A stretch of DNA of 64,000 nt from an uncultured Gemmatimonadaceae bacterium (GCA_963790305.1 CAWBOC010000009.1:128001-192000), one strand, 5' to 3'. Numbered from the stretch's first letter, positions 1-64,000 are shown. Notes: generated by a model from the sequence alone, not told the origin. A program made the numbers and translations.

Positions 1-350
1 CGCAACGAGATGCGCCCCCAGTGATTCGTGCGTCCGCCGAGCATCCGCGCGCGCCACCAGTCGAAGGTCGTCCCTTCCGCGCGGGTGTAGGGCTCGCCCT
101 CGACCTCCCACCCACCATCACACGCGTCGAACTCACCAAACGGACGCAGTCGCGTTGCACCGCCACGTCTCGGCGACGCGTAGTTCGGGAGAAGCATCGT
201 CGAGTTCTTCGTACTCCACCATTCGGGTCCGGCCTCGAGCATGACGACGCGAGCCCCGGCGCGCGTAAGCGCGTACGCCGTCATCCCGCCCCCGGCACCG
301 GAGCCGATGATGCAGACGTCGAATGACTGTCGAGCTGCGGATTGAAGCAC
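1..350 (-). CDS. GMC-family FAD oxidoreductase, N-terminal part (runs off window)
   Basis: Manual translation from GTG 350: FDVCIIGSGAGGG (GxGxxG FAD fold), VVMLEAG, RARMLGGRTNHWG. Absent from the ORF track because it is truncated. Confidence 0.85.
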   Translation of the reverse strand, partial: MLQSAARQSFDVCIIGSGAGGGMTAYALTRAGARVVMLEAGPEWWSTKNSTMLLPNYASPRRGGATRLRPFGEFDACDGGWEVEGEPYTRAEGTTFDWWRARMLGGRTNHWGRISL

Positions 351-363
351 AGGATGCCTATGT

Positions 364-441
364 GGTCGAGGTCGTCGAGGATGTCGAGGTCATCGAGGTG
401 AAGTCGCCTCGATCACCTGGACGACCTCGACGACCTCGACC
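364..441. repeat. Inverted 9-nt tandem-repeat hairpin (GTCGAGGTC x4 / GACCTCGAC x4)
   Basis: gtcgaggtc gtcgaggat gtcgaggtc atcgaggtg ... cacctggac gacctcgac gacctcgac; intergenic. Confidence 0.85.
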
Positions 442-452
442 GCCTCTGCACT

Positions 453-1310
453 TCACCACCTCAGCTGCGCCAAATACTGATAGCTCGCCCGCACCATCTC
501 GAGCGGATTCGCCGGCTCGTCCTGCTCCACGAACGCATGGCGGATTCCGGCCTGCTCGCGCCGCGAGAAGATCTTCGCGAAGTCGATCGTGCCCTTGCCG
601 ACGTCGACCTGGCGGTGCTCCGGGGCACCGGCGGAATCCTTCACGTGCACGAGATGGACGCGGCCGGGGTAGCGCGAGATGTACGTCAGCGGGTCGGCCC
701 CTCCCTTCGTGACCCAGTAGAGATCGAGCTCGAAGATCACGAGGTTGGGGTCAGTACGATCGAAGAGCACGTCGAGGGGCACGCTTCCGCCCATCGCGCC
801 GAGCTCGAAATCGTGGTTGTGGTAGCCGAGCCGCATCCCTGCCGCTCGCACCTTTTCACCGAAGCGGTTGAGCTCCTCGGCGAGACGCCGATAGTCGTCG
901 ATCGAGCGCCGCTCGGCCGGGGCGAGCCAGGGCACCACGAGATACTGATGGCCAACCGTTTTCGCCTCGGCGATGGCGCCGTCCGTGTCACGACGAAACG
1001 CCTCGATCGGCACGTGCGATGCGGGCGCGGCGAGACCCAGCCGCGTGAGTATCGCTCGCACGTCGGCCGGAGACCTCCCGTGGTATCCGGCGAACTCCAC
1101 CTCGCGATACCCAATCTCGGCGATGCGAGAGAGCGTCCCCTCAAAATCGCGGGCGAGATCGTTTCGCACCGTGTACAGCTGAACGCCCACCCGCTCGAGT
1201 CGCTGGGTGGATTGGCTGTTGCCCACACGCGAGCACGCGGCCCCGAGCAGCGCGGCTCCAAGCGTGGAGACGAACGAGCGTCGGTCGGTCATGGCGGAGA
1301 AGGTGGACAT
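453..1310 (-). CDS. Sugar phosphate isomerase/epimerase (xylose isomerase-like TIM barrel), probable Tat export
   Basis: DRRSFV twin-arginine signal; GVQLYTVR, YHNHDFE, FELDLYW, HVKD and FVEQD motifs. Start could be 1292. Confidence 0.85.
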   Translation of the reverse strand: MSTFSAMTDRRSFVSTLGAALLGAACSRVGNSQSTQRLERVGVQLYTVRNDLARDFEGTLSRIAEIGYREVEFAGYHGRSPADVRAILTRLGLAAPASHVPIEAFRRDTDGAIAEAKTVGHQYLVVPWLAPAERRSIDDYRRLAEELNRFGEKVRAAGMRLGYHNHDFELGAMGGSVPLDVLFDRTDPNLVIFELDLYWVTKGGADPLTYISRYPGRVHLVHVKDSAGAPEHRQVDVGKGTIDFAKIFSRREQAGIRHAFVEQDEPANPLEMVRASYQYLAQLRW

Positions 1311-1402
1311 AAGGCGCTAGAGGCGCTAGAGGCGCTAAAGGCGCCAAAGGCGCTGAACGCCGACCCAGCGCCTCTAGCGCCTCTAGCGCCCTTAGCGCCC
1401 TT
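1311..1402. repeat. Inverted 9-nt tandem-repeat hairpin (AGGCGCTAG x5 / CTAGCGCCT x4)
   Basis: Directly visible between divergent genes; same unit family as 24935-25020. Confidence 0.85.
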
Positions 1403-1442
1403 CCCGCCCTTCACTATCTTTCCCCGACCCTCAACCCGACCC

Positions 1443-3665
1443 ATGGCCTCGATCACGCGCGCCGAGCTCGACTATCGTCCGTCCTACCTCGCTGCCGCCG
1501 CAACGGCGAGCGCGGTGATGATTCTGTATCTCATCACGCTATCGCCCTCGACGGCCATGTGGGATGCCAGCGAGTACATCGCCGCGGCCTACGTGATGGG
1601 GCTGCCCCATCCGCCGGGCAATCCCCTGTTCGTGATCCTGGGACGCTTCTTCGCCATTCTCCCGATCGCCCCGACCGTCGCCCAGCGCATCAACATCCTG
1701 GCCGCCTTGACGAGCGCGATCTCGGCCGGAATGTGGTTCCTCATTACCGAGCGCGTCCTCGTGGGCTGGCTCGCCGATCGCTGGGAGCGCATTGCCGCTG
1801 GCGTCGCCGCAGCGGTCATCGGAGCGACGGCGTTTACGGTCTGGAACCAGTCGGTCGTGAACGAAAAGGTCTACACGATCTCGCTGCTCGGCCTCGCGGT
1901 GATTTCGTGGCTCACCGTCCGCTGGTCCGACGATCCCGACGCGCCGGGCGCCAACCGGCTCCTCATTCTCATCGCGTACATCCTCGGCCTGGGCTACGCG
2001 AACCACATGATGGGCTTTCTCGCCGCTCCGGCGGTGGCGATCGCGGTGATCATGCGCCGCCCGCAACTTCTGCTCGATTGGAAGCTGCTCGCGCTCTGCG
2101 CCGGTGCGCTGGTCCTCGGAATGACGCCGTTCCTCACGCAGCCCATTCGATCGGCATTCAATCCGCCCATCAACGAGGGAGAGCCGACCAGCTGGCAGGC
2201 GTTCTGGGACAACTTCAACCGGAAGCAGTACGGGAAGCCGAGCGTGGTCGAGCGCCAGGCGCCCATCACCGGGCAGGTCGGGATGTACTGGCTCTATTTC
2301 CGTTGGCAGTGGCTGCGCGATCTCAATGGGAACTGGCGCATCGCGCAGCAAGTCCTCGGTGTGCTGTTCATGGGACTCGGCCTCCTCGGAGCGTGGGTGC
2401 ACTGGAAGCGCGATCGTCGCTCCTTCTGGTACTTCGGCACCTTCATGCTCACGCTCACGGTGCTGCTGATCTACTACTTGAACTTCAAGTTCGGCTTCTC
2501 GCAGAACCAGCCGACCGAGCTCAGCGAAGTGCGCGATCGAGATTACTTCTATCTCATCTCCTTCAGCGCCTGGGGCGTCTGGGCCGCACTCGGCCTCGTC
2601 TACATCTGGGAGGCGATCGCCCACCTGATCGGCTCGGAACGGCTCAAGGTGGGCCGTGACGTCGTGGAGCTGCCGCGTCGCCGCTCATGGTTGCTGGCGA
2701 GCCCGATACTCGCGCTCGCGCTCATTCCACTTTTCACCAACTGGACGGCGGCCTCGCGCGCCGGTCATACCGACACGGCCGATTTCGCGCACGACATGCT
2801 CAATTCCATTGAGCCGTATGGCGTGCTCGTGACCGTGGGCGACAACGACACCTTTCCGCTCTGGTACGCGCAGGAGGTCGAAGGCATCCGCAAGGACGTC
2901 GTCGTCGCCAACACCTCGCTGCTGAATACCGATTGGTACGTTCGCCAGATCATTCGTCGTCCCGTGTTCGAGTACGATATGGACAGCGGGCCGGCGATCT
3001 ATCGCGGCAAGCAGTGGACGAAGCCGAACGGTCCGCCCGTCAGCCTGACGATCGAACAGGCGGACGCGCTGCCGCCATATGTGGAAATCCGCGAGCCGCA
3101 GATCTTCCGGAAAGGAACCCTCGTGGCGACGGTGCAGCCACAGGTGCTCGACAAGGCCAGCGTGCTCGTCTTGAAGATGATCGCCGACGCGTTCCCGGAG
3201 CGTCCCATCTACCTGGCGCGTACATCGGGCAGCTACGGGCGGTCGTTAGGCCTGGACCCGTATCTCATTCAGCAGGGGCTTGCCCGCAAGCTATTGCCGG
3301 CGATTCCAACCCCGGATCCCGATACCGTGATGCTCCAGGGCGAAGGCTGGTTCGACCTCCCGCGGTCCCGCGCACTCTGGACCGAAGTGTTCAAGGCTCC
3401 AAAGTCGATCATCAAGCGCGGGAACTGGGTCGACCGCGCCTCGGTGGGCATTCCCTATCTGTACATCTCCACGGCGGCCAATCTGTACGAGGCGGAGATG
3501 ATGGCCGGCAATCGCGCCGGCGGCGAGCACGTGATGGTGACGGCGGAGGGGATCGCGCGGGCGACGGGATTGGGGGATCTCTTCGCGCAGCAGGCGCCCC
3601 CCGCACCGCCGCGTGGGGACACGGCTCCCGTGATACCGTTAGGCACCGATACGACGCGTCGGTGA
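1443..3665 (+). CDS. DUF2723 multi-pass membrane protein (GT-C glycosyltransferase-like, TMEM260 family)
   Basis: WDASEYIAAAYVMGLPHPPGNPLF, VRDRDYFY and GDNDTFPLWYAQEVEG motifs; many TM segments. The track ORF from 537 is an overextension. Confidence 0.8.
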   Translation: MASITRAELDYRPSYLAAAATASAVMILYLITLSPSTAMWDASEYIAAAYVMGLPHPPGNPLFVILGRFFAILPIAPTVAQRINILAALTSAISAGMWFLITERVLVGWLADRWERIAAGVAAAVIGATAFTVWNQSVVNEKVYTISLLGLAVISWLTVRWSDDPDAPGANRLLILIAYILGLGYANHMMGFLAAPAVAIAVIMRRPQLLLDWKLLALCAGALVLGMTPFLTQPIRSAFNPPINEGEPTSWQAFWDNFNRKQYGKPSVVERQAPITGQVGMYWLYFRWQWLRDLNGNWRIAQQVLGVLFMGLGLLGAWVHWKRDRRSFWYFGTFMLTLTVLLIYYLNFKFGFSQNQPTELSEVRDRDYFYLISFSAWGVWAALGLVYIWEAIAHLIGSERLKVGRDVVELPRRRSWLLASPILALALIPLFTNWTAASRAGHTDTADFAHDMLNSIEPYGVLVTVGDNDTFPLWYAQEVEGIRKDVVVANTSLLNTDWYVRQIIRRPVFEYDMDSGPAIYRGKQWTKPNGPPVSLTIEQADALPPYVEIREPQIFRKGTLVATVQPQVLDKASVLVLKMIADAFPERPIYLARTSGSYGRSLGLDPYLIQQGLARKLLPAIPTPDPDTVMLQGEGWFDLPRSRALWTEVFKAPKSIIKRGNWVDRASVGIPYLYISTAANLYEAEMMAGNRAGGEHVMVTAEGIARATGLGDLFAQQAPPAPPRGDTAPVIPLGTDTTRR

Positions 3666-3715
3666 GGCGTGGCGGGGCCTCCCGCGAGGTGCGAGGCGTC
3701 ACTAGATTTCCAGGC

Positions 3716-3801
3716 GGAGGGCTAGACCTAATTGGTAAGGCACCGGTCTTGAAAACCGGCGGGCTTCACCGCCCTTGTGGGTTCGAGTCCCACGCCCTCC
3801 G
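3716..3801 (+). tRNA. tRNA-Ser (anticodon TGA)
   Basis: Acceptor stem GGAGGGC/GCCCTCC, anticodon arm CCGGT-CTTGAAA-ACCGG, long variable arm, GGTTCGAGTCC T-arm; CCA not encoded. Confidence 0.9.
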
Positions 3802-3824
3802 TTGTGTCGTGACGTGGTCGTTGC

Positions 3825-3853
3825 TTGACTGGCCAACCTGACATCTCTACGTT
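3825..3853 (+). promoter_or_regulatory. Sigma70-type promoter for the leader-mgsA-amtB-glnK transcript
   Basis: TTGACT-17 bp-TACGTT. Confidence 0.6.
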
Positions 3854-3859
3854 GCATTC

Positions 3860-3946
3860 ATGACCCGCGTCTCGACCCGCACCAATCCGCAGCCCATGAT
3901 CCTCGTCCTGAAGTCCCTGGGGACGGGATCACGCACGCGCGGATAA
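3860..3946 (+). CDS. Putative leaderless leader peptide MTRVSTRTNPQPMILVLKSLGTGSRTRG
   Basis: ATG lies 6 nt after the -10 box; contains an Ile-Leu-Val-Leu run; followed by a terminator-like hairpin. Confidence 0.5.
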   Translation: MTRVSTRTNPQPMILVLKSLGTGSRTRG

Positions 3947-3972
3947 CGGGTCGACGTTGGTCGTTCGCAGGT

Positions 3973-4015
3973 CTCGCCCCCGCGCTCCTCACCGACGCGG
4001 GGGCGAGTCGTTGTT
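3973..4015 (+). terminator. Attenuator/terminator-like hairpin
   Basis: Perfect 12-bp stem CTCGCCCCCGCG / CGCGGGGGCGAG followed by TCGTTGTT (weak U tract). Confidence 0.55.
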
Positions 4016-4039
4016 GGTGACTTACACCTTCGAGGTCCC

Positions 4040-4549
4040 ATGGTCACGAGCAGATTGAGCGCGACGGACGGCCGTCCTCCACGACGACGATCGGTGCGAA
4101 TGCACGAGGTGAAGCGCATCGCACTCATCGCCCACGACAACTGCAAGGACGACTTGCTCGACTGGGCGCGGTATAACCGCGGAACGCTCGCCGCGCATGA
4201 GCTATTCGCCACCGGGACCACCGGCGAAGTGCTCGGGTCGGAGCTCGATCTCAACATCACGCGATTCTTCAGCGGCCCGCTCGGCGGAGATCAGCAGGTG
4301 GGCGCCGGCATCGCCGAGGGACGGATTGACTTCGTGATCTTTTTCTGGGATCCTCTCGAGCCGCATCCGCACGACGTCAATGTCAAGGCGCTCCTGCGCA
4401 TCGCCGTGGTCTACAACATCCCGATCGCGTGCACCCGCGCCTCGGCGGACTTCATGTTGTCCTCGCCGCTGATGCGGGAAGAGTACGAGCGGCTGATCAC
4501 CGATCCCACTGAAAAGGTGAGGCGCCTTACGCCCTCAGGCCTTCCTTGA
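4040..4549 (+). CDS. mgsA: Methylglyoxal synthase
   Basis: IALIAHD, ATGTTG, SGPLGGDQQ and FFWDPLEPHPHDV motifs; start 4040 or 4100. Confidence 0.95.
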   Translation: MVTSRLSATDGRPPRRRSVRMHEVKRIALIAHDNCKDDLLDWARYNRGTLAAHELFATGTTGEVLGSELDLNITRFFSGPLGGDQQVGAGIAEGRIDFVIFFWDPLEPHPHDVNVKALLRIAVVYNIPIACTRASADFMLSSPLMREEYERLITDPTEKVRRLTPSGLP

Positions 4550-5835
4550 TGCTCCTTCCCGTTCAGGCCGGCGCGCCGACCGAGATGAGCGCGCCGGACA
4601 CGGTCTGGATGCTCGTCGCCACGGCGCTCGTGCTGCTCATGACGCCGGCCCTCGGCTTCTTCTACGGGGGGCTCGTACGGGCGAAGAATGCGCTCAACAC
4701 GATGATGATGAGCATCGCGGCGTTAGGTGTGGCGGGGATCGTCTGGGCTCTGCTCGGCTACTCCCTCGCGTTCGCCGAGGGGAGTGGGTTCATCGGAGGT
4801 ACGAGCTACGCGTTCCTGCGCGGCGTCGGGCTGGAGACGCGAGGGACGATTCCCCACCTGCTCTTCATGGCGTATCAGGGGACGTTCGCCATCATCACCG
4901 CCGCGCTCATCTCCGGCGCGATCGTCGAGCGGAAGCGATTCGGGCCCTATCTCATCTTCGTCGCGTTGTGGACCCTTGGCGTCTACGCGCCGGTAGCGCA
5001 TTGGGTGTGGGGCGGCGGATGGCTCAGCCGTCTCGGGGTGCTCGACTACGCCGGTGGCACCGTGGTCCACGTCAACGCCGGCACGGCCGCTCTCGTGGCG
5101 GCAATCCTGCTTCGGCCGCGAAAGGACTATGCACGCCAGGCCCTTCTCCCGCACAACGTGCCGTACGTCATTCTCGGCGCTGCGTTGCTCTGGTTTGGCT
5201 GGTTCGGGTTCAACGGCGGAAGCGCGTTAGGCGTGAACAACGGGGCCGTGCTGGCGTTCGTCAATACGATGTTTGCTCCGGCCGCGACGCTGCTGGCCTG
5301 GATGCTGATCGATCTCGCGCGAACCAAGCGGACGACGGCGGTGGGCGCCGCGACGGGAATCGTCGTCGGCCTCGTTGCCATCACGCCGGCCGCGGGATTC
5401 GTGACACCGCGCGCCGCAATGGCGATCGGCGCGCTCGCCGCGCTTCCGTCCTACTTCGGCATCCTCTATCGCTCGAGGACGCGGCTCGACGATTCACTCG
5501 ACGTCGTCGCCGCGCACGGGCTCGGCGGCGCAACGGGGGCGCTGCTCACTGGCGTATTCGCGACCGCGGCCGCCGGTGGAACCGATGGATTGCTCGCCGG
5601 GAATCCCCGACAGGTCCTCGTGCAAGCGCTCGGCATCGCCGCCGCCGTGCTCTACAGTGGCGTGGCAACCGTGGTGCTGCTCAAGGTGATCGGACTGGCA
5701 ATGCCCCTTCGCAGCCACGGGCGCGATGAAGCAATCGGGATGGACATCACCCAACATGGCGAGGAGGCCTACACGCACGGCGAAGGCGCCGTTCTGCTCG
5801 TGCAAGGGGCCACGACACCGGAGAATCACCCATGA
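4546..5835 (+). CDS. amtB: Ammonium transporter
   Basis: LLMTPALGFFYGG, LDYAGGTVVH, WFGWFGFNGGS and DDSLDVVAAHG (twin His). Confidence 0.97.
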   Translation: MMLLPVQAGAPTEMSAPDTVWMLVATALVLLMTPALGFFYGGLVRAKNALNTMMMSIAALGVAGIVWALLGYSLAFAEGSGFIGGTSYAFLRGVGLETRGTIPHLLFMAYQGTFAIITAALISGAIVERKRFGPYLIFVALWTLGVYAPVAHWVWGGGWLSRLGVLDYAGGTVVHVNAGTAALVAAILLRPRKDYARQALLPHNVPYVILGAALLWFGWFGFNGGSALGVNNGAVLAFVNTMFAPAATLLAWMLIDLARTKRTTAVGAATGIVVGLVAITPAAGFVTPRAAMAIGALAALPSYFGILYRSRTRLDDSLDVVAAHGLGGATGALLTGVFATAAAGGTDGLLAGNPRQVLVQALGIAAAVLYSGVATVVLLKVIGLAMPLRSHGRDEAIGMDITQHGEEAYTHGEGAVLLVQGATTPENHP

Positions 5836-6203
5836 AGCTCATTATCGCGATCGTGCGCCCCGAGCAGGCGAACGAAGTGCTCGAAGCACTGTTCCGCGCC
5901 GAGGTCCGCGGGCTTACCGTCTCCCGCGTGCAGGGGCATGGCGGCGAGCTCGAGCGCGTGGAGACCTATCGGGGAACGACAGTGAAGATGGAGCTCCAGG
6001 ACAAGGTGCGCTTCGAGATCGGCGTCTCGAACCACTTCGTCGAGCCAACGGTGCGCGCGATCATGAGCTCGGCGAGAACGGGAGAGGTTGGTGACGGCAA
6101 GATCTTCGTGCTGCCGGTCGAGCGGGTGCACCGCATCCGGACCGGGGAAGTGGATGAGGGAGCCGTTACACCGTTGGCGGAGACCGGCGAGTCCGCGGTT
6201 TAG
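5832..6203 (+). CDS. glnK: P-II nitrogen regulatory protein (GlnK type, amtB-linked)
   Basis: MKLIIAIVRP, TYRG T-loop, TGEVGDGKIFV, RIRTGE; ATGA overlap with amtB. Confidence 0.93.
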   Translation: MKLIIAIVRPEQANEVLEALFRAEVRGLTVSRVQGHGGELERVETYRGTTVKMELQDKVRFEIGVSNHFVEPTVRAIMSSARTGEVGDGKIFVLPVERVHRIRTGEVDEGAVTPLAETGESAV

Positions 6204-6225
6204 GCGTCAGGCGCGACGTTCAATT

Positions 6226-6322
6226 GCATCACCACAGAGGCACAGAGGGCACAGAGAAACGGCGAACTGCCGACTGAGCAGTTCGCCGTTTCTCTGTGCC
6301 CTCTGTGCCTCTGTGGTGATGC
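6226..6322. repeat. Perfect 45-bp inverted repeat with CACAGAGG(G) units and a 7-nt loop; probable bidirectional terminator
   Basis: 6226-6270 is the exact reverse complement of 6278-6322; lies between convergent genes. Confidence 0.9.
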
Positions 6323-6344
6323 CGTTAGGCCCACCGCGAGAATC

Positions 6345-9120
6345 CTATTCCTCGTCGGACTTCCTCGGCGCCTCTCCACTCCTCTTCCGGCTCAGGAACG
6401 GAATGCGAGAGTACTCGTAGGTGGCCCGCACCGACCAGAACGCACCGTTGAATCCATAGGGCGTGAGGCCGTTGTACAGGTAGATGCCACGAGTCTGGTT
6501 AGGCGTAATGTTCGTGTCCGGATAGACGTCGAAGATGTTCGTCCCGCTCAACGCCAGCGAGAACTGACTCGTCAGCTTGTACGACAGCGAGAGGTCGGTG
6601 ATCCACTTGGGCTGGAAAACCTGGTCGTTCGCCGGGTTGGTTTGGCTCGGCCGGCTCACGACCTTTCCGTAACGGCTCGTGTGCAGCATGAGCCCGAAGC
6701 GGTTGAGATCGTACGTCGACGTCAGGGAGATCCGGTTGCGAGGCTGCCCCTCCTCGAGGCGGGAACGCTCGGTACGGTCGAACAAGGCGGCGCTGACCGC
6801 CGCGAGCTGCGGTGGTGTCGGATCGACCTGAAGAACCTTGGTTCGGTTCTCATTGAACCCGGCGGTGAGCCGCACCAGCCCCTTCGTGTTCAAATCGACC
6901 GCCAGGCTGGCCACAATGTCGAGCCCGTTCGTGCGCGTGTTGATGGCGTTCGTGAAGTAGCGCGCACCGCTCACGCCGACGATGCCGTTGTCCTCCAGCA
7001 GATTGGCCACCGTCGAGTCGATGAAGTTGCCGGAGAGCACGATACGATCATCGATGTTGACCCGGTACCAGTCTGCCGTCAGTGAGAAGAAGCGAACCGG
7101 ATTGAACGTGATGCCGGCACTGACGCCCTCCGACTCCTCGGGCTTGAGCGGGACGGCACCCAGCAGCCGGCCGCCAGGGCTCCCGACGGCGAAGGTGCGG
7201 ATCTCGAACGGTGTGCTCACCCCGCTCACGATGATGAAGTTGGTCGACACCGCCGAGAAGTACGACTGACCAAGGGATGGCGCTCGAAATCCGGTTTGCA
7301 TCGCGCCGCGAACGGCCAGCCCGCGCAGGAGCTCGTACCGGAGGGCCGCCTTCACATCCGTCGTGCTTCCGAAATCGCTGTACCGCTCGGCGCGCCCGGC
7401 GACGCTGAGGAGCAGCTGGTCGGTGGGAGACAGCTCGAGATCGACGTAACCCGCGACGTTGTTGCGCGACGCGTCGGTCTCGTCTTCCGGCCGGAAGCCG
7501 GGGAAGACCTGCGCAAAGGGCGCCGCGGGGCGTCCGGCGTTAGGCCCATCCAGAATGTTGAAGGGCCCGACGCGGAAGGAGTTTTCATCGCCGCGCTCGA
7601 GCTTGAAGTTGTCACGGCGGAACTCGGCGCCGACCGCGACGTTCAGGAGACCGATTCCCGTACCGAACTGGCGCGTGATGTCCCCGTTGAACGTCATTCT
7701 GATTGAAGCGGAGCGCACCCGCGTAGAAGTCACGCGGGCTCGTGGTTCCCATCGACGTGTTGACGCTGTTGTGCACGCCGAATTCGAATCCGTTTTGGCC
7801 GTACACACCGCCGAGGTCCCAGCTCCATCCCGAGACGACTCCACGAACACCCGCGGCAAGCGACGCATCCGCGATGTCGCTGCTGATCAGCGGGAGAAAG
7901 CCGTTCGGATAATACTGGGCGTTACGGACGGTGCGATCGTCGAACGCCCGACGGAAGAAGCCGGCGGCGATGCCTTCACGCTGGGTGTAGCCGCCAAAGC
8001 CGTAGAACTCCATCCCGTTTCCGAATGGAAGCGACGTGTTCGCGAAGAGACCCCAATCGCGCGTTCCGGCGTCTCCCTGCCAGCTCTCCCGCGGACCCTC
8101 CACGCAACCCGGAACCGGTGACGTCCAGCCCGTCGAGGGAGAGGTGCACTGCGGCGTGACATCGGGCCGCGCGCGGTTCGTGCTATCGCGGTCGCGGAAC
8201 TCCGCGCTGAAATGGAGCACGCCATTGTTGGCGAATCCCACGCCGTAGTTGCCCTGGGCCTGCATGACGCGACCGTCGCCTTCGGTGGTCTGACCGAGAC
8301 TCGCCGAGAGCGAGCGATGGGCGTCGGAACGCAGCACGACGTTGATGACGCCCGCGATCGCGTCCGAACCGTACTGTGCCGCCGCGCCATCTCGAAGGAT
8401 CTCAATGCGCTCGATGGCGCTTACCGGAATTGCGTTGAGGTCCACGCTCGTCGAGCCGCGACCAACCGAGCCGTTCACGTGCACCAGCGCCGTGGTGTGG
8501 CGACGCTTGCCGTTGACGAGCACCAGCACCTGATCGGGCCCCAGACCGCGAAGGGTCGCCGGGCGCACGTGATCGGTGCCGTCATTCACCGACGGTCGTG
8601 GAAAATTGAACGACGGCGCGAGCATTCGGATGACCTGGCTCGTCTCCGTCAATCCGGTGTTCTGCAAATCCTCGGCGGACAGCACGTCGATCGGAACCGG
8701 GGCCTCGACCGCCGTACGATCGGGGCGGCGCGAGCCCACGACGACAATTTGATCGAGCGACAGTCCCGTTTGATCGAGACGGAAATCCTTCGTCACCGTG
8801 ACGGCGGCATTGACGATCACCGAGTCGCGCCCAGCGGCGTATCCGATGCGAGACACGCGAAGCTCGTAGCGCCCGGGGGCGATCACGAGACGATAGGTCC
8901 CATCGGTGCGCGTCATCACTCCAACCGTCGATCCGACCACGCGCACCTGCGCGTCGGCGATCGGGTTGCCTGACGAGACATCGGTGACGCGGCCCGTGAC
9001 GGTTCCCATCGACTGGGCCGCCGCGGTCGCCGACGCCGCGAGAAGAAGCCCGATCGACGTCGCCAGACGACGCCCTACGGCGGGGATTGTGAACCTTCGC
9101 GAAACGACGTGTGCGGACAT
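6345..9120 (-). CDS. TonB-dependent receptor with N-terminal carboxypeptidase-regulatory-like domain (one frameshift near 7697)
   Basis: Signal peptide, GTVTGRVTD, plug LRGLGPDQVLVLVNGKR and IERIEILRDGAAAQYGSDAIAGVIN; barrel GFRAPSL and NIFDVYP in the adjacent frame. Confidence 0.88.
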
Positions 9121-9338
9121 GCGCCTGCCTCCGAATGCGGGAGCGTGAGGAGTGCGGGGATGAACGTGCAACGCGCCATGACGGCGCGGCGGTTCCATGC
9201 GTCGCGGCGTCGGACCCGTGCGTGCCGCGGAGCGAGTAAGGCGGTGGGCTTTTCGCGCTGAATCATACTGCCACTCGCCGAACGGGGGGTCAAGCGGGGG
9301 CGGTCCGTGCGGAATGCGTACACGATGATGTCATCGCG

Positions 9339-9368
9339 TTGACTGCGCATCTCGACCGCCGTTAGATT
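9339..9368 (+). promoter_or_regulatory. Probable sigma70 promoter for tRNA-Ser/gltX
   Basis: TTGACT-18 bp-TAGATT, 22 nt before the tRNA. Confidence 0.45.
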
Positions 9369-9390
9369 TGGTGTCCGCCGCGGCGGACCT

Positions 9391-9481
9391 GGAGAGGTGG
9401 CCGAGAGGCTGAAGGCGGCGGTTTGCTAAACCGTTATAGGGTTGAAAAGCCCTATCGAGGGTTCGAATCCCTCCCTCTCCG
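9391..9481 (+). tRNA. tRNA-Ser (anticodon GCT)
   Basis: GGAGAGG/CCTCTCC acceptor, GCGGT-TTGCTAA-ACCGT anticodon arm, long variable arm, GGTTCGAATCC. Confidence 0.96.
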
Positions 9482-9496
9482 TTGCGACGTGATCTC

Positions 9497-9529
9497 AGAG
9501 GGACGAGAGGAAGCACCTCTCGTCCCTCT
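9497..9529. repeat. 14-bp hairpin with GAGAGG/GAGGGA periodic arms after the tRNA
   Basis: AGAGGGACGAGAGG-aagca-CCTCTCGTCCCTCT, continuing as tccctca ttttctc. Confidence 0.7.
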
Positions 9530-9549
9530 TCCCTCATTTTCTCGTCTGA

Positions 9550-11004
9550 ATGCCTGAGCCTCGATTGCGATTCGCGCCCTCTCCCACTGGATATCTGCAC
9601 GTGGGCGGCGCGCGCACCGCCCTCTTCAACTGGCTCTTCGTGCGCAAGCATGGGGGCCAGTTTCTGCTCCGTATCGAGGACACCGACAAGGCACGCAGCA
9701 CCGACGAGAGCACCCGGGCCATCTTCGAGGGGCTCGAGTGGCTGGGCCTGGATTGGGATGAGGAAGTCGTCCATCAGGGTGCGAACCTCGATCGCCATCA
9801 ACAGGACGTCGAGCGTCTGCTGGCCGGCAATGCCGCCTATCGCTGCTTCTGCACGGCGGCCGAGCTGGACGAGCGGCGCAAGGCCGCCGAAGCGCGCAAG
9901 GAGAGCTTCAAGTACGATCGGCGGTGCGACCGGCTGGCACCTGGGGAGGTCTCCGGGCGCGTCGCGGCGGGCGAGCCGTTCGCCGTACGCTTCCGCGTTC
10001 CCGAGGGCGAGACTGCGTGGGACGACATCGTCCACGGCGTCATCGCATTTCCGAACAAGGATATCGAGGATTTCGTCATCCTGCGATCGGATGGGACGCC
10101 GATCTACAACATGGCCGTCGTATCCGACGACATCGCCATGCGCATCACGCTCGTTATGCGTGGTGATGACCATATCTCGAACACCCCCAAGCAGATTTTG
10201 CTCTACCGCGCGCTCGGCACCGAGGTGCCGCAATTCGCACACGTGCCAATGATTCATGGGCTCGATGGCAAAAAGCTCAGCAAGCGGCATGGAGCGACCG
10301 CCGTTGGCGACTATCGCCATCAGGGGATCTTGCCGAGCGCCATGGTCAACTTTCTGGCGCTGCTCGGATGGTCGCCGGGCGGCGATCGCGAGGTCATGTC
10401 GCTCCAGGAAATGGTCGAGCTGTTCTCGACCGAGGGGCTCCAGAAGAAGGCGGCCATTTTCGATCCGAAGAAGCTGGAATGGATGAATGGGCAGCACCTC
10501 AGCCGCACTCCGGCATTCGAGCTGGAGCCGCTCGTCACACCGCTCATGCTGGAGGCGAGGCTCGCCACAGCGGACGAGCTCGCGGCGCGTCGTGACTGGT
10601 ACCGCGCGCTGATCGACCTCCTGAAGATCCGCGCCCGAGCCGTCGGCGACATCGTGAGGCAGGCTGCGCCATACTTCGCGGTGGACATTCCATACGAGGA
10701 GCAGGCTGCTCGACAGCACTGGAAGGATGCGGCTGCGACTGCGGAGCTCCTGCGCGCGACACGTCAGCGATTGGCTTCTGTCGAGCCGTGGACACCCGAG
10801 TCATTGGAGCAGGCGCTGCGCGAGCTCGCCGAGCAACGTGGGGTAGCGGCCGGAAAAATCTTCCAGCCGCTTCGCGTGGCGCTCACGGGAATGAGTGCGA
10901 GTCCGGGTATCTTCGAGGTGCTGGTCGCAATGGGGCGTGCGTTGGCGTTGCACCGGCTCGACAACGCGTTGCGATGGCTCGACGAGCGGCCCGAGGCCGC
11001 ATGA
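9550..11004 (+). CDS. gltX: Glutamyl-tRNA synthetase
   Basis: RFAPSPTGYLHVGG (HIGH), LRIEDTD, KLSKR (KMSKS). Confidence 0.98.
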   Translation: MPEPRLRFAPSPTGYLHVGGARTALFNWLFVRKHGGQFLLRIEDTDKARSTDESTRAIFEGLEWLGLDWDEEVVHQGANLDRHQQDVERLLAGNAAYRCFCTAAELDERRKAAEARKESFKYDRRCDRLAPGEVSGRVAAGEPFAVRFRVPEGETAWDDIVHGVIAFPNKDIEDFVILRSDGTPIYNMAVVSDDIAMRITLVMRGDDHISNTPKQILLYRALGTEVPQFAHVPMIHGLDGKKLSKRHGATAVGDYRHQGILPSAMVNFLALLGWSPGGDREVMSLQEMVELFSTEGLQKKAAIFDPKKLEWMNGQHLSRTPAFELEPLVTPLMLEARLATADELAARRDWYRALIDLLKIRARAVGDIVRQAAPYFAVDIPYEEQAARQHWKDAAATAELLRATRQRLASVEPWTPESLEQALRELAEQRGVAAGKIFQPLRVALTGMSASPGIFEVLVAMGRALALHRLDNALRWLDERPEAA

Positions 11005-11031
11005 TATTCACGTCACAAACACGCCGCAGTG

Positions 11032-11060
11032 TTGACCGAGCATCCAGGCCATTATAGGTT
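11032..11060 (+). promoter_or_regulatory. Probable lexA promoter
   Basis: TTGACC-17 bp-TAGGTT; flanked by short palindromes (see findings). Confidence 0.5.
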
Positions 11061-11121
11061 CCCGGATGAACATCTCCGGGAGACGGTCTCGCCGCTTCTC
11101 CCCATTTCGCCCGAGGTCGTC

Positions 11122-11787
11122 ATGCCCGACCCGCTAACCCCGATTGAGCAGCGGGTGTATCACTATCTGCTCGATTTTCTCTGCGACAACACGTATCAGC
11201 CGAGCGTGCGTGAGATTGGGAAGCAGTTCCAGATCAAGTCCACGAAGACCGTTTCCGAGCTGCTCCAGTCGCTGGCTGATAAGGGATACATTGAACGCGA
11301 TCCGTCACGCTCGCGTGGCGTGAAGCTGCTTGGCCATGAAGCCAAGCGGCGCACGCAACCCGTGCCTTATTACGGCAAGATCGCCGCTGGCGAGCCCGCG
11401 CTGCTGCCCGAGAACAGAAAGGGGTTCATCACGCTGGACCGGCGCTTCCTGCCTGGCCCCGAAGTGTTCTTCCTGCGTGTCGAGGGCGAGAGCATGATCG
11501 GCCGCGGGATCCTCGACGGCGATTACGTGCTCATCCAGGAGAAGGACGCCAAGGACGGGGACATCGTCGCCGCACGTATCGGCGACGAGGCCACGATCAA
11601 GACACTGCGGCGTCGCGACGGCAAGATCGTCCTCGAGCCCGCGAATCCCGCGGAGAAGGAAATCGTCGTTCCCAAGGGAAGCGACTTCTCGGTACTGGGT
11701 GTGGCAGCGGGTGTGTTTCGCCCCTTCAGCGAGATGCAGATCGTCGACGAGGACACCAGCAACGGCAACGGGGCCAGCCACGCCTGA
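11122..11787 (+). CDS. lexA: SOS repressor LexA
   Basis: PSVREIG winged HTH, IAAG cleavage site, GESM catalytic Ser, ATIK catalytic Lys. Confidence 0.96.
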   Translation: MPDPLTPIEQRVYHYLLDFLCDNTYQPSVREIGKQFQIKSTKTVSELLQSLADKGYIERDPSRSRGVKLLGHEAKRRTQPVPYYGKIAAGEPALLPENRKGFITLDRRFLPGPEVFFLRVEGESMIGRGILDGDYVLIQEKDAKDGDIVAARIGDEATIKTLRRRDGKIVLEPANPAEKEIVVPKGSDFSVLGVAAGVFRPFSEMQIVDEDTSNGNGASHA

Positions 11788-11791
11788 CGAG

Positions 11792-11819
11792 GCGCGGCGC
11801 TACGGCGCCGCGCTTTTTT
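11792..11819 (+). terminator. Intrinsic terminator of lexA
   Basis: GCGCGGCGC-TACG-GCGCCGCGC-TTTTTT; overlaps the 3' end of the convergent gene. Confidence 0.8.
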
Positions 11820-12663
11820 GTTCCTTCGCCTTCTTCTCGCTTTCCTCGCGCGCTTCGCGTCGCTCGCGCTCCTTCCGCTCGCGGATGCGTTTCACCGCCG
11901 TGCGGAATTCCTCGGCGTTCATGGCGCGGGGCGCGTTGTAGTTGATGTCCTGCGTCATCGCGCGAATCGTGCGCGCACGATCCCCAACCTGCGGGTTCGA
12001 CGCGACCCCGTCGAGAATGCCCCCCTGCGCGAGCGCGGCGCCGAGGCCGAGGAGCTCGTTGGGAATCGTGACACCGCCGAGATGGATTCCCTCGGCGTCC
12101 CATCCGTACTTCTTCCCATCCTTGGTCCAGCTCCAGTCGCCCGGTTTGCGTTGACCGCTGGCCAGAGCGATGGAGTCGCGCACTCGCTGGGTCCCCGACA
12201 CGAGCATGCTGTCGAGCTGTTCCGACAGGCTGCGAGGAAGCGCGAGCACCTGGGCGTTCGGGTCCGTCCACACGCGCGGATCGGAATACGACGGAACGAT
12301 CCCGCGAACGGGACCGCCTCGACCCACCAACGGCCCACTCCCGCCGATCTCCTCGCGCGGGGGTGTAGCCGGCGCCGGCGGGATCGTCGAAGGTGTCTCG
12401 GAGGGTGCCACGAGCGGCTGGGCAGGCCTCGGTGGGCTGTTCGGCCGCTCAGGGAGGCCATCTCCTCCGCTGCGACCGGGCGTCGTCTCTCCCAGATTCG
12501 GAATCGAGATGAAGCTGATCTGCTCGGGTGCGACGCGCGGACGCGTCCGCTCGAGCAGCTCCCGCAGCGGGTACGGAATGGAGAACACCCACAGCAGAAA
12601 CGCGCCGAAGGCGAGGTGGAGCGCGATCGAGACCGCGACCGAGCCGTCGACGCGATGCTTCAT
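11800..12663 (-). CDS. Hypothetical membrane-anchored Pro-rich protein (TonB/TolA-like N-anchor)
   Basis: SIALH TM anchor, Pro-rich linker, charged C-terminal helix; ATGA overlap with the upstream gene. Confidence 0.6.
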   Translation of the reverse strand: MKHRVDGSVAVSIALHLAFGAFLLWVFSIPYPLRELLERTRPRVAPEQISFISIPNLGETTPGRSGGDGLPERPNSPPRPAQPLVAPSETPSTIPPAPATPPREEIGGSGPLVGRGGPVRGIVPSYSDPRVWTDPNAQVLALPRSLSEQLDSMLVSGTQRVRDSIALASGQRKPGDWSWTKDGKKYGWDAEGIHLGGVTIPNELLGLGAALAQGGILDGVASNPQVGDRARTIRAMTQDINYNAPRAMNAEEFRTAVKRIRERKERERREAREESEKKAKEQKSAAP

Positions 12664-13845
12664 GAGACCGACGCCCCGAACGACGCCAGGACGCGCCCGG
12701 CGCGCGTGGCGGCTTCCGTCAGCCGCTCCGGTGGGACAATGAACGAGACGCGGAAGAATCCCTCACCCGCCGCGCCGAATGCCGCTCCCGGAAGCACGAT
12801 TACACCCTCGTCGCTCATGAGACGCTCCGCGAAGGCCGCACTTGCAATGCCGTCCGGAAGTGTAACCCAAAGATACATGGTCGCGCGCGGCACCTCGCAC
12901 GCAAATCCGTTCGCGCGGAACGCCGACACGGCCGCATCGCGACGGGCACGGAAAATCTCGAGATTGCCGGGAAGAAAGTCGCTCCAGCTCTCGAGTGCGG
13001 CAATTCCCGCGGCCTGGACGGCCATGAACGCTCCCGTGTCGATGAACGACTTCACCTTTGCGAGGACCCCGGCAAGCTCCGGGCGCGCCACAGCCCACCC
13101 GCAGCGCCAGCCGGTCATGTTGTACGTCTTCGAGAGCGAATGGAACTCGATGGCGACGTCTCGCGCGCCGTCCACCTCGAAGATACTCGCGGGGCGATAC
13201 CCATCATACGCGAGCTCGGAGTAGGCGTTGTCATACACTAGCAGGGCGTCGAGTTCCCTGCACCGCCCGACGAGCCGCTCGAGGTAGTCGCGCGGGGCAG
13301 TCGCGGCGGTCGGGTTGTTGGGGTAATTGACGTACACCATGCGCGTTTTCGCCAGGATCTCGCGCGGGAGCTGGTCGAGCTCGAGCAGGAAGCCCTTCGC
13401 GCTGGCGGAGCGCCACCACGTGCGGGGTGGCGTCGGCGAGCATGGCGCCGCCCAGATAGGCGAGATACCCCGGTTCGGGAATGACACAAACGTCCCCAGG
13501 CTCGGCGAACCCAAAGGCCGTGTGGGCAATGCCTTCCTTGGACCCGATCAGCGGGACGATCTCCTTGAGAGGATCGAAGGTGAGACCGAAGCGACGGCTC
13601 ATCCACCCCGAGATCGCCTCGCGAAAGGCAGGGAGTCCCAGGCCGAAGCCGTAGCGGCTCATTCGAGGGTCACGCGCCGCCCTGTCCAACGCGTCGACGA
13701 CCGCTGGAGGAGGCGCGAGATCGGCATCGCCCGCGCCGAGGTCGATGACGTCGACCCCTTGCGCGAGCAAGTCCCGCTTCCGCTGCGGGATGGCAGCCAG
13801 GGGATACTCGGGGAGAAGGCGAACGCGAGCGGCGGGCGTGGGCAC
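12660..13845 (-). CDS. Class I/II PLP aminotransferase, LL-diaminopimelate aminotransferase-like (frameshift near 13395)
   Basis: VIDLGAGD and LIGSKEG in one frame; NYPNNPT, YDNAYSE and SLSKTYNMTGWR in the next. Confidence 0.85.
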
Positions 13846-14460
13846 TATTGGTCGGCGCGGACAGGGTTGGTGACGCGACTGACACCGACGATCTCGACGT
13901 CGACGACGTCTCCGGGGACCAACGGACCGACTCCGGCTGGCGTTCCGGTTGCGATCACGTCGCCCGGAAGCAGCGTCATGATCCCTGAGATGTACGCGAT
14001 GAGCCGGGAGGGACCGAACACCATGTCTCTCGCCGTCGCGCGCTGCCGCTCGACGCCGTTGACACGGGTGACCAGCTCGAGCTCGTCCAGCCTCTGTGGT
14101 GCGGCGCCCTCGGCGCCGAGCGGGCAAAACGTATCGAACCCTTTTGCTCGCGTCCATTGACCGTCGGTCTTCTGGAGATCGCGCGCCGTGACATCGTTGA
14201 CGGCGACGACTCCTCGGATGCACTTCGCGGCGTCACGCTCGTCCACCCGATAGGCGCGCGTCGCGATCACGATTCCGATCTCGCCCTCGTACTCGACGCG
14301 CTGGGACGCGCGAGGAAGGACGATGGCTTCTCCATCCCCGATCACGCTCGACGGCGGCTTCATGAAGATCAGCGGCGCCTTGGGAACTTCGTTCCCGAGC
14401 TCCTTGGCGTGGTCGGCGTAGTTTCGGCCGACGCAAATGATCTTGGACGGGATGAGGCAT
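13845..14460 (-). CDS. Fumarylacetoacetate hydrolase family protein
   Basis: KIICVGRNY, YEGE, NDVTARD, AKGFDTF, TGTPAGVG. Start is either ATG 14460 with one extra C, or GTG 14534 reading through the repeat. Confidence 0.9.
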
Positions 14461-14462
14461 TT

Positions 14463-14544
14463 GGGGTCAGGAGTCAGGGACCAGGGGTCAGGATTCGAGG
14501 TCTCAGGCGCGCGCGCGCAGGTCTGCCTACTCACTCCTGACCCT
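14463..14544. repeat. Heptamer (GGGGTCA/GGAGTCA) inverted element with a short right arm
   Basis: ggggtca ggagtca gggacca ggggtca ... actcctgaccc. Confidence 0.75.
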
Positions 14545-17055
14545 CAGAAAAAAAATCCCGTAGCTCGACGAGAATGCTCGTCCAGGCACCGACCACCCGT
14601 TTCGCCGGCGGCAGCCCCGCCAGCAACCCACGCCCGTACGACTTGGTGATCACCCGTGGATCGCAGAGCACCACCGCGCCCTGATCGGTCGCCGTTCGGA
14701 TGAGGCGTCCAAATCCCTGCTTGAGCCGCAGCGCCGCGTTCGGAAGCATGTACTCCCGGAACGAGTCACCGCCGCGCTTCTCGATCTCTTCACAGTGCGC
14801 GGCCGTCAGCGGCTCCGTCGGAACGCGAAAGGGGAGCTTCGCGAGCACCAGCCCGCGCAGCGCGCGGCCTGGAACGTCAATGCCTTCCCAGAAGGATGCG
14901 GTGCCGAGGAGCACCGCGCTTCCGGATTCGCGGAAGCGACGCAGCAGCGCGTCCCTCCCATCATCGCCGTGCACGAGCAGCGGCCACCGCCGCTCGATCC
15001 CGCGCGCCCGCACTTCGGTGGCGGCGAGCCGCACATCGCGGTGACTCGTGAACAGCACGAAGATGCCGCCATCGCTCGCGTCGGCGACGTCCAGCGCGAT
15101 GCGGACGACCGCCTGCAAATGCGCGTGCGCATCGGCATTCGGCGCGGGGATGTCCGTGGGAATCGCGAGGATCGCCTGACGAGGGTACTGGAACGGCGAG
15201 TCGAAGACGCCCGTCACCGGCGCGAGTGCGGGATCGTCGAGTCCAAGGCGCGTGGCGAGAAACCGGAAACCGTTGTCATCGGCGAGCGTCGCGCTGGTGA
15301 GCACCGCCGTGTCGACGCGGCGGAACAGATCCTCGCGCAGGATCGGAGCGAGATCGAGCGGGACCACCGTGGCCGCGACGTTGGCCTCGCGGCCCTTGAG
15401 CTCGACCCATCGCACCGACGGCTCCGCCTCTTTCGGCGGATCCAGCGTGCGACGAAGCCCGTCGCCTAACGCTTCCAGCCGGCGCGTCACGCCGCGCATT
15501 TCCGCGAGCAGCGACGCAACGGCATCACGGCGCGCCGAATCCGCCTCGAGGCGCTCGCGCACGAGGCGCAGCCCATCCTCGAGGAGCGCGATCTCCCCGA
15601 GAGCGTCGGCGAGCGCGGTCCGAAGCCCGGCCGCCCACACCGGGTGAGCGGCGAAGTCCTCGGTGAGCCGCATGACCGGTTGGCCGTGCTGCTTGAGCAG
15701 TATCTCGAGAATGTCGAAGACGCGACCGCCCTTCTCGCGCGCCCCATAGACCGCGGGCGCGAGCCGCGCGTTCACGAGGTCGAGGCTCGCGCGTGCTGAG
15801 CAGGTCGCGCTGAGACGACAGCCGCATCGTGAGCGCCGTCAGAAGGCCCTTTCCCCTTCGATCGAGCCGATTGAGCAGCCGGACCAGCCCTCGTCGCGTC
15901 ACCGTCGTTCCGAGGTGCGACTGCGCCGCATCCTCCACGTGATGCGCTTCGTCGATCACCAGACGTCGATATGCCGGCAGGACGGCCGCGTCACTCCAGT
16001 TCTGCTGCGCCCGCCGCACCGCGAGGTCCGACATGAGGAGATGGTGGTTCACGACGATGACGTCTGCCTGTGCCGCCGCCCGGCGCGCGCGAAAGAGAAA
16101 GCATTTGTCGAAATGCTCGCACTTCAGTCGGCCGCAGAGGTCGGGCTCGGCCGCGACCTCGTCCCACACCTCTGGCCGCGGCGGGCGTGGCGAGATCGGC
16201 GAGCGATCCATCGGTCGTGCGCTCCGCCCATGCCCGCACCTCCTCCAGCTCGCGGGCGAGGGGTGCATCGAACAGCCCGCCGGCGGCGTTCGCGTTCTCG
16301 AGGCGCCACAGACAGAGATAGTTCCTCCACCCCTTGAGGAGGACGTAGCGCACGGGCTGGTCATCGAGTGCGCCCTCGAGGAATGGCAGATCCTTGCCGA
16401 CCAGCTGCTCCTGGAGGTTGATCGTGTTCGTCGAAACGACGGTGCGCTCGCCATTGGCCGCCGCCCAGCGGAGCGCCGGGAGCAGGTAGCCTAACGACTT
16501 GCCGACGCCGGTGCCCGCCTCGAGCAATCCGACCCCCCCGTCGTTGTAGAGCGCGGTGACCGCGGCCGCCATGTCCCGCTGCGTCGGGCGGTCTTCATAT
16601 TGGCTCAGCCGCTGCGCCACCGGCCCGCCGGGCCCGAGTGCCGCGGTCACGACGTCCGGATCGAGCCGCGTCGTATCCGCTGCACGCGGCACCTCCACCA
16701 CGACGTACAGCGATCGCGCATCGTTGTCGATGATGCCGAAGCCAACGCCGCCGTCGTGCATCCGCGCCGCAACCTCGAGGTCGGCGTCCGATGGCTCGAG
16801 CTCCCCCGTCGGATGGTTATGCAGCAGCATCTCCCCCCGCTGCGCGACCCCCGGAAGCGCGATGACGCTGCGCACGTCTCCGCGCGACACGACCCGTGCC
16901 GCGCACACGCAGCCGTCATCGTCGAGCTGCGCGACGAAACACACTTCCCTCCCCCCTGCGAGTCGTATTGCGGCGCGCATCGCGGCGCCCGCCGCCTTCC
17001 CGATACGGGAAGGTGAATGCGGATTGCGGATTGCGGATTGCGGTCGCTCCGACAC
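14531..17055 (-). CDS. dinG: DinG/XPD-family Fe-S helicase with N-terminal JAB/MPN (RadC-like) domain (frameshifts near 16185 and 15790)
   Basis: HNHPTGELEPSDAD; EAGTGVGKS; four Fe-S Cys; IDEAH; SATL; FWEGID; QGFGRLIR, spread over three frames. Confidence 0.88.
17015..17043. repeat. Heptamer tandem repeat (GATTGCG)x4
   Basis: gaatgcg gattgcg gattgcg gattgcg at the 5' end of dinG. Confidence 0.8.
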
Positions 17056-17065
17056 GACCGCGCGG

Positions 17066-17137
17066 CGTGCGAAGTCGTCGAGTTGTCACGCGCACGCCTC
17101 GAGCACCTCGACGACCTCGACGCACCTCGATCACCTC
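17066..17137. repeat. Degenerate 9-nt inverted element (CACCTCGAC family)
   Basis: gaagtcgtcgag ... cctcgagca cctcgacga cctcgacgca cctcgatca cctc; abuts the stop codon at 17136. Confidence 0.75.
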
Positions 17138-18414
17138 AGGTCTTCAACGGCTTCTTCTTCGCCGCCGGAAACAGCACGTTGTTGAGGATCAGCCGATAGC
17201 CCGGCGAATTCGGATGGAGCGAAAGATCCGTCGGGGGATTGCCGATGCCGTGCTGCGGGTCCTCCGGATCGTGGCCACCGAGGTAGGTCCAGCTGCCCTT
17301 CCCGTAGTTGCCGTGGAGGTACTTCGCCCACGGCGCACCCTCCTCCTCGGCGAGGACGCTCACGCCCGGCTTCAGCACGCGTCGCATGAAGCTCGTGGTC
17401 ACTCCGTAGAAGTCCGGGATCACCGTGCGGTGGTTCTGCACGAGGATCGTCTCGACCGGATCGAATTTCGCGCTGAAGCTGAACAGCGTGAAGGTTCCGA
17501 GTGGCTGGCGGCGGCCGGGAACGTTCACCTGATGCCCGTCGATGTCGCTCTGCGCGTTGACGAATGGCGACTGCTCCAGATGGGCGTTCGCGAACGCGAA
17601 CGACCGCGCCCAGCGCATCTCTGGCGTCGGCGTTTCCATCGACCGGCGTGCCGTCGGCGAAGTTGCCGGCGATGTCGACGTCGAAGCCGGCCATCGCGAG
17701 CTCGAGCGTCTCCGTAGCACCGCACATCGCGAACAGGAATCCCCCGTTCTCGACGTACTGTCGCAGTCGCTCGCCGACCGCCTTCTTGAGCGCCGGCGGA
17801 TTCGGAAAGCCAAGCCGCTGCGCCAGGGCCTGCGCCGACTGCACCTGCTGGATGAACCAGGGCGCGCCCCGATAGGCAATGTGGAACTTGGAGAACTGCC
17901 CCGTGAAATCCTCGTGGTGCAGATGGAGCCAGTCGTACTTCGCGAGGTCCCCATGGACGACCTCTTCGTCGAACACCGTCGCGTACTCGATGCCGGCGTA
18001 CCGAAGCGCGAGCGTCACGGCATCGTCCCAGGGCGGAGCATCGGGAGGCGTGTAGATCGCCACACGCGGTGCCTTCTCGAGCGGAATGGCATCCATGTTC
18101 CCGCCCGCGATCTCGGCGCGAATTGCCCCCAGTCGCGAGGCGGAGATCGGCTCCACGGTGACCCCGTCGAGGCCCGCGCGGCGACGCACGTCGGCGGCGT
18201 CGGGCAGCAGAAACGATCCGCCCCGGTAGTTGAGAAACCACTCGGCGCGCAGGCCATCCTTGATCGCGTTGTACGTGAGGCCGTACGCCTTGAGATGATT
18301 GCGCTGCTCATCGTCCATGGGGACGAGGAGGAATTGCGCCGCCGCGCGAGCGGGCACGAGCGCGAGCAGCAGAATCCAGACAGCAGCGAACAGCCGCAGA
18401 CGCGGAGTGATCAT
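17136..18414 (-). CDS. Conserved exported protein with class I GATase-like domain (often labelled asparagine synthetase B); frameshift near 17625
   Basis: Signal peptide, HLKAYG, PWDDAVTLAL, LHLHHEDFTGQ, FAMC, GHDPED, GYRLILNNVLFPAA. Confidence 0.75.
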
Positions 18415-18428
18415 GCTCAAAGATAACC

Positions 18429-20135
18429 TCACGACGCCCGGGGAATCGCGCCGCGGGCGAGATCGAGCTCGCGTCGGGCCTGCGGCACGAGCGCGCTATT
18501 GGGGTAGGTGAGGATGAGGTGTTCGAGCCGTTCGACGGCGTCGCCGTGCTTGCCCGCGCGCCGAAGTGCGCGAGCCCATTCGAGGTTCGCCTCCGGTGCT
18601 TCGGGCGCCTCGGCATCCTTGGTTGCCAGCTCACTCCAGAGCAGGATGGCCCGCGCGTCGTCGCGCGTCGCCGCGTGCAGGCGCGCCGCCACAGCGAGCA
18701 GAAGCGTCCGCGCGTCCTCGACTGAGACCGCTGCTTCCTCGAATGCAACCGCGGCGCGAAGCGTGTCGCCGCGCGCGAGCGTGAGGAATGCATTGCCCGT
18801 CGCGGCCGACGTGTCCGCTTTCGTCCGTGCGAGGAGCGCCATCGCCGTGACGAGCTCCGGTGTCGCGCGCCCGCGCACGCGCAGGGTGCGCCGTGCGGCG
18901 GCGAGGTCACCAGAGTAGAGCGACAACCACCCGCCGACCTCGCTGGCCTCCGCCGTTGCGTCATTGCCGAGCAGTGCGCGCGCCCGCGTGACGTCTCCCG
19001 CCCGTACCCACGCCCACGCGACGATCGCACGTTGGCGCCGCTGAAGCTCCGGACTCGCATGGGAGACATATGCATTGAGCGTGCGCTGCGCCTCGGCCGC
19101 GCGTCCCAGCGCCGCCAGCGCCTCGAGCCGCATGGGCAGGGTCACCACCGCCGCTTCTGCCGAGTCGAGCCCTCGCTCTGCCTGCCTGACGAGCTCGAGC
19201 GCGGCTTCCGGATCGTCGGCGTGGAGCGCGGCACGAGCGCCGCGCAAGGCGAGATCCGCCGTCGGCCGCTCGCGAAGCAGTGCCTCGAGCGCGGCGCGTA
19301 CGACGGTCCATGCCTCCGCCTCCTCCGCACGGCGAGCGAACTCGCTCCATGCCGAGAAGGTCGCCGTATCGCGAGGGAGATCGCGGAGGACGCGCCAGGC
19401 ATCCTGCGGCGATCCCCAGTGCAGCTCCAGCGCCGCGAGCACCCGCCGCGCGGCGACGTTGCGTCCGGCCGCCAACAGATCGCGTCGCACTGCCGGCCGC
19501 ATCTCCTGCGGCGTCGCGACGAGAGAGAGAATCGCGGCCTGCTCGAGATAGGGCGCGCGCTCGAGCGCTTCGTACCAGGAGGTCGCGCTGAGCGCCCACT
19601 CACCCATCGCCGCGCGAAGTTGCGCTTGCTCGAGCTCGAGCCCGCGCCCGGTGCCAAGGCGCGTTCTCGCACGCTGAAGTACCGAGTCGGCTGTGCGCAG
19701 CTGACCATCCTGCAGCAGGAGACGGGCGTACTCCCGATATGGTCCCGGGTCGCCGGGCATGTCGCGTGTCCATCGCTCGAACGCCTGATGGACACGATCG
19801 ATGAGGCCGAGGGAGCGGAGCGTGCGAATTTGCGCGGCGCGCAACGCCGGCTCGCGAGGCGCGGCCGCGATCGAGCGCTCGAGAACGGGCAACAGCGAGT
19901 CCGTCCAGCCGAGCTGGGCGTACACACGCTCGAGCCCGAGGAACGCCATGATCGAGCCCGGCGTCTGGCTCAGCGCCTCTCGATAGGCAGCAGCGGCCTC
20001 ACGATACTTCTCATCCTGCTCGAGGAGCAGACCGCGCTGCTCCGCGCTACTGACTTGCTGCGCGGCGGCATGCGCAACGGCGAGGAGCAACAGCGAGCAC
20101 GCGAGCGGGAGGCTACGGACGCTCCGACTCCGCAT
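18429..20135 (-). CDS. Exported tetratricopeptide-repeat protein
   Basis: Signal peptide, Ala-rich helical repeats, C-terminal LILTYPNS..PQAR. Confidence 0.75.
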   Translation of the reverse strand: MRSRSVRSLPLACSLLLLAVAHAAAQQVSSAEQRGLLLEQDEKYREAAAAYREALSQTPGSIMAFLGLERVYAQLGWTDSLLPVLERSIAAAPREPALRAAQIRTLRSLGLIDRVHQAFERWTRDMPGDPGPYREYARLLLQDGQLRTADSVLQRARTRLGTGRGLELEQAQLRAAMGEWALSATSWYEALERAPYLEQAAILSLVATPQEMRPAVRRDLLAAGRNVAARRVLAALELHWGSPQDAWRVLRDLPRDTATFSAWSEFARRAEEAEAWTVVRAALEALLRERPTADLALRGARAALHADDPEAALELVRQAERGLDSAEAAVVTLPMRLEALAALGRAAEAQRTLNAYVSHASPELQRRQRAIVAWAWVRAGDVTRARALLGNDATAEASEVGGWLSLYSGDLAAARRTLRVRGRATPELVTAMALLARTKADTSAATGNAFLTLARGDTLRAAVAFEEAAVSVEDARTLLLAVAARLHAATRDDARAILLWSELATKDAEAPEAPEANLEWARALRRAGKHGDAVERLEHLILTYPNSALVPQARRELDLARGAIPRAS

Positions 20136-23100
20136 TGATCCGCTTGAAGTATTCGAGGACGGCACGCCGCTCCTCGGCGGTGAGGCCGCGGAGCTCGCTC
20201 CAGGTGGGCTCGCGATAACGGGCCGTCGGACGCGACCGAATATCGGCGGGAGGGGTGAACGTCCCCTCGGCGCCCGTCGCCGAGCGCGACTCGCGATCAC
20301 CGCGGTCATCGCGCTCCTCCTTCTCCAGCGTCAGACCCGCGTCGAGCAACCGGCGGAAGAGTCGCTGTTGCCGCTCCACCAGCGTGGGGTCGACGCGACC
20401 CGCGTCGAGCGCTTCCGCGATCTGTCGCATTTCACGGGCGAGCTCGGACGCGCGGCCGGAGCTGCTGTTCTTGCCTGCGTCATCGAGGCGATCGGCAAGG
20501 TTGCGCTGCTGTTCGGCGATCCCGCGCGCCTGCGCCTGACCCTGCGCGTTCATTCTTTGTCCGGGAATGGGCAGCAGTCCCTGCGCCTGCGCGTTGAGCG
20601 AGCCCTGCTGCTTGGCCATCTCGCGCATGCGCTCGAGCATCTCGGCAAAGCCTGAAGCGCTCTGCGACTGACCCACCTGCTCGCGATCCTTCACCAGCGC
20701 CGCCGCTGCGCGATTGAGCGCCTGCGCCGCTTCCTGCATCGCCGGCGCGGCGTCGCTGCCGCCTCGCTGCGATTCCGCGGTACGCTCGGTCGCCTGCTGC
20801 ACACGACGCCTCGCTTCGGCGAGAGCGCCCTGCGATTGCGGGGAGACGTGTGTCGATTTTTGCCCTGCCTTCTCGATCTTCTCGCCGACCCGCTCGACGC
20901 CTTGCTGCAGCGCACCCTGCTCGGCGCGCAGCGAGCCCTGCTCGGCACCCTCACGGGCCTTCTGGGCAAGAGCATCCTGCTCGCGCGCCATCTGAATCAT
21001 TTCCTGAATCGCGCGATCGAGCTCGCCCGTCAGCTCGTTCTTCCATTCCTGGATCTGTCCCTCGCGCGCCTCCGAAAGCTGCTGCGCCGCCTGTTCCATG
21101 TGCTCAGCCGCCTCTCGTGCGCCCGCGGCGCCCTTTTGCGCGCCGTCCTGGCGCTGCTGCGATTGCTGGCCCTGCGCGCCAGCCTGCTGACGGGCGGCAT
21201 CGCGCATTGCCTCCGCGGACTTGCGTGCCTCATCCGCGGCCTGCTCGAGCTTCGGCGGTCCCGCTTCGGCGCGCTCGTCCTCGAGCTTGCGCGCCAGCTG
21301 CTCCACCGCCTCGGCAAGCTTCTTCGACCGATCGCTGAGCTGCTTTCCTTGCTGCCCGGATTCCTTTCCGCGCGCCATCGAATCGGCGGTCGCCCGCTGC
21401 TGCTGCGCGAGGTCTCGCGCCTCGTCGCGAAGCGTCTGCATCGAGCCCTCGAGGGCAGCGCGCTTCAACATCTCGGCGCTCCGCTCGAGCTGCTTGCGGA
21501 GGCGCTCCTGCTGCTCCTTGAGATTCTCCAGCGCGCGACGCGTGTCGTCCGGCGAAAGCTTCTGCGCTGCGCGCGACAGCTCCTCGAGCTGGGCCGCGAG
21601 CTCGGGGGTGAGCGCGTCCTTCAGCAGCTCCTGCGCTTCGCGCAGCTGCCGGGTGAGCGACGTGTCGAGCGCTCCCGCCTCGCGCAGCTGCTTCTCCAGC
21701 GCCCGCGCGTCTTCACGGAGCTTCTCGACCTGCTCGGTGAGCTCTCGCTGCTCCTTCGCCAGCGCCTCCGCCTGCTCCGCAGCTTCGTACTCCATTCCCC
21801 GCTGCTGCTGCGAGTTGTCCCGGTCGCGCGAGCCGGCGGGACGCTGGTCGCGACGGCCCCGTGCGCGCGCCGCGTCCTCCGTACGCCGCTCGAGCTGACG
21901 CTGCGACTTGGCCGCGGCGGCAGCCCGCGACGCCGTGGAGTCGGCGAGCGCCCGCGCCATCTCTCGCCGCTCGGCAAGAGTCGGAACGCGCAGAACGAGC
22001 TCGCGGCTCTCGGCGCGCTGACGCCACGGCGAATCGTCGGTGGCCACCAGCACGACATGCAGCTCGTCGCCCGCCTCGAGCCCGCGTGGCGCGAGATCAA
22101 GGGGAACGGTGCCTAACCAGCGCGGCTCGGCGGGCGCCGTCATCGCCTGCGCTACCTCGGGCAGCGTCTGCCCCGATGCCTGTCGACGCCAGCTGCGCAG
22201 CACGATCGATCCAATGCCATGATCGTCGCTTGCCTCGGCCCGCAGCTCGATGCGATCGCCCGCGGCCACGATCGTGTCGGTGCGCGGAGCGAGGATCTCG
22301 ACGCGCGGGCTCGAGTCGGCCAGCACCGTCAGCTCGAGCGCGGCGGGCACATCGGCGATCGCACCCTGCGCACCCGACGCCCGCCACGTCCAGCGCCCGC
22401 TCTCCTGCGCCGAGAATCTCCCCGCGAAGGCGTGGCCGTCGGGGGTGAGGTGAATAGTGTCACCCTCCCGCGCGAGCGATACGCTTCGCAGCGCCGTGGA
22501 GGCGCGGCCACGCACCTGCAACGACGTTCCGCGCGGAACACGGAGGGGCTCCCCCACGGCGAGGACCTCGGGCGCGCGACGCAGATAGGCCGGATAGGTG
22601 GCGTTGATTGCGACGTCGCCGACGAAGGGGCGATCGGTGACCTGGATGAGGACGGTGTCGCTCGTCGCTCGACCGTCGGTCGCGATGAGCTTGAGATCCG
22701 CGTCGACGGGACCCAGTACGACCGTTGCCGTGCCCTGCTCCACCGGCAAGCTCTGCTCGTTCCACGGGCGACCGGTCGCGCGCGTGTGCAGCTGCACGGT
22801 ACGCCGCTCGGGCGCCGCAACGTTGAGCCGGACGTCCTCACCGCGGAGCACGTGCGTAGGCGGATCGAGGATCACGAGCGGAGGGAGCAGGTCGCCACTC
22901 CACGCCTTGACGGGGTGACGCATCGCACGCCAGCCATCGGGCGCGACGTCGCGGGCGACGGCAACCGTCGCGAGCGACCCGACGGCGACCAGCGCCGAGA
23001 GAACGCTCCAGCGCGTTGCGCGTCCCTGCATCGCGGGCGCCAGTGGCCGTCGTACCCGACCCAGCTCCGATGCCATGCGCTTCGCGGCGAGGTGTCCGAG

Positions 23101-23430
23101 GGGGCCTGACGAGTCGACCTCGAGCGCACCGCGCAGCGAGCCCGCCCGCATCGTGCGCTCCCGCTCGATTGCCGCGGCGATGGCCGACGCCGATGCGCGC
23201 CGGCGTCCTGCGCGCCACGACAGCACGATGAGGACGGCCAACACCACTCCCACCAGGGTCCATGCGCCCAGTGGCGCCGAGGGCCGGGTGATCCACCGCG
23301 CGCCGCCGAGGGCAAAGATGCTTGCCGCCAGCAGGGCGAGTCCGATCGCGAGCGCAATGGCGACGCCGCGCGTCACGAGCGCGATGCGCAAGCGTGAGCG
23401 CTCGCGGGCGATGATCTGGCCGACGGTCAC
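20113..23430 (-). CDS. Large membrane-anchored coiled-coil protein (DUF4175-like)
   Basis: Three N-terminal TMs, Ig-like region with YPAYL and ASDDHGI, long Q/E-rich coiled coil, C-terminal EYF. Confidence 0.75.
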   Translation of the reverse strand: MTVGQIIARERSRLRIALVTRGVAIALAIGLALLAASIFALGGARWITRPSAPLGAWTLVGVVLAVLIVLSWRAGRRRASASAIAAAIERERTMRAGSLRGALEVDSSGPLGHLAAKRMASELGRVRRPLAPAMQGRATRWSVLSALVAVGSLATVAVARDVAPDGWRAMRHPVKAWSGDLLPPLVILDPPTHVLRGEDVRLNVAAPERRTVQLHTRATGRPWNEQSLPVEQGTATVVLGPVDADLKLIATDGRATSDTVLIQVTDRPFVGDVAINATYPAYLRRAPEVLAVGEPLRVPRGTSLQVRGRASTALRSVSLAREGDTIHLTPDGHAFAGRFSAQESGRWTWRASGAQGAIADVPAALELTVLADSSPRVEILAPRTDTIVAAGDRIELRAEASDDHGIGSIVLRSWRRQASGQTLPEVAQAMTAPAEPRWLGTVPLDLAPRGLEAGDELHVVLVATDDSPWRQRAESRELVLRVPTLAERREMARALADSTASRAAAAAKSQRQLERRTEDAARARGRRDQRPAGSRDRDNSQQQRGMEYEAAEQAEALAKEQRELTEQVEKLREDARALEKQLREAGALDTSLTRQLREAQELLKDALTPELAAQLEELSRAAQKLSPDDTRRALENLKEQQERLRKQLERSAEMLKRAALEGSMQTLRDEARDLAQQQRATADSMARGKESGQQGKQLSDRSKKLAEAVEQLARKLEDERAEAGPPKLEQAADEARKSAEAMRDAARQQAGAQGQQSQQRQDGAQKGAAGAREAAEHMEQAAQQLSEAREGQIQEWKNELTGELDRAIQEMIQMAREQDALAQKAREGAEQGSLRAEQGALQQGVERVGEKIEKAGQKSTHVSPQSQGALAEARRRVQQATERTAESQRGGSDAAPAMQEAAQALNRAAAALVKDREQVGQSQSASGFAEMLERMREMAKQQGSLNAQAQGLLPIPGQRMNAQGQAQARGIAEQQRNLADRLDDAGKNSSSGRASELAREMRQIAEALDAGRVDPTLVERQQRLFRRLLDAGLTLEKEERDDRGDRESRSATGAEGTFTPPADIRSRPTARYREPTWSELRGLTAEERRAVLEYFKRINAESERP

Positions 23431-24095
23431 GAGACCGGCCTGCTGGTGATCGCGTACACGAAGAGGTTCACCCCCATCCGCAGCGCGGCTTCGTGCAGCT
23501 CGGGTGGGTCCTTGTGCACGTCGGGATCCTCCCAGCCATCGCCAAGGTCCGCTTCGTAATCGTAGAACACGGCCAGGCGATCGCCGAGAAAGATACCAAG
23601 CCCTCGTGGAGGCTTCCCGTCATGCTCGTGAATCTTTGGTAAACCTTTCGGGAACTCGTACACGAGGTTGTAGATCGGATGCTTCAGCGGCACATCCACG
23701 AGCGGCCGCTCGGGGAAAACACGAGCGATCTCTCGCCGGAAGCTGGAGTCGAGTCCGTAGTTGTCGCTGACGTGCAGGAACCCGCCGCGCAGGAGGTACT
23801 CACGCAAGCGCTCCACCTCACCGTCGCTCAGCTTGATGTTCCCGTGTCCGGTGATGTGGAGGAACGGGTAGTCCCACAGCCGATCGTCGAGCAGGGTCAC
23901 GCGCGCCTCGCGCTGTTCCACCGGCAACGTCGTCCGCTCGGCAATCGCCCGCAGCAGATTGGGGATGCTGGACGGATTGGCGTACCAGTCACCCCCGCCA
24001 TCGTATTGCACGCGCGCGACGGTCAGTCGCGTGGGCGCCGCGCCGAAGGTGATCGTCGCGAGAGCAAGGACGGCGAGCGTGCGGGCGAAGGTCAT
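23427..24095 (-). CDS. DUF4159 domain protein
   Basis: GGGDWY, YPFLHITGHG, YLLRGGFL, DLGDGWE, ALRMGVN. Confidence 0.88.
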   Translation of the reverse strand: MTFARTLAVLALATITFGAAPTRLTVARVQYDGGGDWYANPSSIPNLLRAIAERTTLPVEQREARVTLLDDRLWDYPFLHITGHGNIKLSDGEVERLREYLLRGGFLHVSDNYGLDSSFRREIARVFPERPLVDVPLKHPIYNLVYEFPKGLPKIHEHDGKPPRGLGIFLGDRLAVFYDYEADLGDGWEDPDVHKDPPELHEAALRMGVNLFVYAITSRPVS

Positions 24096-24922
24096 TCGTG
24101 AGCGATACGGTAGGCGAGGTTGCGTGGAGCGTGATGGTCTTCAACCAGTAGACGAACGATGTCGCGAGTCGATGCGCCCCCGGCGCGAAGCCGCTGAGCC
24201 TGTTCGCGGAGGGCGCCCTCGTCGAGGGGGGCCGAGGCGACTCCACCCAGCACGATGACGACTTCGCCCTTGGGGGCGCTTTCCCCATAGTACTCGGCGA
24301 GCTCGTCAACCGTTCCGCGGCGGAACTCCTCGAATTGCTTGGTCATCTCCCGTGCCACCACGACCTCGCGACCGCCGCCACCGCGTGTGGCGATGTCCCG
24401 CAGCGTGTCCGCCACCCGATTAGCCGCCTCATAGAGCACCGCAGTGTGGGGAAGCCCCATGAGGGAACCCAGCGCCTCCACACGTTCCTTGCCCTTCCGG
24501 GGCAGGAAGCCGAAGAAGGTGAAGCGCTCGGCATCGAGCCCCGAGCCTGCCAGCGCCGCGAGCAGCGCCGACGCCCCCGGTATCGGGCTTACAGACACCC
24601 CGGCGTCGATGGCGGCGCGGACGAGGCGGGCGCCAGGGTCCGACAGGAGCGGAGTGCCGGCATCGCTGATCAGAGCGAACGACTGCCCCTCGAGCAGGCG
24701 CGCAACGATCCGCGGTGTCTGGCGCGCCTCGTTATGCTCGTGATAGGCCTCCACCGGCGTCGTGATGCCGTGATGCGTGAGGAGATGCCGCGAATGGCGG
24801 GTATCCTCGGCCAGAATGGTGCTCACCCCGCGCAGTGTCTCGATCGCGCGCAGGCTAATGTCGCCGAGGTTGCCGATGGGCGTGCTGACGAGATGGAGCC
24901 GCCCGGGCTGTGGGAAATTCAC
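24092..24922 (-). CDS. rsmI: 16S rRNA C1402 2'-O-methyltransferase
   Basis: TPIGNLGDI, AEDTR, SDAGTPLLSDPG, REMTKQFEE. Confidence 0.96.
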   Translation of the reverse strand: MNFPQPGRLHLVSTPIGNLGDISLRAIETLRGVSTILAEDTRHSRHLLTHHGITTPVEAYHEHNEARQTPRIVARLLEGQSFALISDAGTPLLSDPGARLVRAAIDAGVSVSPIPGASALLAALAGSGLDAERFTFFGFLPRKGKERVEALGSLMGLPHTAVLYEAANRVADTLRDIATRGGGGREVVVAREMTKQFEEFRRGTVDELAEYYGESAPKGEVVIVLGGVASAPLDEGALREQAQRLRAGGASTRDIVRLLVEDHHAPRNLAYRIAHE

Positions 24923-24934
24923 GGTCTCGAAAGT

Positions 24935-25020
24935 AAGGCGCTGAGAGCGCTAGGGGCGCCAAGGGCGCTAAGGGCATAGCGGTTCAGCGCCCCTAGCGCC
25001 CTTAGCGCCCCTAGCGCCCT
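24935..25020. repeat. Inverted 9-nt tandem-repeat hairpin (GGGCGCTAG / CTAGCGCCC)
   Basis: Fills the trxA-rsmI spacer; same family as 1311-1402. Confidence 0.85.
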
Positions 25021-25025
25021 GCCGC

Positions 25026-25349
25026 TTACGCGTGCTCGGCGAACTTCCGCTCGAGGTGCGACTTGGGTACCGCGCCGACGACCGTATCCACGTGCTTTCC
25101 GTCCTTGAAGAACAGGATGCTCGGGATCGACCGGACGTTGAAACGCATCGCGGTCTGCTGATTGGTGTCGACGTCGACCTTTGCGACCTTGGCCTTGCCA
25201 TTGTATTCAGACGCAAGCTGATCGAGAATCGGCGCGATCATGCGACACGGGCCACACCACGTCGCCCAGAAATCCACGACCGCCAGTCCCTTGTGCTCCT
25301 CGATCTCGACTCCGAACGTCGCGTCCGTCACCGCCATTGAGTTCGACAT
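25026..25349 (-). CDS. trxA: Thioredoxin
   Basis: WCGPC active site, VRSIP; SD GGAGG upstream of ATG 25349. Confidence 0.97.
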   Translation of the reverse strand: MSNSMAVTDATFGVEIEEHKGLAVVDFWATWCGPCRMIAPILDQLASEYNGKAKVAKVDVDTNQQTAMRFNVRSIPSILFFKDGKHVDTVVGAVPKSHLERKFAEHA

Positions 25350-25360
25350 CCCCTTCCTCC

Positions 25361-25395
25361 AAAAAAAAAGCGGGGTTCCACGGGGTGCCCCCGCT
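25361..25395 (-). terminator. Terminator-like hairpin plus U9 directly upstream of the trxA SD
   Basis: Minus strand AGCGGGG...CCCCGCT followed by a T run, then GGAGG. Confidence 0.45.
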
Positions 25396-25439
25396 GGCCA
25401 GATTTGTTCGTCGTTCTCGCACCGGAGCGCGAGTCCCAC

Positions 25440-25850
25440 ATGAAAGATAATCACCGCCGCGGCGTCCGCATCGCGCACATTGGCATTGCCGTGCGCGCAC
25501 TCGACGAATCCCTGCCGTTCTACCGCGACGTCCTGGGGCTGCCTGAGGTCCCTCTCGATGACTCCGACGGTGCCACGATTGTCGGTCTCGCGACCGGGGA
25601 CTCGCTCGTCGAGCTGCTGGAAGCTACTTCCCCCGACTCACCGGTGGGACGTTTCGTCGACCGGCGCGGCCCGGGAATCCATCACATCTGCTTCGTGGTC
25701 GACGATCTGGATGCGACGCTCGAGCGTTGCCGTTCAGCCGGCATTCGTCTCATCGACGACGTGCCGCGGCCTGGCGCGGAGGGCAAGCGAATCGCGTTTC
25801 TTCACCCCTCGTCGACGAGCGGAGTGCTCGTCGAGCTCACCGAGGATTAA
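25440..25850 (+). CDS. mce: Methylmalonyl-CoA epimerase (VOC family)
   Basis: HIGIAV, VELLE, GPGIHHICF, FLHP..GVLVEL. Confidence 0.9.
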   Translation: MKDNHRRGVRIAHIGIAVRALDESLPFYRDVLGLPEVPLDDSDGATIVGLATGDSLVELLEATSPDSPVGRFVDRRGPGIHHICFVVDDLDATLERCRSAGIRLIDDVPRPGAEGKRIAFLHPSSTSGVLVELTED

Positions 25851-25881
25851 CGCCCGGTGAACTACCGAGGGTTCCAGCGCG

Positions 25882-26316
25882 TTACCCCGTCGGCATGTTG
25901 CGACAGAGATCCTTCACCGGCTCGAGGTCGGCGCTCTCGACGTACCACCGCTCCGAGGGCCCTTGCGTTGCGGTGAAGTTGGTCGCGCGAGTGATGGGGC
26001 CGCGCGTAAGCTCTACTCGGAAGACCCGCTTCCCCGCCTGTCCGGGTCCTTCGTTGAGAATCCGGAAGCGCTCGTGAGCGAGCATGCACTGCATGACGAG
26101 CTCGCGCTTCTCGAGCTCCCGCCGTTCGATGAGATCGCGCGCCGGACCCTTCTCGGACCCCCAGATGACCGACATGGCCTGGAGATCCTGTGCACGGACC
26201 GCGGCGAGAAACTGCTCGACCGCGGTGCGAGGCGCGGGCGCGCCGGTGAGTGGCCCAGTGGTCTTTGGGCCGCACGCGGCGAGTACCAGAACGAACGCGA
26301 TGATCGAGCGCTTCAC
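25882..26316 (-). CDS. Hypothetical lipoprotein
   Basis: Lipobox LAAC; good coding codon usage. Confidence 0.7.
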   Translation of the reverse strand: MKRSIIAFVLVLAACGPKTTGPLTGAPAPRTAVEQFLAAVRAQDLQAMSVIWGSEKGPARDLIERRELEKRELVMQCMLAHERFRILNEGPGQAGKRVFRVELTRGPITRATNFTATQGPSERWYVESADLEPVKDLCRNMPTG

Positions 26317-26365
26317 AGGGCTGTCTCCGGCGTGCTTGTGAGCGAGAACCTACTGGGGGGCTGAC

Positions 26366-27106
26366 ATGCGAGCAACCCACCTACGACTGTACATCAACGT
26401 CGACCACGTCGCGACGCTGCGACAAGCGCGACGCACCGATGAGCCAGATCCCGTGATCGCGGCGGAGCTGTGCGAGCGCGCTGGCGCCGACGGCATCACC
26501 GCGCACCTGCGCGAGGATCGGCGACACATCCAGGATGACGACGTACGGCGGCTCGCCGCCACAGTCCGGACCGTGCTCAATCTCGAGATGGCGCTCACCG
26601 AGGAGATGCTCGGCATCGCGCTGTCGTTGCAACCCTACCAGGTGACGTTCGTTCCGGAGCGGCGCGAGGAGATCACGACCGAGGGCGGCCTCGACGTCGG
26701 TCGCGATCCGAGGGCGCTCCGGGATGGCATCACCCGCCTGAAACGTGCGGGCATCCGTAGCAGTCTGTTCATCGCCCCCGACCCCGAGGCGGTGGCTCGG
26801 TCACGCGAGCTCGGGGCAGATGCGATCGAGCTGCACACGGGTCGGTACGCGCACGCGTCGCATGAGACACGAACGATCGACGCGTTGCGGCAAGCTGCAC
26901 AACTGGGAGCTGAAGCGGGCCTGGCCGTTCATGCGGGACACGGGCTGACTGTGCGGAACGTCGGCCTGGTGGCGGCGGTGCCGGAGATCGAAGAGCTGAA
27001 CATCGGTCACTCGATCGTCAGCCGCGCAGTGTTCGTCGGCATCGAGAAAGCGGTGCAGGAAATGCGAGAAGTCATGCGCTCGGCAAGGCAGGCGTCAGAT
27101 CGTTAG
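26366..27106 (+). CDS. pdxJ: Pyridoxine 5'-phosphate synthase
   Basis: [37 protein letters not shown]. Confidence 0.97.
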
Positions 27107-27171
27107 AACTCCAGCGCTCCGGCTCCGGATGGTCAGAAGTATGTTGAGATCTTCGAACCCATGAGAGGAAC

Positions 27172-28671
27172 ATGACGTCGCCTGTTGGCCTCCTCGATTT
27201 CTTCATTCTCGAGGCGAACGACTCGATCGATCGGCTCGACGGGGCCATCAGCGGGGCCGCCACCCGCCCCCCCGATGTCGACCTGTTACTGCGCCACGCG
27301 CGGACGCTGCGGGGCAGCTCCACCATGGCACGACAGAATGGGATCGCCGAAGTCGCGGGCGGGATCGAGCGCATTGCTCGTGCGCTGCGCGATGGTGAAG
27401 CGACATGGAGCCAGTCGCTGCACGCGGCGCTCGTGGCCGCCGTGGATGACTTGAAGCTGCTGCTCCGCTCGGTGCGAAACTGGAGCACAGCCGATGAACG
27501 CCGCGCCCAATCGCGCACCGCGGAGCTGGCGCGGCTCGCGCCCGAGGTGCAGCGTCGCACGCCGACGCCCAGCTCCACCGGCGGGAGCGCGTTCCTCGTC
27601 GCCGAAACCGGCGACATCGCCGATGCCCTCGAACAGGTGGTTCGCCGACCCGGCGATCGCGAGGCGCTGGACGCCGCGCTCCGTCATGTCCGTACGCTGC
27701 GCGGGGTCGCATCCGTCCGGGATGTCCCGCCACTGCCGGAGGTCGTCGACGCCATCGAGCGTGCCGCCAAGCCGCTCGAGATTGGGACGCTCACCTCCCC
27801 CACCGTCAGGCAGCTCGCGCTGCTCACGGCGGCTGCGATGCTATTGCGACGCATCTCGACGGAGCTGGGTGGAGGCCGCAGGCCCGATTCGAACTCGCCC
27901 GAGGTACGCCAGTTCGCCGCGGCGGCGTCCGCGCTGGCCGAGGAGGCGCCACAGGCCGACCACATCGTCCCGATCGCGGCACTCTTCCATGGCGACACTG
28001 GTCCACACCTGGTGTCGACATCGCCGAACCCACCGACGACACCTCCGGAGCGCTTCCGGATGGAGGTGGTCAGTCAGGCGGAGCACCTTCGCCGGTTGGT
28101 TGCCGATGCGCGCTCGTCGAATGACCCGGCATCCCGCGAGCGCCTTGGACGCGAGCTCCGGACCGCGCTGCGTGCGCTCGAGGCAGCCGCGGTGAGCTTC
28201 GACGAGCGGGGCGTGGCGGGAATCGCACGAGACGGGGCCGCCACCGCCGCATCGCTCGACCCGCGCGCGCTCGAATCCCTCGATCGCCTCGCGACGGTGC
28301 TCGCCGATCCTCGGCTTCAGTCGTCCGATCTCACGCGCGAAATCGAGGCACTCGGGCGGCCGGCAGCTCGCGCGCCGTCGGCTCCCGCCCCAGCCCGCGG
28401 TCGCACCATGACTCCGACCGGCCGGGAGCTGAAGGATTTTCTCGACCAGGGCATCGAAACGCTCGACCGACTGCAGGACAAGCCGCTCCGCGAGCCGACG
28501 CCGCTGCCTGACGAGAAGATCGTTCCCATTCAGGAGCTTCTCTACCGGGGGCGCGCGGCTGTCGAGCGGGCGCGAACGCTGCGCGATGAGCTGCGCAGGC
28601 ACGGCAGCTCCCCACCGCAGGACGTCATCGACGAGTTGTACGATTTGCTGGATCTCGCGCTGGTCGAGTGA
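27172..28671 (+). CDS. Protein with tandem Hpt-like helical bundles lacking the canonical His
   Basis: LDFFILEA..LLRHARTLRGSS and FLVAE..LRHVRTLRGVA resemble CheA P1/Hpt; SD GAGGA upstream. Confidence 0.65.
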   Translation: MTSPVGLLDFFILEANDSIDRLDGAISGAATRPPDVDLLLRHARTLRGSSTMARQNGIAEVAGGIERIARALRDGEATWSQSLHAALVAAVDDLKLLLRSVRNWSTADERRAQSRTAELARLAPEVQRRTPTPSSTGGSAFLVAETGDIADALEQVVRRPGDREALDAALRHVRTLRGVASVRDVPPLPEVVDAIERAAKPLEIGTLTSPTVRQLALLTAAAMLLRRISTELGGGRRPDSNSPEVRQFAAAASALAEEAPQADHIVPIAALFHGDTGPHLVSTSPNPPTTPPERFRMEVVSQAEHLRRLVADARSSNDPASRERLGRELRTALRALEAAAVSFDERGVAGIARDGAATAASLDPRALESLDRLATVLADPRLQSSDLTREIEALGRPAARAPSAPAPARGRTMTPTGRELKDFLDQGIETLDRLQDKPLREPTPLPDEKIVPIQELLYRGRAAVERARTLRDELRRHGSSPPQDVIDELYDLLDLALVE

Positions 28672-28691
28672 ACCGCGCAGACTGATACGCA

Positions 28692-29706
28692 ATGAAATTC
28701 GGATGGCGTAGCGCGCTCGGCATTCTGCTGAGCGTCCTCTTGCTCGCCTTCACGCTGCGCGGCGTCGATTTCGGCGATGTCGCGCAGGCGCTGCGCGCAT
28801 TCGAGCCTCCCGCTCTTTTTGCTCGCCACGGCGGTCGGGACGATCATCTTCCCGCTACGCGCGCGGCGGTGGAAGACGATCCTTTCCCCGATCGACGATC
28901 AGATTCCGTTTGCACCGTTGTGGCGGTCCACCGCCATCGGCATGATGGTGAACAACGTGGTTCCGGCGCGCGCCGGTGAGCTGGCGCGGGCGTTCGCCCT
29001 CACGCGCGAGCGGCCAAGCATTCCCTTCTCCGCGTCCTTCGCATCGCTGGCGGTCGATCGCCTGTTCGACGCCTTCGTCGTCCTCTCGCTCATGCTGCTG
29101 GCGATGCTCGACCCGGCGTTCCCGCGAGGTGAGCGCGTGGCCGGGCAGCTCGTATCGCACTGGGTCGCGTGGGGCGCGATCGCGGCAGGACTGTTTCTGG
29201 TTGCGGTCTATCTGATCGTGTTCTTCCCGAGCCGCATCGTCACGCTGTATCAGGCTTTTGCTCGCCGGGTCGCCCCGCGGCTCGAGCAGCGAGGGACGGA
29301 CGTGCTGCTCGCGTTCGCATCAGGGCTCAGCGTCTTGCGATCACCGGTCCGCTTTCTGGTGGTGCTGCTCTGGACCGTGGTGCATTGGATCGTGAACGCG
29401 CTCGCGTGGTGGATCGGGTGCAAGGCGGTGGGCATCGCCGTGCCGTTCAGCGCCATGTTCGTCCTTCAAGGTCTCATCGCCATCGGCGTTGCCGTGCCGT
29501 CGGCGCCCGGGTTCTTCGGTGTGTTCGAGGCGCTGGGACGCGAGGGACTCGGTTTGTATGGCATCGACCCGACGCTGGCAGTGACCTGGGCGATCGGTTA
29601 TCACCTGTTGTCGTTCATCCCGATTACCCTCATCGGCGCATACTACTTCGTGCGGCTGGGACTCCACTTCCGCGACCTCGGCACGGCGACGGAGCGCACG
29701 ACGTGA
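28692..29706 (+). CDS. Lysylphosphatidylglycerol-synthase TM domain / flippase-like protein (frameshift near 28800)
   Basis: RARRW, NNVVPARAGELAR, DRLFD, PSAPGFFGVFE. Confidence 0.85.
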
Positions 29707-30602
29707 GCGTTCCGGCCGCGCGCTTGTCGGCGCAGGCCAAGGTCAACCTCGCGCTTCGAGTGGGCCCGCGGAGTCCGGACGGGTACCACGAGATCGCAAC
29801 GCTCTTCGCCCGCATCGAGCTCGCTGACGACGTGGTCGTGCGCACGCTCCGGAGCGGGGTCACGATCACCGTGAGACGTTCGGGCCTGCCTGACGAGTCG
29901 GTGGGGCCGCCCGACAGGAATCTTGGCGTGCTCGCGGCGCGGGCGTACATGCGCGAAGCGAATTGGCCCACTGGCTGCGCCATCGATATCGAGAAGCGCA
30001 TTCCGGTCGGCGCGGGACTGGGTGGCGGGAGCGCCGATGCGGGCGCCGTGTTGCGAGGGCTCGACTCGCTTTCACCGAGTCCACTCGGCATCGACCGGCT
30101 CTCCCGAATCGCGACATCGCTTGGCGCGGACGTCCCCTTCCTCACGCTCGACGCACCGCTCGCGTTGGGATGCGGACGCGGAGATGACGTGGAGGTGCTG
30201 GAGCCACTGCCGTCACGCTGGCTCGCCCTCGTGCATCCCCCATTCGCCGTGTCCACCGCGGACGCGTATGCATGGCTCGACGCCGACCGCGCGCACCGGC
30301 AAGCGGACGGGCTCGATTCGAAGGCACTGCGGGAGGCCGCACGGGATTGGGATACCGTGGTCGCGATCGCCGCCAACGACCTGCAGTCTCCGGTCGAAGC
30401 CCGCCATCCCGTCATCGCGATGCATTGCGATCAGTTGCGCCGCGCCGGGGCTCGCCTGGCGATGATGTCCGGCTCCGGGTCGGCGGTGTTCGGGCTATTC
30501 GACGAGGAACCTGATGTCGTCGCCCTCGAGCGCGCGAGCAATGCTACAGTGATCGCGACGCGGATCCCCGCGCGTGTTGTCGGTCATCTCTCGAACGAGT
30601 AG
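29703..30602 (+). CDS. ispE: 4-diphosphocytidyl-2-C-methyl-D-erythritol kinase
   Basis: AKVNLAL, GYHEI, KRIPVGAGLGGGSADA, GADVPF, MSGSGS. Confidence 0.96.
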   Translation: MSVPAARLSAQAKVNLALRVGPRSPDGYHEIATLFARIELADDVVVRTLRSGVTITVRRSGLPDESVGPPDRNLGVLAARAYMREANWPTGCAIDIEKRIPVGAGLGGGSADAGAVLRGLDSLSPSPLGIDRLSRIATSLGADVPFLTLDAPLALGCGRGDDVEVLEPLPSRWLALVHPPFAVSTADAYAWLDADRAHRQADGLDSKALREAARDWDTVVAIAANDLQSPVEARHPVIAMHCDQLRRAGARLAMMSGSGSAVFGLFDEEPDVVALERASNATVIATRIPARVVGHLSNE

Positions 30603-30615
30603 CTTTCAAGGCTGC

Positions 30616-30686
30616 TGCCCCCTCGTCCAATGGCAGGACATCGGACTTTGGATCCGAGAATGGTGGTTCGAATCCACCGGGGGCAA
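30616..30686 (+). tRNA. tRNA-Gln (anticodon TTG)
   Basis: TGCCCCC/GGGGGCA acceptor, TCGGA-CTTTGGA-TCCGA anticodon arm; canonical ispE-tRNA-Gln-prs order. Confidence 0.96.
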
Positions 30687-30688
30687 TT

Positions 30689-30808
30689 GGGGGTCAGGAG
30701 TCAGGGGTCAGGGATCAGGGGGTGTCAGGGTGAAGGTTCGAGGAGAACGGCGCGTGCAATTCCTGAAACCTCTCCCCTGACACCCCTGACCCCTGACTCC
30801 TGACCCCC
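30689..30808. repeat. About 120-bp heptamer-armed element (copy 1; copy 2 at 59019-59140)
   Basis: GGGGTCA/GGAGTCA arms in inverted orientation; core GTGTCAGGGTGAAGGTTCGAGG...ATTCCTGAAACC shared with copy 2. Confidence 0.88.
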
Positions 30809-30815
30809 TTTATGA

Positions 30816-30844
30816 TTGACCTCGAGATCGTAATCGCCTATGCT
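30816..30844 (+). promoter_or_regulatory. Sigma70 promoter of prs
   Basis: TTGACC-17 bp-TATGCT. Confidence 0.65.
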
Positions 30845-30859
30845 TCAAGGCTGTAGCCA

Positions 30860-31816
30860 ATGGACGAGCTCCTAGTCCCGCGTCGCGGGTTCAAGCTCCT
30901 CGCGGGGACCGCCAACCGGGTGCTCGCCGAGGAAATTGGCCGGTGTCTCGGGGCCGAGCTGGCGAAGGTCACCGTCAGTCGGTTCGCCGACGGCGAGTGC
31001 TTCGTTCGCATCGACGAGAACGTCCGCGGCCACGATGTGTTCATCGTTCAGCCGACCAATCCACCGGCCGAGAACATGATGGAGCTGCTGCTCCTCATTG
31101 ACGCGGCACGGCGGGCGTCGGCGGCGCGGATCACCTGCGTGATGCCGTACTATGGCTACTCACGGCAGGACCGGAAGGACCAGCCGCGCGTCGCGATCGG
31201 AGCCAAGCTCGTGGCGAACATGATCGTGACGGCTGGGGCAGACCGGGTGCTGGGGATCGATTTCCATCAGCATCAGCTGCAGGGATTCTTCGACATTCCC
31301 GTCGATCATCTCTACGCAGCTCCGGTGTTCGTGTCGCACTACCGCAGGAAGCAGCTGCGAGAGCTGGCGGTCGTCGCGCCGGACGTCGGCTCGGCGAAGA
31401 TGGCGCGAGGGTTCGCGAAACGCTTGAACGGCACCTTCGCGATCATCGACAAGCGGCGTCCAGCGCCGAACGTGGCGGAGGTGCTGAACGTCGTCGGTGA
31501 TGTCGAGGGACGGGACTGTCTCATCCCCGATGACATGATCGATACCGCGGGGACGGTGACCGAGGCAGCGCGAGTGCTGAAGGGGTTGGGTGCCGAAGAT
31601 ATCTACGTGTGCGCGACGCACGCGCTGTTGTCAGGACCGGCGGTGGAACGCATCCGCGACGCGCCGATCGCCGAGATCGCGGTGACCGACAGCGTCGCGA
31701 TTCCCGACGATCGCCGGCAGCTGAAGCAGCTGAAGGTGCTGTCCGTCGGGGAGCTGCTGGCGAAGGCGATTCGGTACACGCACTTCGATCAGTCGGTTAG
31801 TTCACTCTTTGAATAG
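30860..31816 (+). CDS. prs: Ribose-phosphate pyrophosphokinase
   Basis: RFADGE, PYYGYSRQDRK, QGFFDIPVD, DDMIDTAGT. Confidence 0.98.
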   Translation: MDELLVPRRGFKLLAGTANRVLAEEIGRCLGAELAKVTVSRFADGECFVRIDENVRGHDVFIVQPTNPPAENMMELLLLIDAARRASAARITCVMPYYGYSRQDRKDQPRVAIGAKLVANMIVTAGADRVLGIDFHQHQLQGFFDIPVDHLYAAPVFVSHYRRKQLRELAVVAPDVGSAKMARGFAKRLNGTFAIIDKRRPAPNVAEVLNVVGDVEGRDCLIPDDMIDTAGTVTEAARVLKGLGAEDIYVCATHALLSGPAVERIRDAPIAEIAVTDSVAIPDDRRQLKQLKVLSVGELLAKAIRYTHFDQSVSSLFE

Positions 31817-31818
31817 CC

Positions 31819-31922
31819 AACGGCACAGATGTCAGATGTCAGAATACAGAGCTCAGAAATCAGAATGCGGCGGGCGGGCGATGTCTGACATCTGATTCCT
31901 GTATTCTGACCTCTGACATCTT
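31819..31922. repeat. Heptamer (AGAnnTC) inverted element; gene-less counterpart of the four-helix-bundle cassette
   Basis: Five AGAnnTC-like units, a spacer, then five inverted units; both ends match the cassette ends (30/32 and 18/18). Confidence 0.88.
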
Positions 31923-31958
31923 GAAGTTCACGAATACTTCCTTTGGAGATCCTGTAGC

Positions 31959-32618
31959 ATGGCAACCGCAACCCTGAACGCCACCCCGCGAACCGACGTC
32001 GGCAAGGGCGCCGCCCGCAAGCTCCGCGCGAGCCTTCGCATCCCCGGCGTCGTTTACGGCCATCACCGCGAGGCCACCCCGCTCGCGATTGACGGGCGCG
32101 AGCTCGAGAAGCTGCTCGGCTCGATCGCTCCCGGCACGACCGTCGTCGAGCTCCACCTCGGCGGGCGCATGTCGAAGACGCTCATCCGCGAGATCCAGCG
32201 TCACCCGTACAAGCGTCAGGTGCTGCACATCGACTTCCAGGAGCTCGTTGCCGGTGAGAAGATCACCGTGAACGTTCCGATTCTGCTCGTTGGCACCGCC
32301 GCGGGCGTGAAGGACGGCGGCACGGTCGAGGAAGTCATGCGCGAGGTGTCGATCGAGGTCGATCCCGCCAACATTCCCAACCACTTCGAGATCGACATCT
32401 CGGCGCTCGGGATCAACGACTCGGTGCACGTGAGCGACATCAAGGTGCCCGAGGGCGTCGAGCTCCTCGAGGACCTGGAGGCGACGGTCGCCGTCGTCGC
32501 TCCGCCGCGGGTTGAGGAGGAGCCGCCCGCACCCGTCGAGGGCGCCGTGGAAGCGGCCCCCGAGCCGGAGCTCATCCGCAAGACGAAGGATGAGGAAGAA
32601 GGCGGCGAGGGCGAGTAG
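31959..32618 (+). CDS. rplY: 50S ribosomal protein L25/Ctc
   Basis: GKGAARKLR, IPGVVYG, QRHP..LHIDF, acidic tail. Confidence 0.96.
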   Translation: MATATLNATPRTDVGKGAARKLRASLRIPGVVYGHHREATPLAIDGRELEKLLGSIAPGTTVVELHLGGRMSKTLIREIQRHPYKRQVLHIDFQELVAGEKITVNVPILLVGTAAGVKDGGTVEEVMREVSIEVDPANIPNHFEIDISALGINDSVHVSDIKVPEGVELLEDLEATVAVVAPPRVEEEPPAPVEGAVEAAPEPELIRKTKDEEEGGEGE

Positions 32619-32635
32619 CGCTTCTTGTCAGGCGC

Positions 32636-33220
32636 TTGAAGGTGATCGTGGGCCTGGGCAATCCGGGCCGAGAGTACGAGCTCACGCGGCACAACGTCGG
32701 CTGGATGGTCGTCGACCATCTGGCCGACGTTTGGCATTTCGACGGCTGGCGACGTGACGGCGACTCGCTGGTCGCCGCCGGACGCGCGGTTGGCTGTGCC
32801 GTGCGACTCGTGAAGCCGCAGACCTTCATGAATCTGAGTGGAGGCGCACTGCGGCCGTATCTCCGCCGTCCCATGTTCGATCCCCCGAAGGACCTCCTCG
32901 TCATCGTCGACGACGTCGCGCTCCCCCTCGGCCGCCTGCGCCTGCGGCCCGAGGGAAGTGCGGGCGGGCACAACGGCCTCAAGAGCATCGAGGGGGCGCT
33001 ATCATCACGCACGTACGCGAGAGCACGTGTCGGTGTGGCACCTCTCGATCCACGACGGCGCGGGCCGGACCTCGCCGACTTCGTGCTGTCCCCGTTCGCG
33101 AAGGATGAGCGCGTCGAGATGCTCGCCCAAATGTCGCGCTACACGAGCGCCGTAGAGACCTGGCTCACTGATGGTATCGAGCGCGCAATGAGCCTCTACA
33201 ACCGGGAGCCACCCGAGTAA
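32636..33220 (+). CDS. pth: Peptidyl-tRNA hydrolase
   Basis: [32 protein letters not shown] start. Confidence 0.97.
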
Positions 33221-35265
33221 TGCTGACCAACGTTGCGTTCTTCGCCTGGTGGGCCGGAGCGATCGGCATGGCGCTCGCGCTCGCGCTGTATCTGTGGATT
33301 CGTCGGCAGCCGCAGGGGAATGACGTGATGCGTGGCATTGCCGAGCAGATCCACACCGGGGCCATGGCGTTTCTGCGACGTGAGTACATGGTCGTCGTTC
33401 CCTTTCTGCTCGTGGTGGGCGCGCTGCTCTACCGCGCCGTGGGCGAGCGCACCGGCTACGCCTACGTCGCCGGGGGTCTGTGCTCGATCATCGCCGGCCT
33501 TGCCGGGATGAAGGCGGCCACGCGCGCCAACGTCCGTACCAGCGAGGCCGCGCGCGGGACCGGTCAGGCCCGCGCGCTCCGCATCGCGTTCGACGGTGGC
33601 GCGGTCATGGGCCTCAGCGTCGCCAGCCTCGGCTTGTTAGGCATTGGCGTCATCTTCAGCTGGCTCGTGCCCGGAATCGTCACCAACGATCAGTGGCGCG
33701 AATTCTCGGAGACGATCGCCGGGTTCGCGATGGGCGCGAGCTCGGTCGCGCTCTTTGCGCGCGTCGGGGGCGGGATTTACACGAAGGCGGCGGACGTCGG
33801 CGCGGATCTGGTGGGGAAGGTCGAGGAGGGCATCCCCGAGGACGACCCGCGCAATCCGGCGACGATCGCCGACAACGTCGGCGACAACGTCGGTGACGTC
33901 GCGGGCATGGGCGCCGACATCTTCGAGAGCTACGTGGGGGCGGTGATCGCGACGATCGCCATAGCCGCCACCATGCCGACGATCACGAACAACTTCAACG
34001 CGGTCTCGCTGCCAATCGCCTACTCGATGGCGGGGCTCGTGGCGTCGATTGCCGGCATCGGACTCATGCGCGTGCTCGCGCGCGGCAATCCGGCGAACGC
34101 GCTGCGAATGACCACCTTCGCGGCGGCGGGACTCTTTCTCGTGTTCGCGTTCGGCCTCACGCTGCTCCTGCCCATCGGACAGACGCGCGGTGACGGCTCC
34201 GCCTTCCCTGTCACCGGGCCATTCTGGGCCGTCGTCGCAGGGACGCTGGCCGGCATCCTGATCGGGCTCGTCACCGAGTTCTACACGGCCGGCCCCCCGG
34301 TCCGCCGCATCGCGGCATCCTCGACCACTGGTGCGGCGACGAACATCATCGCCGGCCTGGCGGTGGGAATGCAGAGCGCGGTCATCCCGATTCTCCTCAT
34401 CGCTCTGGCGACGTACTCGTCGTTTGCCGCCGCGGGACTCTATGGCATTGCCATCGCCGCCGTCGGCATGCTGGCCACCGTGGGGGTGACGATGTCGGTC
34501 GATGCCTACGGCCCGATCGCCGACAACGCGGGTGGCATCACGCAGATGGCGCACCTCGGCCCCGACGTCCGCCGCATCACCGATGGACTCGACGCGTTAG
34601 GCAACACGACCGCCGCCATCGGCAAGGGCTTCGCGATCGGAAGCGCCGCCCTGACCGCGCTCGCGCTCTTCAGCGCCTATGCGACGGCCGTGGGACTGGG
34701 CGATCGCGGCCTCGACCTGCTCAATCCGATGGTCGTCATCGGTCTCTTCATGGGCGGCGTGATGCCGTTCTTCATCGGGGCGACGACGATGACGGCGGTC
34801 GGCCGCGCGGCGCAGGGAATGGTCGCGGAAGTTCGGCGTCAGTTCCGCGAGATCCCGGGCCTTCGCGAGGGAACCGCAAAGCCCGACTCGGCACGGTGCG
34901 TCGACATTTCGACGCGTGCGGCGCTTCGGGAGATGATCCTCCCCGGCATGAGCGCCGTGGTCGTTCCGGTGATCGTGGGTCGGTTCATCGGAATCGAGGC
35001 GCTCGGCGGCCTGCTCGCCGGCGCCACGGTAACCGGGGTGGTGCTCGCGCTGTTCATGGCGAATGCGGGCGGAGCGTGGGACAACGCGAAGAAGTACATC
35101 GAGGCGGGGGCGTACGGGGGCAAAGGCGGTGAGCCCCACAAGGCAGCGGTGGTCGGCGATACGGTCGGGGATCCGTTCAAGGATACGGCAGGGCCGAGTC
35201 TCAACATTCTCATCAAGTTGATGAGCGTGGTGAGTTTGGTGCTGGCCCCGTGGTTCATTTCGTGA
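33220..35265 (+). CDS. hppA: Membrane-bound ion-translocating pyrophosphatase, K+-dependent, probably Na+-pumping
   Basis: [42 protein letters not shown]. Confidence 0.96.
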
Positions 35266-35270
35266 GACAG

Positions 35271-35788
35271 AAGATGTCAGAGGTCAGACGTCAGATTTCA
35301 GAATTCAGAGGGCGCCAGTGGAGACTTGCTGTCGTTTCTCGCGTGAATGGCTTTGAGCAGACCGGTCAGCATGCGTTTGACCTCGCGAGTGTTCCGATCG
35401 TAGGGTGGCGTAGCGGTCACCCGACAGGTAACCGAGATCGCGTGACAGCAATAGGTGATACTCGAGTTCAATCGCAGACCCGAGCGCTATCTTGATGAAG
35501 CGCGCTAGTTCAGCCTGCGATGCGCGTCCGCATCCCTCGACAATGTTCGCGCTGACGGACACGGCAGCGCGCCTTGCCTGCGTGGCAAGACCCTTATCGC
35601 GACGGAGCGCGCTCGACGACTCTCGGTAGACCTGAAGCGTGAGGGCGTGCGCCTTCCTCCACACGAGCAAGCGCTGAAAGTCGATCATGCTCGATGAGAG
35701 CAGTTGCGCTTCCATCGGACGACGCAGACATCCTGGTGCACTCTGAAATCTGACATTCTGTATTCTGACGTCTGACATCTTTGCCGTT
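35271..35788 (-). mobile_element. Putative heptamer-repeat-bounded cassette carrying a four-helix-bundle gene
   Basis: Inverted arrays of AGAnnTC (35271-35310 and 35741-35781) bracket one antisense gene inside a conserved operon. Mobility is inferred; no transposase is present. Confidence 0.55.
35298..35688 (-). CDS. Four-helix-bundle protein (23S rRNA-IVP / Avd-like family); one extra base near 35393
   Basis: DFQRLLVWRKA, QARRAAVSVSANIVEGCGR, RFIKIALGSAIELEYHL; the typical EVKRMLTGL helix is restored by removing one base (129 aa). Confidence 0.9.
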
Positions 35789-35802
35789 CACAACGAACCC
35801 AA

Positions 35803-36903
35803 ATGCTGAAGCTCGGAATCGTCGGCCTCCCCAACGTCGGAAAATCCACGCTGTTCAACGCTCTAACGGCGGCCGCCGCCCCCGCGGAGAACTACCCGTT
35901 CTGCACCGTCGACCCCAACGTCGGCATCGTCGAGGTCCCCGACCCCCGCCTCGGCAAGCTCGCCGAGATCGTCAAGCCGAACCGCACCGTCCCGGCCGTC
36001 GTGCAGTTCGTCGACATTGCAGGACTCGTAAAGGGCGCGGCGCAGGGGGAGGGGCTCGGCAACAAGTTCCTCGCGAACATCCGGGAGACGGACGCCATCG
36101 TGCACGTGGTGCGGTGCTTCGAGGACCCCGATGTGCTGCACGTCATGGGCTCCGTGGACCCGGTGCGCGACCGCGAAGTCATCGAGTTCGAGTTGGCGCT
36201 CGCCGACCTCGCATCGGTCGAGAAGCGGCTCGATCGCGTGCAGCGTGCGGCGCGGGCCGCGGAAAAGGAAGCCCTCACCGAGCTGCCGGTGATCGAGCGC
36301 GCCCACAAGCTCCTTTCCGAGGGGCGCGGGCTGTGGGAGGCGCGCCTGACGAGCGAGGAGCTTGCGCTGCTCGCGCCGCTAGGGCTGTTGACGGTGAAGC
36401 CGGTGCTGTACGCGGCCAACGTCGGCGATGCCGAGCTCGCCGGCGACGAAGGGCCGCACCTCCGCGCGCTGCGCGAGGCCGTGGCGCGCAGCGGGGAGCA
36501 CGCCGAGGTCGTTCCCTTCTCCGCGAAGATCGAAGCCGAGCTGCGTCAGCTGCCGCCCGAGGACCGCGCCGACTTTCTCGCGTCGTTAGGGCTGGAGGAG
36601 GCCGGTCTCGACCGCGTCATCCACGCCGGCTACCACCTCCTCGGTCTGCAGACGTATTTCACCGCCGGCGAGCAGGAAGTGCGCGCGTGGACGATCCATC
36701 GCGGTGACACGGCGCCCCGCGCGGCCGGCGTGATCCATACCGATTTCGAGCGAGGGTTCATCCGCGCGGAGACGGCGGGCTACGACGACTTCGTGTCTAC
36801 CGGAGGCTGGAAGGGGGCAAAGGAGCGCGGAATCGTGCGGTCCGAGGGAAAGGAGTACGTCGTCCGCGACGGCGACGTGATGCTCTTCCGCTTCAACGTC
36901 TAG
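35803..36903 (+). CDS. ychF: Ribosome-binding ATPase YchF
   Basis: GLPNVGKST, NYPFCT, DIAGLV, GEGLGNKFL, IHTDFERGFIRAE. Confidence 0.98.
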   Translation: MLKLGIVGLPNVGKSTLFNALTAAAAPAENYPFCTVDPNVGIVEVPDPRLGKLAEIVKPNRTVPAVVQFVDIAGLVKGAAQGEGLGNKFLANIRETDAIVHVVRCFEDPDVLHVMGSVDPVRDREVIEFELALADLASVEKRLDRVQRAARAAEKEALTELPVIERAHKLLSEGRGLWEARLTSEELALLAPLGLLTVKPVLYAANVGDAELAGDEGPHLRALREAVARSGEHAEVVPFSAKIEAELRQLPPEDRADFLASLGLEEAGLDRVIHAGYHLLGLQTYFTAGEQEVRAWTIHRGDTAPRAAGVIHTDFERGFIRAETAGYDDFVSTGGWKGAKERGIVRSEGKEYVVRDGDVMLFRFNV

Positions 36904-36954
36904 CCAGTAGCCGGCGCCTCACGACCTCGCTACATTTCTCAGCTCACAACTGAC

Positions 36955-37018
36955 ACCCTCCTCCTGCTCCGGCAACCAGCGGGGGGCGGCCATTACGACC
37001 AAAGGGAGGCTTGCCACT
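36955..37018 (+). promoter_or_regulatory. Probable S6:S18 autoregulatory leader RNA
   Basis: CCTCC can pair with SD GGAGG; inner stem CTCCTGCT/AGCGGGGG; unpaired CCA just before the SD; correct location. Confidence 0.55.
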
Positions 37019-37381
37019 GTGACCCGCCAGTACGAAGCGGTCTACATCTTCGACTCCACGCTCGAAGACACCGCAATCAACGACAAGATCTCACGCTTTC
37101 ACGGTCTCCTCGCCGCGACCGGCGATGTCGCCGTCGACCATTGGGGACGCCGCCAGCTCGCGTATCCCATCGGGCAGAAGGAAAACGGCTACTACGCCAT
37201 CGCGCGCTTCGAGGCGGAGCCCGCGAAGCTCCCCGAATACGAGCGCGCGCTCAAGCTCGATGACGGCGTCGTGCGCTATCTCATCACACTGCACGAGCAC
37301 GAGGTCGGAGCGCCGGCGATCGAGCCGGGAAGCGAGATCGGCCTTCGTCGCCGCGATGACGACGAGGAGGACGAAGAATGA
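37019..37381 (+). CDS. rpsF: 30S ribosomal protein S6
   Basis: [21 protein letters not shown]. Confidence 0.97.
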
Positions 37382-37605
37382 TGCGCCGACCCCAGAAGGC
37401 CTGCCCGTTCTGCGAATCGCGCATTCGCTACGTGGACTACAAGGATGACCGCACGCTTGGCCGCTTCATCACCGACCACGGCAAGATTCTGCCGAGCCGG
37501 TTGAGCGGAATGTGCGCGCGCCATCAGCGGCAGCTGTCGACGGCAATCAAACGGGCACGCTATCTCGCTCTGATTCCGTACATCAAGGGCCACCACCAGA
37601 CCTGA
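37378..37605 (+). CDS. rpsR: 30S ribosomal protein S18 (Zn-binding form)
   Basis: CPFC, VDYKD, GKILPSR, CARHQR, AIKRAR. Confidence 0.97.
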
Positions 37606-37607
37606 GC

Positions 37608-38657
37608 ATGGCCGACGGCCTTGCGCCGGCGCCGCGCGAGCGAGGGTGGGCGCGTCTCGCCTTTGCTCTCGCGGCGTTCTTGTTGGTCCCACTCTTCCCG
37701 GCCGTGCGCGCGGTGCTCCCGGTGGAGCACACGCTCATACTGCTCGTTCCCACCATCGCCGTCTGCTTCCTCCTCGGCTGGTGGGCCGGCGGACGGTTGT
37801 CGCTGGCGCTGGTGTGGCTGGCGTTCGCAGCGTGGGTGCTCGCGCCAGGATCCCCCGACGGTCGGTGGCTCGTACTACGATCTGGCTCGGGCGTGGGGGC
37901 TGCTCCTCGCCGGGGCGTTCGGTGTGACGTGCATCCTCGGCAAACCAGGGCCCTTCTTCACGCGCGTGCTCTCGGCGATCGGCCTGGCGCTGCTCGTTGG
38001 GCTCGCTCATGGGTTGGCGGGGCGCACGTCGTTTCGTCGTGTCGAACGCGTGCTCGATGAGCAATACGAAGTACGCAATCGCCAATCGGTGGAGGCGCTC
38101 GGCATATCGCTGCGCAGCGTGGCCGACCGCGTGCCATCGATGCGTGACGTCATGACGAGCGAGACAGTGGATCAAACCGCCTTCGAGCTCAACCGCTTGT
38201 CGGAGGGCGCCTCGCCGTTGTTCCCTGCCCTGCTCGCGCTCGAGTCGCTCGTCGTGTGCGCGCTGGCGTGGACGTTGTATCACCGCCTCGTCGCGCGCCC
38301 GTATCGGCCCGCCGCTGGCGGCGCTGCGGGAGTTTCGCTTTCACGACCACCTGGCCTGGGGCCTGATCGTCGGGCTCACCCTCGTGCTGCTGCCGGCGTT
38401 CGGCTCACTCGCAAGGCTCGGACAGAACCTGGTATTGTTCTTTGGTATGTTGTACGCGTTGCGCGGTCTTGGCGTGCTCGACAGCTTCGTTCGACGCAGT
38501 GCCGCGCTCGTGGCGATCGCCGCGGTGATCGCGATCCTCAATCCTCGTCCCTACGCTGCCCTCGCTGGCGCTCGCCGTGATGCTGGCGCTGTTCGCCGTG
38601 CTGGGTGTGAGCGATGCGTGGGGAGACTGGCGGCGACGCCTGCGCGCCGCATCCTGA
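37608..38657 (+). CDS. YybS/DUF2232-like membrane protein (about three frameshifts)
   Basis: Hydrophobic segments across frames; LREFRFHDHLAWG, YALRGLGV and LGVSDAWGDWR tail; typical rpsR-rplI position. Confidence 0.7.
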
Positions 38658-38689
38658 CCTCGTTCCACTGCACTACCGGAGCCCTTCTC

Positions 38690-39133
38690 ATGGAAATCAT
38701 TCTTCGCCAATCGGTCGAGAACCTCGGCAAGCCCGGTGACATCGTGAAGGTGTCGCCCGGGTACGCCCGCAACTACCTCCTTCCCCGCGGTCTCGCGTAC
38801 GAGGCGACGCCCGGCAACCGCAAGCGCATCGCGATGGAAAAGGCGCGGCTCGAGGCGGCCGAGGCGGAGCGCATCAAGGCGGCGCAGTCGCTCGCCGAGC
38901 GCCTGGAGAGCGTGCAGCTCACCTTCTCGGCCCGCGTCGGCGACGAGGAGAAGCTGTTCGGCTCGGTGACGACGGCCGACATCGCCCAGCAGCTCGAGGC
39001 ACAGGGCTTCGACATCGAGAAGCGGCAGATCGACCTGCACGAGCCGATCAAGTCGCTCGGCGTCTACAAGATCCCGGTGCGCCTGCACGCCGAGGTGAAG
39101 CCCGAGATCAAGGTGTGGGTGATCAAGCAGTAG
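38690..39133 (+). CDS. rplI: 50S ribosomal protein L9
   Basis: MEIIL..LGKPGDIV.V.PGYARNYLLP, KLFGSVT. Confidence 0.97.
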   Translation: MEIILRQSVENLGKPGDIVKVSPGYARNYLLPRGLAYEATPGNRKRIAMEKARLEAAEAERIKAAQSLAERLESVQLTFSARVGDEEKLFGSVTTADIAQQLEAQGFDIEKRQIDLHEPIKSLGVYKIPVRLHAEVKPEIKVWVIKQ

Positions 39134-39231
39134 GTGCGTCGAGGTGCTCGAGGTAGGTCGAGGTGGCTCGAGGTGACGACCGGTCGTCACCTTCGAGCAC
39201 CTCGAGCACCTCGAGCACCTCGAGCACCTCG
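39132..39231. repeat. Inverted 9-nt tandem-repeat hairpin (GAGGTGCTC / GAGCACCTC x4)
   Basis: Begins inside the rplI stop codon; centred on the perfect palindrome AGGTGACGACCGGTCGTCACCT (39171-39192). Confidence 0.88.
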
Positions 39232-39335
39232 GGCATTGGCATACCCAATGCCGCGTCCATACCGGAACAAAGACCTGTCGCCGACGGTACCACCGCCGAC
39301 GCAGTGCGTTCATCAGATTCCTGAACGGTCTCCGA

Positions 39336-39717
39336 ATGGCCCAGTCGACGACCACTCTCTTCGCTCGCCACCGCCCAACGCGCTGCTGCGCTCGCCCTCG
39401 ACCTCAAGGCCACCGACGTCGTCCTCCTCGATCTCTCCGGCGTTTCCGACGCCACTGACTTCTTCGTCATCGCCAGCGGCACCTCCGATACCCATGTTCG
39501 GTCCACGGCCGAACACATCATGGAGGGGCTCAAGAAACGAGAAGGTGTCGCACCGCACCACATCGAGGGTCTACAGCAGGGACGGTGGGTGCTGCTCGAT
39601 TACGTCGACGTGATCGTGCACGTCTTCCATCCGACACTGCGTGAGTTCTATCAGCTCGAACGTCTGTGGAGCGACGCCGAGCGCGTCCCGATGGACCGCG
39701 AGGGAGGACAACCGTGA
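39336..39717 (+). CDS. rsfS: Ribosome silencing factor (frameshift just after the start)
   Basis: DLKATDVVLLD, DFFVIASG, WVLLDYVDVIVHVF, REFYQLERLW; ATG 39336 is one base out of frame. Confidence 0.92.
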
Positions 39718-42700
39718 TCGAACGGAGATTGGTGCTGGGCGCGCTCGCCGCCGTGCTGGCGATCGCCCCGCGCGCGGAGGCCCAGTTCTACTTCGGGCAG
39801 AACCAGGTCCAGTACGACTCGTTCGACTGGAAGGTCATCGAGACCGATCACTTCCTCGTCCACTACTACCCGGGCGAGGAGACGGCGGCACGTGATGCGG
39901 CGCGAATGGCCGAGCGGGCGTACGGGCGGCTCTCGCGGATCCTGGGCCACGAGTTCCGCGAGAAGAAGCCGATCGTCCTCTTCGCGTCGCGCTCCGACTT
40001 CGGGCAGAACAACGTCACCGGCGACCTCGGCGAGTTCACCGGCGGGGTGACCGAGGCGCTGCGTCACCGGATCCTGATGCCGTTCACCGGCGACTACGGG
40101 TCGTTCGAGCAGGTGCTGACGCACGAGATGGTGCACGAGTTCCAGTACGACATCTACTCTCGCGGGAAGGCGGGCGCCGGGCTGCAAACGCTCCAGCAGC
40201 AGGCGATGCCCTATTGGTTCGCGGAGGGAATGGCGGAGTACCTGTCACTCGGGCCCGGAGATCCGTTCGCGAACACGGTGATGCGGGATGCCGCCCTCAA
40301 TGGTCGGCTGCCGACGATCGAGCAGATCGACGATGCGTCCCGATCAGCACAATCCCTACGACATCGGCCAGGCGCTGTGGGAGTACGTGGGCGACCGGTG
40401 GGGCGACGAGGTGATCGGCGCGATCCTGCAGGCCGCGCCCAACGTCGGCGTCGAGCGCGCGTTCCGGCGCGAGCTCGGCAAGTCGCTCGAGGACCTCGGC
40501 GACGAGTGGAAGGAGGCGATGCAGGTGAAGCACCTGCCGCAGATCGCCGACCTGGAGCGCGCACGGAAGTACGCGCAGCCGCTTGCTCTCCGAACGTCGC
40601 AGCGGTGGCGCCATCTTCCTCGCGCCCGCCCTCTCGCCCAACGGGGAGCAGATCGTCTTCCTGTCCAACGGGAGCTTCCTGCGCGGGCAGATCTTCATCG
40701 ACCTCTGGCTCGCCGACGCGCGCACGGGAAAGCGCCTCAAGCGTCTCGTGAAGAGCACGACGAACCCGGAATTCGAGGAGCTGCGTCTGCTCTATTCGCA
40801 GAGCTCGTTCTCCCCCGATGGCCGCACCCTCGCGTTCACCGCCCAGCGAAAGGGCAAGGACGTGCTGTACCTGCTCGATGTGCGGAAGCAGAAGGTCATT
40901 CGCCGGATCGACACGCAGCTCGAGGGTGTGACCGGCCCCTCGTGGTCACCCGACGGCAGCCGCCTCGTGTTCTCCGGCCACCTGGGCGGCATCAGCGATC
41001 TCTACATCGTCCAGTCCGACGGAAAGCAGCTCACGCAACTCACCAACGATCGGCACGGCGACCTGCAGCCCCAGTGGTCGCCCGACGGGAAGAAGATCGC
41101 GTTCGCCAGCGATCGCGGCGCGGAGACGGACTTCAACGTCCTTCGCTATAGCGCGTGGAAGATCAGCACCTACGACCTCGAGTCGGGACGCATCGACGTC
41201 CTTCCCGGACAGGACGCGCACAACATCAATCCGATGTGGTCGCCCGACAGCCGCTCGATCGCCTACGTCTCGACGCGCACGGGCATCCAGAACCTCTTCC
41301 TGTACGAGCTCGAGACGAGCGAGCACTTCCAGCTGACGAACGTCGTCGGCGGAATCACCGCGGCGACCAACTACAGCCCGGTGATCTCCTGGGCGCGTCA
41401 AGCCGACAAGCTCGCGATCACGTACTACGAGAACGGCGACTACACGATCTGGGCGATCGATAATCCTCGATCGCTGAAGCGCTCGCCGTACCGCACGCCG
41501 GATCCCCGCATGCCCCTGGTGGCGGGCGCCGTGAAGGCGGATACGATCCTCGTTTCGAGCGCCGATCGCGCCAACGGATACCGGGGTCGCGTATCCGCCG
41601 CCGCCGACACCACCAACGGCAGCAGTTCACTTCTCGTATTACCGCTCCCCAGCGGGTATTCGTCCGTCGCGGAACGCTCCGCCAGCCGCCGAGCTCGCCT
41701 CGCGCGGCGGCCCCATTAGCGTCGCCGCGCTGCTCGACAGCGCCGCCATGGCGCTGCCTGATGCGGGAGGGTTCAAGACGTACGACTACAAGGTTCGTTT
41801 CAGCCCTGACTACGTCGCGCGTCCCACCATTGGGTACGAGCAGTACAACTTCGGCCGAGGCTTCTTCGGCGGAACACAGATCGTCCTGAGCGACATGCTC
41901 GGCAACCATCGCCTCGCCTTCTCGGGCGAAGTGAATGGACGGTTGAGCGAGGCGCGCGTGTACAGCGCGTACACCAACCTGTCGCGGCGCATGCAGTACG
42001 CGGTGGGTGCCTACCAATCGCCATACTATTTCCCGGAGGTTGGTGCGCTGCAGCCGGTGGGCGATGGAGTTTGGGAAGAGATCTACCCGATCACGCGGCT
42101 CATCGAGCGACAGGTCTTCGGTATCGGCATCTACCCATTCGATCGATTCACGCGCACCGAGTTCGGGGCACGGCTGTCGAACGTCGACCGTTCTTCGCTG
42201 TTCATTGGGCGTCTGATCAACGAGTTCACCGGCGCATCGACACCGTTCCAGATTCTCGACGAAGTCCATCAGCCGAGCATCAACTACGTCCAGCCCTACG
42301 CGGCGTTCGTGTCGGACAACGTGCTTTGGGGCTACACGGGCCCGATCATGGGGCGGCGCTACCGCTTCCAGGTCGAGCCGATCATCGGCACGTACAAGTG
42401 GATGGACTACCTCGTCGACTACCGACGGTACGATCCCATTCTGTTCAATTTCCTCACGCTTTCGACGCGTCTCCTCGCCAGCGTGTCGGATGGACGAGAC
42501 GCGGACACGCTTCGGAAGTACATCGGATACCCCGAGCTGCTGCGCGGGTACGATCGCGAGGAGTTTGCGCTCAACGAGATTCGGCAGTGCGCGTTCAACG
42601 ACCCGTCGAGCGACGACCCACGGTATTATCGCTGCTCCCCGCTCGTCGGCAGCCGCATCGCCGTCGCGAACGTCGAAGTGCGGTTCCCGCTGCTGCGGCG

Positions 42701-42974
42701 GGTGGACATCGGTCTTCTCCCGATCTCGCTGCCGCCTATCGAGGGTCTGGTGTTCTACGACGTGGGCCTTACCTGGTTCGAGGGGCAGAATCTGCATTGG
42801 TCCCGGCCCGCCGGCTTCGACCCGGCGTTTCAGCGGCACGCGCTGCGGAGCTACGGCTTCGGCGTTCGGGTGAACCTCTTCAACTTCGCATTGCTGCGGT
42901 GGGACTACGCGATCCCGCTCGACGATCCGCGGCGGGACAAGTACTGGAGGTTCTCGCTGGGGCCGAGCTTCTGA
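39714..42974 (+). CDS. Outer-membrane protein: zincin (peptidase MA-like) + PD40/TolB propeller + Omp85/BamA-type barrel (frameshifts near 40330, 40583, 41630-41720)
   Basis: FGQNQVQY, HEMVH..WFAEGMAEY, repeated WSPDG, LRGY loop, C-terminal FSLGPSF. Confidence 0.85.
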
Positions 42975-42978
42975 CCTA

Positions 42979-43119
42979 GGGGTCAGGAGTCAGGAGTCAG
43001 GGGTCAGGGGTGGAAAGGCGCGGCAGCTCCGCTGCCGCGCTCATTATGAAGGGGCCGCTCGCGCGTAGCGCGGCGGCCCCCTTTCCACCCCTGACCCCTG
43101 ACTCCTGACTCCTGATCCC
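42979..43119. repeat. Heptamer-armed 40-bp inverted repeat enclosing two GC hairpins
   Basis: 42979-43018 pairs with 43080-43119 (one G-U); inner hairpins at 43018-43040 and 43051-43080. Confidence 0.88.
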
Positions 43120-43154
43120 TTTGATGCCCACGGTACCATCGCTATTTTCCGCGC

Positions 43155-44663
43155 GTGCGCACCCTCCTCGCGCTGGCATTCGTGCTCGCGGCCTGCTCTG
43201 GCTCCGAGCGCGGCGATGATCCAACCGCCAGTGACTCACCTACGGTCATGTCCGCCGGCGGCGCCGACCGCCTTCTCCTGCGCTTCGCGCGGGCGGGTGG
43301 ACCGGTGCGCGCGTTTGCGTATCCCAAGGTCGACTCCCTGGTATGGACCTCCCGCGCGGCGGTTCCCTCCGTGCAGCGCGTCCTGGGGTTCGACTCCGAC
43401 GCCGGGAGCGTAGCGGCGCTCGACACGAAGGGCGTCCCCCTCCGCGTCGACCTTCGGACTGGTGACGTGGCTCGCGAGACAAAAGCCAAGTTGTCCTACG
43501 CGGCATCGCAGGACGGCAACGCGATCTACGGCGTCGCCGTCGATGGAACGATTCGGCGCCTGACGCCCGCGGGGGAGTGGCGCTTCAAGCCGCCGACGGC
43601 GCCCCGCGAGCTGTTCCCTCAGTCCGATGGCGGCCTGCTCGTCGTTGCTGACGCGCGCAGTGGCACGACCGTGTGGCGGATGCATCCACCGCAGGAATCG
43701 CTCGTGGACACCGCTCGGCTTCCTCTCGCGCAACAGGCGATTGGAACGCCGCTCGGCGACCGTCTGTATTTCACCGTCGACACGGGGCTGATCGGCGTGC
43801 GCGCGCGCGATCTCGTCCCGGTACCGAGTGTTCGCGTGCCGCAGCGCATTCGCTCCGCCGTTACGACGCCGAGCGGGGATCGCATCTATCTGCTGACGGC
43901 CGGCTCCGCCGATTTGATCGTCGTCGATCGTTATGCGGAAGAGATCGCCGCACGCATCACTCTTCCCGACACGTCCCGCGAGCTTCGCATGGATCCGACC
44001 GGGCGTTTCGTGCTCGCCCGGGCCGCGGCGAAGGACTCGGCGTGGGTCGTCGCCGTCGCTACCGATACGCTCGTCGGGCGCGTGGCGACCGCCTGGCGTG
44101 ACGACCTCCCACTCGTCACGCCAGACGGCGCCCTGGCGCTGCTGCGCGGCAACGACGTGGTGCTCGTCGACAGCGACTCCCTCGAGGCCATACGACGCGT
44201 CGCCGGTGGTGGTCGCGATTTCTGGTATTTCATTGAGTGGAACGGATTCCGCCCGCGCAGCGCGTCGCTCGACGAGCCGGTGCAGTTCGAGGGAATGGAC
44301 ACGACCCCTCCCGATTCGGGCGACACGCTCGACCCATTCGCGGCCACCCCATCGCCCGACTCGCTCTCGCCTCCGGCGGACAGCGTCGCGGCTGCGCCTC
44401 GCGACACGACCCCCCCACCGCCGGCGCCGGCGACGAGCCCGGGGTTCACCGTGCAGTTCGCAGCGCTGCGATCGGAGGCTGCGGCAACTGCAGCGGCGAA
44501 CGAGATTCAGTCCGAGGGGCAGCGAGCGCACGTGGTGCGCACGACGCAGGGAGGACTCGACATTTGGCGCGTCGTGCTCGGTCCGTATCCCACGCGGGAA
44601 CGCGCCGAACAGGTCGCGCGGACCACGGGGCGATCGTACTGGATCTACGAGGGACGACCGTAG
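43155..44663 (+). CDS. Lipoprotein with propeller-like core and C-terminal SPOR domain
   Basis: LAAC lipobox; Pro-rich linker; FTVQFAA..WRVVLGPY. Confidence 0.8.
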   Translation: MRTLLALAFVLAACSGSERGDDPTASDSPTVMSAGGADRLLLRFARAGGPVRAFAYPKVDSLVWTSRAAVPSVQRVLGFDSDAGSVAALDTKGVPLRVDLRTGDVARETKAKLSYAASQDGNAIYGVAVDGTIRRLTPAGEWRFKPPTAPRELFPQSDGGLLVVADARSGTTVWRMHPPQESLVDTARLPLAQQAIGTPLGDRLYFTVDTGLIGVRARDLVPVPSVRVPQRIRSAVTTPSGDRIYLLTAGSADLIVVDRYAEEIAARITLPDTSRELRMDPTGRFVLARAAAKDSAWVVAVATDTLVGRVATAWRDDLPLVTPDGALALLRGNDVVLVDSDSLEAIRRVAGGGRDFWYFIEWNGFRPRSASLDEPVQFEGMDTTPPDSGDTLDPFAATPSPDSLSPPADSVAAAPRDTTPPPPAPATSPGFTVQFAALRSEAAATAAANEIQSEGQRAHVVRTTQGGLDIWRVVLGPYPTRERAEQVARTTGRSYWIYEGRP

Positions 44664-45955
44664 TGGTCGCGCACGCCTCTGCGCCCGCGACGCGGTGGGA
44701 CGAGGCCACGCGCGACGTCGCGCCACTGCTGCAGGATCGGACGTGCATCGTCGTCGTCGGTGAGCAGGACGATGACGCCGCCAACGTCGCTCTCGCCCTC
44801 GCCCAGATCCACGTTCGGACGCGACGTGTCGCCATCGTGGATGCCGTGGGGGAGCTCGCGCCGCTCCAGAAGCTCCTGCCTCGCGACGCGCGATCCCATG
44901 GGGTGATCGATCATTTCGTGCATGGCGTGTCGCTGCGCAAGATCGCCCACTCCGTGAATCGTGAAGGGACGATGTTCGTCATCCCGAGCGGGGTCGGGCC
45001 GTTCGAATACGACACGCTCCTGCGCCGTGAGCGGTGGCGCCGCCTGACGATGGCGTTTCGTGGCGAGGGCGCCCTGCTCTGCATCGTTCTCCCTCCCAAT
45101 GCCGAAGGGCTGGTGGGTTTCGTCGAGGATACCGACGGGATCGTCCTCGTGGGCGACGTCGCGTATTCCGAAACGAGGCACATCATCGCGAACGTGCCAC
45201 GTGTGAGACGGAGCAGCTCCGACGCGAGCGTCGTTCCGTCCGGCTCGACGCCTCGACCGGGCCTTCTCGCGCGCGTCACTCGTCAGGCGCCTGCCAGGCG
45301 CGCCGCCCTCTTGGCCGCCGGTCTCGTGGCTCTCGTTGCCGGCGGCGCCCTGTTCGCGTGGGACCGCACGGATGATGTCGATGACGCTGCGGCGACGGGC
45401 GACATCGCTACGGCCGGCCCGGCCGCCGAGGCGCAGCGCGCCGGCACGGTCGGCCTCACCGAGAGCGATTCTGCTGCTGCCGCGATCTATTCCGTCGATG
45501 TGCTCATGCTCAACAGTCTCGCCGCCGCGAGCCGCCACCTTACCACTCGACTCGGTGCGATTCCCGCGGCGACGTTCTCCCCCGTGCAGCTCGGCACCGA
45601 CAGCGCGCGCTGGTACCGCCTGCTCGTCGGTGCGTGGCGGGAGCAGCGGCAGGCGGACTCGGCGCTGATGGCGCTGCGCGCTGCAGGCGTCCTCGAGATG
45701 GGCATTGGCTCGGTGCGACGTACGCCCTTTGCGGTGCGGGTCGCCGAGGACCTCAGCCCGACCGCGGCGAAGACTCGTGCGGTGGAGCTGCGAGCGCAGG
45801 GATTCCCGACGTACGCGCTCGAACGTGACGAGGGTCACGCTGGCGTGTACGCTGGTGCATTCGAGACCCCCTCGCAGGCGATGGCGCTTCTCGACATGTT
45901 CATGCGTGCTGGAATCGACGCGAATGTTGCTTACCGGATAGGGAGAGGAATCTAG
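44663..45955 (+). CDS. Membrane protein with degenerate MinD/ParA-like N-domain and SPOR-like C-domains
   Basis: AANVALALA..RVAIVDA..FVIPSG; one TM; WYRLLVGAW and VYAGAF. Confidence 0.65.
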   Translation: MVAHASAPATRWDEATRDVAPLLQDRTCIVVVGEQDDDAANVALALAQIHVRTRRVAIVDAVGELAPLQKLLPRDARSHGVIDHFVHGVSLRKIAHSVNREGTMFVIPSGVGPFEYDTLLRRERWRRLTMAFRGEGALLCIVLPPNAEGLVGFVEDTDGIVLVGDVAYSETRHIIANVPRVRRSSSDASVVPSGSTPRPGLLARVTRQAPARRAALLAAGLVALVAGGALFAWDRTDDVDDAAATGDIATAGPAAEAQRAGTVGLTESDSAAAAIYSVDVLMLNSLAAASRHLTTRLGAIPAATFSPVQLGTDSARWYRLLVGAWREQRQADSALMALRAAGVLEMGIGSVRRTPFAVRVAEDLSPTAAKTRAVELRAQGFPTYALERDEGHAGVYAGAFETPSQAMALLDMFMRAGIDANVAYRIGRGI

Positions 45956-48900
45956 GTGCGACTGCGAAAGCTCGAGCTCCACGGATTCAAGTCCTTCGCC
46001 GACCACGTCGATCTCGACTTCGAGTCGGGCGTCACGGCGATCGTCGGCCCGAATGGGTGCGGCAAGTCGAACGTCTCGGACGCCGTTCGCTGGGTCCTCG
46101 GTGAGCAGCGCGCGCGCCTGCTGCGCGGCGCGAAGATGGAGGAAGTCATCTTCCAGGGCTCCTCGGCGCGGCGACCGGTGAACATCGCCGAGGTGTCGCT
46201 TCACTTCGAGAACGATGACGGCGCCCTGCCCGTCCCGTTCAAGGAAGTGGTGATCACTCGCCGCCTATCGCGCAGCGGCGAGAGCGACTATCTGCTCAAC
46301 CGCGCTCCCTGCCGCCTGCGCGACATACAGGACCTCGTGCGCGGCACGGGACTCGGCGCCGATTCCGGCGTGGTCATCGAAGCGAGGATGATCGACGCGC
46401 TGCTCTCCGATCGGCCGGACGATCGGCGCGAGCTGTTCGAGGAGGCCGCCGGCGTGGGCCTCTATCGCGATCGCAAGCGCAGCACCGAGCGACGGCTCGA
46501 GGAGACGACGCTCGATCTGTCGCGCCTCGATGATCTCATCAACGAGGTCCAGAGCCAGGTGCGGTCGCTCGCGCGTCAGCGCAAGCGTGCCGAGCGACAC
46601 ACGGAGCTCACGGCGCGGCGTTTCGCGCTCGAGCTCACGCTCGTGTCTCGCGACATGGAGGCGTGGAGCGAGGAGCTGGTGCAGCTCGAGGAGCGCGTGG
46701 TCGCGCTTCGGGCCGAGGTTCCTCGATCCGATGAGCGGGTTCGCGTTGCTGAGCGGGCTCGTGAGGAAGCGCATCATGCGCGTGCGGCGGCCGAAGGTCA
46801 GCGCGCGGAGCTTGCCCGTCTCGTGAGCGCCCAGCAGGAGGATGTGCTGCGCCTCGAGAGCGAGATCGCCGTTGCCGAGGAGCGCCAGCGGAATGCGACG
46901 GCGCGACGGGAGCGCGCGGAAGAAGAGCGACGCGCGGGCGAGGAGCGCGGCTCGCGTCTCGCCGCGGATCGCGAAGGGGCTGGCGCGGAACGCGCGAGAC
47001 TCGAGGCTGAGCTCGCCGCCGCGCAGGAGGCACTCACGGAGCGTGTGCAGGCGGAGGAGGGAGCCCGAACGCAAGTCGCCGAGGCGCGGCGGTCTACCGA
47101 GGATTCGGAGCGCGCCATGCGCGAGCTTCGCGACGAGCGGCGTCGCCTCGAGCTCGATCGGGAGGGCGCGACGCGGGAGATCGAGGAGCTTGGCCAGCGA
47201 ATCGACGGACTCCACGAGGAGCGCGAGACTCTCGCCGAGGCGCTTTCGCTCGCCGCCGCCCGCCTCGATCTCGCCGAGCGGGATCTGGAGGAAGCAAAGA
47301 CGGCGGCTGTCATGGCCGAAGAAGCGCTCGGCATCGCGAGAACGGCGGCAACGGATGCGAGAGCGCGCGAGAGCGCTGCGCGGGACGAGTTGTTCCGGGC
47401 GGAGGAGGCACATACGAGCCTGCTGGGACGCGTCAACGCGCTGGAGACGCTCGAGCGCGAGCGCGTGGGGCTCGCTCCGGCGGCTGCGAAGCTGCTGCAG
47501 GAGCGGGGTCGTTTCGGCGAGGGCGCCATTCTGGGGCCGCTGTCTGACTTCATCAGCGCCGAAGCCACGGGCGCGATGCTCGTGGAGCGGTTTCTTGGCC
47601 CGAGTGTGCATGCCGTGCTGGTGCGCGACGCGGAGGCGGCGGACAGCGTGCGCGCGTGGCATGCCACGACGAACCCCGGCCCGTTGCTCCTTCTGCCACT
47701 CGATGCCGCTGATCCCGACTGGGAGATCAGCGATGCACTCGCGGGGCTGCTCGAGGTTCAGGACCTCGCCCGGCCCTGGGTACGCTCGCTGCTGGGCCAG
47801 GTTCGCCCCATCGATGAGGGGGCGGCCTTTCTCGACAGCCGTGGCGCCGTGTGGCTGCCTGGGCGCACGGCCGGACCAGGTCCGCTGCGTCGTCGTGCCG
47901 AGCTGTTCGAGCTCCGCGCCGAGCTCGGCGCCAGCGACGCCGCTCGTCAGGCGGCGAATGCCGAGGCCGACGCCGCGCGCGCGGCCCTCGATGTCGCTGA
48001 GCGCGGAACGACGGAAGCGGGCGATCTGAGCCAGGGTGCGCATCAGCAGGTCCGTCGTGCTGAAGAGCGACGCGCCGAGGCGGAGCGGGACGTCAAGCGG
48101 GCGACTCGAGAGCTCGAGAGCCTCGATACACTCGTCGATCGCCTAACGACACGTCGTGCTGATCTCTCGATGCGCGCCGCCGAGCTCGATGAGCGTCTTC
48201 AGGAGCTGGCGAACGCCCTCGACATTGCATCCGGTTCGCTGTCCGAGTGGCGCACGCGGCTCGTCGCCCTGGAAGGCGAGCAGGACGACACGCGAGAAGC
48301 GCGCACGCGCGGTCAGGTGGAGGTGGCGCAGGCGCAGGCCCGCCTTCAGGTCGCGCGCGACCGCGAGCGGCATCTCGCCGATGAGGCGGACGTCGCAACG
48401 GCGCGTCTTCAGCAGTTGCTGGCGGAGCTCACCGACATCACCTCGACGGACAGCGTGCTCGCCGGCCGCATGGCAGAGTGGCAATCCGATCTCGAGACGC
48501 GACGGGCGACGTTCGCGGACGGACGCACCCGCCTCGCCCGTTCGGAGGATGGCGTGCGTCACGCCGACGCGTCTCTGGACGAGACAGAGCGAGCAGTCGA
48601 CGAAGCGCGGCGACTTGCCACGTCGCTCGCGGAGGAGCTGCACCACGCGGAGCTTCGCTTGACGGAGCTCTCGGGACGGCGGACTGCCATTCGGGAGCGC
48701 CTGGAGGCGGAGTGGCGTCGTCCGCTGGAGGAGATGCTCGCTACACGTACGGAAGTCCAAGGGGAAGACCAGGCCCTGCGAGCGGAGCTCGAGGCGATTC
48801 GCGAGCAGCTCGAGGCGATGGGACCGGTGAACCCGCTGGCGATCGAGGAGCACGAGGAGGAAGTGAAGCGCCTCGACTTCCTCACCGCCCAGCGCGCCGA

Positions 48901-49486
48901 TCTCGCGGCCGCACGGAGCTCGCTCCAGCAGGCGATTCGCGAGATCGACTCGACGGCCCGCGAGCTTTTCCTCGCCACCTTCACCCAGGTGCGCGAGAAC
49001 TTCCGACAGATCTTCATGACGTTGTTCGGCGGCGGCGAATGCGACCTGCGGCTCGAGCATCCCGACGCGCCGCTCGAGTGCGACATCGAGATTCACGCGT
49101 CGCCACGCGGGAAGCGGACGCAGCGGATTCACCTGCTGTCGAGCGGAGAGCGTGCGCTGGTCGCGCTATCGCTGCTCTTCGGCATCTTCCTCACGAAGCC
49201 GAGTCCCTTCTGCCTGCTGGACGAGGTCGACGCGCCGCTCGACGACCAGAACATCGGCCGGTTCGTCCGAATGCTGAACCAGTTCAAGCAGAGCACGCAG
49301 TTCATCGTGATCACCCATAACCCGCGCACGACCACCGAAGCAGCCGATGCCGTGTACGGCGTGACAATGCAGGAGCCCGGGGTGTCGTCGCTCGTGAGCG
49401 TGCGACTGCGCGGTGGAGCGTCGGTGGACGAGGCGCTCGAGGGACGACTGGAAGCGGACGAGGCGGCCGTCGGCGCAGGAGCATGA
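45956..49486 (+). CDS. smc: Chromosome segregation ATPase SMC
   Basis: GFKSF, GPNGCGKSN, FEEAAG, coiled coils, GPVN, LSSGE, LLDEVDAPLD, ITH. Confidence 0.97.
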   Translation: MRLRKLELHGFKSFADHVDLDFESGVTAIVGPNGCGKSNVSDAVRWVLGEQRARLLRGAKMEEVIFQGSSARRPVNIAEVSLHFENDDGALPVPFKEVVITRRLSRSGESDYLLNRAPCRLRDIQDLVRGTGLGADSGVVIEARMIDALLSDRPDDRRELFEEAAGVGLYRDRKRSTERRLEETTLDLSRLDDLINEVQSQVRSLARQRKRAERHTELTARRFALELTLVSRDMEAWSEELVQLEERVVALRAEVPRSDERVRVAERAREEAHHARAAAEGQRAELARLVSAQQEDVLRLESEIAVAEERQRNATARRERAEEERRAGEERGSRLAADREGAGAERARLEAELAAAQEALTERVQAEEGARTQVAEARRSTEDSERAMRELRDERRRLELDREGATREIEELGQRIDGLHEERETLAEALSLAAARLDLAERDLEEAKTAAVMAEEALGIARTAATDARARESAARDELFRAEEAHTSLLGRVNALETLERERVGLAPAAAKLLQERGRFGEGAILGPLSDFISAEATGAMLVERFLGPSVHAVLVRDAEAADSVRAWHATTNPGPLLLLPLDAADPDWEISDALAGLLEVQDLARPWVRSLLGQVRPIDEGAAFLDSRGAVWLPGRTAGPGPLRRRAELFELRAELGASDAARQAANAEADAARAALDVAERGTTEAGDLSQGAHQQVRRAEERRAEAERDVKRATRELESLDTLVDRLTTRRADLSMRAAELDERLQELANALDIASGSLSEWRTRLVALEGEQDDTREARTRGQVEVAQAQARLQVARDRERHLADEADVATARLQQLLAELTDITSTDSVLAGRMAEWQSDLETRRATFADGRTRLARSEDGVRHADASLDETERAVDEARRLATSLAEELHHAELRLTELSGRRTAIRERLEAEWRRPLEEMLATRTEVQGEDQALRAELEAIREQLEAMGPVNPLAIEEHEEEVKRLDFLTAQRADLAAARSSLQQAIREIDSTARELFLATFTQVRENFRQIFMTLFGGGECDLRLEHPDAPLECDIEIHASPRGKRTQRIHLLSSGERALVALSLLFGIFLTKPSPFCLLDEVDAPLDDQNIGRFVRMLNQFKQSTQFIVITHNPRTTTEAADAVYGVTMQEPGVSSLVSVRLRGGASVDEALEGRLEADEAAVGAGA

Positions 49487-49911
49487 TCCGCGCGGCGGTC
49501 GCCTGCGCGCTGCTCCTCTGCTCTGGCGCCGCCGAAGCGCAGACGAGCGAGCCACCCCGCGCTACGCTGCTCTACCAGAACTTTCCGAATCCGTTTCCGT
49601 CCGACGGCATCCTGGCAACGTGCGTATGGTTCGATCTCGCGCGCGCCACCGATGTGCATCTCCAGGTTCTCGACATCCGCGGGAATGTCGTACGCACGCT
49701 CGTTCCCGCCGCGAGCACGCCAGCGCAGCTTTCCGCTGGTCGCTACGGTCGCGGGACCGGCGACATTCCGAACGGGTTCGGCTGCGACGGCCAGTTCATC
49801 TGGGACGGCACGGCCTCCGACGGCAGTCTCGTCCCCGCGGGTGTGTATCTCTTGCGCCTGCGTGCCGACGGCGCGGACATCGTCCGTCGGATGCTCTTTC
49901 TCGGTCGCTGA
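49483..49911 (+). CDS. Small exported FlgD-Ig / secretion-CTD-like domain protein
   Basis: Signal peptide, LYQNFPNPF, GNVVRTL, WDG..G..AGVYLLRL. Confidence 0.75.
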   Translation: MIRAAVACALLLCSGAAEAQTSEPPRATLLYQNFPNPFPSDGILATCVWFDLARATDVHLQVLDIRGNVVRTLVPAASTPAQLSAGRYGRGTGDIPNGFGCDGQFIWDGTASDGSLVPAGVYLLRLRADGADIVRRMLFLGR

Positions 49912-50678
49912 TGCGCCTGACGACGGTCGGCACGGGAACCGTGACGCCATCCCCGTCGCGCGTTTGCGCTGGCCATCTCCTGACGACGGGCTCCGTGTCG
50001 ATCCTCCTCGACTGCGGGAGCGGCGTCGTGCACCGGTTGGCGCGTGCCGGCGTCGACTGGATGGCGATCACGCACGTCGCGATCACGCACTTTCACGCCG
50101 ACCACCTGAGCGATCTCGCCTTCCTGATATTCGCCTGGCGCCATGGCGCGGCGCAGCCACGAACGGCTCCGGTCGACATCATCGGTCCCCCCGGCACCGA
50201 TGCGCTGCTGACACGATTTGCCGACGCGTTCGGCGGCTGGGTTCGAGAACCGGGGTATCCGGTGCGCGTGAGCGAGACTTCTCCTGGCAGTGTCGTCGAT
50301 CTCAGCGGTGAGGTACGGCTGAGCGCGTTCAAGGTTCCGCACACGGAGGAAAGCGTGGCCTATGACCTCGTGCACGACGGGCGACGCGTGGTCTACACGG
50401 GCGACACGGGATTCGACGAGGGACTTGGACGGTGGGCGGCGGGATGCGATCTTCTCCTTGCGGAGTGCTCGCTGCCGGACGACCAGGAAATGGCGATTCA
50501 CCTCACGCCGCGGCGCTGTGGCGAGCTCGCGGCGGTCGCGCGGCCCCGAACGCTGGTGCTCACGCACTTCTACCCGCCCGTGGAGCAGGTGGACATCCGC
50601 GGTATCGTGCATGAGCGGTTCGACGGAACGCTCGTGCTCGCGGAAGACGGGTGGTCCATGGAGATCGAGGAGCGGTAA
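49911..50678 (+). CDS. Metallo-beta-lactamase fold hydrolase (RNase Z-like)
   Basis: LLDCGSG, THFHADH, YTGDT, LTHFY. Confidence 0.88.
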
Positions 50679-51731
50679 TGCTCGTTGTGATGGAGCACGG
50701 GGCCACGCCCGAGCAGGTCGCGGGCGTCGTCAGGCTGATCGAGGAGCTCGGCTACCAGGCTCGCCCGATGCCTGGCTCCCAGCGCACGGCCATCGGGCTC
50801 GTCGGCAACGATGGGCGCGTCGAGGGATCGCGGTTCGAGACGCTGCCCGGCGTCGCGCAGGTCATTCACGTCACCAAGCCGTACAAGCAGGCCTCTCGCG
50901 AATGGCGTCCCGAGAACACCATCGTCACCATCGCGCCGGGCGTGCACGTCGGCGGCGACGATATCACACTCATTGCTGGACCGTGCTCGGTGGAGTCGGA
51001 GGAGCAGATCGTCGCCGCGGCGCGCGCCGTACGCGCGGCGGGAGCGTCATGTCTCCGCGGCGGGGCCTTCAAGCCGCGCAGCTCCCCGTACTCGTTTCAG
51101 GGACTTGGGAAGCGCGGCCTCGAGATGCTCGCGCTCGCGAAACGCGAGACCGGTCTCGCGATCGTCACCGAAGCGATGGATGACGAAGGCGCCGAGCTCG
51201 TCGCCGAGTACGCCGACTGCATCCAGATCGGCGCGCGCAACATGCAGAACTACTCGCTGCTGCGTACCGTCGGACGGTTAGGCAGGCCGGTGCTGCTCAA
51301 GCGGGGGCTGGCAGCGACGATCACCGATCTCCTCCTGAGCGCCGAGTACATCCTCAGCCGAAGGAAACGAGCAGGTCATCCTCTGCGAGCGCGGCGTGCG
51401 CAGCTTCGATACCGCCGCGCGGAACATGCTCGACCTGACCGCGATTCCCATCGTGCACAAGCTGTCGCACCTGCCGATTCTCGCCGATCCCAGCCACGGA
51501 ACGGGACTTCGGGACAAGGTCATTCCGATGGCGCGCGCCGCGGTCGCCGCGGGCGCGGATGGCATCCTCGTCGAGGTGCACCCGAACCCCGAGCGCGCGC
51601 TGTCCGACGGAGCGCAATCGCTCTTCCCGGAGCAGTTCGCGCAGCTGGTGGGGGAGCTTCGCGCGATCGCGACCGCCATTGGCCGCACCGTAACGCCAGT
51701 GCCCGGAACCTCTGCAGCCGGAGTGGCGTAG
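50678..51731 (+). CDS. aroF: DAHP synthase type I-beta with N-terminal regulatory domain (frameshift near 51358)
   Basis: [46 protein letters not shown] and EVHPNP in the next frame. Confidence 0.93.
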
Positions 51732-51738
51732 AACTACA

Positions 51739-51800
51739 ACGAGGAATGAGGCAACGACGAAGTTGTGATGTGGGTCCACTTCCTCGCTCCTCATTCACGT
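51739..51800. repeat. Degenerate heptamer (GAGGAAT-like) inverted element
   Basis: acgaggaatgaggcaacgacgaagt ... acttcctcgctcctcattcacgt. Confidence 0.55.
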
Positions 51801-51819
51801 TCCGGGAAACCTTCATACG

Positions 51820-52485
51820 ATGACTGCATCAATTCGAGCTGTTCTGTTCGCCGCAGCCCTCGTGGGGGCGCCCGTCGCTTCGGCGGGTGCGCAGTCGCCG
51901 GGCGCGACACTCGATCGCGCGGTGCGCGCGTACAAGAATGTGAAGACGGTCCGCGCGTCATTCACGCAGACGATCACCAACCCGCTCCTCGGCGCAACGG
52001 TCCGCTCGGCGGGCGAGCTCCTGCAGCGGCGTCCCAATCACGTGTCAGTGCGCTTCACGGACCCGGCGGGAGACCGCATCGTCGCCGACGGCGCGTGGGT
52101 GTGGTTCTACCTTCCGAGCAGCGTACCCGGTCAGGTCATTCGGCAACGCATCGCCAGCGGGGGCAGCGGATCGCCGGACCTCACCGCGCAGTTCCTCGAC
52201 ACCCCCGCGTCGCGATTCAACGTGACCGATCTCGGACGCGAGAAGGTGAATGGAAGGACCGCTCGCGTGCTCTCGCTGGTGCCGAAGGCAGGCGTGGACG
52301 CGGCATTTACGAAGGCCGTCGTCTGGGTAGACAGCGCCGACGCGCTCATCCGGCAATTCGAGCTCACCGAGCCGAGCGAGATCGTCAGGCGCGTGACGAT
52401 CACCAAACTGACGTTGAATCCCACGATCGCCGCCTCGACGTTTCGGTTTACGCCACCGTCGGGGACGAAGGTGATCGATCAGTAA
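51820..52485 (+). CDS. lolA: Outer-membrane lipoprotein carrier LolA family
   Basis: Signal peptide, ASFTQ, RP, IVADG..WFY, FRFTPP.GTKVID. Confidence 0.88.
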
Positions 52486-53326
52486 CGCGTAGCAGGCGCT
52501 CGATCTCTTCGAGCCGGCCATCGCTGGACGTTCCACCTTCCCGGACCCAACGCAACGCCGCCCGCGAGAGCGCTCGATAGGCATCGAGCGTGTCCGGATG
52601 CGCGCGCAGCGCATCCAGGTGCCGCCCAATCGTATCCGCGTCGCCGCGAACGATTGGCCCGGTGAGCGCGCCCGCTCCGGCGCCGCCGCGGAGATTCTCT
52701 ACTGCCGAGGCGAAGAGGGGATGTAGCGCTCGCCGCGCGACGTCGGGTGCGATTCCCACGCCCCGTAGCAGCTCCTCCGCCAGGCACATGAGCACCGTTG
52801 GAAAGTTCGAGGCGAAGACGGCGGCCGCGTGGTAGCGAGCCTTCTCGCCGGGCGGGATGTACAGCACGTTCGCGGCGACCGCCGCGGCGAGCCGCTCCGA
52901 GAGCTTCCGTGCCTCCGCATCGCCGTCAATGCCGATCCAGGCGCCGCGGAGCGTCTGAGGGGCGTGCTCGGGATCGGAGAGCGCGACGAGCGGGTGGAAG
53001 GTGCCACACGGGTGACCAGCGCGGCGTAGCGCGCCGAGGCCGGAGGGATCGGCGCTTCCGCTCGCATGGAGCACGACCGCACCCGGCGCGATCGCGGCGG
53101 TGGTCAGCGTCTCGAGGGCACTCTCGAGCTGCGCGTCACGGACCGTCACCAGCACGCACGTAGCGGAGCCTAACGATTCCGGCGGTGTGCCGGCGGTGAT
53201 CCCCTCAGCGGCGCTGGCGTGCCTGCCGTGGAGCCCGGCGACTTGCACCCCCCCGGCGCGAAGGGCGCGCGCGAGACTGCGGCCCGCCCGGCCGGCGCCG
53301 AGGATGAACACCCGGTCGCCGGTCAT
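52448..53326 (-). CDS. Rossmann-like + DUF2520 oxidoreductase (PanG-like)
   Basis: ILGAGRAG, LHASG, FHPL, YHAAAVFASN, LTGPIVRGD. Confidence 0.88.
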   Translation of the reverse strand: MTGDRVFILGAGRAGRSLARALRAGGVQVAGLHGRHASAAEGITAGTPPESLGSATCVLVTVRDAQLESALETLTTAAIAPGAVVLHASGSADPSGLGALRRAGHPCGTFHPLVALSDPEHAPQTLRGAWIGIDGDAEARKLSERLAAAVAANVLYIPPGEKARYHAAAVFASNFPTVLMCLAEELLRGVGIAPDVARRALHPLFASAVENLRGGAGAGALTGPIVRGDADTIGRHLDALRAHPDTLDAYRALSRAALRWVREGGTSSDGRLEEIERLLRVTDRSPSSPTVA

Positions 53327-54960
53327 GACGCGCCGGGCAGATCCTCCTGCTTGGCCGCCCGCTTGGCCGCAGCGCGGTCGAGGACCGTGCGCTGCGTGAC
53401 GTCACCGGCCAGGAGCTCGCGGGCCGTGATCACGACACGATCCTCCTCGAGCCGCCGCCTGAGCTCCGCCTGGACGCCGAAAACGTAGCGCGCGATCTCA
53501 TAGGTGAGGAGTCGCGTGACGAAGGGGCCAGCCGCCTCCCAGTCCTCGCGCGCGATCGCGATGCCGCGACGTTCCAGCAGCTGCCTGAACGCTTCAAGAA
53601 ACTCCGGCGTGACCCGGAAGTCTGGCGATGTCACCGTGCGCGACGTCTTGAGCGACAGAGCATACGCCGTGAGGGCGTCGCGGAATCGGCCGACTTGATC
53701 ACCGAGGGCACGCTGTAGCGCGAGCTCATGGTCCGCGGGATCATCGGAAATGAACAGATCGGGGGTGATCCCGCCGCCTCCGTAAATGACCCGGCCACCG
53801 TCAGTCCGATAGGCCGCGCGCTCCGTCAGCGGTATTTCGCCCGCCACGGTGGGCGAGGCCGGCTCCTCCGGCCCTTCCTCGGCATCCTCCTCGTCGGAGG
53901 CGCGGGGCTTTTGGATGCTGCGGCCCACCGGGGTGAACCAGCGGGCCGTGGTGAGCTTCAGCGCGCCACCATCGGGCATGGCGAATACCGACTGGGCGCT
54001 GCCTTTGCCGAACGTGGTTTCGCCGAGGATGACCGCGCGATCGTGATCCTGGAGCGCACCGGCGACGATTTCCGAAGCGCTCGCGCTCCCCTCATCGACA
54101 AGGACAACGAGCGGGAGACTCGGCCAGGGCTGCTGCTCCTCGTCGGCAAAGTCGCGCGTCGCCCCGTATGCGCGCCCGCGCATCGAGACGATCTCCTGGC
54201 CCCGGTTCAAGAAGAGATCGGAGACCGCGACACCCTGCTCGAGCAACCCGCCGGGGTTCCGGCGCAAATCGAGAATGAGCGCGCGAAGTCCGCGCTTCCG
54301 CATGTTGTTGATCTCGCGCTCGAGCTCGCTGGCGGTCTGTTCGCTGAACACGTCAATGTCGAGATAGCCGACGTTGCCGGGCAGCAGATCGGTGCGGCGC
54401 ACCGCGTGCACCTGGATGTCGGCTCTCGTGAGGCGGAACGGCAGCCGCGCCTCGAGACCGGGACGCTCGACCATGATGTTGACGCGCGAGCCCTTCGGCC
54501 CGCGAAGCTCGCGTGTCGCCTCGTCGACCGACCACCCTTCCGTCGACCGCCCCTCCATCTCGACAATGCGATCGCCCGTCTGAATGCCAGCACGCTCGGC
54601 GGGCGAATCCGGGAGCGGTGAGACGACCGTGATCCACCCGTCCCGCACGTCGATCTGAACGCCCAGGCCGGCGTATCGGCCGCTCGTGTTCTCGTTGAGC
54701 CGGGCGAGGCGGTCGCCGGAGAGGAACACCGTGTATGGGTCGTGCAACTCGCGCAGCATCCCTTGCAGCGCTTCGCGGTAAATGCTGTCCTGCGGAAGCG
54801 AATCGACGTACCGGTCGGTCACGTGCGAAACGACCTGATCGAAGAGGCGCGCCCCGTTGACGGTGCTCGCACTGCCACCGAGCCCGCGCTGAAGGAACCA
54901 TCCGCCGGTGACGAGCGCACCCGCCATCGTGGCGAGCGCAACGAACGCACGATACCGCAT
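53323..54960 (-). CDS. ctpA: S41 carboxy-terminal processing protease with PDZ domain
   Basis: DPYT, GLGVQI, DLRRNPGGLL, SASASE, FGKGSAQ. Confidence 0.93.
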   Translation of the reverse strand: MRYRAFVALATMAGALVTGGWFLQRGLGGSASTVNGARLFDQVVSHVTDRYVDSLPQDSIYREALQGMLRELHDPYTVFLSGDRLARLNENTSGRYAGLGVQIDVRDGWITVVSPLPDSPAERAGIQTGDRIVEMEGRSTEGWSVDEATRELRGPKGSRVNIMVERPGLEARLPFRLTRADIQVHAVRRTDLLPGNVGYLDIDVFSEQTASELEREINNMRKRGLRALILDLRRNPGGLLEQGVAVSDLFLNRGQEIVSMRGRAYGATRDFADEEQQPWPSLPLVVLVDEGSASASEIVAGALQDHDRAVILGETTFGKGSAQSVFAMPDGGALKLTTARWFTPVGRSIQKPRASDEEDAEEGPEEPASPTVAGEIPLTERAAYRTDGGRVIYGGGGITPDLFISDDPADHELALQRALGDQVGRFRDALTAYALSLKTSRTVTSPDFRVTPEFLEAFRQLLERRGIAIAREDWEAAGPFVTRLLTYEIARYVFGVQAELRRRLEEDRVVITARELLAGDVTQRTVLDRAAAKRAAKQEDLPGAS

Positions 54961-54985
54961 GCGCACCTCTGAAGGGGTCATTGCA

Positions 54986-55669
54986 TCACTGCTGGTGAAA
55001 CCCTGACGAGACCGCGAAAGTTTCGGGCCACGCATTGCTGAGCGCGGCTACGACACGGCTCAACACCTCATCTTCAGTGCCAGCGCCGTCAATGCCAACG
55101 ATCGGTCCCGCTTCGGGGTGGCTCGCCTGCCAGGCGGGATCGAGAAATCGTTCGAATGCCGCGTCGACGCGGTCGTGGAACTGGTCGCCGGCCCGCTCGA
55201 TTTTGTCGTGGCCCCCACGGCGATCGAGCCGAGCGCGGCGCTCCGCCGCGGACAGCGTCAGCACGATCGTGAGATCAGGGACCAGCCCCTGCGTCGCGAG
55301 CGCGTTCGCTCGGGCCACGAGCTCCGCGTCCAACCCACGTCCAGCGACCTGGTACGCATACGTCGAAAGGAAAAAACGATCGAGAACCACCGCCCGTCCC
55401 TCGTGCAGCGCCGGCTTGATCACACGATCAACGAGCTCGGCCCGCGACGCCATGAACAGAAGTGCCTCTGCCGCCGCGGTGAGCTGATACGGAACATGCA
55501 GCACCATCTCCCGAATCTTCTCTCCGGCGTCGGTCCCGCCGGGCTCGCGGAGGAGCATCGCGTCGACACCGCGGTCGGCGAGCCACTGGAGGACGCGCGG
55601 AGCTTGCGTCGATTTCCCCGCGCTCTCCTGCCCTTCGAGCACGATCAACCGGCCGCGCGACGGGCTCAT
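54986..55669 (-). CDS. tmk: Thymidylate kinase
   Basis: LEGQESAGKSTQ, REPGGT, DRFFLSTYAYQ, PDLT. Confidence 0.95.
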   Translation of the reverse strand: MSPSRGRLIVLEGQESAGKSTQAPRVLQWLADRGVDAMLLREPGGTDAGEKIREMVLHVPYQLTAAAEALLFMASRAELVDRVIKPALHEGRAVVLDRFFLSTYAYQVAGRGLDAELVARANALATQGLVPDLTIVLTLSAAERRARLDRRGGHDKIERAGDQFHDRVDAAFERFLDPAWQASHPEAGPIVGIDGAGTEDEVLSRVVAALSNAWPETFAVSSGFHQQ

Positions 55670-56019
55670 CCGAGGGTAATGATCGGACTCTGCGCGCCCT
55701 TTTTGATCCCGTCGAGTATCCATTCGTTCGCGCGCATCATGAGCTTGTCGAAGTTCTCCTGCGCGACGGCGACTCCCTGATACACCCGGTGGCTCTGCAC
55801 CTTGCCCAGCAGCTCATCGAGCTTCCGTTCCATCTCCTCCGTGGGCTGCTCACCGCGCGCAATCATGGACTGTGCGTCCTCGCGGAGCTTCTCGAGCTCG
55901 CGCAAGAGCGCCACGGCCTCCCGGTCGGCGGAGAGCTCGTCGTTGGCGCGCTTTACCGCTTTGTATTCCGGGCTCTGCCCGATCAGGCGGCCGAGCTCTT
56001 TTGCTTTGTCTTCGAGCAT
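55666..56019 (-). CDS. YlbF/YheA/RicA-like (Com_YlbF) helical protein
   Basis: DKAKELGRLIGQSPEY start and helical pattern; 117 aa. Confidence 0.7.
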   Translation of the reverse strand: MLEDKAKELGRLIGQSPEYKAVKRANDELSADREAVALLRELEKLREDAQSMIARGEQPTEEMERKLDELLGKVQSHRVYQGVAVAQENFDKLMMRANEWILDGIKKGAQSPIITLG

Positions 56020-56042
56020 CTAGGACCTCAAAGTGATAGACC

Positions 56043-56933
56043 TCATCGCCGGATTGCCAGCAAGACTCTCTCTCTTCCCGCCAAATCCCGTTCGACGCTC
56101 ACGTCGCGGTATCGACCGTCACTCATCGCAATCTCCGCCGCCAGTGAGGCGCGGCGCGTGTCGATCTCCAGGGCGAGGAGACCATCGGGCTCGAGTACGT
56201 CCGCGCCTTCGCGAATGATGGTCGTGATCGCGGCCATGCCGTTCCGGGCCGCAAAGAGCGCGACCGGGGGCTCCCAATCACGAACGCTTGCCGGCAGCGC
56301 GGCCGCCTCATTGTATGTGATGTACGGCGGATTCGACGCGAGCACCGATGCGCGCTCACCCCGGACCGGAGCGAGCAGCGACCCCTGTCGCAGGTCCACC
56401 GTGGCGCGCAGCGACTGCGAGAGCCGCGCCACGTTCGCGCGCGCACACTCGAGCGCCTCGCGGGAGACATCGGTGGCGATCACGTGGCTGTACCGCCCCT
56501 CGGTGGCGAGCGCGAGTGCGATAGCGCCCGAGCCAGTGCCAACGTCGATCGCGACGCCGTCGGGGGCACGGGCGAGAATGCACTCCACGAGGATCTCGGT
56601 CTCCTGACGAGGAATCAGCACTCGCTCGTCCACGTCGAGGGTGAGATGCCGGAACGCGGCACGACCCACGGCATACGCGAACGGCGCACCGCTCGCCCGC
56701 CGCCGTGCCGCTTCCCAGGCGCGGGAGCACAGGTCGATGGTCAGCGTCTCATCGCGATGCATGGCCGGCCAGAACCGTGGCATGTCGACGATCGCCGCGA
56801 CGATGTCACGCGCCTCCTGGGCCGCGTCCGGGATTCGGGCGCCCATTAGATGAGCGGACAGCGCGGCGACGATGTCCCCGACACGCGCAGGCGCAGCCGT
56901 GCCTAACGTCGGAAACACGAGGACGTCAGCCAT
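56043..56933 (-). CDS. prmC: Release factor glutamine methyltransferase
   Basis: [23 protein letters not shown]; follows prfA. Confidence 0.95.
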
Positions 56934-57990
56934 TGAGCCGCTCCTCGATGTCCGCCTGACGCAGCGCCTCGATGAGCGGAGCGATCTCCCCCTCGAGGAT
57001 CCGCGACAGCTCGTGCATCGTCAGGCCAATGCGATGGTCGGTCACGCGATTCTGGGGGAAATTGTACGTGCGAATCTTCGCCGAGCGATCACCGGTGCCG
57101 ACCTGCGTCTTGCGCATGCGGGAGCGTTCGGCCTCCTGCTCCGCCACCTTGAGGTCCAGGAGGCGTGCTCGCAATACCTCCATGGCGCGAGCGCGGTTCT
57201 GAATTTGTGAGCGTTGGTCCTGCTGGCTCACGACGATGCCGGAGGGAAGGTGTGTGATGCGCACCGCCGAGTCGGTGGTGTTGACCCCCTGGCCGCCCGG
57301 CCCCGAGGCGCGAAACACGTCGACGCGAAGATCCTTCTCCTCGATCTTCACGTCGACCTCTTCCGCCTCAGGCAGCACCGCGACCGTCGCCGCCGAGGTG
57401 TGAATGCGCCCCTGGTTCTCGGTGGCAGGCACGCGCTGCACACGGTGCACTCCGGATTCCCACCGCATGGCTCCGAACGCATCGTCCCCGTGCACCTTGA
57501 AGATGACCTCTTTCAGGCCGCCCAAGGTACCTTCGGACATGGAGATCGTCTCCCACTTCCATCCCTGCCGCTCGATGAACCGCGTGTACATGCGGTGCAG
57601 GTCGAAGGCGAAGAGGGCGGCCTCGTCGCCGCCCGTGCCAGCGCGAATCTCGACGATGGCGTCGCGCTCGTCGAGGGGATCACGCGGGATGAGGAGCGGC
57701 GTGAGCGCGCTCTCGATGCGCGCGATCTCGGCGCGCAGTCGCTCCTCTTCGGCGCGCGCTTCCGCGGCCATTTCGGGATCATCAACGCCAACGAGCTCGC
57801 GCACCTGCGCGAGCTCGCTCTCGGACCGCTCGAGGCGGGAGGCCAATTCCTTGACCGGTGCGAGCCGGCTATGCTCCCGTCCCAACTCCGCGAGCCGGCG
57901 CGAATCTCGCGCGGTGGCGGGATCGGACAACTCGCGCTCGATCTCCGCCGCACGCGTGATCGCGTCGGCGAGACGATCGCGAATGCTCAG
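56926..57990 (-). CDS. prfA: Peptide chain release factor 1 (non-canonical CTG or ATT start)
   Basis: [16 protein letters not shown] (PxT), [11 protein letters not shown]; the frame extends 20 codons above the track's TTG. Confidence 0.95.
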
Positions 57991-58190
57991 CGTTCTTTAC
58001 CGTACTTCTGGCGGAAGCGCTCCACGCGGCCGGCCGTATCGACCAGCTTCTGCTTCCCGGTATAGAACGGGTGGCAGTTCGAGCAGATGTCGGTGTGGAT
58101 CTCGTCCTGGGTCGATCGCGTGACGAACGTATTGCCGCAGGCGCACTTGACCGTGGCGGTCGCGTACGTGGGGTGGATTTCGGTCTTCAC
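57987..58190 (-). CDS. rpmE: 50S ribosomal protein L31 (Zn-binding form)
   Basis: [27 protein letters not shown] start. Confidence 0.97.
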
Positions 58191-58273
58191 AAGTGCCTCT
58201 CGTGACAAAGATGGTAGCAGTGCAATATATCCTGGACGGCCCGTAAAAGACAAGGCGACAATGGCTTGTGCGT

Positions 58274-58302
58274 TTGACAGACGTTCGTGCGCGGGATAAG
58301 TT
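58274..58302 (+). promoter_or_regulatory. Sigma70 promoter of the Crp-family gene
   Basis: TTGACA-17 bp-TAAGTT. Confidence 0.65.
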
Positions 58303-58339
58303 GCCGCGGCGGTCTCACCCTCGGAACGGCGTGTTCGCA

Positions 58340-59014
58340 ATGGAAATCGTAGAGTTTCTCGCAACCGTCCCGCTTCTCTCCGGCATTGGCCGCGATGAGC
58401 TCGAGCGATTCGCGGAAGTCACTCGGGAGCGCGACTACCCGAAGGGCAGCGTCATCGTGTTCGAGGACGATCCGGGCGATTCGCTGTTCATCGTGCGGGA
58501 CGGGCGCGTGAAGGTCGTACTGGTGGGTGAGGACGGACGCGAGGTCATCCTGAGCGTGCTCGGCGTGGGCGAGCACTTCGGCGAGCTGTCCCTCATCGAC
58601 GGTCAGCCGCGCTCCGCTCACGTGATCGCGATGGATGACGCGAAGCTCCTCATTCTGCGACGCGACGACTTCCGGCGCCGGGTGGCGGAGTCTCCCGCCG
58701 TTGCGTGGGCGATGCTCGTCGAGTTGTCGCGACGCCTTCGTCGCGCCGACGAGCAGATCGGCAGCCTCGTGCTGCTCGACGTGCATGGCCGCATCGCGCG
58801 CCTCCTGCTCGACGCGGCCGATGAAGGCGCCAACCCAACGATCACGAAACCGCTCACACATCAGACGATCGCGCAAATGATTGGCGCCAGTCGCGAGACG
58901 GTATCGCGCGCCATGCGCGAGTTTCAGGATCGCGGGCTCATCAGCGTAGAGCGTCGCCAGATCACGATCGCGGATCGTGGCCAGCTCGAGCAGATGGCGC
59001 ACGTGAGAGTCTGA
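58340..59014 (+). CDS. Crp/Fnr family regulator, cNMP-binding type
   Basis: FGELSL..PRSA pocket; [22 protein letters not shown]. Confidence 0.93.
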
Positions 59015-59018
59015 TTTC

Positions 59019-59140
59019 GGGGTCAGGAGTCAGGAGTCAGCGATCAGGGGTGTCAGGGTGAAGGTTCGAGGGACGGAAGGCGCGATTCCTGAAACCGATT
59101 CCTGACACCCCCTGATCCCAGACTCCTGACTCCTGACCCC
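59019..59140. repeat. About 120-bp heptamer-armed element (copy 2)
   Basis: Starts 4 nt after the Crp stop; arms and core match 30689-30808. Confidence 0.88.
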
Positions 59141-59153
59141 ACTTACTAGGCGC

Positions 59154-59169
59154 CGTGACGACTGTCACC
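59154..59169 (+). promoter_or_regulatory. Candidate CRP-type binding site
   Basis: CGTGA-N6-TCACC, 40 nt upstream of the MBL start codon. Confidence 0.45.
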
Positions 59170-59209
59170 GCCCGACCCTCGCGACGACCGCGATCTTTCC
59201 TTCACCAAA

Positions 59210-60079
59210 ATGCTCCGCCTTCACTTCTGGGGTACGCGCGGGTCCATCCCTAGCCCGGGCTCACAGACCGTGCGCTATGGGGGGAACACGCCGTGCCTCG
59301 AGGTGCGCACGAGCGACGGGTGGCTGATCATCCTCGACGCTGGCACGGGGATTCGAGAGCTCGGCCGCTCCCTGATCGGACGGGCGAATGGGGCACCGAT
59401 TCAGGGGGACATTTTCCTCTCGCACGGCCACTGGGATCACATTCAGGGCCTGCCCTTCTTCGCTCCCATCTTCCAGCGCGGCAACCACTTCACCATTTGG
59501 GGCGCTCAGACCACCGAGGCCCGGGTCGAGCGGATCGTGCGGGACCAGATGTCCCCGGTGGTCTTTCCCGTGTCGTTCGAGGAGATCGAGGCGAGTATCG
59601 ACTTTCGTTCGGTATTGGGGGACAAGCTGGAAGGCCGCGGCTATACCGTGAGCGCGACGGAGGTGCGACACCCCGGCGGCGCCATGGGATATCGCTTCGC
59701 GGATGGAAACGGGCGTGGGCCTGCGCTCGTCTACATCTCGGACAACGAGCTGGGAGCGACGGAGAAGTACGATTCTCCGAACGATTGGCGTGACGATCTC
59801 GTGCGCTTCGTGCGCGACGCCGGCGTGCTCGTGCACGATGCGATGTACACACGCGAGGAGTACGACCATCATCGCGGCTGGGGCCACTCGACGTATCACG
59901 ACGTGGTGGCGCTGGCCCTCGATGCGAACGTCGAGCGATTGGTGCTCTTTCACCATAAGCCTGAGCGCTCGGACGATGAGGTCGATCAACGCGTGGACGA
60001 GTGCAAGGCGCTGGTGCGCGAGCGAGGCGGCACGACCGATGTGATCGCGGCCTCGGAGGGAATGACGCTGACCGTCTGA
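59210..60079 (+). CDS. MBL-fold metallohydrolase, probable cyclic-nucleotide phosphodiesterase
   Basis: WGTRGSIP, YGGNTPC, DAGTG, SHGHWDHIQG, GWGHS, FHH.P. Confidence 0.85.
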   Translation: MLRLHFWGTRGSIPSPGSQTVRYGGNTPCLEVRTSDGWLIILDAGTGIRELGRSLIGRANGAPIQGDIFLSHGHWDHIQGLPFFAPIFQRGNHFTIWGAQTTEARVERIVRDQMSPVVFPVSFEEIEASIDFRSVLGDKLEGRGYTVSATEVRHPGGAMGYRFADGNGRGPALVYISDNELGATEKYDSPNDWRDDLVRFVRDAGVLVHDAMYTREEYDHHRGWGHSTYHDVVALALDANVERLVLFHHKPERSDDEVDQRVDECKALVRERGGTTDVIAASEGMTLTV

Positions 60080-60308
60080 GGGCCGGACGCATGACGAGAC
60101 CAGAACCGCGGATCGCGATCTGAAGCCCCTGCTCATCGCGGCGCTCGGCCGAGCGATTCCGCATCTGCCCTCGGGACGTTCCGGGGACGACCTCGAGATT
60201 CGACGCGTTCCCTCCTTTCCCGCCGCGGCGGCACTGGATGCCTCGCGTCCCACCGTCGTCCTGGTCGACCGCGCGCTCCTCCACACGCTCGACGGCGACC
60301 TGAGACCG

Positions 60309-62129
60309 ATGCGCGACCTCGCCGAACGTGCGGCGCTGGTTGGCGTGGGTGATCCGGGAGACGCCGAGCCTCCGGAGGACTTCCCGACCGAGCTGCTCTG
60401 CGGATTCGTCCCCGGCAATGCTGCCGCCGGGCTCGTCGCGGTGCAGCTCCGTGGCGCATTCCGTCACGCCGCCTCGCTCGTCGCCTATCGAGCGGTGCGC
60501 GCGCAGGAGCGCGACCGCCACCGGGAGCTCGCCGAGCTTACGCGCGTTGGCGTTGCGCTCACCACCGAGCGCGACTTGCTCTCGCTGCTCACCCTCATCC
60601 TCTCGCAGGCTCGTCGCATCACGACGAGCGATGCAGGATCGCTCTATCTCGTCGAGCGGGATGAGGCGGGCCATCCGGAAGCGCTGAGGTTCAAGCTCTC
60701 GCAGAACGAGACGCTGACCAGCGTGCCGCTCTCCGAGTTCACCGTGCCGATCGACAACTCGAGCCTCGCCGGGTACACCGCGGCGACGCACGAGCCGCTC
60801 GTCATCCCGGACGTGTATCTCCTGCCGGAGGACGTGAGCTATCGTCTCAATCGCAGCTTCGACGAAAAGTTCGGCTATCGGACGAAGTCGATGCTGGTGA
60901 TTCCGATGACGACGCACCGCGACGAGGTTGTCGGCGTGCTGCAGCTCATCAATCGCAAACGGCTCATGGGCACGCGTCTGACGACCCCCGAGGCTGTCGA
61001 TCGCGAGGTCCTGCCCTATGATGAGCGATCGGTGGAGCTCGTGTCGGCCCTCGCCGCGCAGGCGGCGGTGTCGATCGAGAACTCGCTGCTGTACGAGAAC
61101 ATCGAGCGGCTCTTCGAGGGGTTCGTGACCGCCGCCGTGTCAGCCATTGAAGCGCGCGACCCCGCCACGTTCGGTCACTCCGAGCGCGTCGCGACCATGA
61201 CGGTCAGCCTCGCGCGCGCGATCGATCGCGGCGGCACGGGGCAGTATCGCGGGACACGATTCTCTCGCACCCAGCTACGTGAGCTCCGCTACGCCAGTCT
61301 GCTGCACGACTTCGGCAAGGTCGGTGTAAGCGAGCAGGTGCTCGTGAAGGAGAAAAAGCTCTACTCCAGCGACATCGAGGCGATCCGCGGCCGTTTCGCC
61401 TTTCTGAAGCGCACCGCGTCACTGGAGTACGAGCGGCGCCGGGCCGAGTGGCTGCTTCGGAATGGGCGAGAGGGATACGATGCGCTGGTAGCCGAGCTCG
61501 AGGGTCGTCTTCGGCAGCACGAAGAGGAGCTGGATCGGCTGCTCTTCGCCGTCATCGCCGCGAACGAGCCGACGATCCTCACCGAGGAAGCTGGCGCCGA
61601 GCTGGCGTGTCTGGCGAAGCGAACCTTCCGCGACATCGATGACGTGGAGCGCCCGCTGCTGACCGACGAAGAGGTGCGGTTCCTCACGATCACGCGCGGC
61701 AATCTCGACGAGCAGGAGCGCCGCGAGATCGAAGCGCACGTAACGCACACTTTCCGGTTCCTTCAGCAGATCCCGTGGACGCGGGAGCTGCGCGACATTC
61801 CGCGCATCGCGTACGCGCATCACGAGAAGCTGAACGGCGAGGGATATCCGCGCGGCATTCGCGCCGAGGACATTCCGGTGCAGACGCGCATCATGACGAT
61901 CGCCGACATCTACGACGCGCTAACCGCCACCGACCGTCCCTATAAGCCCGCCGTCCCCTCCGAGCGCGCGCTGGACATCCTCCGAATGGAGGCGAAGGAG
62001 GGGATGCTCGACAAGGATCTGCTGACGACGTTCATTGAGTCGAGGGTGTATGCGCTCACAGATCCAAAGAGTTTTGGCGCGTACACGCTCGGAACTCCGC
62101 GTGAGGGCGTGCCGTCGATCGGCGACTGA
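60309..62129 (+). CDS. GAF + HD-GYP phosphodiesterase with an insertion in the HD domain; 5' end may extend to about 60091 via frameshifts
   Basis: GAF DAGSLY..GVLQLIN; HSERV, LHDFGKVG, HHEKLNGEGYP, IADIYDALT..RPYK. Confidence 0.9.
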   Translation: MRDLAERAALVGVGDPGDAEPPEDFPTELLCGFVPGNAAAGLVAVQLRGAFRHAASLVAYRAVRAQERDRHRELAELTRVGVALTTERDLLSLLTLILSQARRITTSDAGSLYLVERDEAGHPEALRFKLSQNETLTSVPLSEFTVPIDNSSLAGYTAATHEPLVIPDVYLLPEDVSYRLNRSFDEKFGYRTKSMLVIPMTTHRDEVVGVLQLINRKRLMGTRLTTPEAVDREVLPYDERSVELVSALAAQAAVSIENSLLYENIERLFEGFVTAAVSAIEARDPATFGHSERVATMTVSLARAIDRGGTGQYRGTRFSRTQLRELRYASLLHDFGKVGVSEQVLVKEKKLYSSDIEAIRGRFAFLKRTASLEYERRRAEWLLRNGREGYDALVAELEGRLRQHEEELDRLLFAVIAANEPTILTEEAGAELACLAKRTFRDIDDVERPLLTDEEVRFLTITRGNLDEQERREIEAHVTHTFRFLQQIPWTRELRDIPRIAYAHHEKLNGEGYPRGIRAEDIPVQTRIMTIADIYDALTATDRPYKPAVPSERALDILRMEAKEGMLDKDLLTTFIESRVYALTDPKSFGAYTLGTPREGVPSIGD

Positions 62130-62160
62130 GTCTTTCTCAGGAGATCAACTTCCGAAGACG

Positions 62161-63699
62161 TCATCTCAGCTTTCCGTACCCTCCGCCCCCCGGCGTCTCG
62201 ATGGTGAGCACATCCCCCGGCGCCATCTCCACCCTGCACTTCGCCGGAAGCCACTTGCCGTTGAGCGAGTTCCGCCCGGCCGCACCGGCTGCGCCGCCGG
62301 CGGCTCCGCGCGGGGAACGGCGGCGGCGCTCGGTCAGGAGTGTCACCGTGCAGCGCTCGAGCACGCGATACCGCCTCACGACTCCATCGCCCCCGCGCGC
62401 CGCGCCCTCCCCGCCCGTCTTCCGGCGGATTGCGTATTCATCGATGCGGAGCGGGAGCGACCACTCGAGCGACTCGATCGGGGTGTTGCGAGTGTTGCTC
62501 ATCCCGACATGCACCGCGCTTGGACCGGGACCGCGCGAGGAGGCGCCCTGGCCCCCACCCAGTGTCTCGTAGAAGGTCCAGCCGGCGCCGCCGAGGGTGA
62601 CGTTGTTCATCGTCCCCTGCCCTTGCGCTGGCACATCGATGCCAGCGTCGGCGAGCGCCGCGAACAGCGTGTCGGTCATGCGCTGCGAGAGCTCGACATT
62701 TCCGGCGGCCACGGCGGCCGGCCACGTGGCGTTCATCACCGTCCCTCGTGGCGCGATCACCTCGACTGCGCGGGCGATTCCATCGTTCATCGGGACTTCG
62801 TCGTCGAGCATGGTGCGCAGCACGAATACCGCGGCCGCCCGCGCGACCGCCATTGGGGCGTTCACGTTCCCGCGCACCTGCGGCGACGACCCGGTGAAGT
62901 CGCAGACGAGGCGGCCCTCACGCTGACTGACCGCGGCGACCACGCGCACGTCATCTTCCGTCACCCCGTCGCCTTCGAGCGCATCCTCGGCGCGACCAAC
63001 ACGGTTGCCTAACGCTCGCACCGCCTCGCGAGCGCTCCGCTCCGCATAATCCATCAGCGCCTGGCCCGCCTGCTGCACGCGCGCAATCCCCTCTCGCGCG
63101 ACGAGCGCTCGCCACCCCGCGCGGCCCGCGGCGCACGCCCCGAGCTGCGCACGCATGTCCCCGCGCCGCTCGTCAGGCGTCCGCACGTTGGCGAGGAGGA
63201 TGGACATGACATCCTCGGCGATCCCACTTTGCGTCGCGAGGCGCACCGGTGGCAGAACCAGGCCCTCCTGGACGAGCTCGGTCGCCCCCTGAGGCATGCT
63301 TCCGGGGCTCATACCCCCCACGTCGGCATGATGCGCCCGAACCGCCGTGAACGCCGCGACGCGTCCCTCGTGTGCGACCGCCTCCACGAGCGTGAGATCC
63401 GGCAGGTGCGAGCCGCCGGCGAAAGGATCGTTGAGAATGAAGACATCGCCTGGCTGCGGCCGCCGCGCGATCACGGCGCGCACCGCCTCGGGCATTGCGC
63501 CGAGGTGAACGGGAATGTGAGCGGCCTGCGCCACCATGGCACCGCGAGCGTCGAACACCGCGCACGATGAGTCGCGTCGCTCGCGAATGTTCGGCGACAA
63601 CGCGCCGCGGATGAGCACCGTGCCCATTTCTTCCGCGATGGCCGCGAACGCGTGTGCCATCACCTGAAGATCGAGAAGGTCGAACGTCTCCGCGCTCAC
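62161..63699 (-). CDS. Hydantoinase B / 5-oxoprolinase subunit
   Basis: [42 protein letters not shown]. Confidence 0.93.
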
Positions 63700-64000
63700 G
63701 TCGCCCGCTCCATCATGTAGCCGCCTGTCGGCAGTGCTGCCGCGATCCACCCGGCATCAACGCGCATGGCCGCATCGGGCAATGGAATCACCGCCGGGCC
63801 TCGTACCGGGGTCGCGGGGACACCGCCCGCTCCGGTCGCGAGCCGCGCCTCACGAGCGGGCCCGAACGTGGCATGACGCAATGTCACGATCTCCACCGGT
63901 CGCTCGAGCGTGAAGCCTGCGCGCGCCGCGTGGAGCGTGGCGAACCGCCCCGCGATGGCGGCGCCGTCGTCGTCCGGCGTGACCGGGACATCGAGCTCGT
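63696..64000 (-). CDS. Hydantoinase A / oxoprolinase, C-terminal part (gene enters from outside the window)
   Basis: ELDVP..RFATLH..GF..VEIVTLR..GPAVI; GTGA overlap with the B subunit. Confidence 0.75.
   Translation of the reverse strand, partial: ELDVPVTPDDDGAAIAGRFATLHAARAGFTLERPVEIVTLRHATFGPAREARLATGAGGVPATPVRGPAVIPLPDAAMRVDAGWIAAALPTGGYMMERAT

Follow-up and report, generated by a model that had tools for sequence, protein, structure and literature searches.

Results

The hppA-ychF locus

The window analysed here is a 64,000-nt stretch (GCA_963790305.1 CAWBOC010000009.1:128001-192000) from the genome of an uncultured Gemmatimonadaceae bacterium (4.3 Mb, 94% complete). It contains one gene-carrying and several gene-less copies of an element in which a unit of 7, 8 or 9 bases is repeated in inverted arrays to form the arms. 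The gene-carrying copy, called the cassette below, lies between hppA and ychF and is antisense to both neighbours. The features are listed below, with strand given for the gene only.

35298..35688, minus strand: PF05635 / TIGR02436 four-helix-bundle gene (IVP, Avd-like), from profile matches; ATG at 35688 (MIDF...)
35271..35311: hppA-side arm of the cassette, TCAGANN x 5.7 with period 7, the 3' arm relative to the IVP gene
35737..35788: ychF-side arm of the cassette, NNTCTGA units plus the family terminus TCTTTGCCGTT
31819..31922: gene-less TCAGANN hairpin between prs (stop 31816) and rplY (start 31959), arms 31825-31864 and 31884-31921, outer tail AACGGCA
30689..30808: gene-less hairpin of GTCAGGG units, 3 nt past a tRNA gene (30616-30686) and ahead of the prs promoter region
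39132..39235: gene-less hairpin of a 9-base family (GAGGTGCTC / CACCTCGAG), beginning at the stop codon of ORF 38384-39133
42978..43120: gene-less GTCAGGG hairpin of a sub-family with two inner stem-loops in the loop
1311..1411: gene-less 9-base hairpin (AAGGCGCTA / AGCGCCTCT) with the unit of IVP cassette C9:787677-788215
365..446: gene-less 9-base hairpin (GTCGAGGTC / CCTCGACGA) with the unit of IVP cassette C7:227884-228422
24937..25020: gene-less 9-base hairpin (GGCGCTAAG / AGCGCCCCT)
59022..59137: short GTCAGGA / GACTCCT inverted arrays, probably a further GTCAGG-family hairpin

The hppA-side arm begins 6 nt past the hppA stop (35265), and 15 nt separate the end of the ychF-side arm from the ychF start (35803). 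The two arms pair around the entire gene, with a fold z of -5.4. Those of the prs-rplY hairpin pair over 38 nt with 84% complementarity, and this element folds at -54.6 kcal/mol (z -6.3). Both elements thus form the long hairpins that the initial annotation, made from the sequence alone, had predicted. The inverted AGAnnTC arrays it had described, written here as TCAGANN units, are likewise real: three phased units were matched 8 times in the window, whereas shuffles gave an expectation of 0.01. Rfam applied to the window returned tRNA only, the hairpins giving sub-threshold miRNA-precursor look-alikes which we read as generic hairpin matches, and PADLOC gave no match to defence families. Consensus searches for promoters and terminators in 35200-35900 gave no site, the number of intrinsic terminators (a G+C-rich stem followed by a T run) being 0. 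Among public runs no RNA run was listed with this DNA, and DNA shares were small.

The ORF of the cassette scored 96.3 bits against PF05635 (cut-off 33.8) and 91.1 bits against TIGR02436 (cut-off 24), which bears out the family proposed for the antisense gene. The interval 35298-35688 is, however, not an intact gene, but joins two frames. Comparison with six orthologues placed a one-base frameshift, possibly an assembly error, near 35391; the last helix (EVKRMLTGLLKAI) therefore lies in the other frame, the one ending at 35298. The orthologues, in genomes G004, G002, G007, G008, G005 and G001, are intact and encode 118-136 aa. At the level of codon comparison, their dN/dS of 0.07-0.18, with dS near saturation, shows purifying selection on the protein. 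A cassette occupies the hppA-ychF spacer in 9/9 genomes of the genus, where gene and repeats were found together; the copy in G003 is internally deleted and measures 318 nt, so that deletion does occur in this element.

The cassette and the prs-rplY hairpin had been proposed to be a full and an empty copy, a cargo element and its MITE-like derivative. The end matches behind this proposal were reproduced: 31819-31850 is the reverse complement of 35757-35788 (94% over 32 nt), and 31905-31922 matches the reverse complement of 35271-35288 at 18/18 positions. Gene-carrying and gene-less elements do belong together, but the pair is not a special one. The cassette arm matches other members equally well (94% to C9:783696-783746 and 93% to C9:780810-780854), which places the relation at the level of the family, and the two elements are 2 of about 30 TCAGANN hairpins. 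The tail described as non-repeat (GGCAAAGA / TCTTTGCC) is common to both, but it is a family terminus present at many loci; conserved termini of this kind extend beyond the repeat unit and set the end similarity apart from that of mere AGAnnTC arrays. Nor did the gene-less copies arise simply by deletion from the present cassette, since its inner ends are unlike their loops.

Hairpin families of the genome

Gene-less hairpins number about 300 in this genome, fall into at least six unit families and lie in gaps just after genes. The number of gene-less copies was 81 for GAATGCG, 65 for GTCAGGG, 9 for GAGTGGG, and about 30, 52 and 49 for TCAGANN, GGCGCTAAA and GAGGTCGTC, respectively; the units ACGCAGAGG, CGCGGATTC and CTGCGAA define families without any IVP gene in this genome. 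Within the GTCAGGG family, 28 pairs of copies were at least 90% identical, loops included, in unrelated flanks: the loops have been copied between sites. No two copies with unrelated flanks were identical, and there is hence no sign of recent activity.

These data bear on an alternative in which the arrays grew where they now stand, through polymerase slippage and extension of palindromes, without any copying between sites. Slippage has been proposed for heptamer simple repeats, which are over-represented in bacteria (PMC4692102, in the part available), and the loops of the GAATGCG copies vary widely in length and sequence, as a local origin would allow. Against it stand the uniform arm length (4.7 units in most GTCAGGG copies), the presence or absence of whole families by genome and the conservation of both termini and loops between distant loci. 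The shared loops largely refute this explanation, and we consider it very improbable.

Empty and filled versions of the same site were found among the congeners. The prs-rplY hairpin is present in 7/8 congeners with the spacer assembled, G003 having only a 69-nt remnant there, and the tRNA-prs site is empty in G003 and carries different unit families in G004, G002, G005 and G007 (four families). The sole comparison of an empty with a filled site at the sequence level allows AT as a target duplication, but is not clean. In GTCAGGG elements, the right ends of which are imperfectly located, TA precedes the left end in 30/58 and follows the right end in 23/58, and an identical dinucleotide is found at both sides in 14/58.

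A stop codon of a long ORF lay within -6 to +15 nt for 114/163 hairpins compared with 162/3000 random intervals, and divergent spacers, 22% of all spacers, held 14/163 hairpins. Both biases would suit elements acting at the RNA level, with the hairpins serving as RNase III sites, 3'-end protectors or terminators behind genes; the cassette would then be an rRNA intervening sequence landed in an mRNA spacer, the IVP protein would bind these stems as RNA, and the hairpins would have spread by an unrelated route. The strong folding of the two elements (z -6.3 and -5.4) fits such a role, as do the RNase III cleavage of ORF-bearing intervening sequences with a 28-bp terminal stem (available part of PMC4990558) and the binding of RNA stem-loops by Avd (available part of bioRxiv 10.1101/2023.10.23.563531). 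Insertion into very short spacers, which measure 7-29 nt in several relatives, would however also leave elements close to stop codons. On the sense strand, G.U mismatches in the stems were no more frequent than A.C mismatches (78 vs 98, p = 0.15) and hence gave no RNA-level wobble signature, and loop orientation showed no clear bias with respect to gene direction (16:9 and 3:7). The antisense orientation of the cassette relative to hppA and ychF, the lack of a terminator-like site in 35200-35900, and genome G003, with no tRNA-prs hairpin and only the remnant at prs-rplY, also argue against this explanation. We therefore regard a primary role in RNA as unlikely, and the RNA-processing half of the initial proposal is left unsupported by the wobble and orientation data.

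IVP genes and their arms

All 6/6 PF05635 genes of the genome lie inside inverted arrays of 7- or 9-base units, each with a different unit, and the comparisons show that each unit family has its own PF05635 gene in the loop of one copy. Loaded copies carry the IVP gene only. Paralogues of different families are only 33-34% identical to one another, and 4/6 of the genes look frameshifted (those of the window, L004, L005 and L006). The largest family (GAATGCG, 81 copies) has a degraded gene, so that copy number does not track an intact gene. In the genus, 52/55 PF05635 genes lie in arms, the three exceptions being at most 140 nt from a contig end, and 0/1000 random positions reached the arm score; the other IVP genes thus have such flanks too, which favours the initial interpretation. 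Across phyla, 35 of 68 usable loci (80 fetched) exceeded the 99% null, with periods of 7 (25 loci), 8 (4) and 9 (3). Loci with more similar proteins also tended to have more similar units across phyla (rho -0.20, permutation p <= 0.0005), a weak correlation of which shared descent of whole cassettes could be the cause.

One repeat unit per protomer of a pentamer was considered as a reading of the arrays and rejected: arms range from about 3.3 units (GAATGCG) to 9 units (the 9-mer of G003), and a fixed count of five is thus unsupported.

Two mid-sized copies have other contents. At C7:121230-121576 the hairpin of another family is nested inside TCAGAAT arms, at C7:189542-189910 GAATGCG arms surround a 72-aa non-IVP ORF, and neither copy holds an IVP remnant. 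Such nested insertions would be expected if the IVP gene were a passenger, that is, if MITE-like hairpins were moved by a trans-acting enzyme and their loops were insertion hot spots, which would make the loaded copy merely another family member. TA to the left of 30/58 GTCAGGG copies, as in TA-duplicating MITEs, and the existence of families with no IVP gene in this genome point the same way. Capture of cargo leaves unexplained, however, why the cargo has the same fold across phyla, why 52/52 assessable IVP genes in the genus are loaded in arms, and why each family has its own paralogue (33-34% identity) under purifying selection. An enzyme to move the hairpins was also sought in the 94%-complete genome: RAYT (Y1, PF01797) gave no match, while the control search was positive in 6/14 reference genomes, and neither RVT_1 (reverse transcriptase) nor DDE_3 transposase was matched. 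As far as Y1 and DDE_3 are concerned, the initial annotation was accordingly right in seeing no transposase, and we find a mere passenger role improbable.

Co-occurrence and turnover among congeners

For four families in nine congeneric genomes, a hairpin family reached at least 50 hits in 15/16 IVP-positive cells and 3/20 IVP-negative cells (Fisher p = 4e-6, with a cut-off chosen post hoc and kin that are not independent). GGCCAR arrays gave 108-220 hits in five genomes, exactly those whose IVP genes include one with GGGCCAR arms, and 0-3 hits in the remaining four. CAGGGTGCT gave 363 hits in G003, where the sole intact IVP has CAGGGTGCT arms. The co-occurrence is imperfect: GTCAGGR reached 150 hits in G001 and 126 in G002, and GAATGCG 90 in G001, with no cognate IVP found in these assemblies of 330 (G001) and 190 (G002) contigs. 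Hits to TCAGANN were lowest in near-complete genomes with a broken cognate gene (80 in G003 and 99 in G000; others 120-233), G007 having 82 at 71% completeness, and hairpins persist despite the broken gene. In G002 and G007 the arms of both the cassette and the prs-rplY hairpin have switched to the GACGTCAGG type. A matrix of same-genome versus orthologue arm similarity showed lineage structure (G002/G007 vs the rest) with no clean diagonal. Repeat types are abundant mainly alongside the gene version that belongs to them, which points to a self-propagating DNA element that lacks a transposase and is so far undescribed.

Protein fold and kinship with Avd

The IVP paralogues scored 115.8 and 118.9 bits against PF05635. 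The model of an intact paralogue (C5:70644-71036; pLDDT 94.1) has four helices and aligned to 2GSC with TM 0.85/0.94 and to 2RLD with TM 0.75/0.90, PDB entries that contain five chains each. The Avd-like nature suggested for the protein was supported both by the predicted fold (TM 0.86 to Avd 4DWL) and by sequence (PHROG 3206, 'Avd protein of DGR', E 2e-10), with the bAvd profile (PF22296) below its cut-off (22.5 and 21.3 bits vs 40). According to the available parts of the sources, the X. campestris protein is a homopentamer (PMC4990558), Avd forms a pentamer that carries positive charge and is 'similar to S23 ribosomal proteins', and DGR RNA bears 'Avd-binding stem-loops' (bioRxiv 10.1101/2023.10.23.563531).

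Discussion

PF05635 is very widespread and has two crystal structures, and to our knowledge it has no known function; nor do we know of any catalytic activity of the IVP four-helix-bundle fold. The reading we favour, with a probability of roughly one half, is a partnership of the REPIN/RAYT kind, in which the IVP protein would recognise its own arrays and be needed for the spread or persistence of the hairpins. The protein, a four-helix bundle with pentameric solved relatives, would recognise the arrays flanking its gene, on DNA or RNA, and thereby promote the copying, or prevent the loss, of gene-less hairpins with matching arms. The gene-carrying copy would be inherited vertically at a fixed site, while gene-less copies would spread whole, arms and loop, landing where a few bases directly behind a stop codon or tRNA end tolerate insertion, and would then turn over. 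Since the fold has no known catalytic activity, cutting and joining would have to be carried out by a host factor. The case for binding and for mobility is comparative throughout.

REPIN-RAYT systems (Bertels and Rainey; Nunvar) reportedly consist of REP doublets with a single-copy Y1 transposase. As in those systems, a single-copy, vertically inherited gene lies between inverted short repeats that also form dispersed hairpins, each gene paralogue has one repeat family, and the repeat population goes with the gene. Here, however, the protein is a four-helix bundle instead of an HUH Y1 transposase, the genome has no RAYT, and each arm repeats a short unit in tandem instead of consisting of a single palindrome. 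Correia/NEMIS and other bacterial MITEs with TA duplication are intergenic, hairpin-forming elements of about 100-150 bp with terminal inverted repeats and no internal transposase. The present elements resemble them in size (about 100-150 bp), in their terminal inverted repeats and in the TA at the ends of the GTCAGGG family, but differ in the phased-repeat arms and in the cognate non-transposase gene of each family; a parent element with Y1, DDE_3 or RT was not found.

Since the 1990s, rRNA intervening sequences with an ORF have been regarded as a curiosity. Those in 23S/16S rRNA of Coxiella burnetii and Leptospira, with their S23p ORF, share with the cassette the protein family and a loop within complementary termini, and the cassette has their defining feature, complementary termini forming a stem around an S23p ORF. 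It is, however, intergenic and outside 23S/16S rRNA, its arms are phased 7- to 9-base repeats, and its families have dozens of gene-less copies genome-wide. Both 23S genes of this genome lack period-7 arrays and heptamer-armed intervening sequences. The available part of PMC4990558 treats the ORF-bearing sequence as a selfish element of unknown function with a long terminal stem, and the portions of the rRNA intervening-sequence literature covered here describe no intergenic site, phased-repeat arms or dispersed gene-less copies. A CPR rRNA preprint still terms the IVP protein uncharacterised.

For decades, bacteria have been known to contain more heptamer repeats than expected, with no cause assigned. 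Examples are GGGAATC in Xanthomonas (70-75 inverted pairs), GGGGAYT in Nostoc, STRR in Calothrix and TAACTGA in Beggiatoaceae, for which the available parts of PMC4692102 and PMC4679880 propose G-quadruplex or translational roles. Like the arrays described here, those repeats are intergenic 7-base arrays, often in convergent inverted pairs and variable between close relatives (same parts of PMC4692102 and PMC4679880), but the families here are each tied to a gene. The terms 'S23', 'intervening sequence' and 'helix bundle' have 0 occurrences each in these two papers. We found no paper connecting the PF05635 family with heptamer repeats, in agreement with the initial view that the system is undescribed. 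The S23p structure 2GSC comes from X. campestris, which makes the link between IVP and heptamers testable in Xanthomonas. The DGR protein Avd has the same fold and, in the available part of its description, forms a basic pentameric barrel and binds structured RNA beside its own gene; the present genome, in contrast, lacks a reverse transcriptase and a template or variable repeat, and the gene stands between hppA and ychF.

The genus thus ties together PF05635, heptamer repeats and ORF-bearing rRNA intervening sequences. More speculatively, and with greater doubt than confidence, PF05635 proteins may be sequence-specific repeat-binding rings that sustain transposase-free replicators, each lineage with its own hairpin population. 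Heptamer repeats such as cyanobacterial STRR and Xanthomonas GGGAATC would be such populations, ORF-bearing rRNA intervening sequences would be cassettes landed in rRNA, and a reverse transcriptase would have recruited one branch of the family as DGR Avd. Should a protein that is no enzyme indeed sustain a population of repeats, this would be a new kind of intragenomic replicator beside REPIN-RAYT, and if one 7-base unit is read per subunit, a new modular scheme of nucleic-acid recognition. Hairpin families that appear and vanish with their own gene paralogue constitute a natural experiment, for which ordinary binding, mobilisation and stability assays suffice; the IVP is a 13-kDa protein and the arrays are 35 nt.

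The TCAGANN elements of the window

The arms of both elements annotated initially in the window consisted of phased TCAGANN heptamers; matches to three phased units occurred eight times in the window, with 0.01 expected. The features discussed here are as follows.

30616-30686, tRNA gene (Rfam 63.6 bits), between ispE and prs
31819-31922, gene-less TCAGANN hairpin, between prs and rplY
35271-35788, cassette, an antisense ORF within inverted TCAGANN arms, between hppA (H+-pyrophosphatase) and ychF
42978-43120, GTCAGGG hairpin

Profile matches identified the product of the antisense ORF as a PF05635/TIGR02436 protein (23S-rRNA-IVP family, IVP below). The end matches of the initial annotation were correct, 31819-31850 being 94% complementary to 35757-35788 over 32 nt and 31905-31922 to 35271-35288 at 18 of 18 positions. 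Its proposal that both elements fold as hairpins was likewise borne out, both folding far better than shuffled sequences (z = −6.3 for the gene-less element and −5.4 for the cassette, in which the arms surround the entire IVP gene). The two are not, however, a full and an empty copy of one element. The cassette arm matched other TCAGANN copies equally well as 31819-31922, and the supposed non-repeat tail was the outer terminus common to copies of the family, GGCAAAGA[CT]G...C[GA]TCTTTGCC. Comparison with six orthologues showed that the IVP gene of the window is not intact: a one-base frameshift near 35391, which may be an assembly error, places the last helix in another frame.

IVP genes and their arms

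All six PF05635 matches in the window's own genome (G000) lay between inverted arrays. Each gene had a different unit (AGTGGGG, GGAGTCA/GTCAGGG, TCAGANN, CGGAATG and the 9-mers GGCGCTAGA and GAGGTCGTC), and the six large hairpin families are built from these same units. Pairwise identity among the three G000 IVP proteins that were aligned was only 33-34%. None of 1000 random G000 positions reached an arm score of 18 (99th percentile, 13.5). All 55 PF05635 matches in nine genomes of the genus were examined; 52 were flanked by inverted arms with a period of 7, 8 or 9, and the remaining three lack one flank because a contig ends 19-140 nt away.

Three more G000 IVP genes, C7:228030, C9:787754 and C10:203511, look frameshifted or truncated, with partial profile matches (1-79, 26-102 and 31-103) and two overlapping ORFs each. 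Counting the window's gene among the broken ones, only two of the six are intact.

Hairpin families of the genome

TCAGANN arrays were found at 38 places in G000 (4.31 Mb, 65.9% G+C). A complementary partner lay within 700 nt for 32 of them, and 30 of these were short hairpins. This is the smallest among several hairpin families: Tandem Repeats Finder (TRF) returned 579 period-7 arrays with at least three copies, 463 of them in four unit families, and period-9 arrays contributed 148 more inverted pairs. About eleven hairpins lie within the window. Array and hairpin counts depend on the chosen thresholds, and all genomes are draft assemblies with contigs broken by repeats.

Table. Hairpins and inverted pairs in G000 (period 7: TRF arrays, loops of at most 130 nt)
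Unit; period; number
GAATGCG; 7; 81
GTCAGGG; 7; 65
GAGTGGG; 7; 9
TCAGAAT (strict TRF count); 7; 8
GGCGCTAAA; 9; 52
GAGGTCGTC; 9; 49
GAGGTGCTC; 9; 23
other; 9; 24

Among GTCAGGG hairpins, 28 pairs with unrelated flanks were at least 90% identical, loops included, and none of these 28 was an identical pair; in the six best pairs the loops were 83-94% identical.

One GTCAGGG sub-family, made up of window hairpin 42978-43120 and some 20 further copies, has an 80-90-nt loop with two inner stem-loops whose stems stay paired though their sequences vary by copy (GCAGCTTCGCTGC, GCAGCAACGCTGC, GCGGCGAAGCCGC). The arrangement looks like a conserved three-way structure; the sub-family had no match in Rfam. 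An inner module, GTAAGACC...GGGCTCCG...CGGAGCCC...GGTCTTAC, was common to several loops of two arm types, GAATGCG and GATTGCG (C2:103370, C5:99082, C5:102844 and C8:54019, for example). At C7:121230-121576 a GCGGATG-like hairpin is nested inside the loop of a TCAGAAT-armed element, and the tRNA-prs copy of the congeneric genome G001 also has an enlarged loop; hairpin loops seem to accept insertions. GAATGCG arms at C7:189542-189910 bracket a 72-codon ORF that gave no IVP match in tblastn and may be other cargo, or a small host gene between two half elements. Nested copies and copies loaded with something other than IVP are what one would expect if IVP genes were passengers, a reading that we nevertheless regard as improbable. 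Some G000 families have no IVP gene there, namely ACGCAGAGG with about 13 hairpins, CGCGGATTC with about 8 whose loops measure 86-99 nt, and CTGCGAA/G; IVP genes with CTGCGAA/CTGCGTA arms are present in G004, G005 and G008.

Co-occurrence of genes and hairpins

Unit patterns were counted in G000 and eight congeneric genomes (G001-G008).

Table. Pattern matches per genome, forward plus reverse, in the order G000 to G008
GGCCAR: 0, 199, 144, 1, 3, 184, 220, 108, 0
GAATGCG: 256, 90, 3, 10, 2, 7, 117, 4, 1
GTCAGGR: 324, 150, 126, 1, 309, 209, 311, 22, 490
CAGGGTGCT (at most 3 mismatches): 24, 0, 24, 363, 100, 76, 0, 23, 30
TCAGANN: 99, 211, 120, 80, 233, 161, 189, 82, 142

A GGGCCAR-armed IVP was carried by exactly the five genomes with high GGCCAR counts. 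The cognate IVP of GAATGCG was found in G000 and G006, not in G001, and that of GTCAGGR in G000, G008, G004, G005 and G006 only. G003 has an IVP with CAGGGTGCT arms, and G004, G005 and G008 have a variant, CAGGGTCCT, with IVPs of their own. Across four families, 15 of 16 IVP-positive cells were abundant versus 3 of 20 IVP-negative cells (Fisher p = 4e-6), where abundant means at least 50 matches, a cut-off picked after viewing the data, and related genomes are not independent. Because the sets of genomes differ among the four families, gains or losses have occurred several times. Among near-complete assemblies, TCAGANN matches were fewest in G003 (80) and G000 (99), the two in which the cognate gene is broken; the 82 of G007 come from a 71%-complete assembly. 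The link between a lower count and a broken gene is suggestive only.

History at three sites

The cassette is at hppA-ychF in all nine genomes (496-573 nt); in G003 the arms and 318 nt remain, and the gene has an internal deletion. The six intact orthologues at this site (118-136 aa) gave pairwise dN/dS values of 0.07-0.18 at dS of 0.5 to >2 (in-house Nei-Gojobori script), and selection has therefore kept the IVP protein at one site since the origin of the genus. In other genera the hppA-ychF spacer held hairpins of further heptamers, GGGACGA and GGTAAGA.

The prs-rplY spacer, proposed initially for comparison across relatives, contained a full hairpin in 7 of 8 assembled congeners and a 69-nt remnant in G003. 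No TCAGANN array was present in this spacer in ten genomes of other genera (7-130 nt; one of them, G015, carries an unpublished flag, and no conclusion depends on it alone). Both the prs-rplY hairpin and the cassette arms have shifted to a GACGTCAGG pattern in G002 and G007.

The tRNA-prs site is empty in G003, where GGGGGCAAT is followed directly by GAATTGACC, and filled in the other eight genomes by a hairpin that begins directly after the tRNA. These hairpins belong to different families: four genomes have GTCAGGG, two have GGGCCAR, and one each has a 9-mer and an 8-mer. The insertion point of this variable hairpin is the 3' end of the tRNA at 30616-30686. A conserved TTGAC just past the element is probably the −35 box of prs.

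Because the rule of one gene to one family, the co-occurrence, the purifying selection and the turnover all fit it, we favor, at a probability of about 0.5, a partnership like that of REPINs and RAYTs, in which a fixed, vertically inherited gene would sustain a dependent population of short hairpins. In such a partnership the IVP protein would either drive hairpin copying or shield long palindromes from deletion. In G003, gene loss is accompanied by empty, shrunken and deleted copies, a pattern that would fit both roles.

Placement next to genes

For 114 of 163 hairpins, a long ORF with high GC3 had its stop codon within −6 to +15 nt of an outer end, 39 of them on both sides, compared with 162 of 3000 random intervals. 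The most frequent distance was −2, at which the TAG of the GTCAGGG terminus (C)TAGGGG acts as the stop codon of the gene; TAG accounts for 39 of the 70 stops of that family. Only 14 of the 163 hairpins were in divergent spacers, though these make up 22% of spacers (gene calls there are crude). Since spacers in relatives measure only 7-29 nt, insertion wherever tolerated must land beside a stop codon. The left terminus was TA in 30 of 58 copies, and a terminal TA with the first G rebuilding TAG could explain the stop-codon overlap. This placement would also be accounted for if the hairpins were RNA elements, but the wobble signature is missing and free orientation is left unexplained; we hold that reading to be unlikely. 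The RNA-processing system envisaged in the initial annotation draws no support from either point.

The IVP protein

The intact G000 paralogue C5:70644-71036 was predicted to be a four-helix bundle (pLDDT 94). The closest structures to the model were 2GSC (TM 0.85/0.94) and 2RLD, followed by Avd, both as 4DWL and within the DGR ribonucleoprotein. The PHROG "Avd protein of DGR" gave a match (E 2e-10); the Pfam bAvd score was below the cut-off. In an alignment of 37 IVP sequences seven positions, Q39, R42, S46, N50, E53, G54 and E76, were invariant across phyla. In C5 paralogue numbering, these polar residues lie mostly in or beside the second helix (H36-55), and E76 belongs to the third. Conservation of such a site suggests that it contacts a ligand or nucleic acid and does not serve packing alone. 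A search of G000 returned no reverse transcriptase and no Y1 or DDE_3 transposase, in agreement with the earlier remark that the elements come without a transposase.

IVP loci in other phyla

Scanning a single genome from each species yielded 80 IVP loci spread over many phyla, among them Chloroflexi, Acidobacteria, Planctomycetes, Bacteroidota, CPR groups, cyanobacteria and one archaeon; 68 had enough flank. Of the latter, 35 scored above the 99% level of a null built from mismatched loci, which is itself inflated because loci have units in common; the period was 7 in 25, 8 in four, 9 in three and unclear in three. For the 42 loci whose heptamer arms were clear, protein identity predicted how similar the units were (rho −0.20, permutation p ≤ 0.0005). 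Unit distances of at most 1 were seen in 20% of pairs above 60% protein identity, in 3-8% in the 30%-60% bins and in 0 of 16 pairs below 30%.

Published work and the 23S rRNA genes

Among the main texts of openly available papers none was found with both the PF05635 family name and heptamer, and searches on STRR/heptanucleotide, S23p inverted repeats, heptamer mobility and S23/Avd-like yielded none joining protein and repeats. In the portions available, papers naming the family or its models drew no link to heptamer repeats, the heptamer-repeat papers PMC4692102 and PMC4679880 did not mention the family, and neither the Coxiella IVS paper (PMC4990558) nor a CPR rRNA preprint mentioned heptamers or gene-less copies. 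"23S rRNA IVP" is named in an excerpt of a CRISPR-discovery paper as one of the proteins linked to arrays.

Finally, the two 23S rRNA genes of G000, C9:615825-618869 and C6:138470-141485, are 95.8% identical with 51 gap positions. This is unusually divergent for one genome and could reflect real heterogeneity or a binning artefact.
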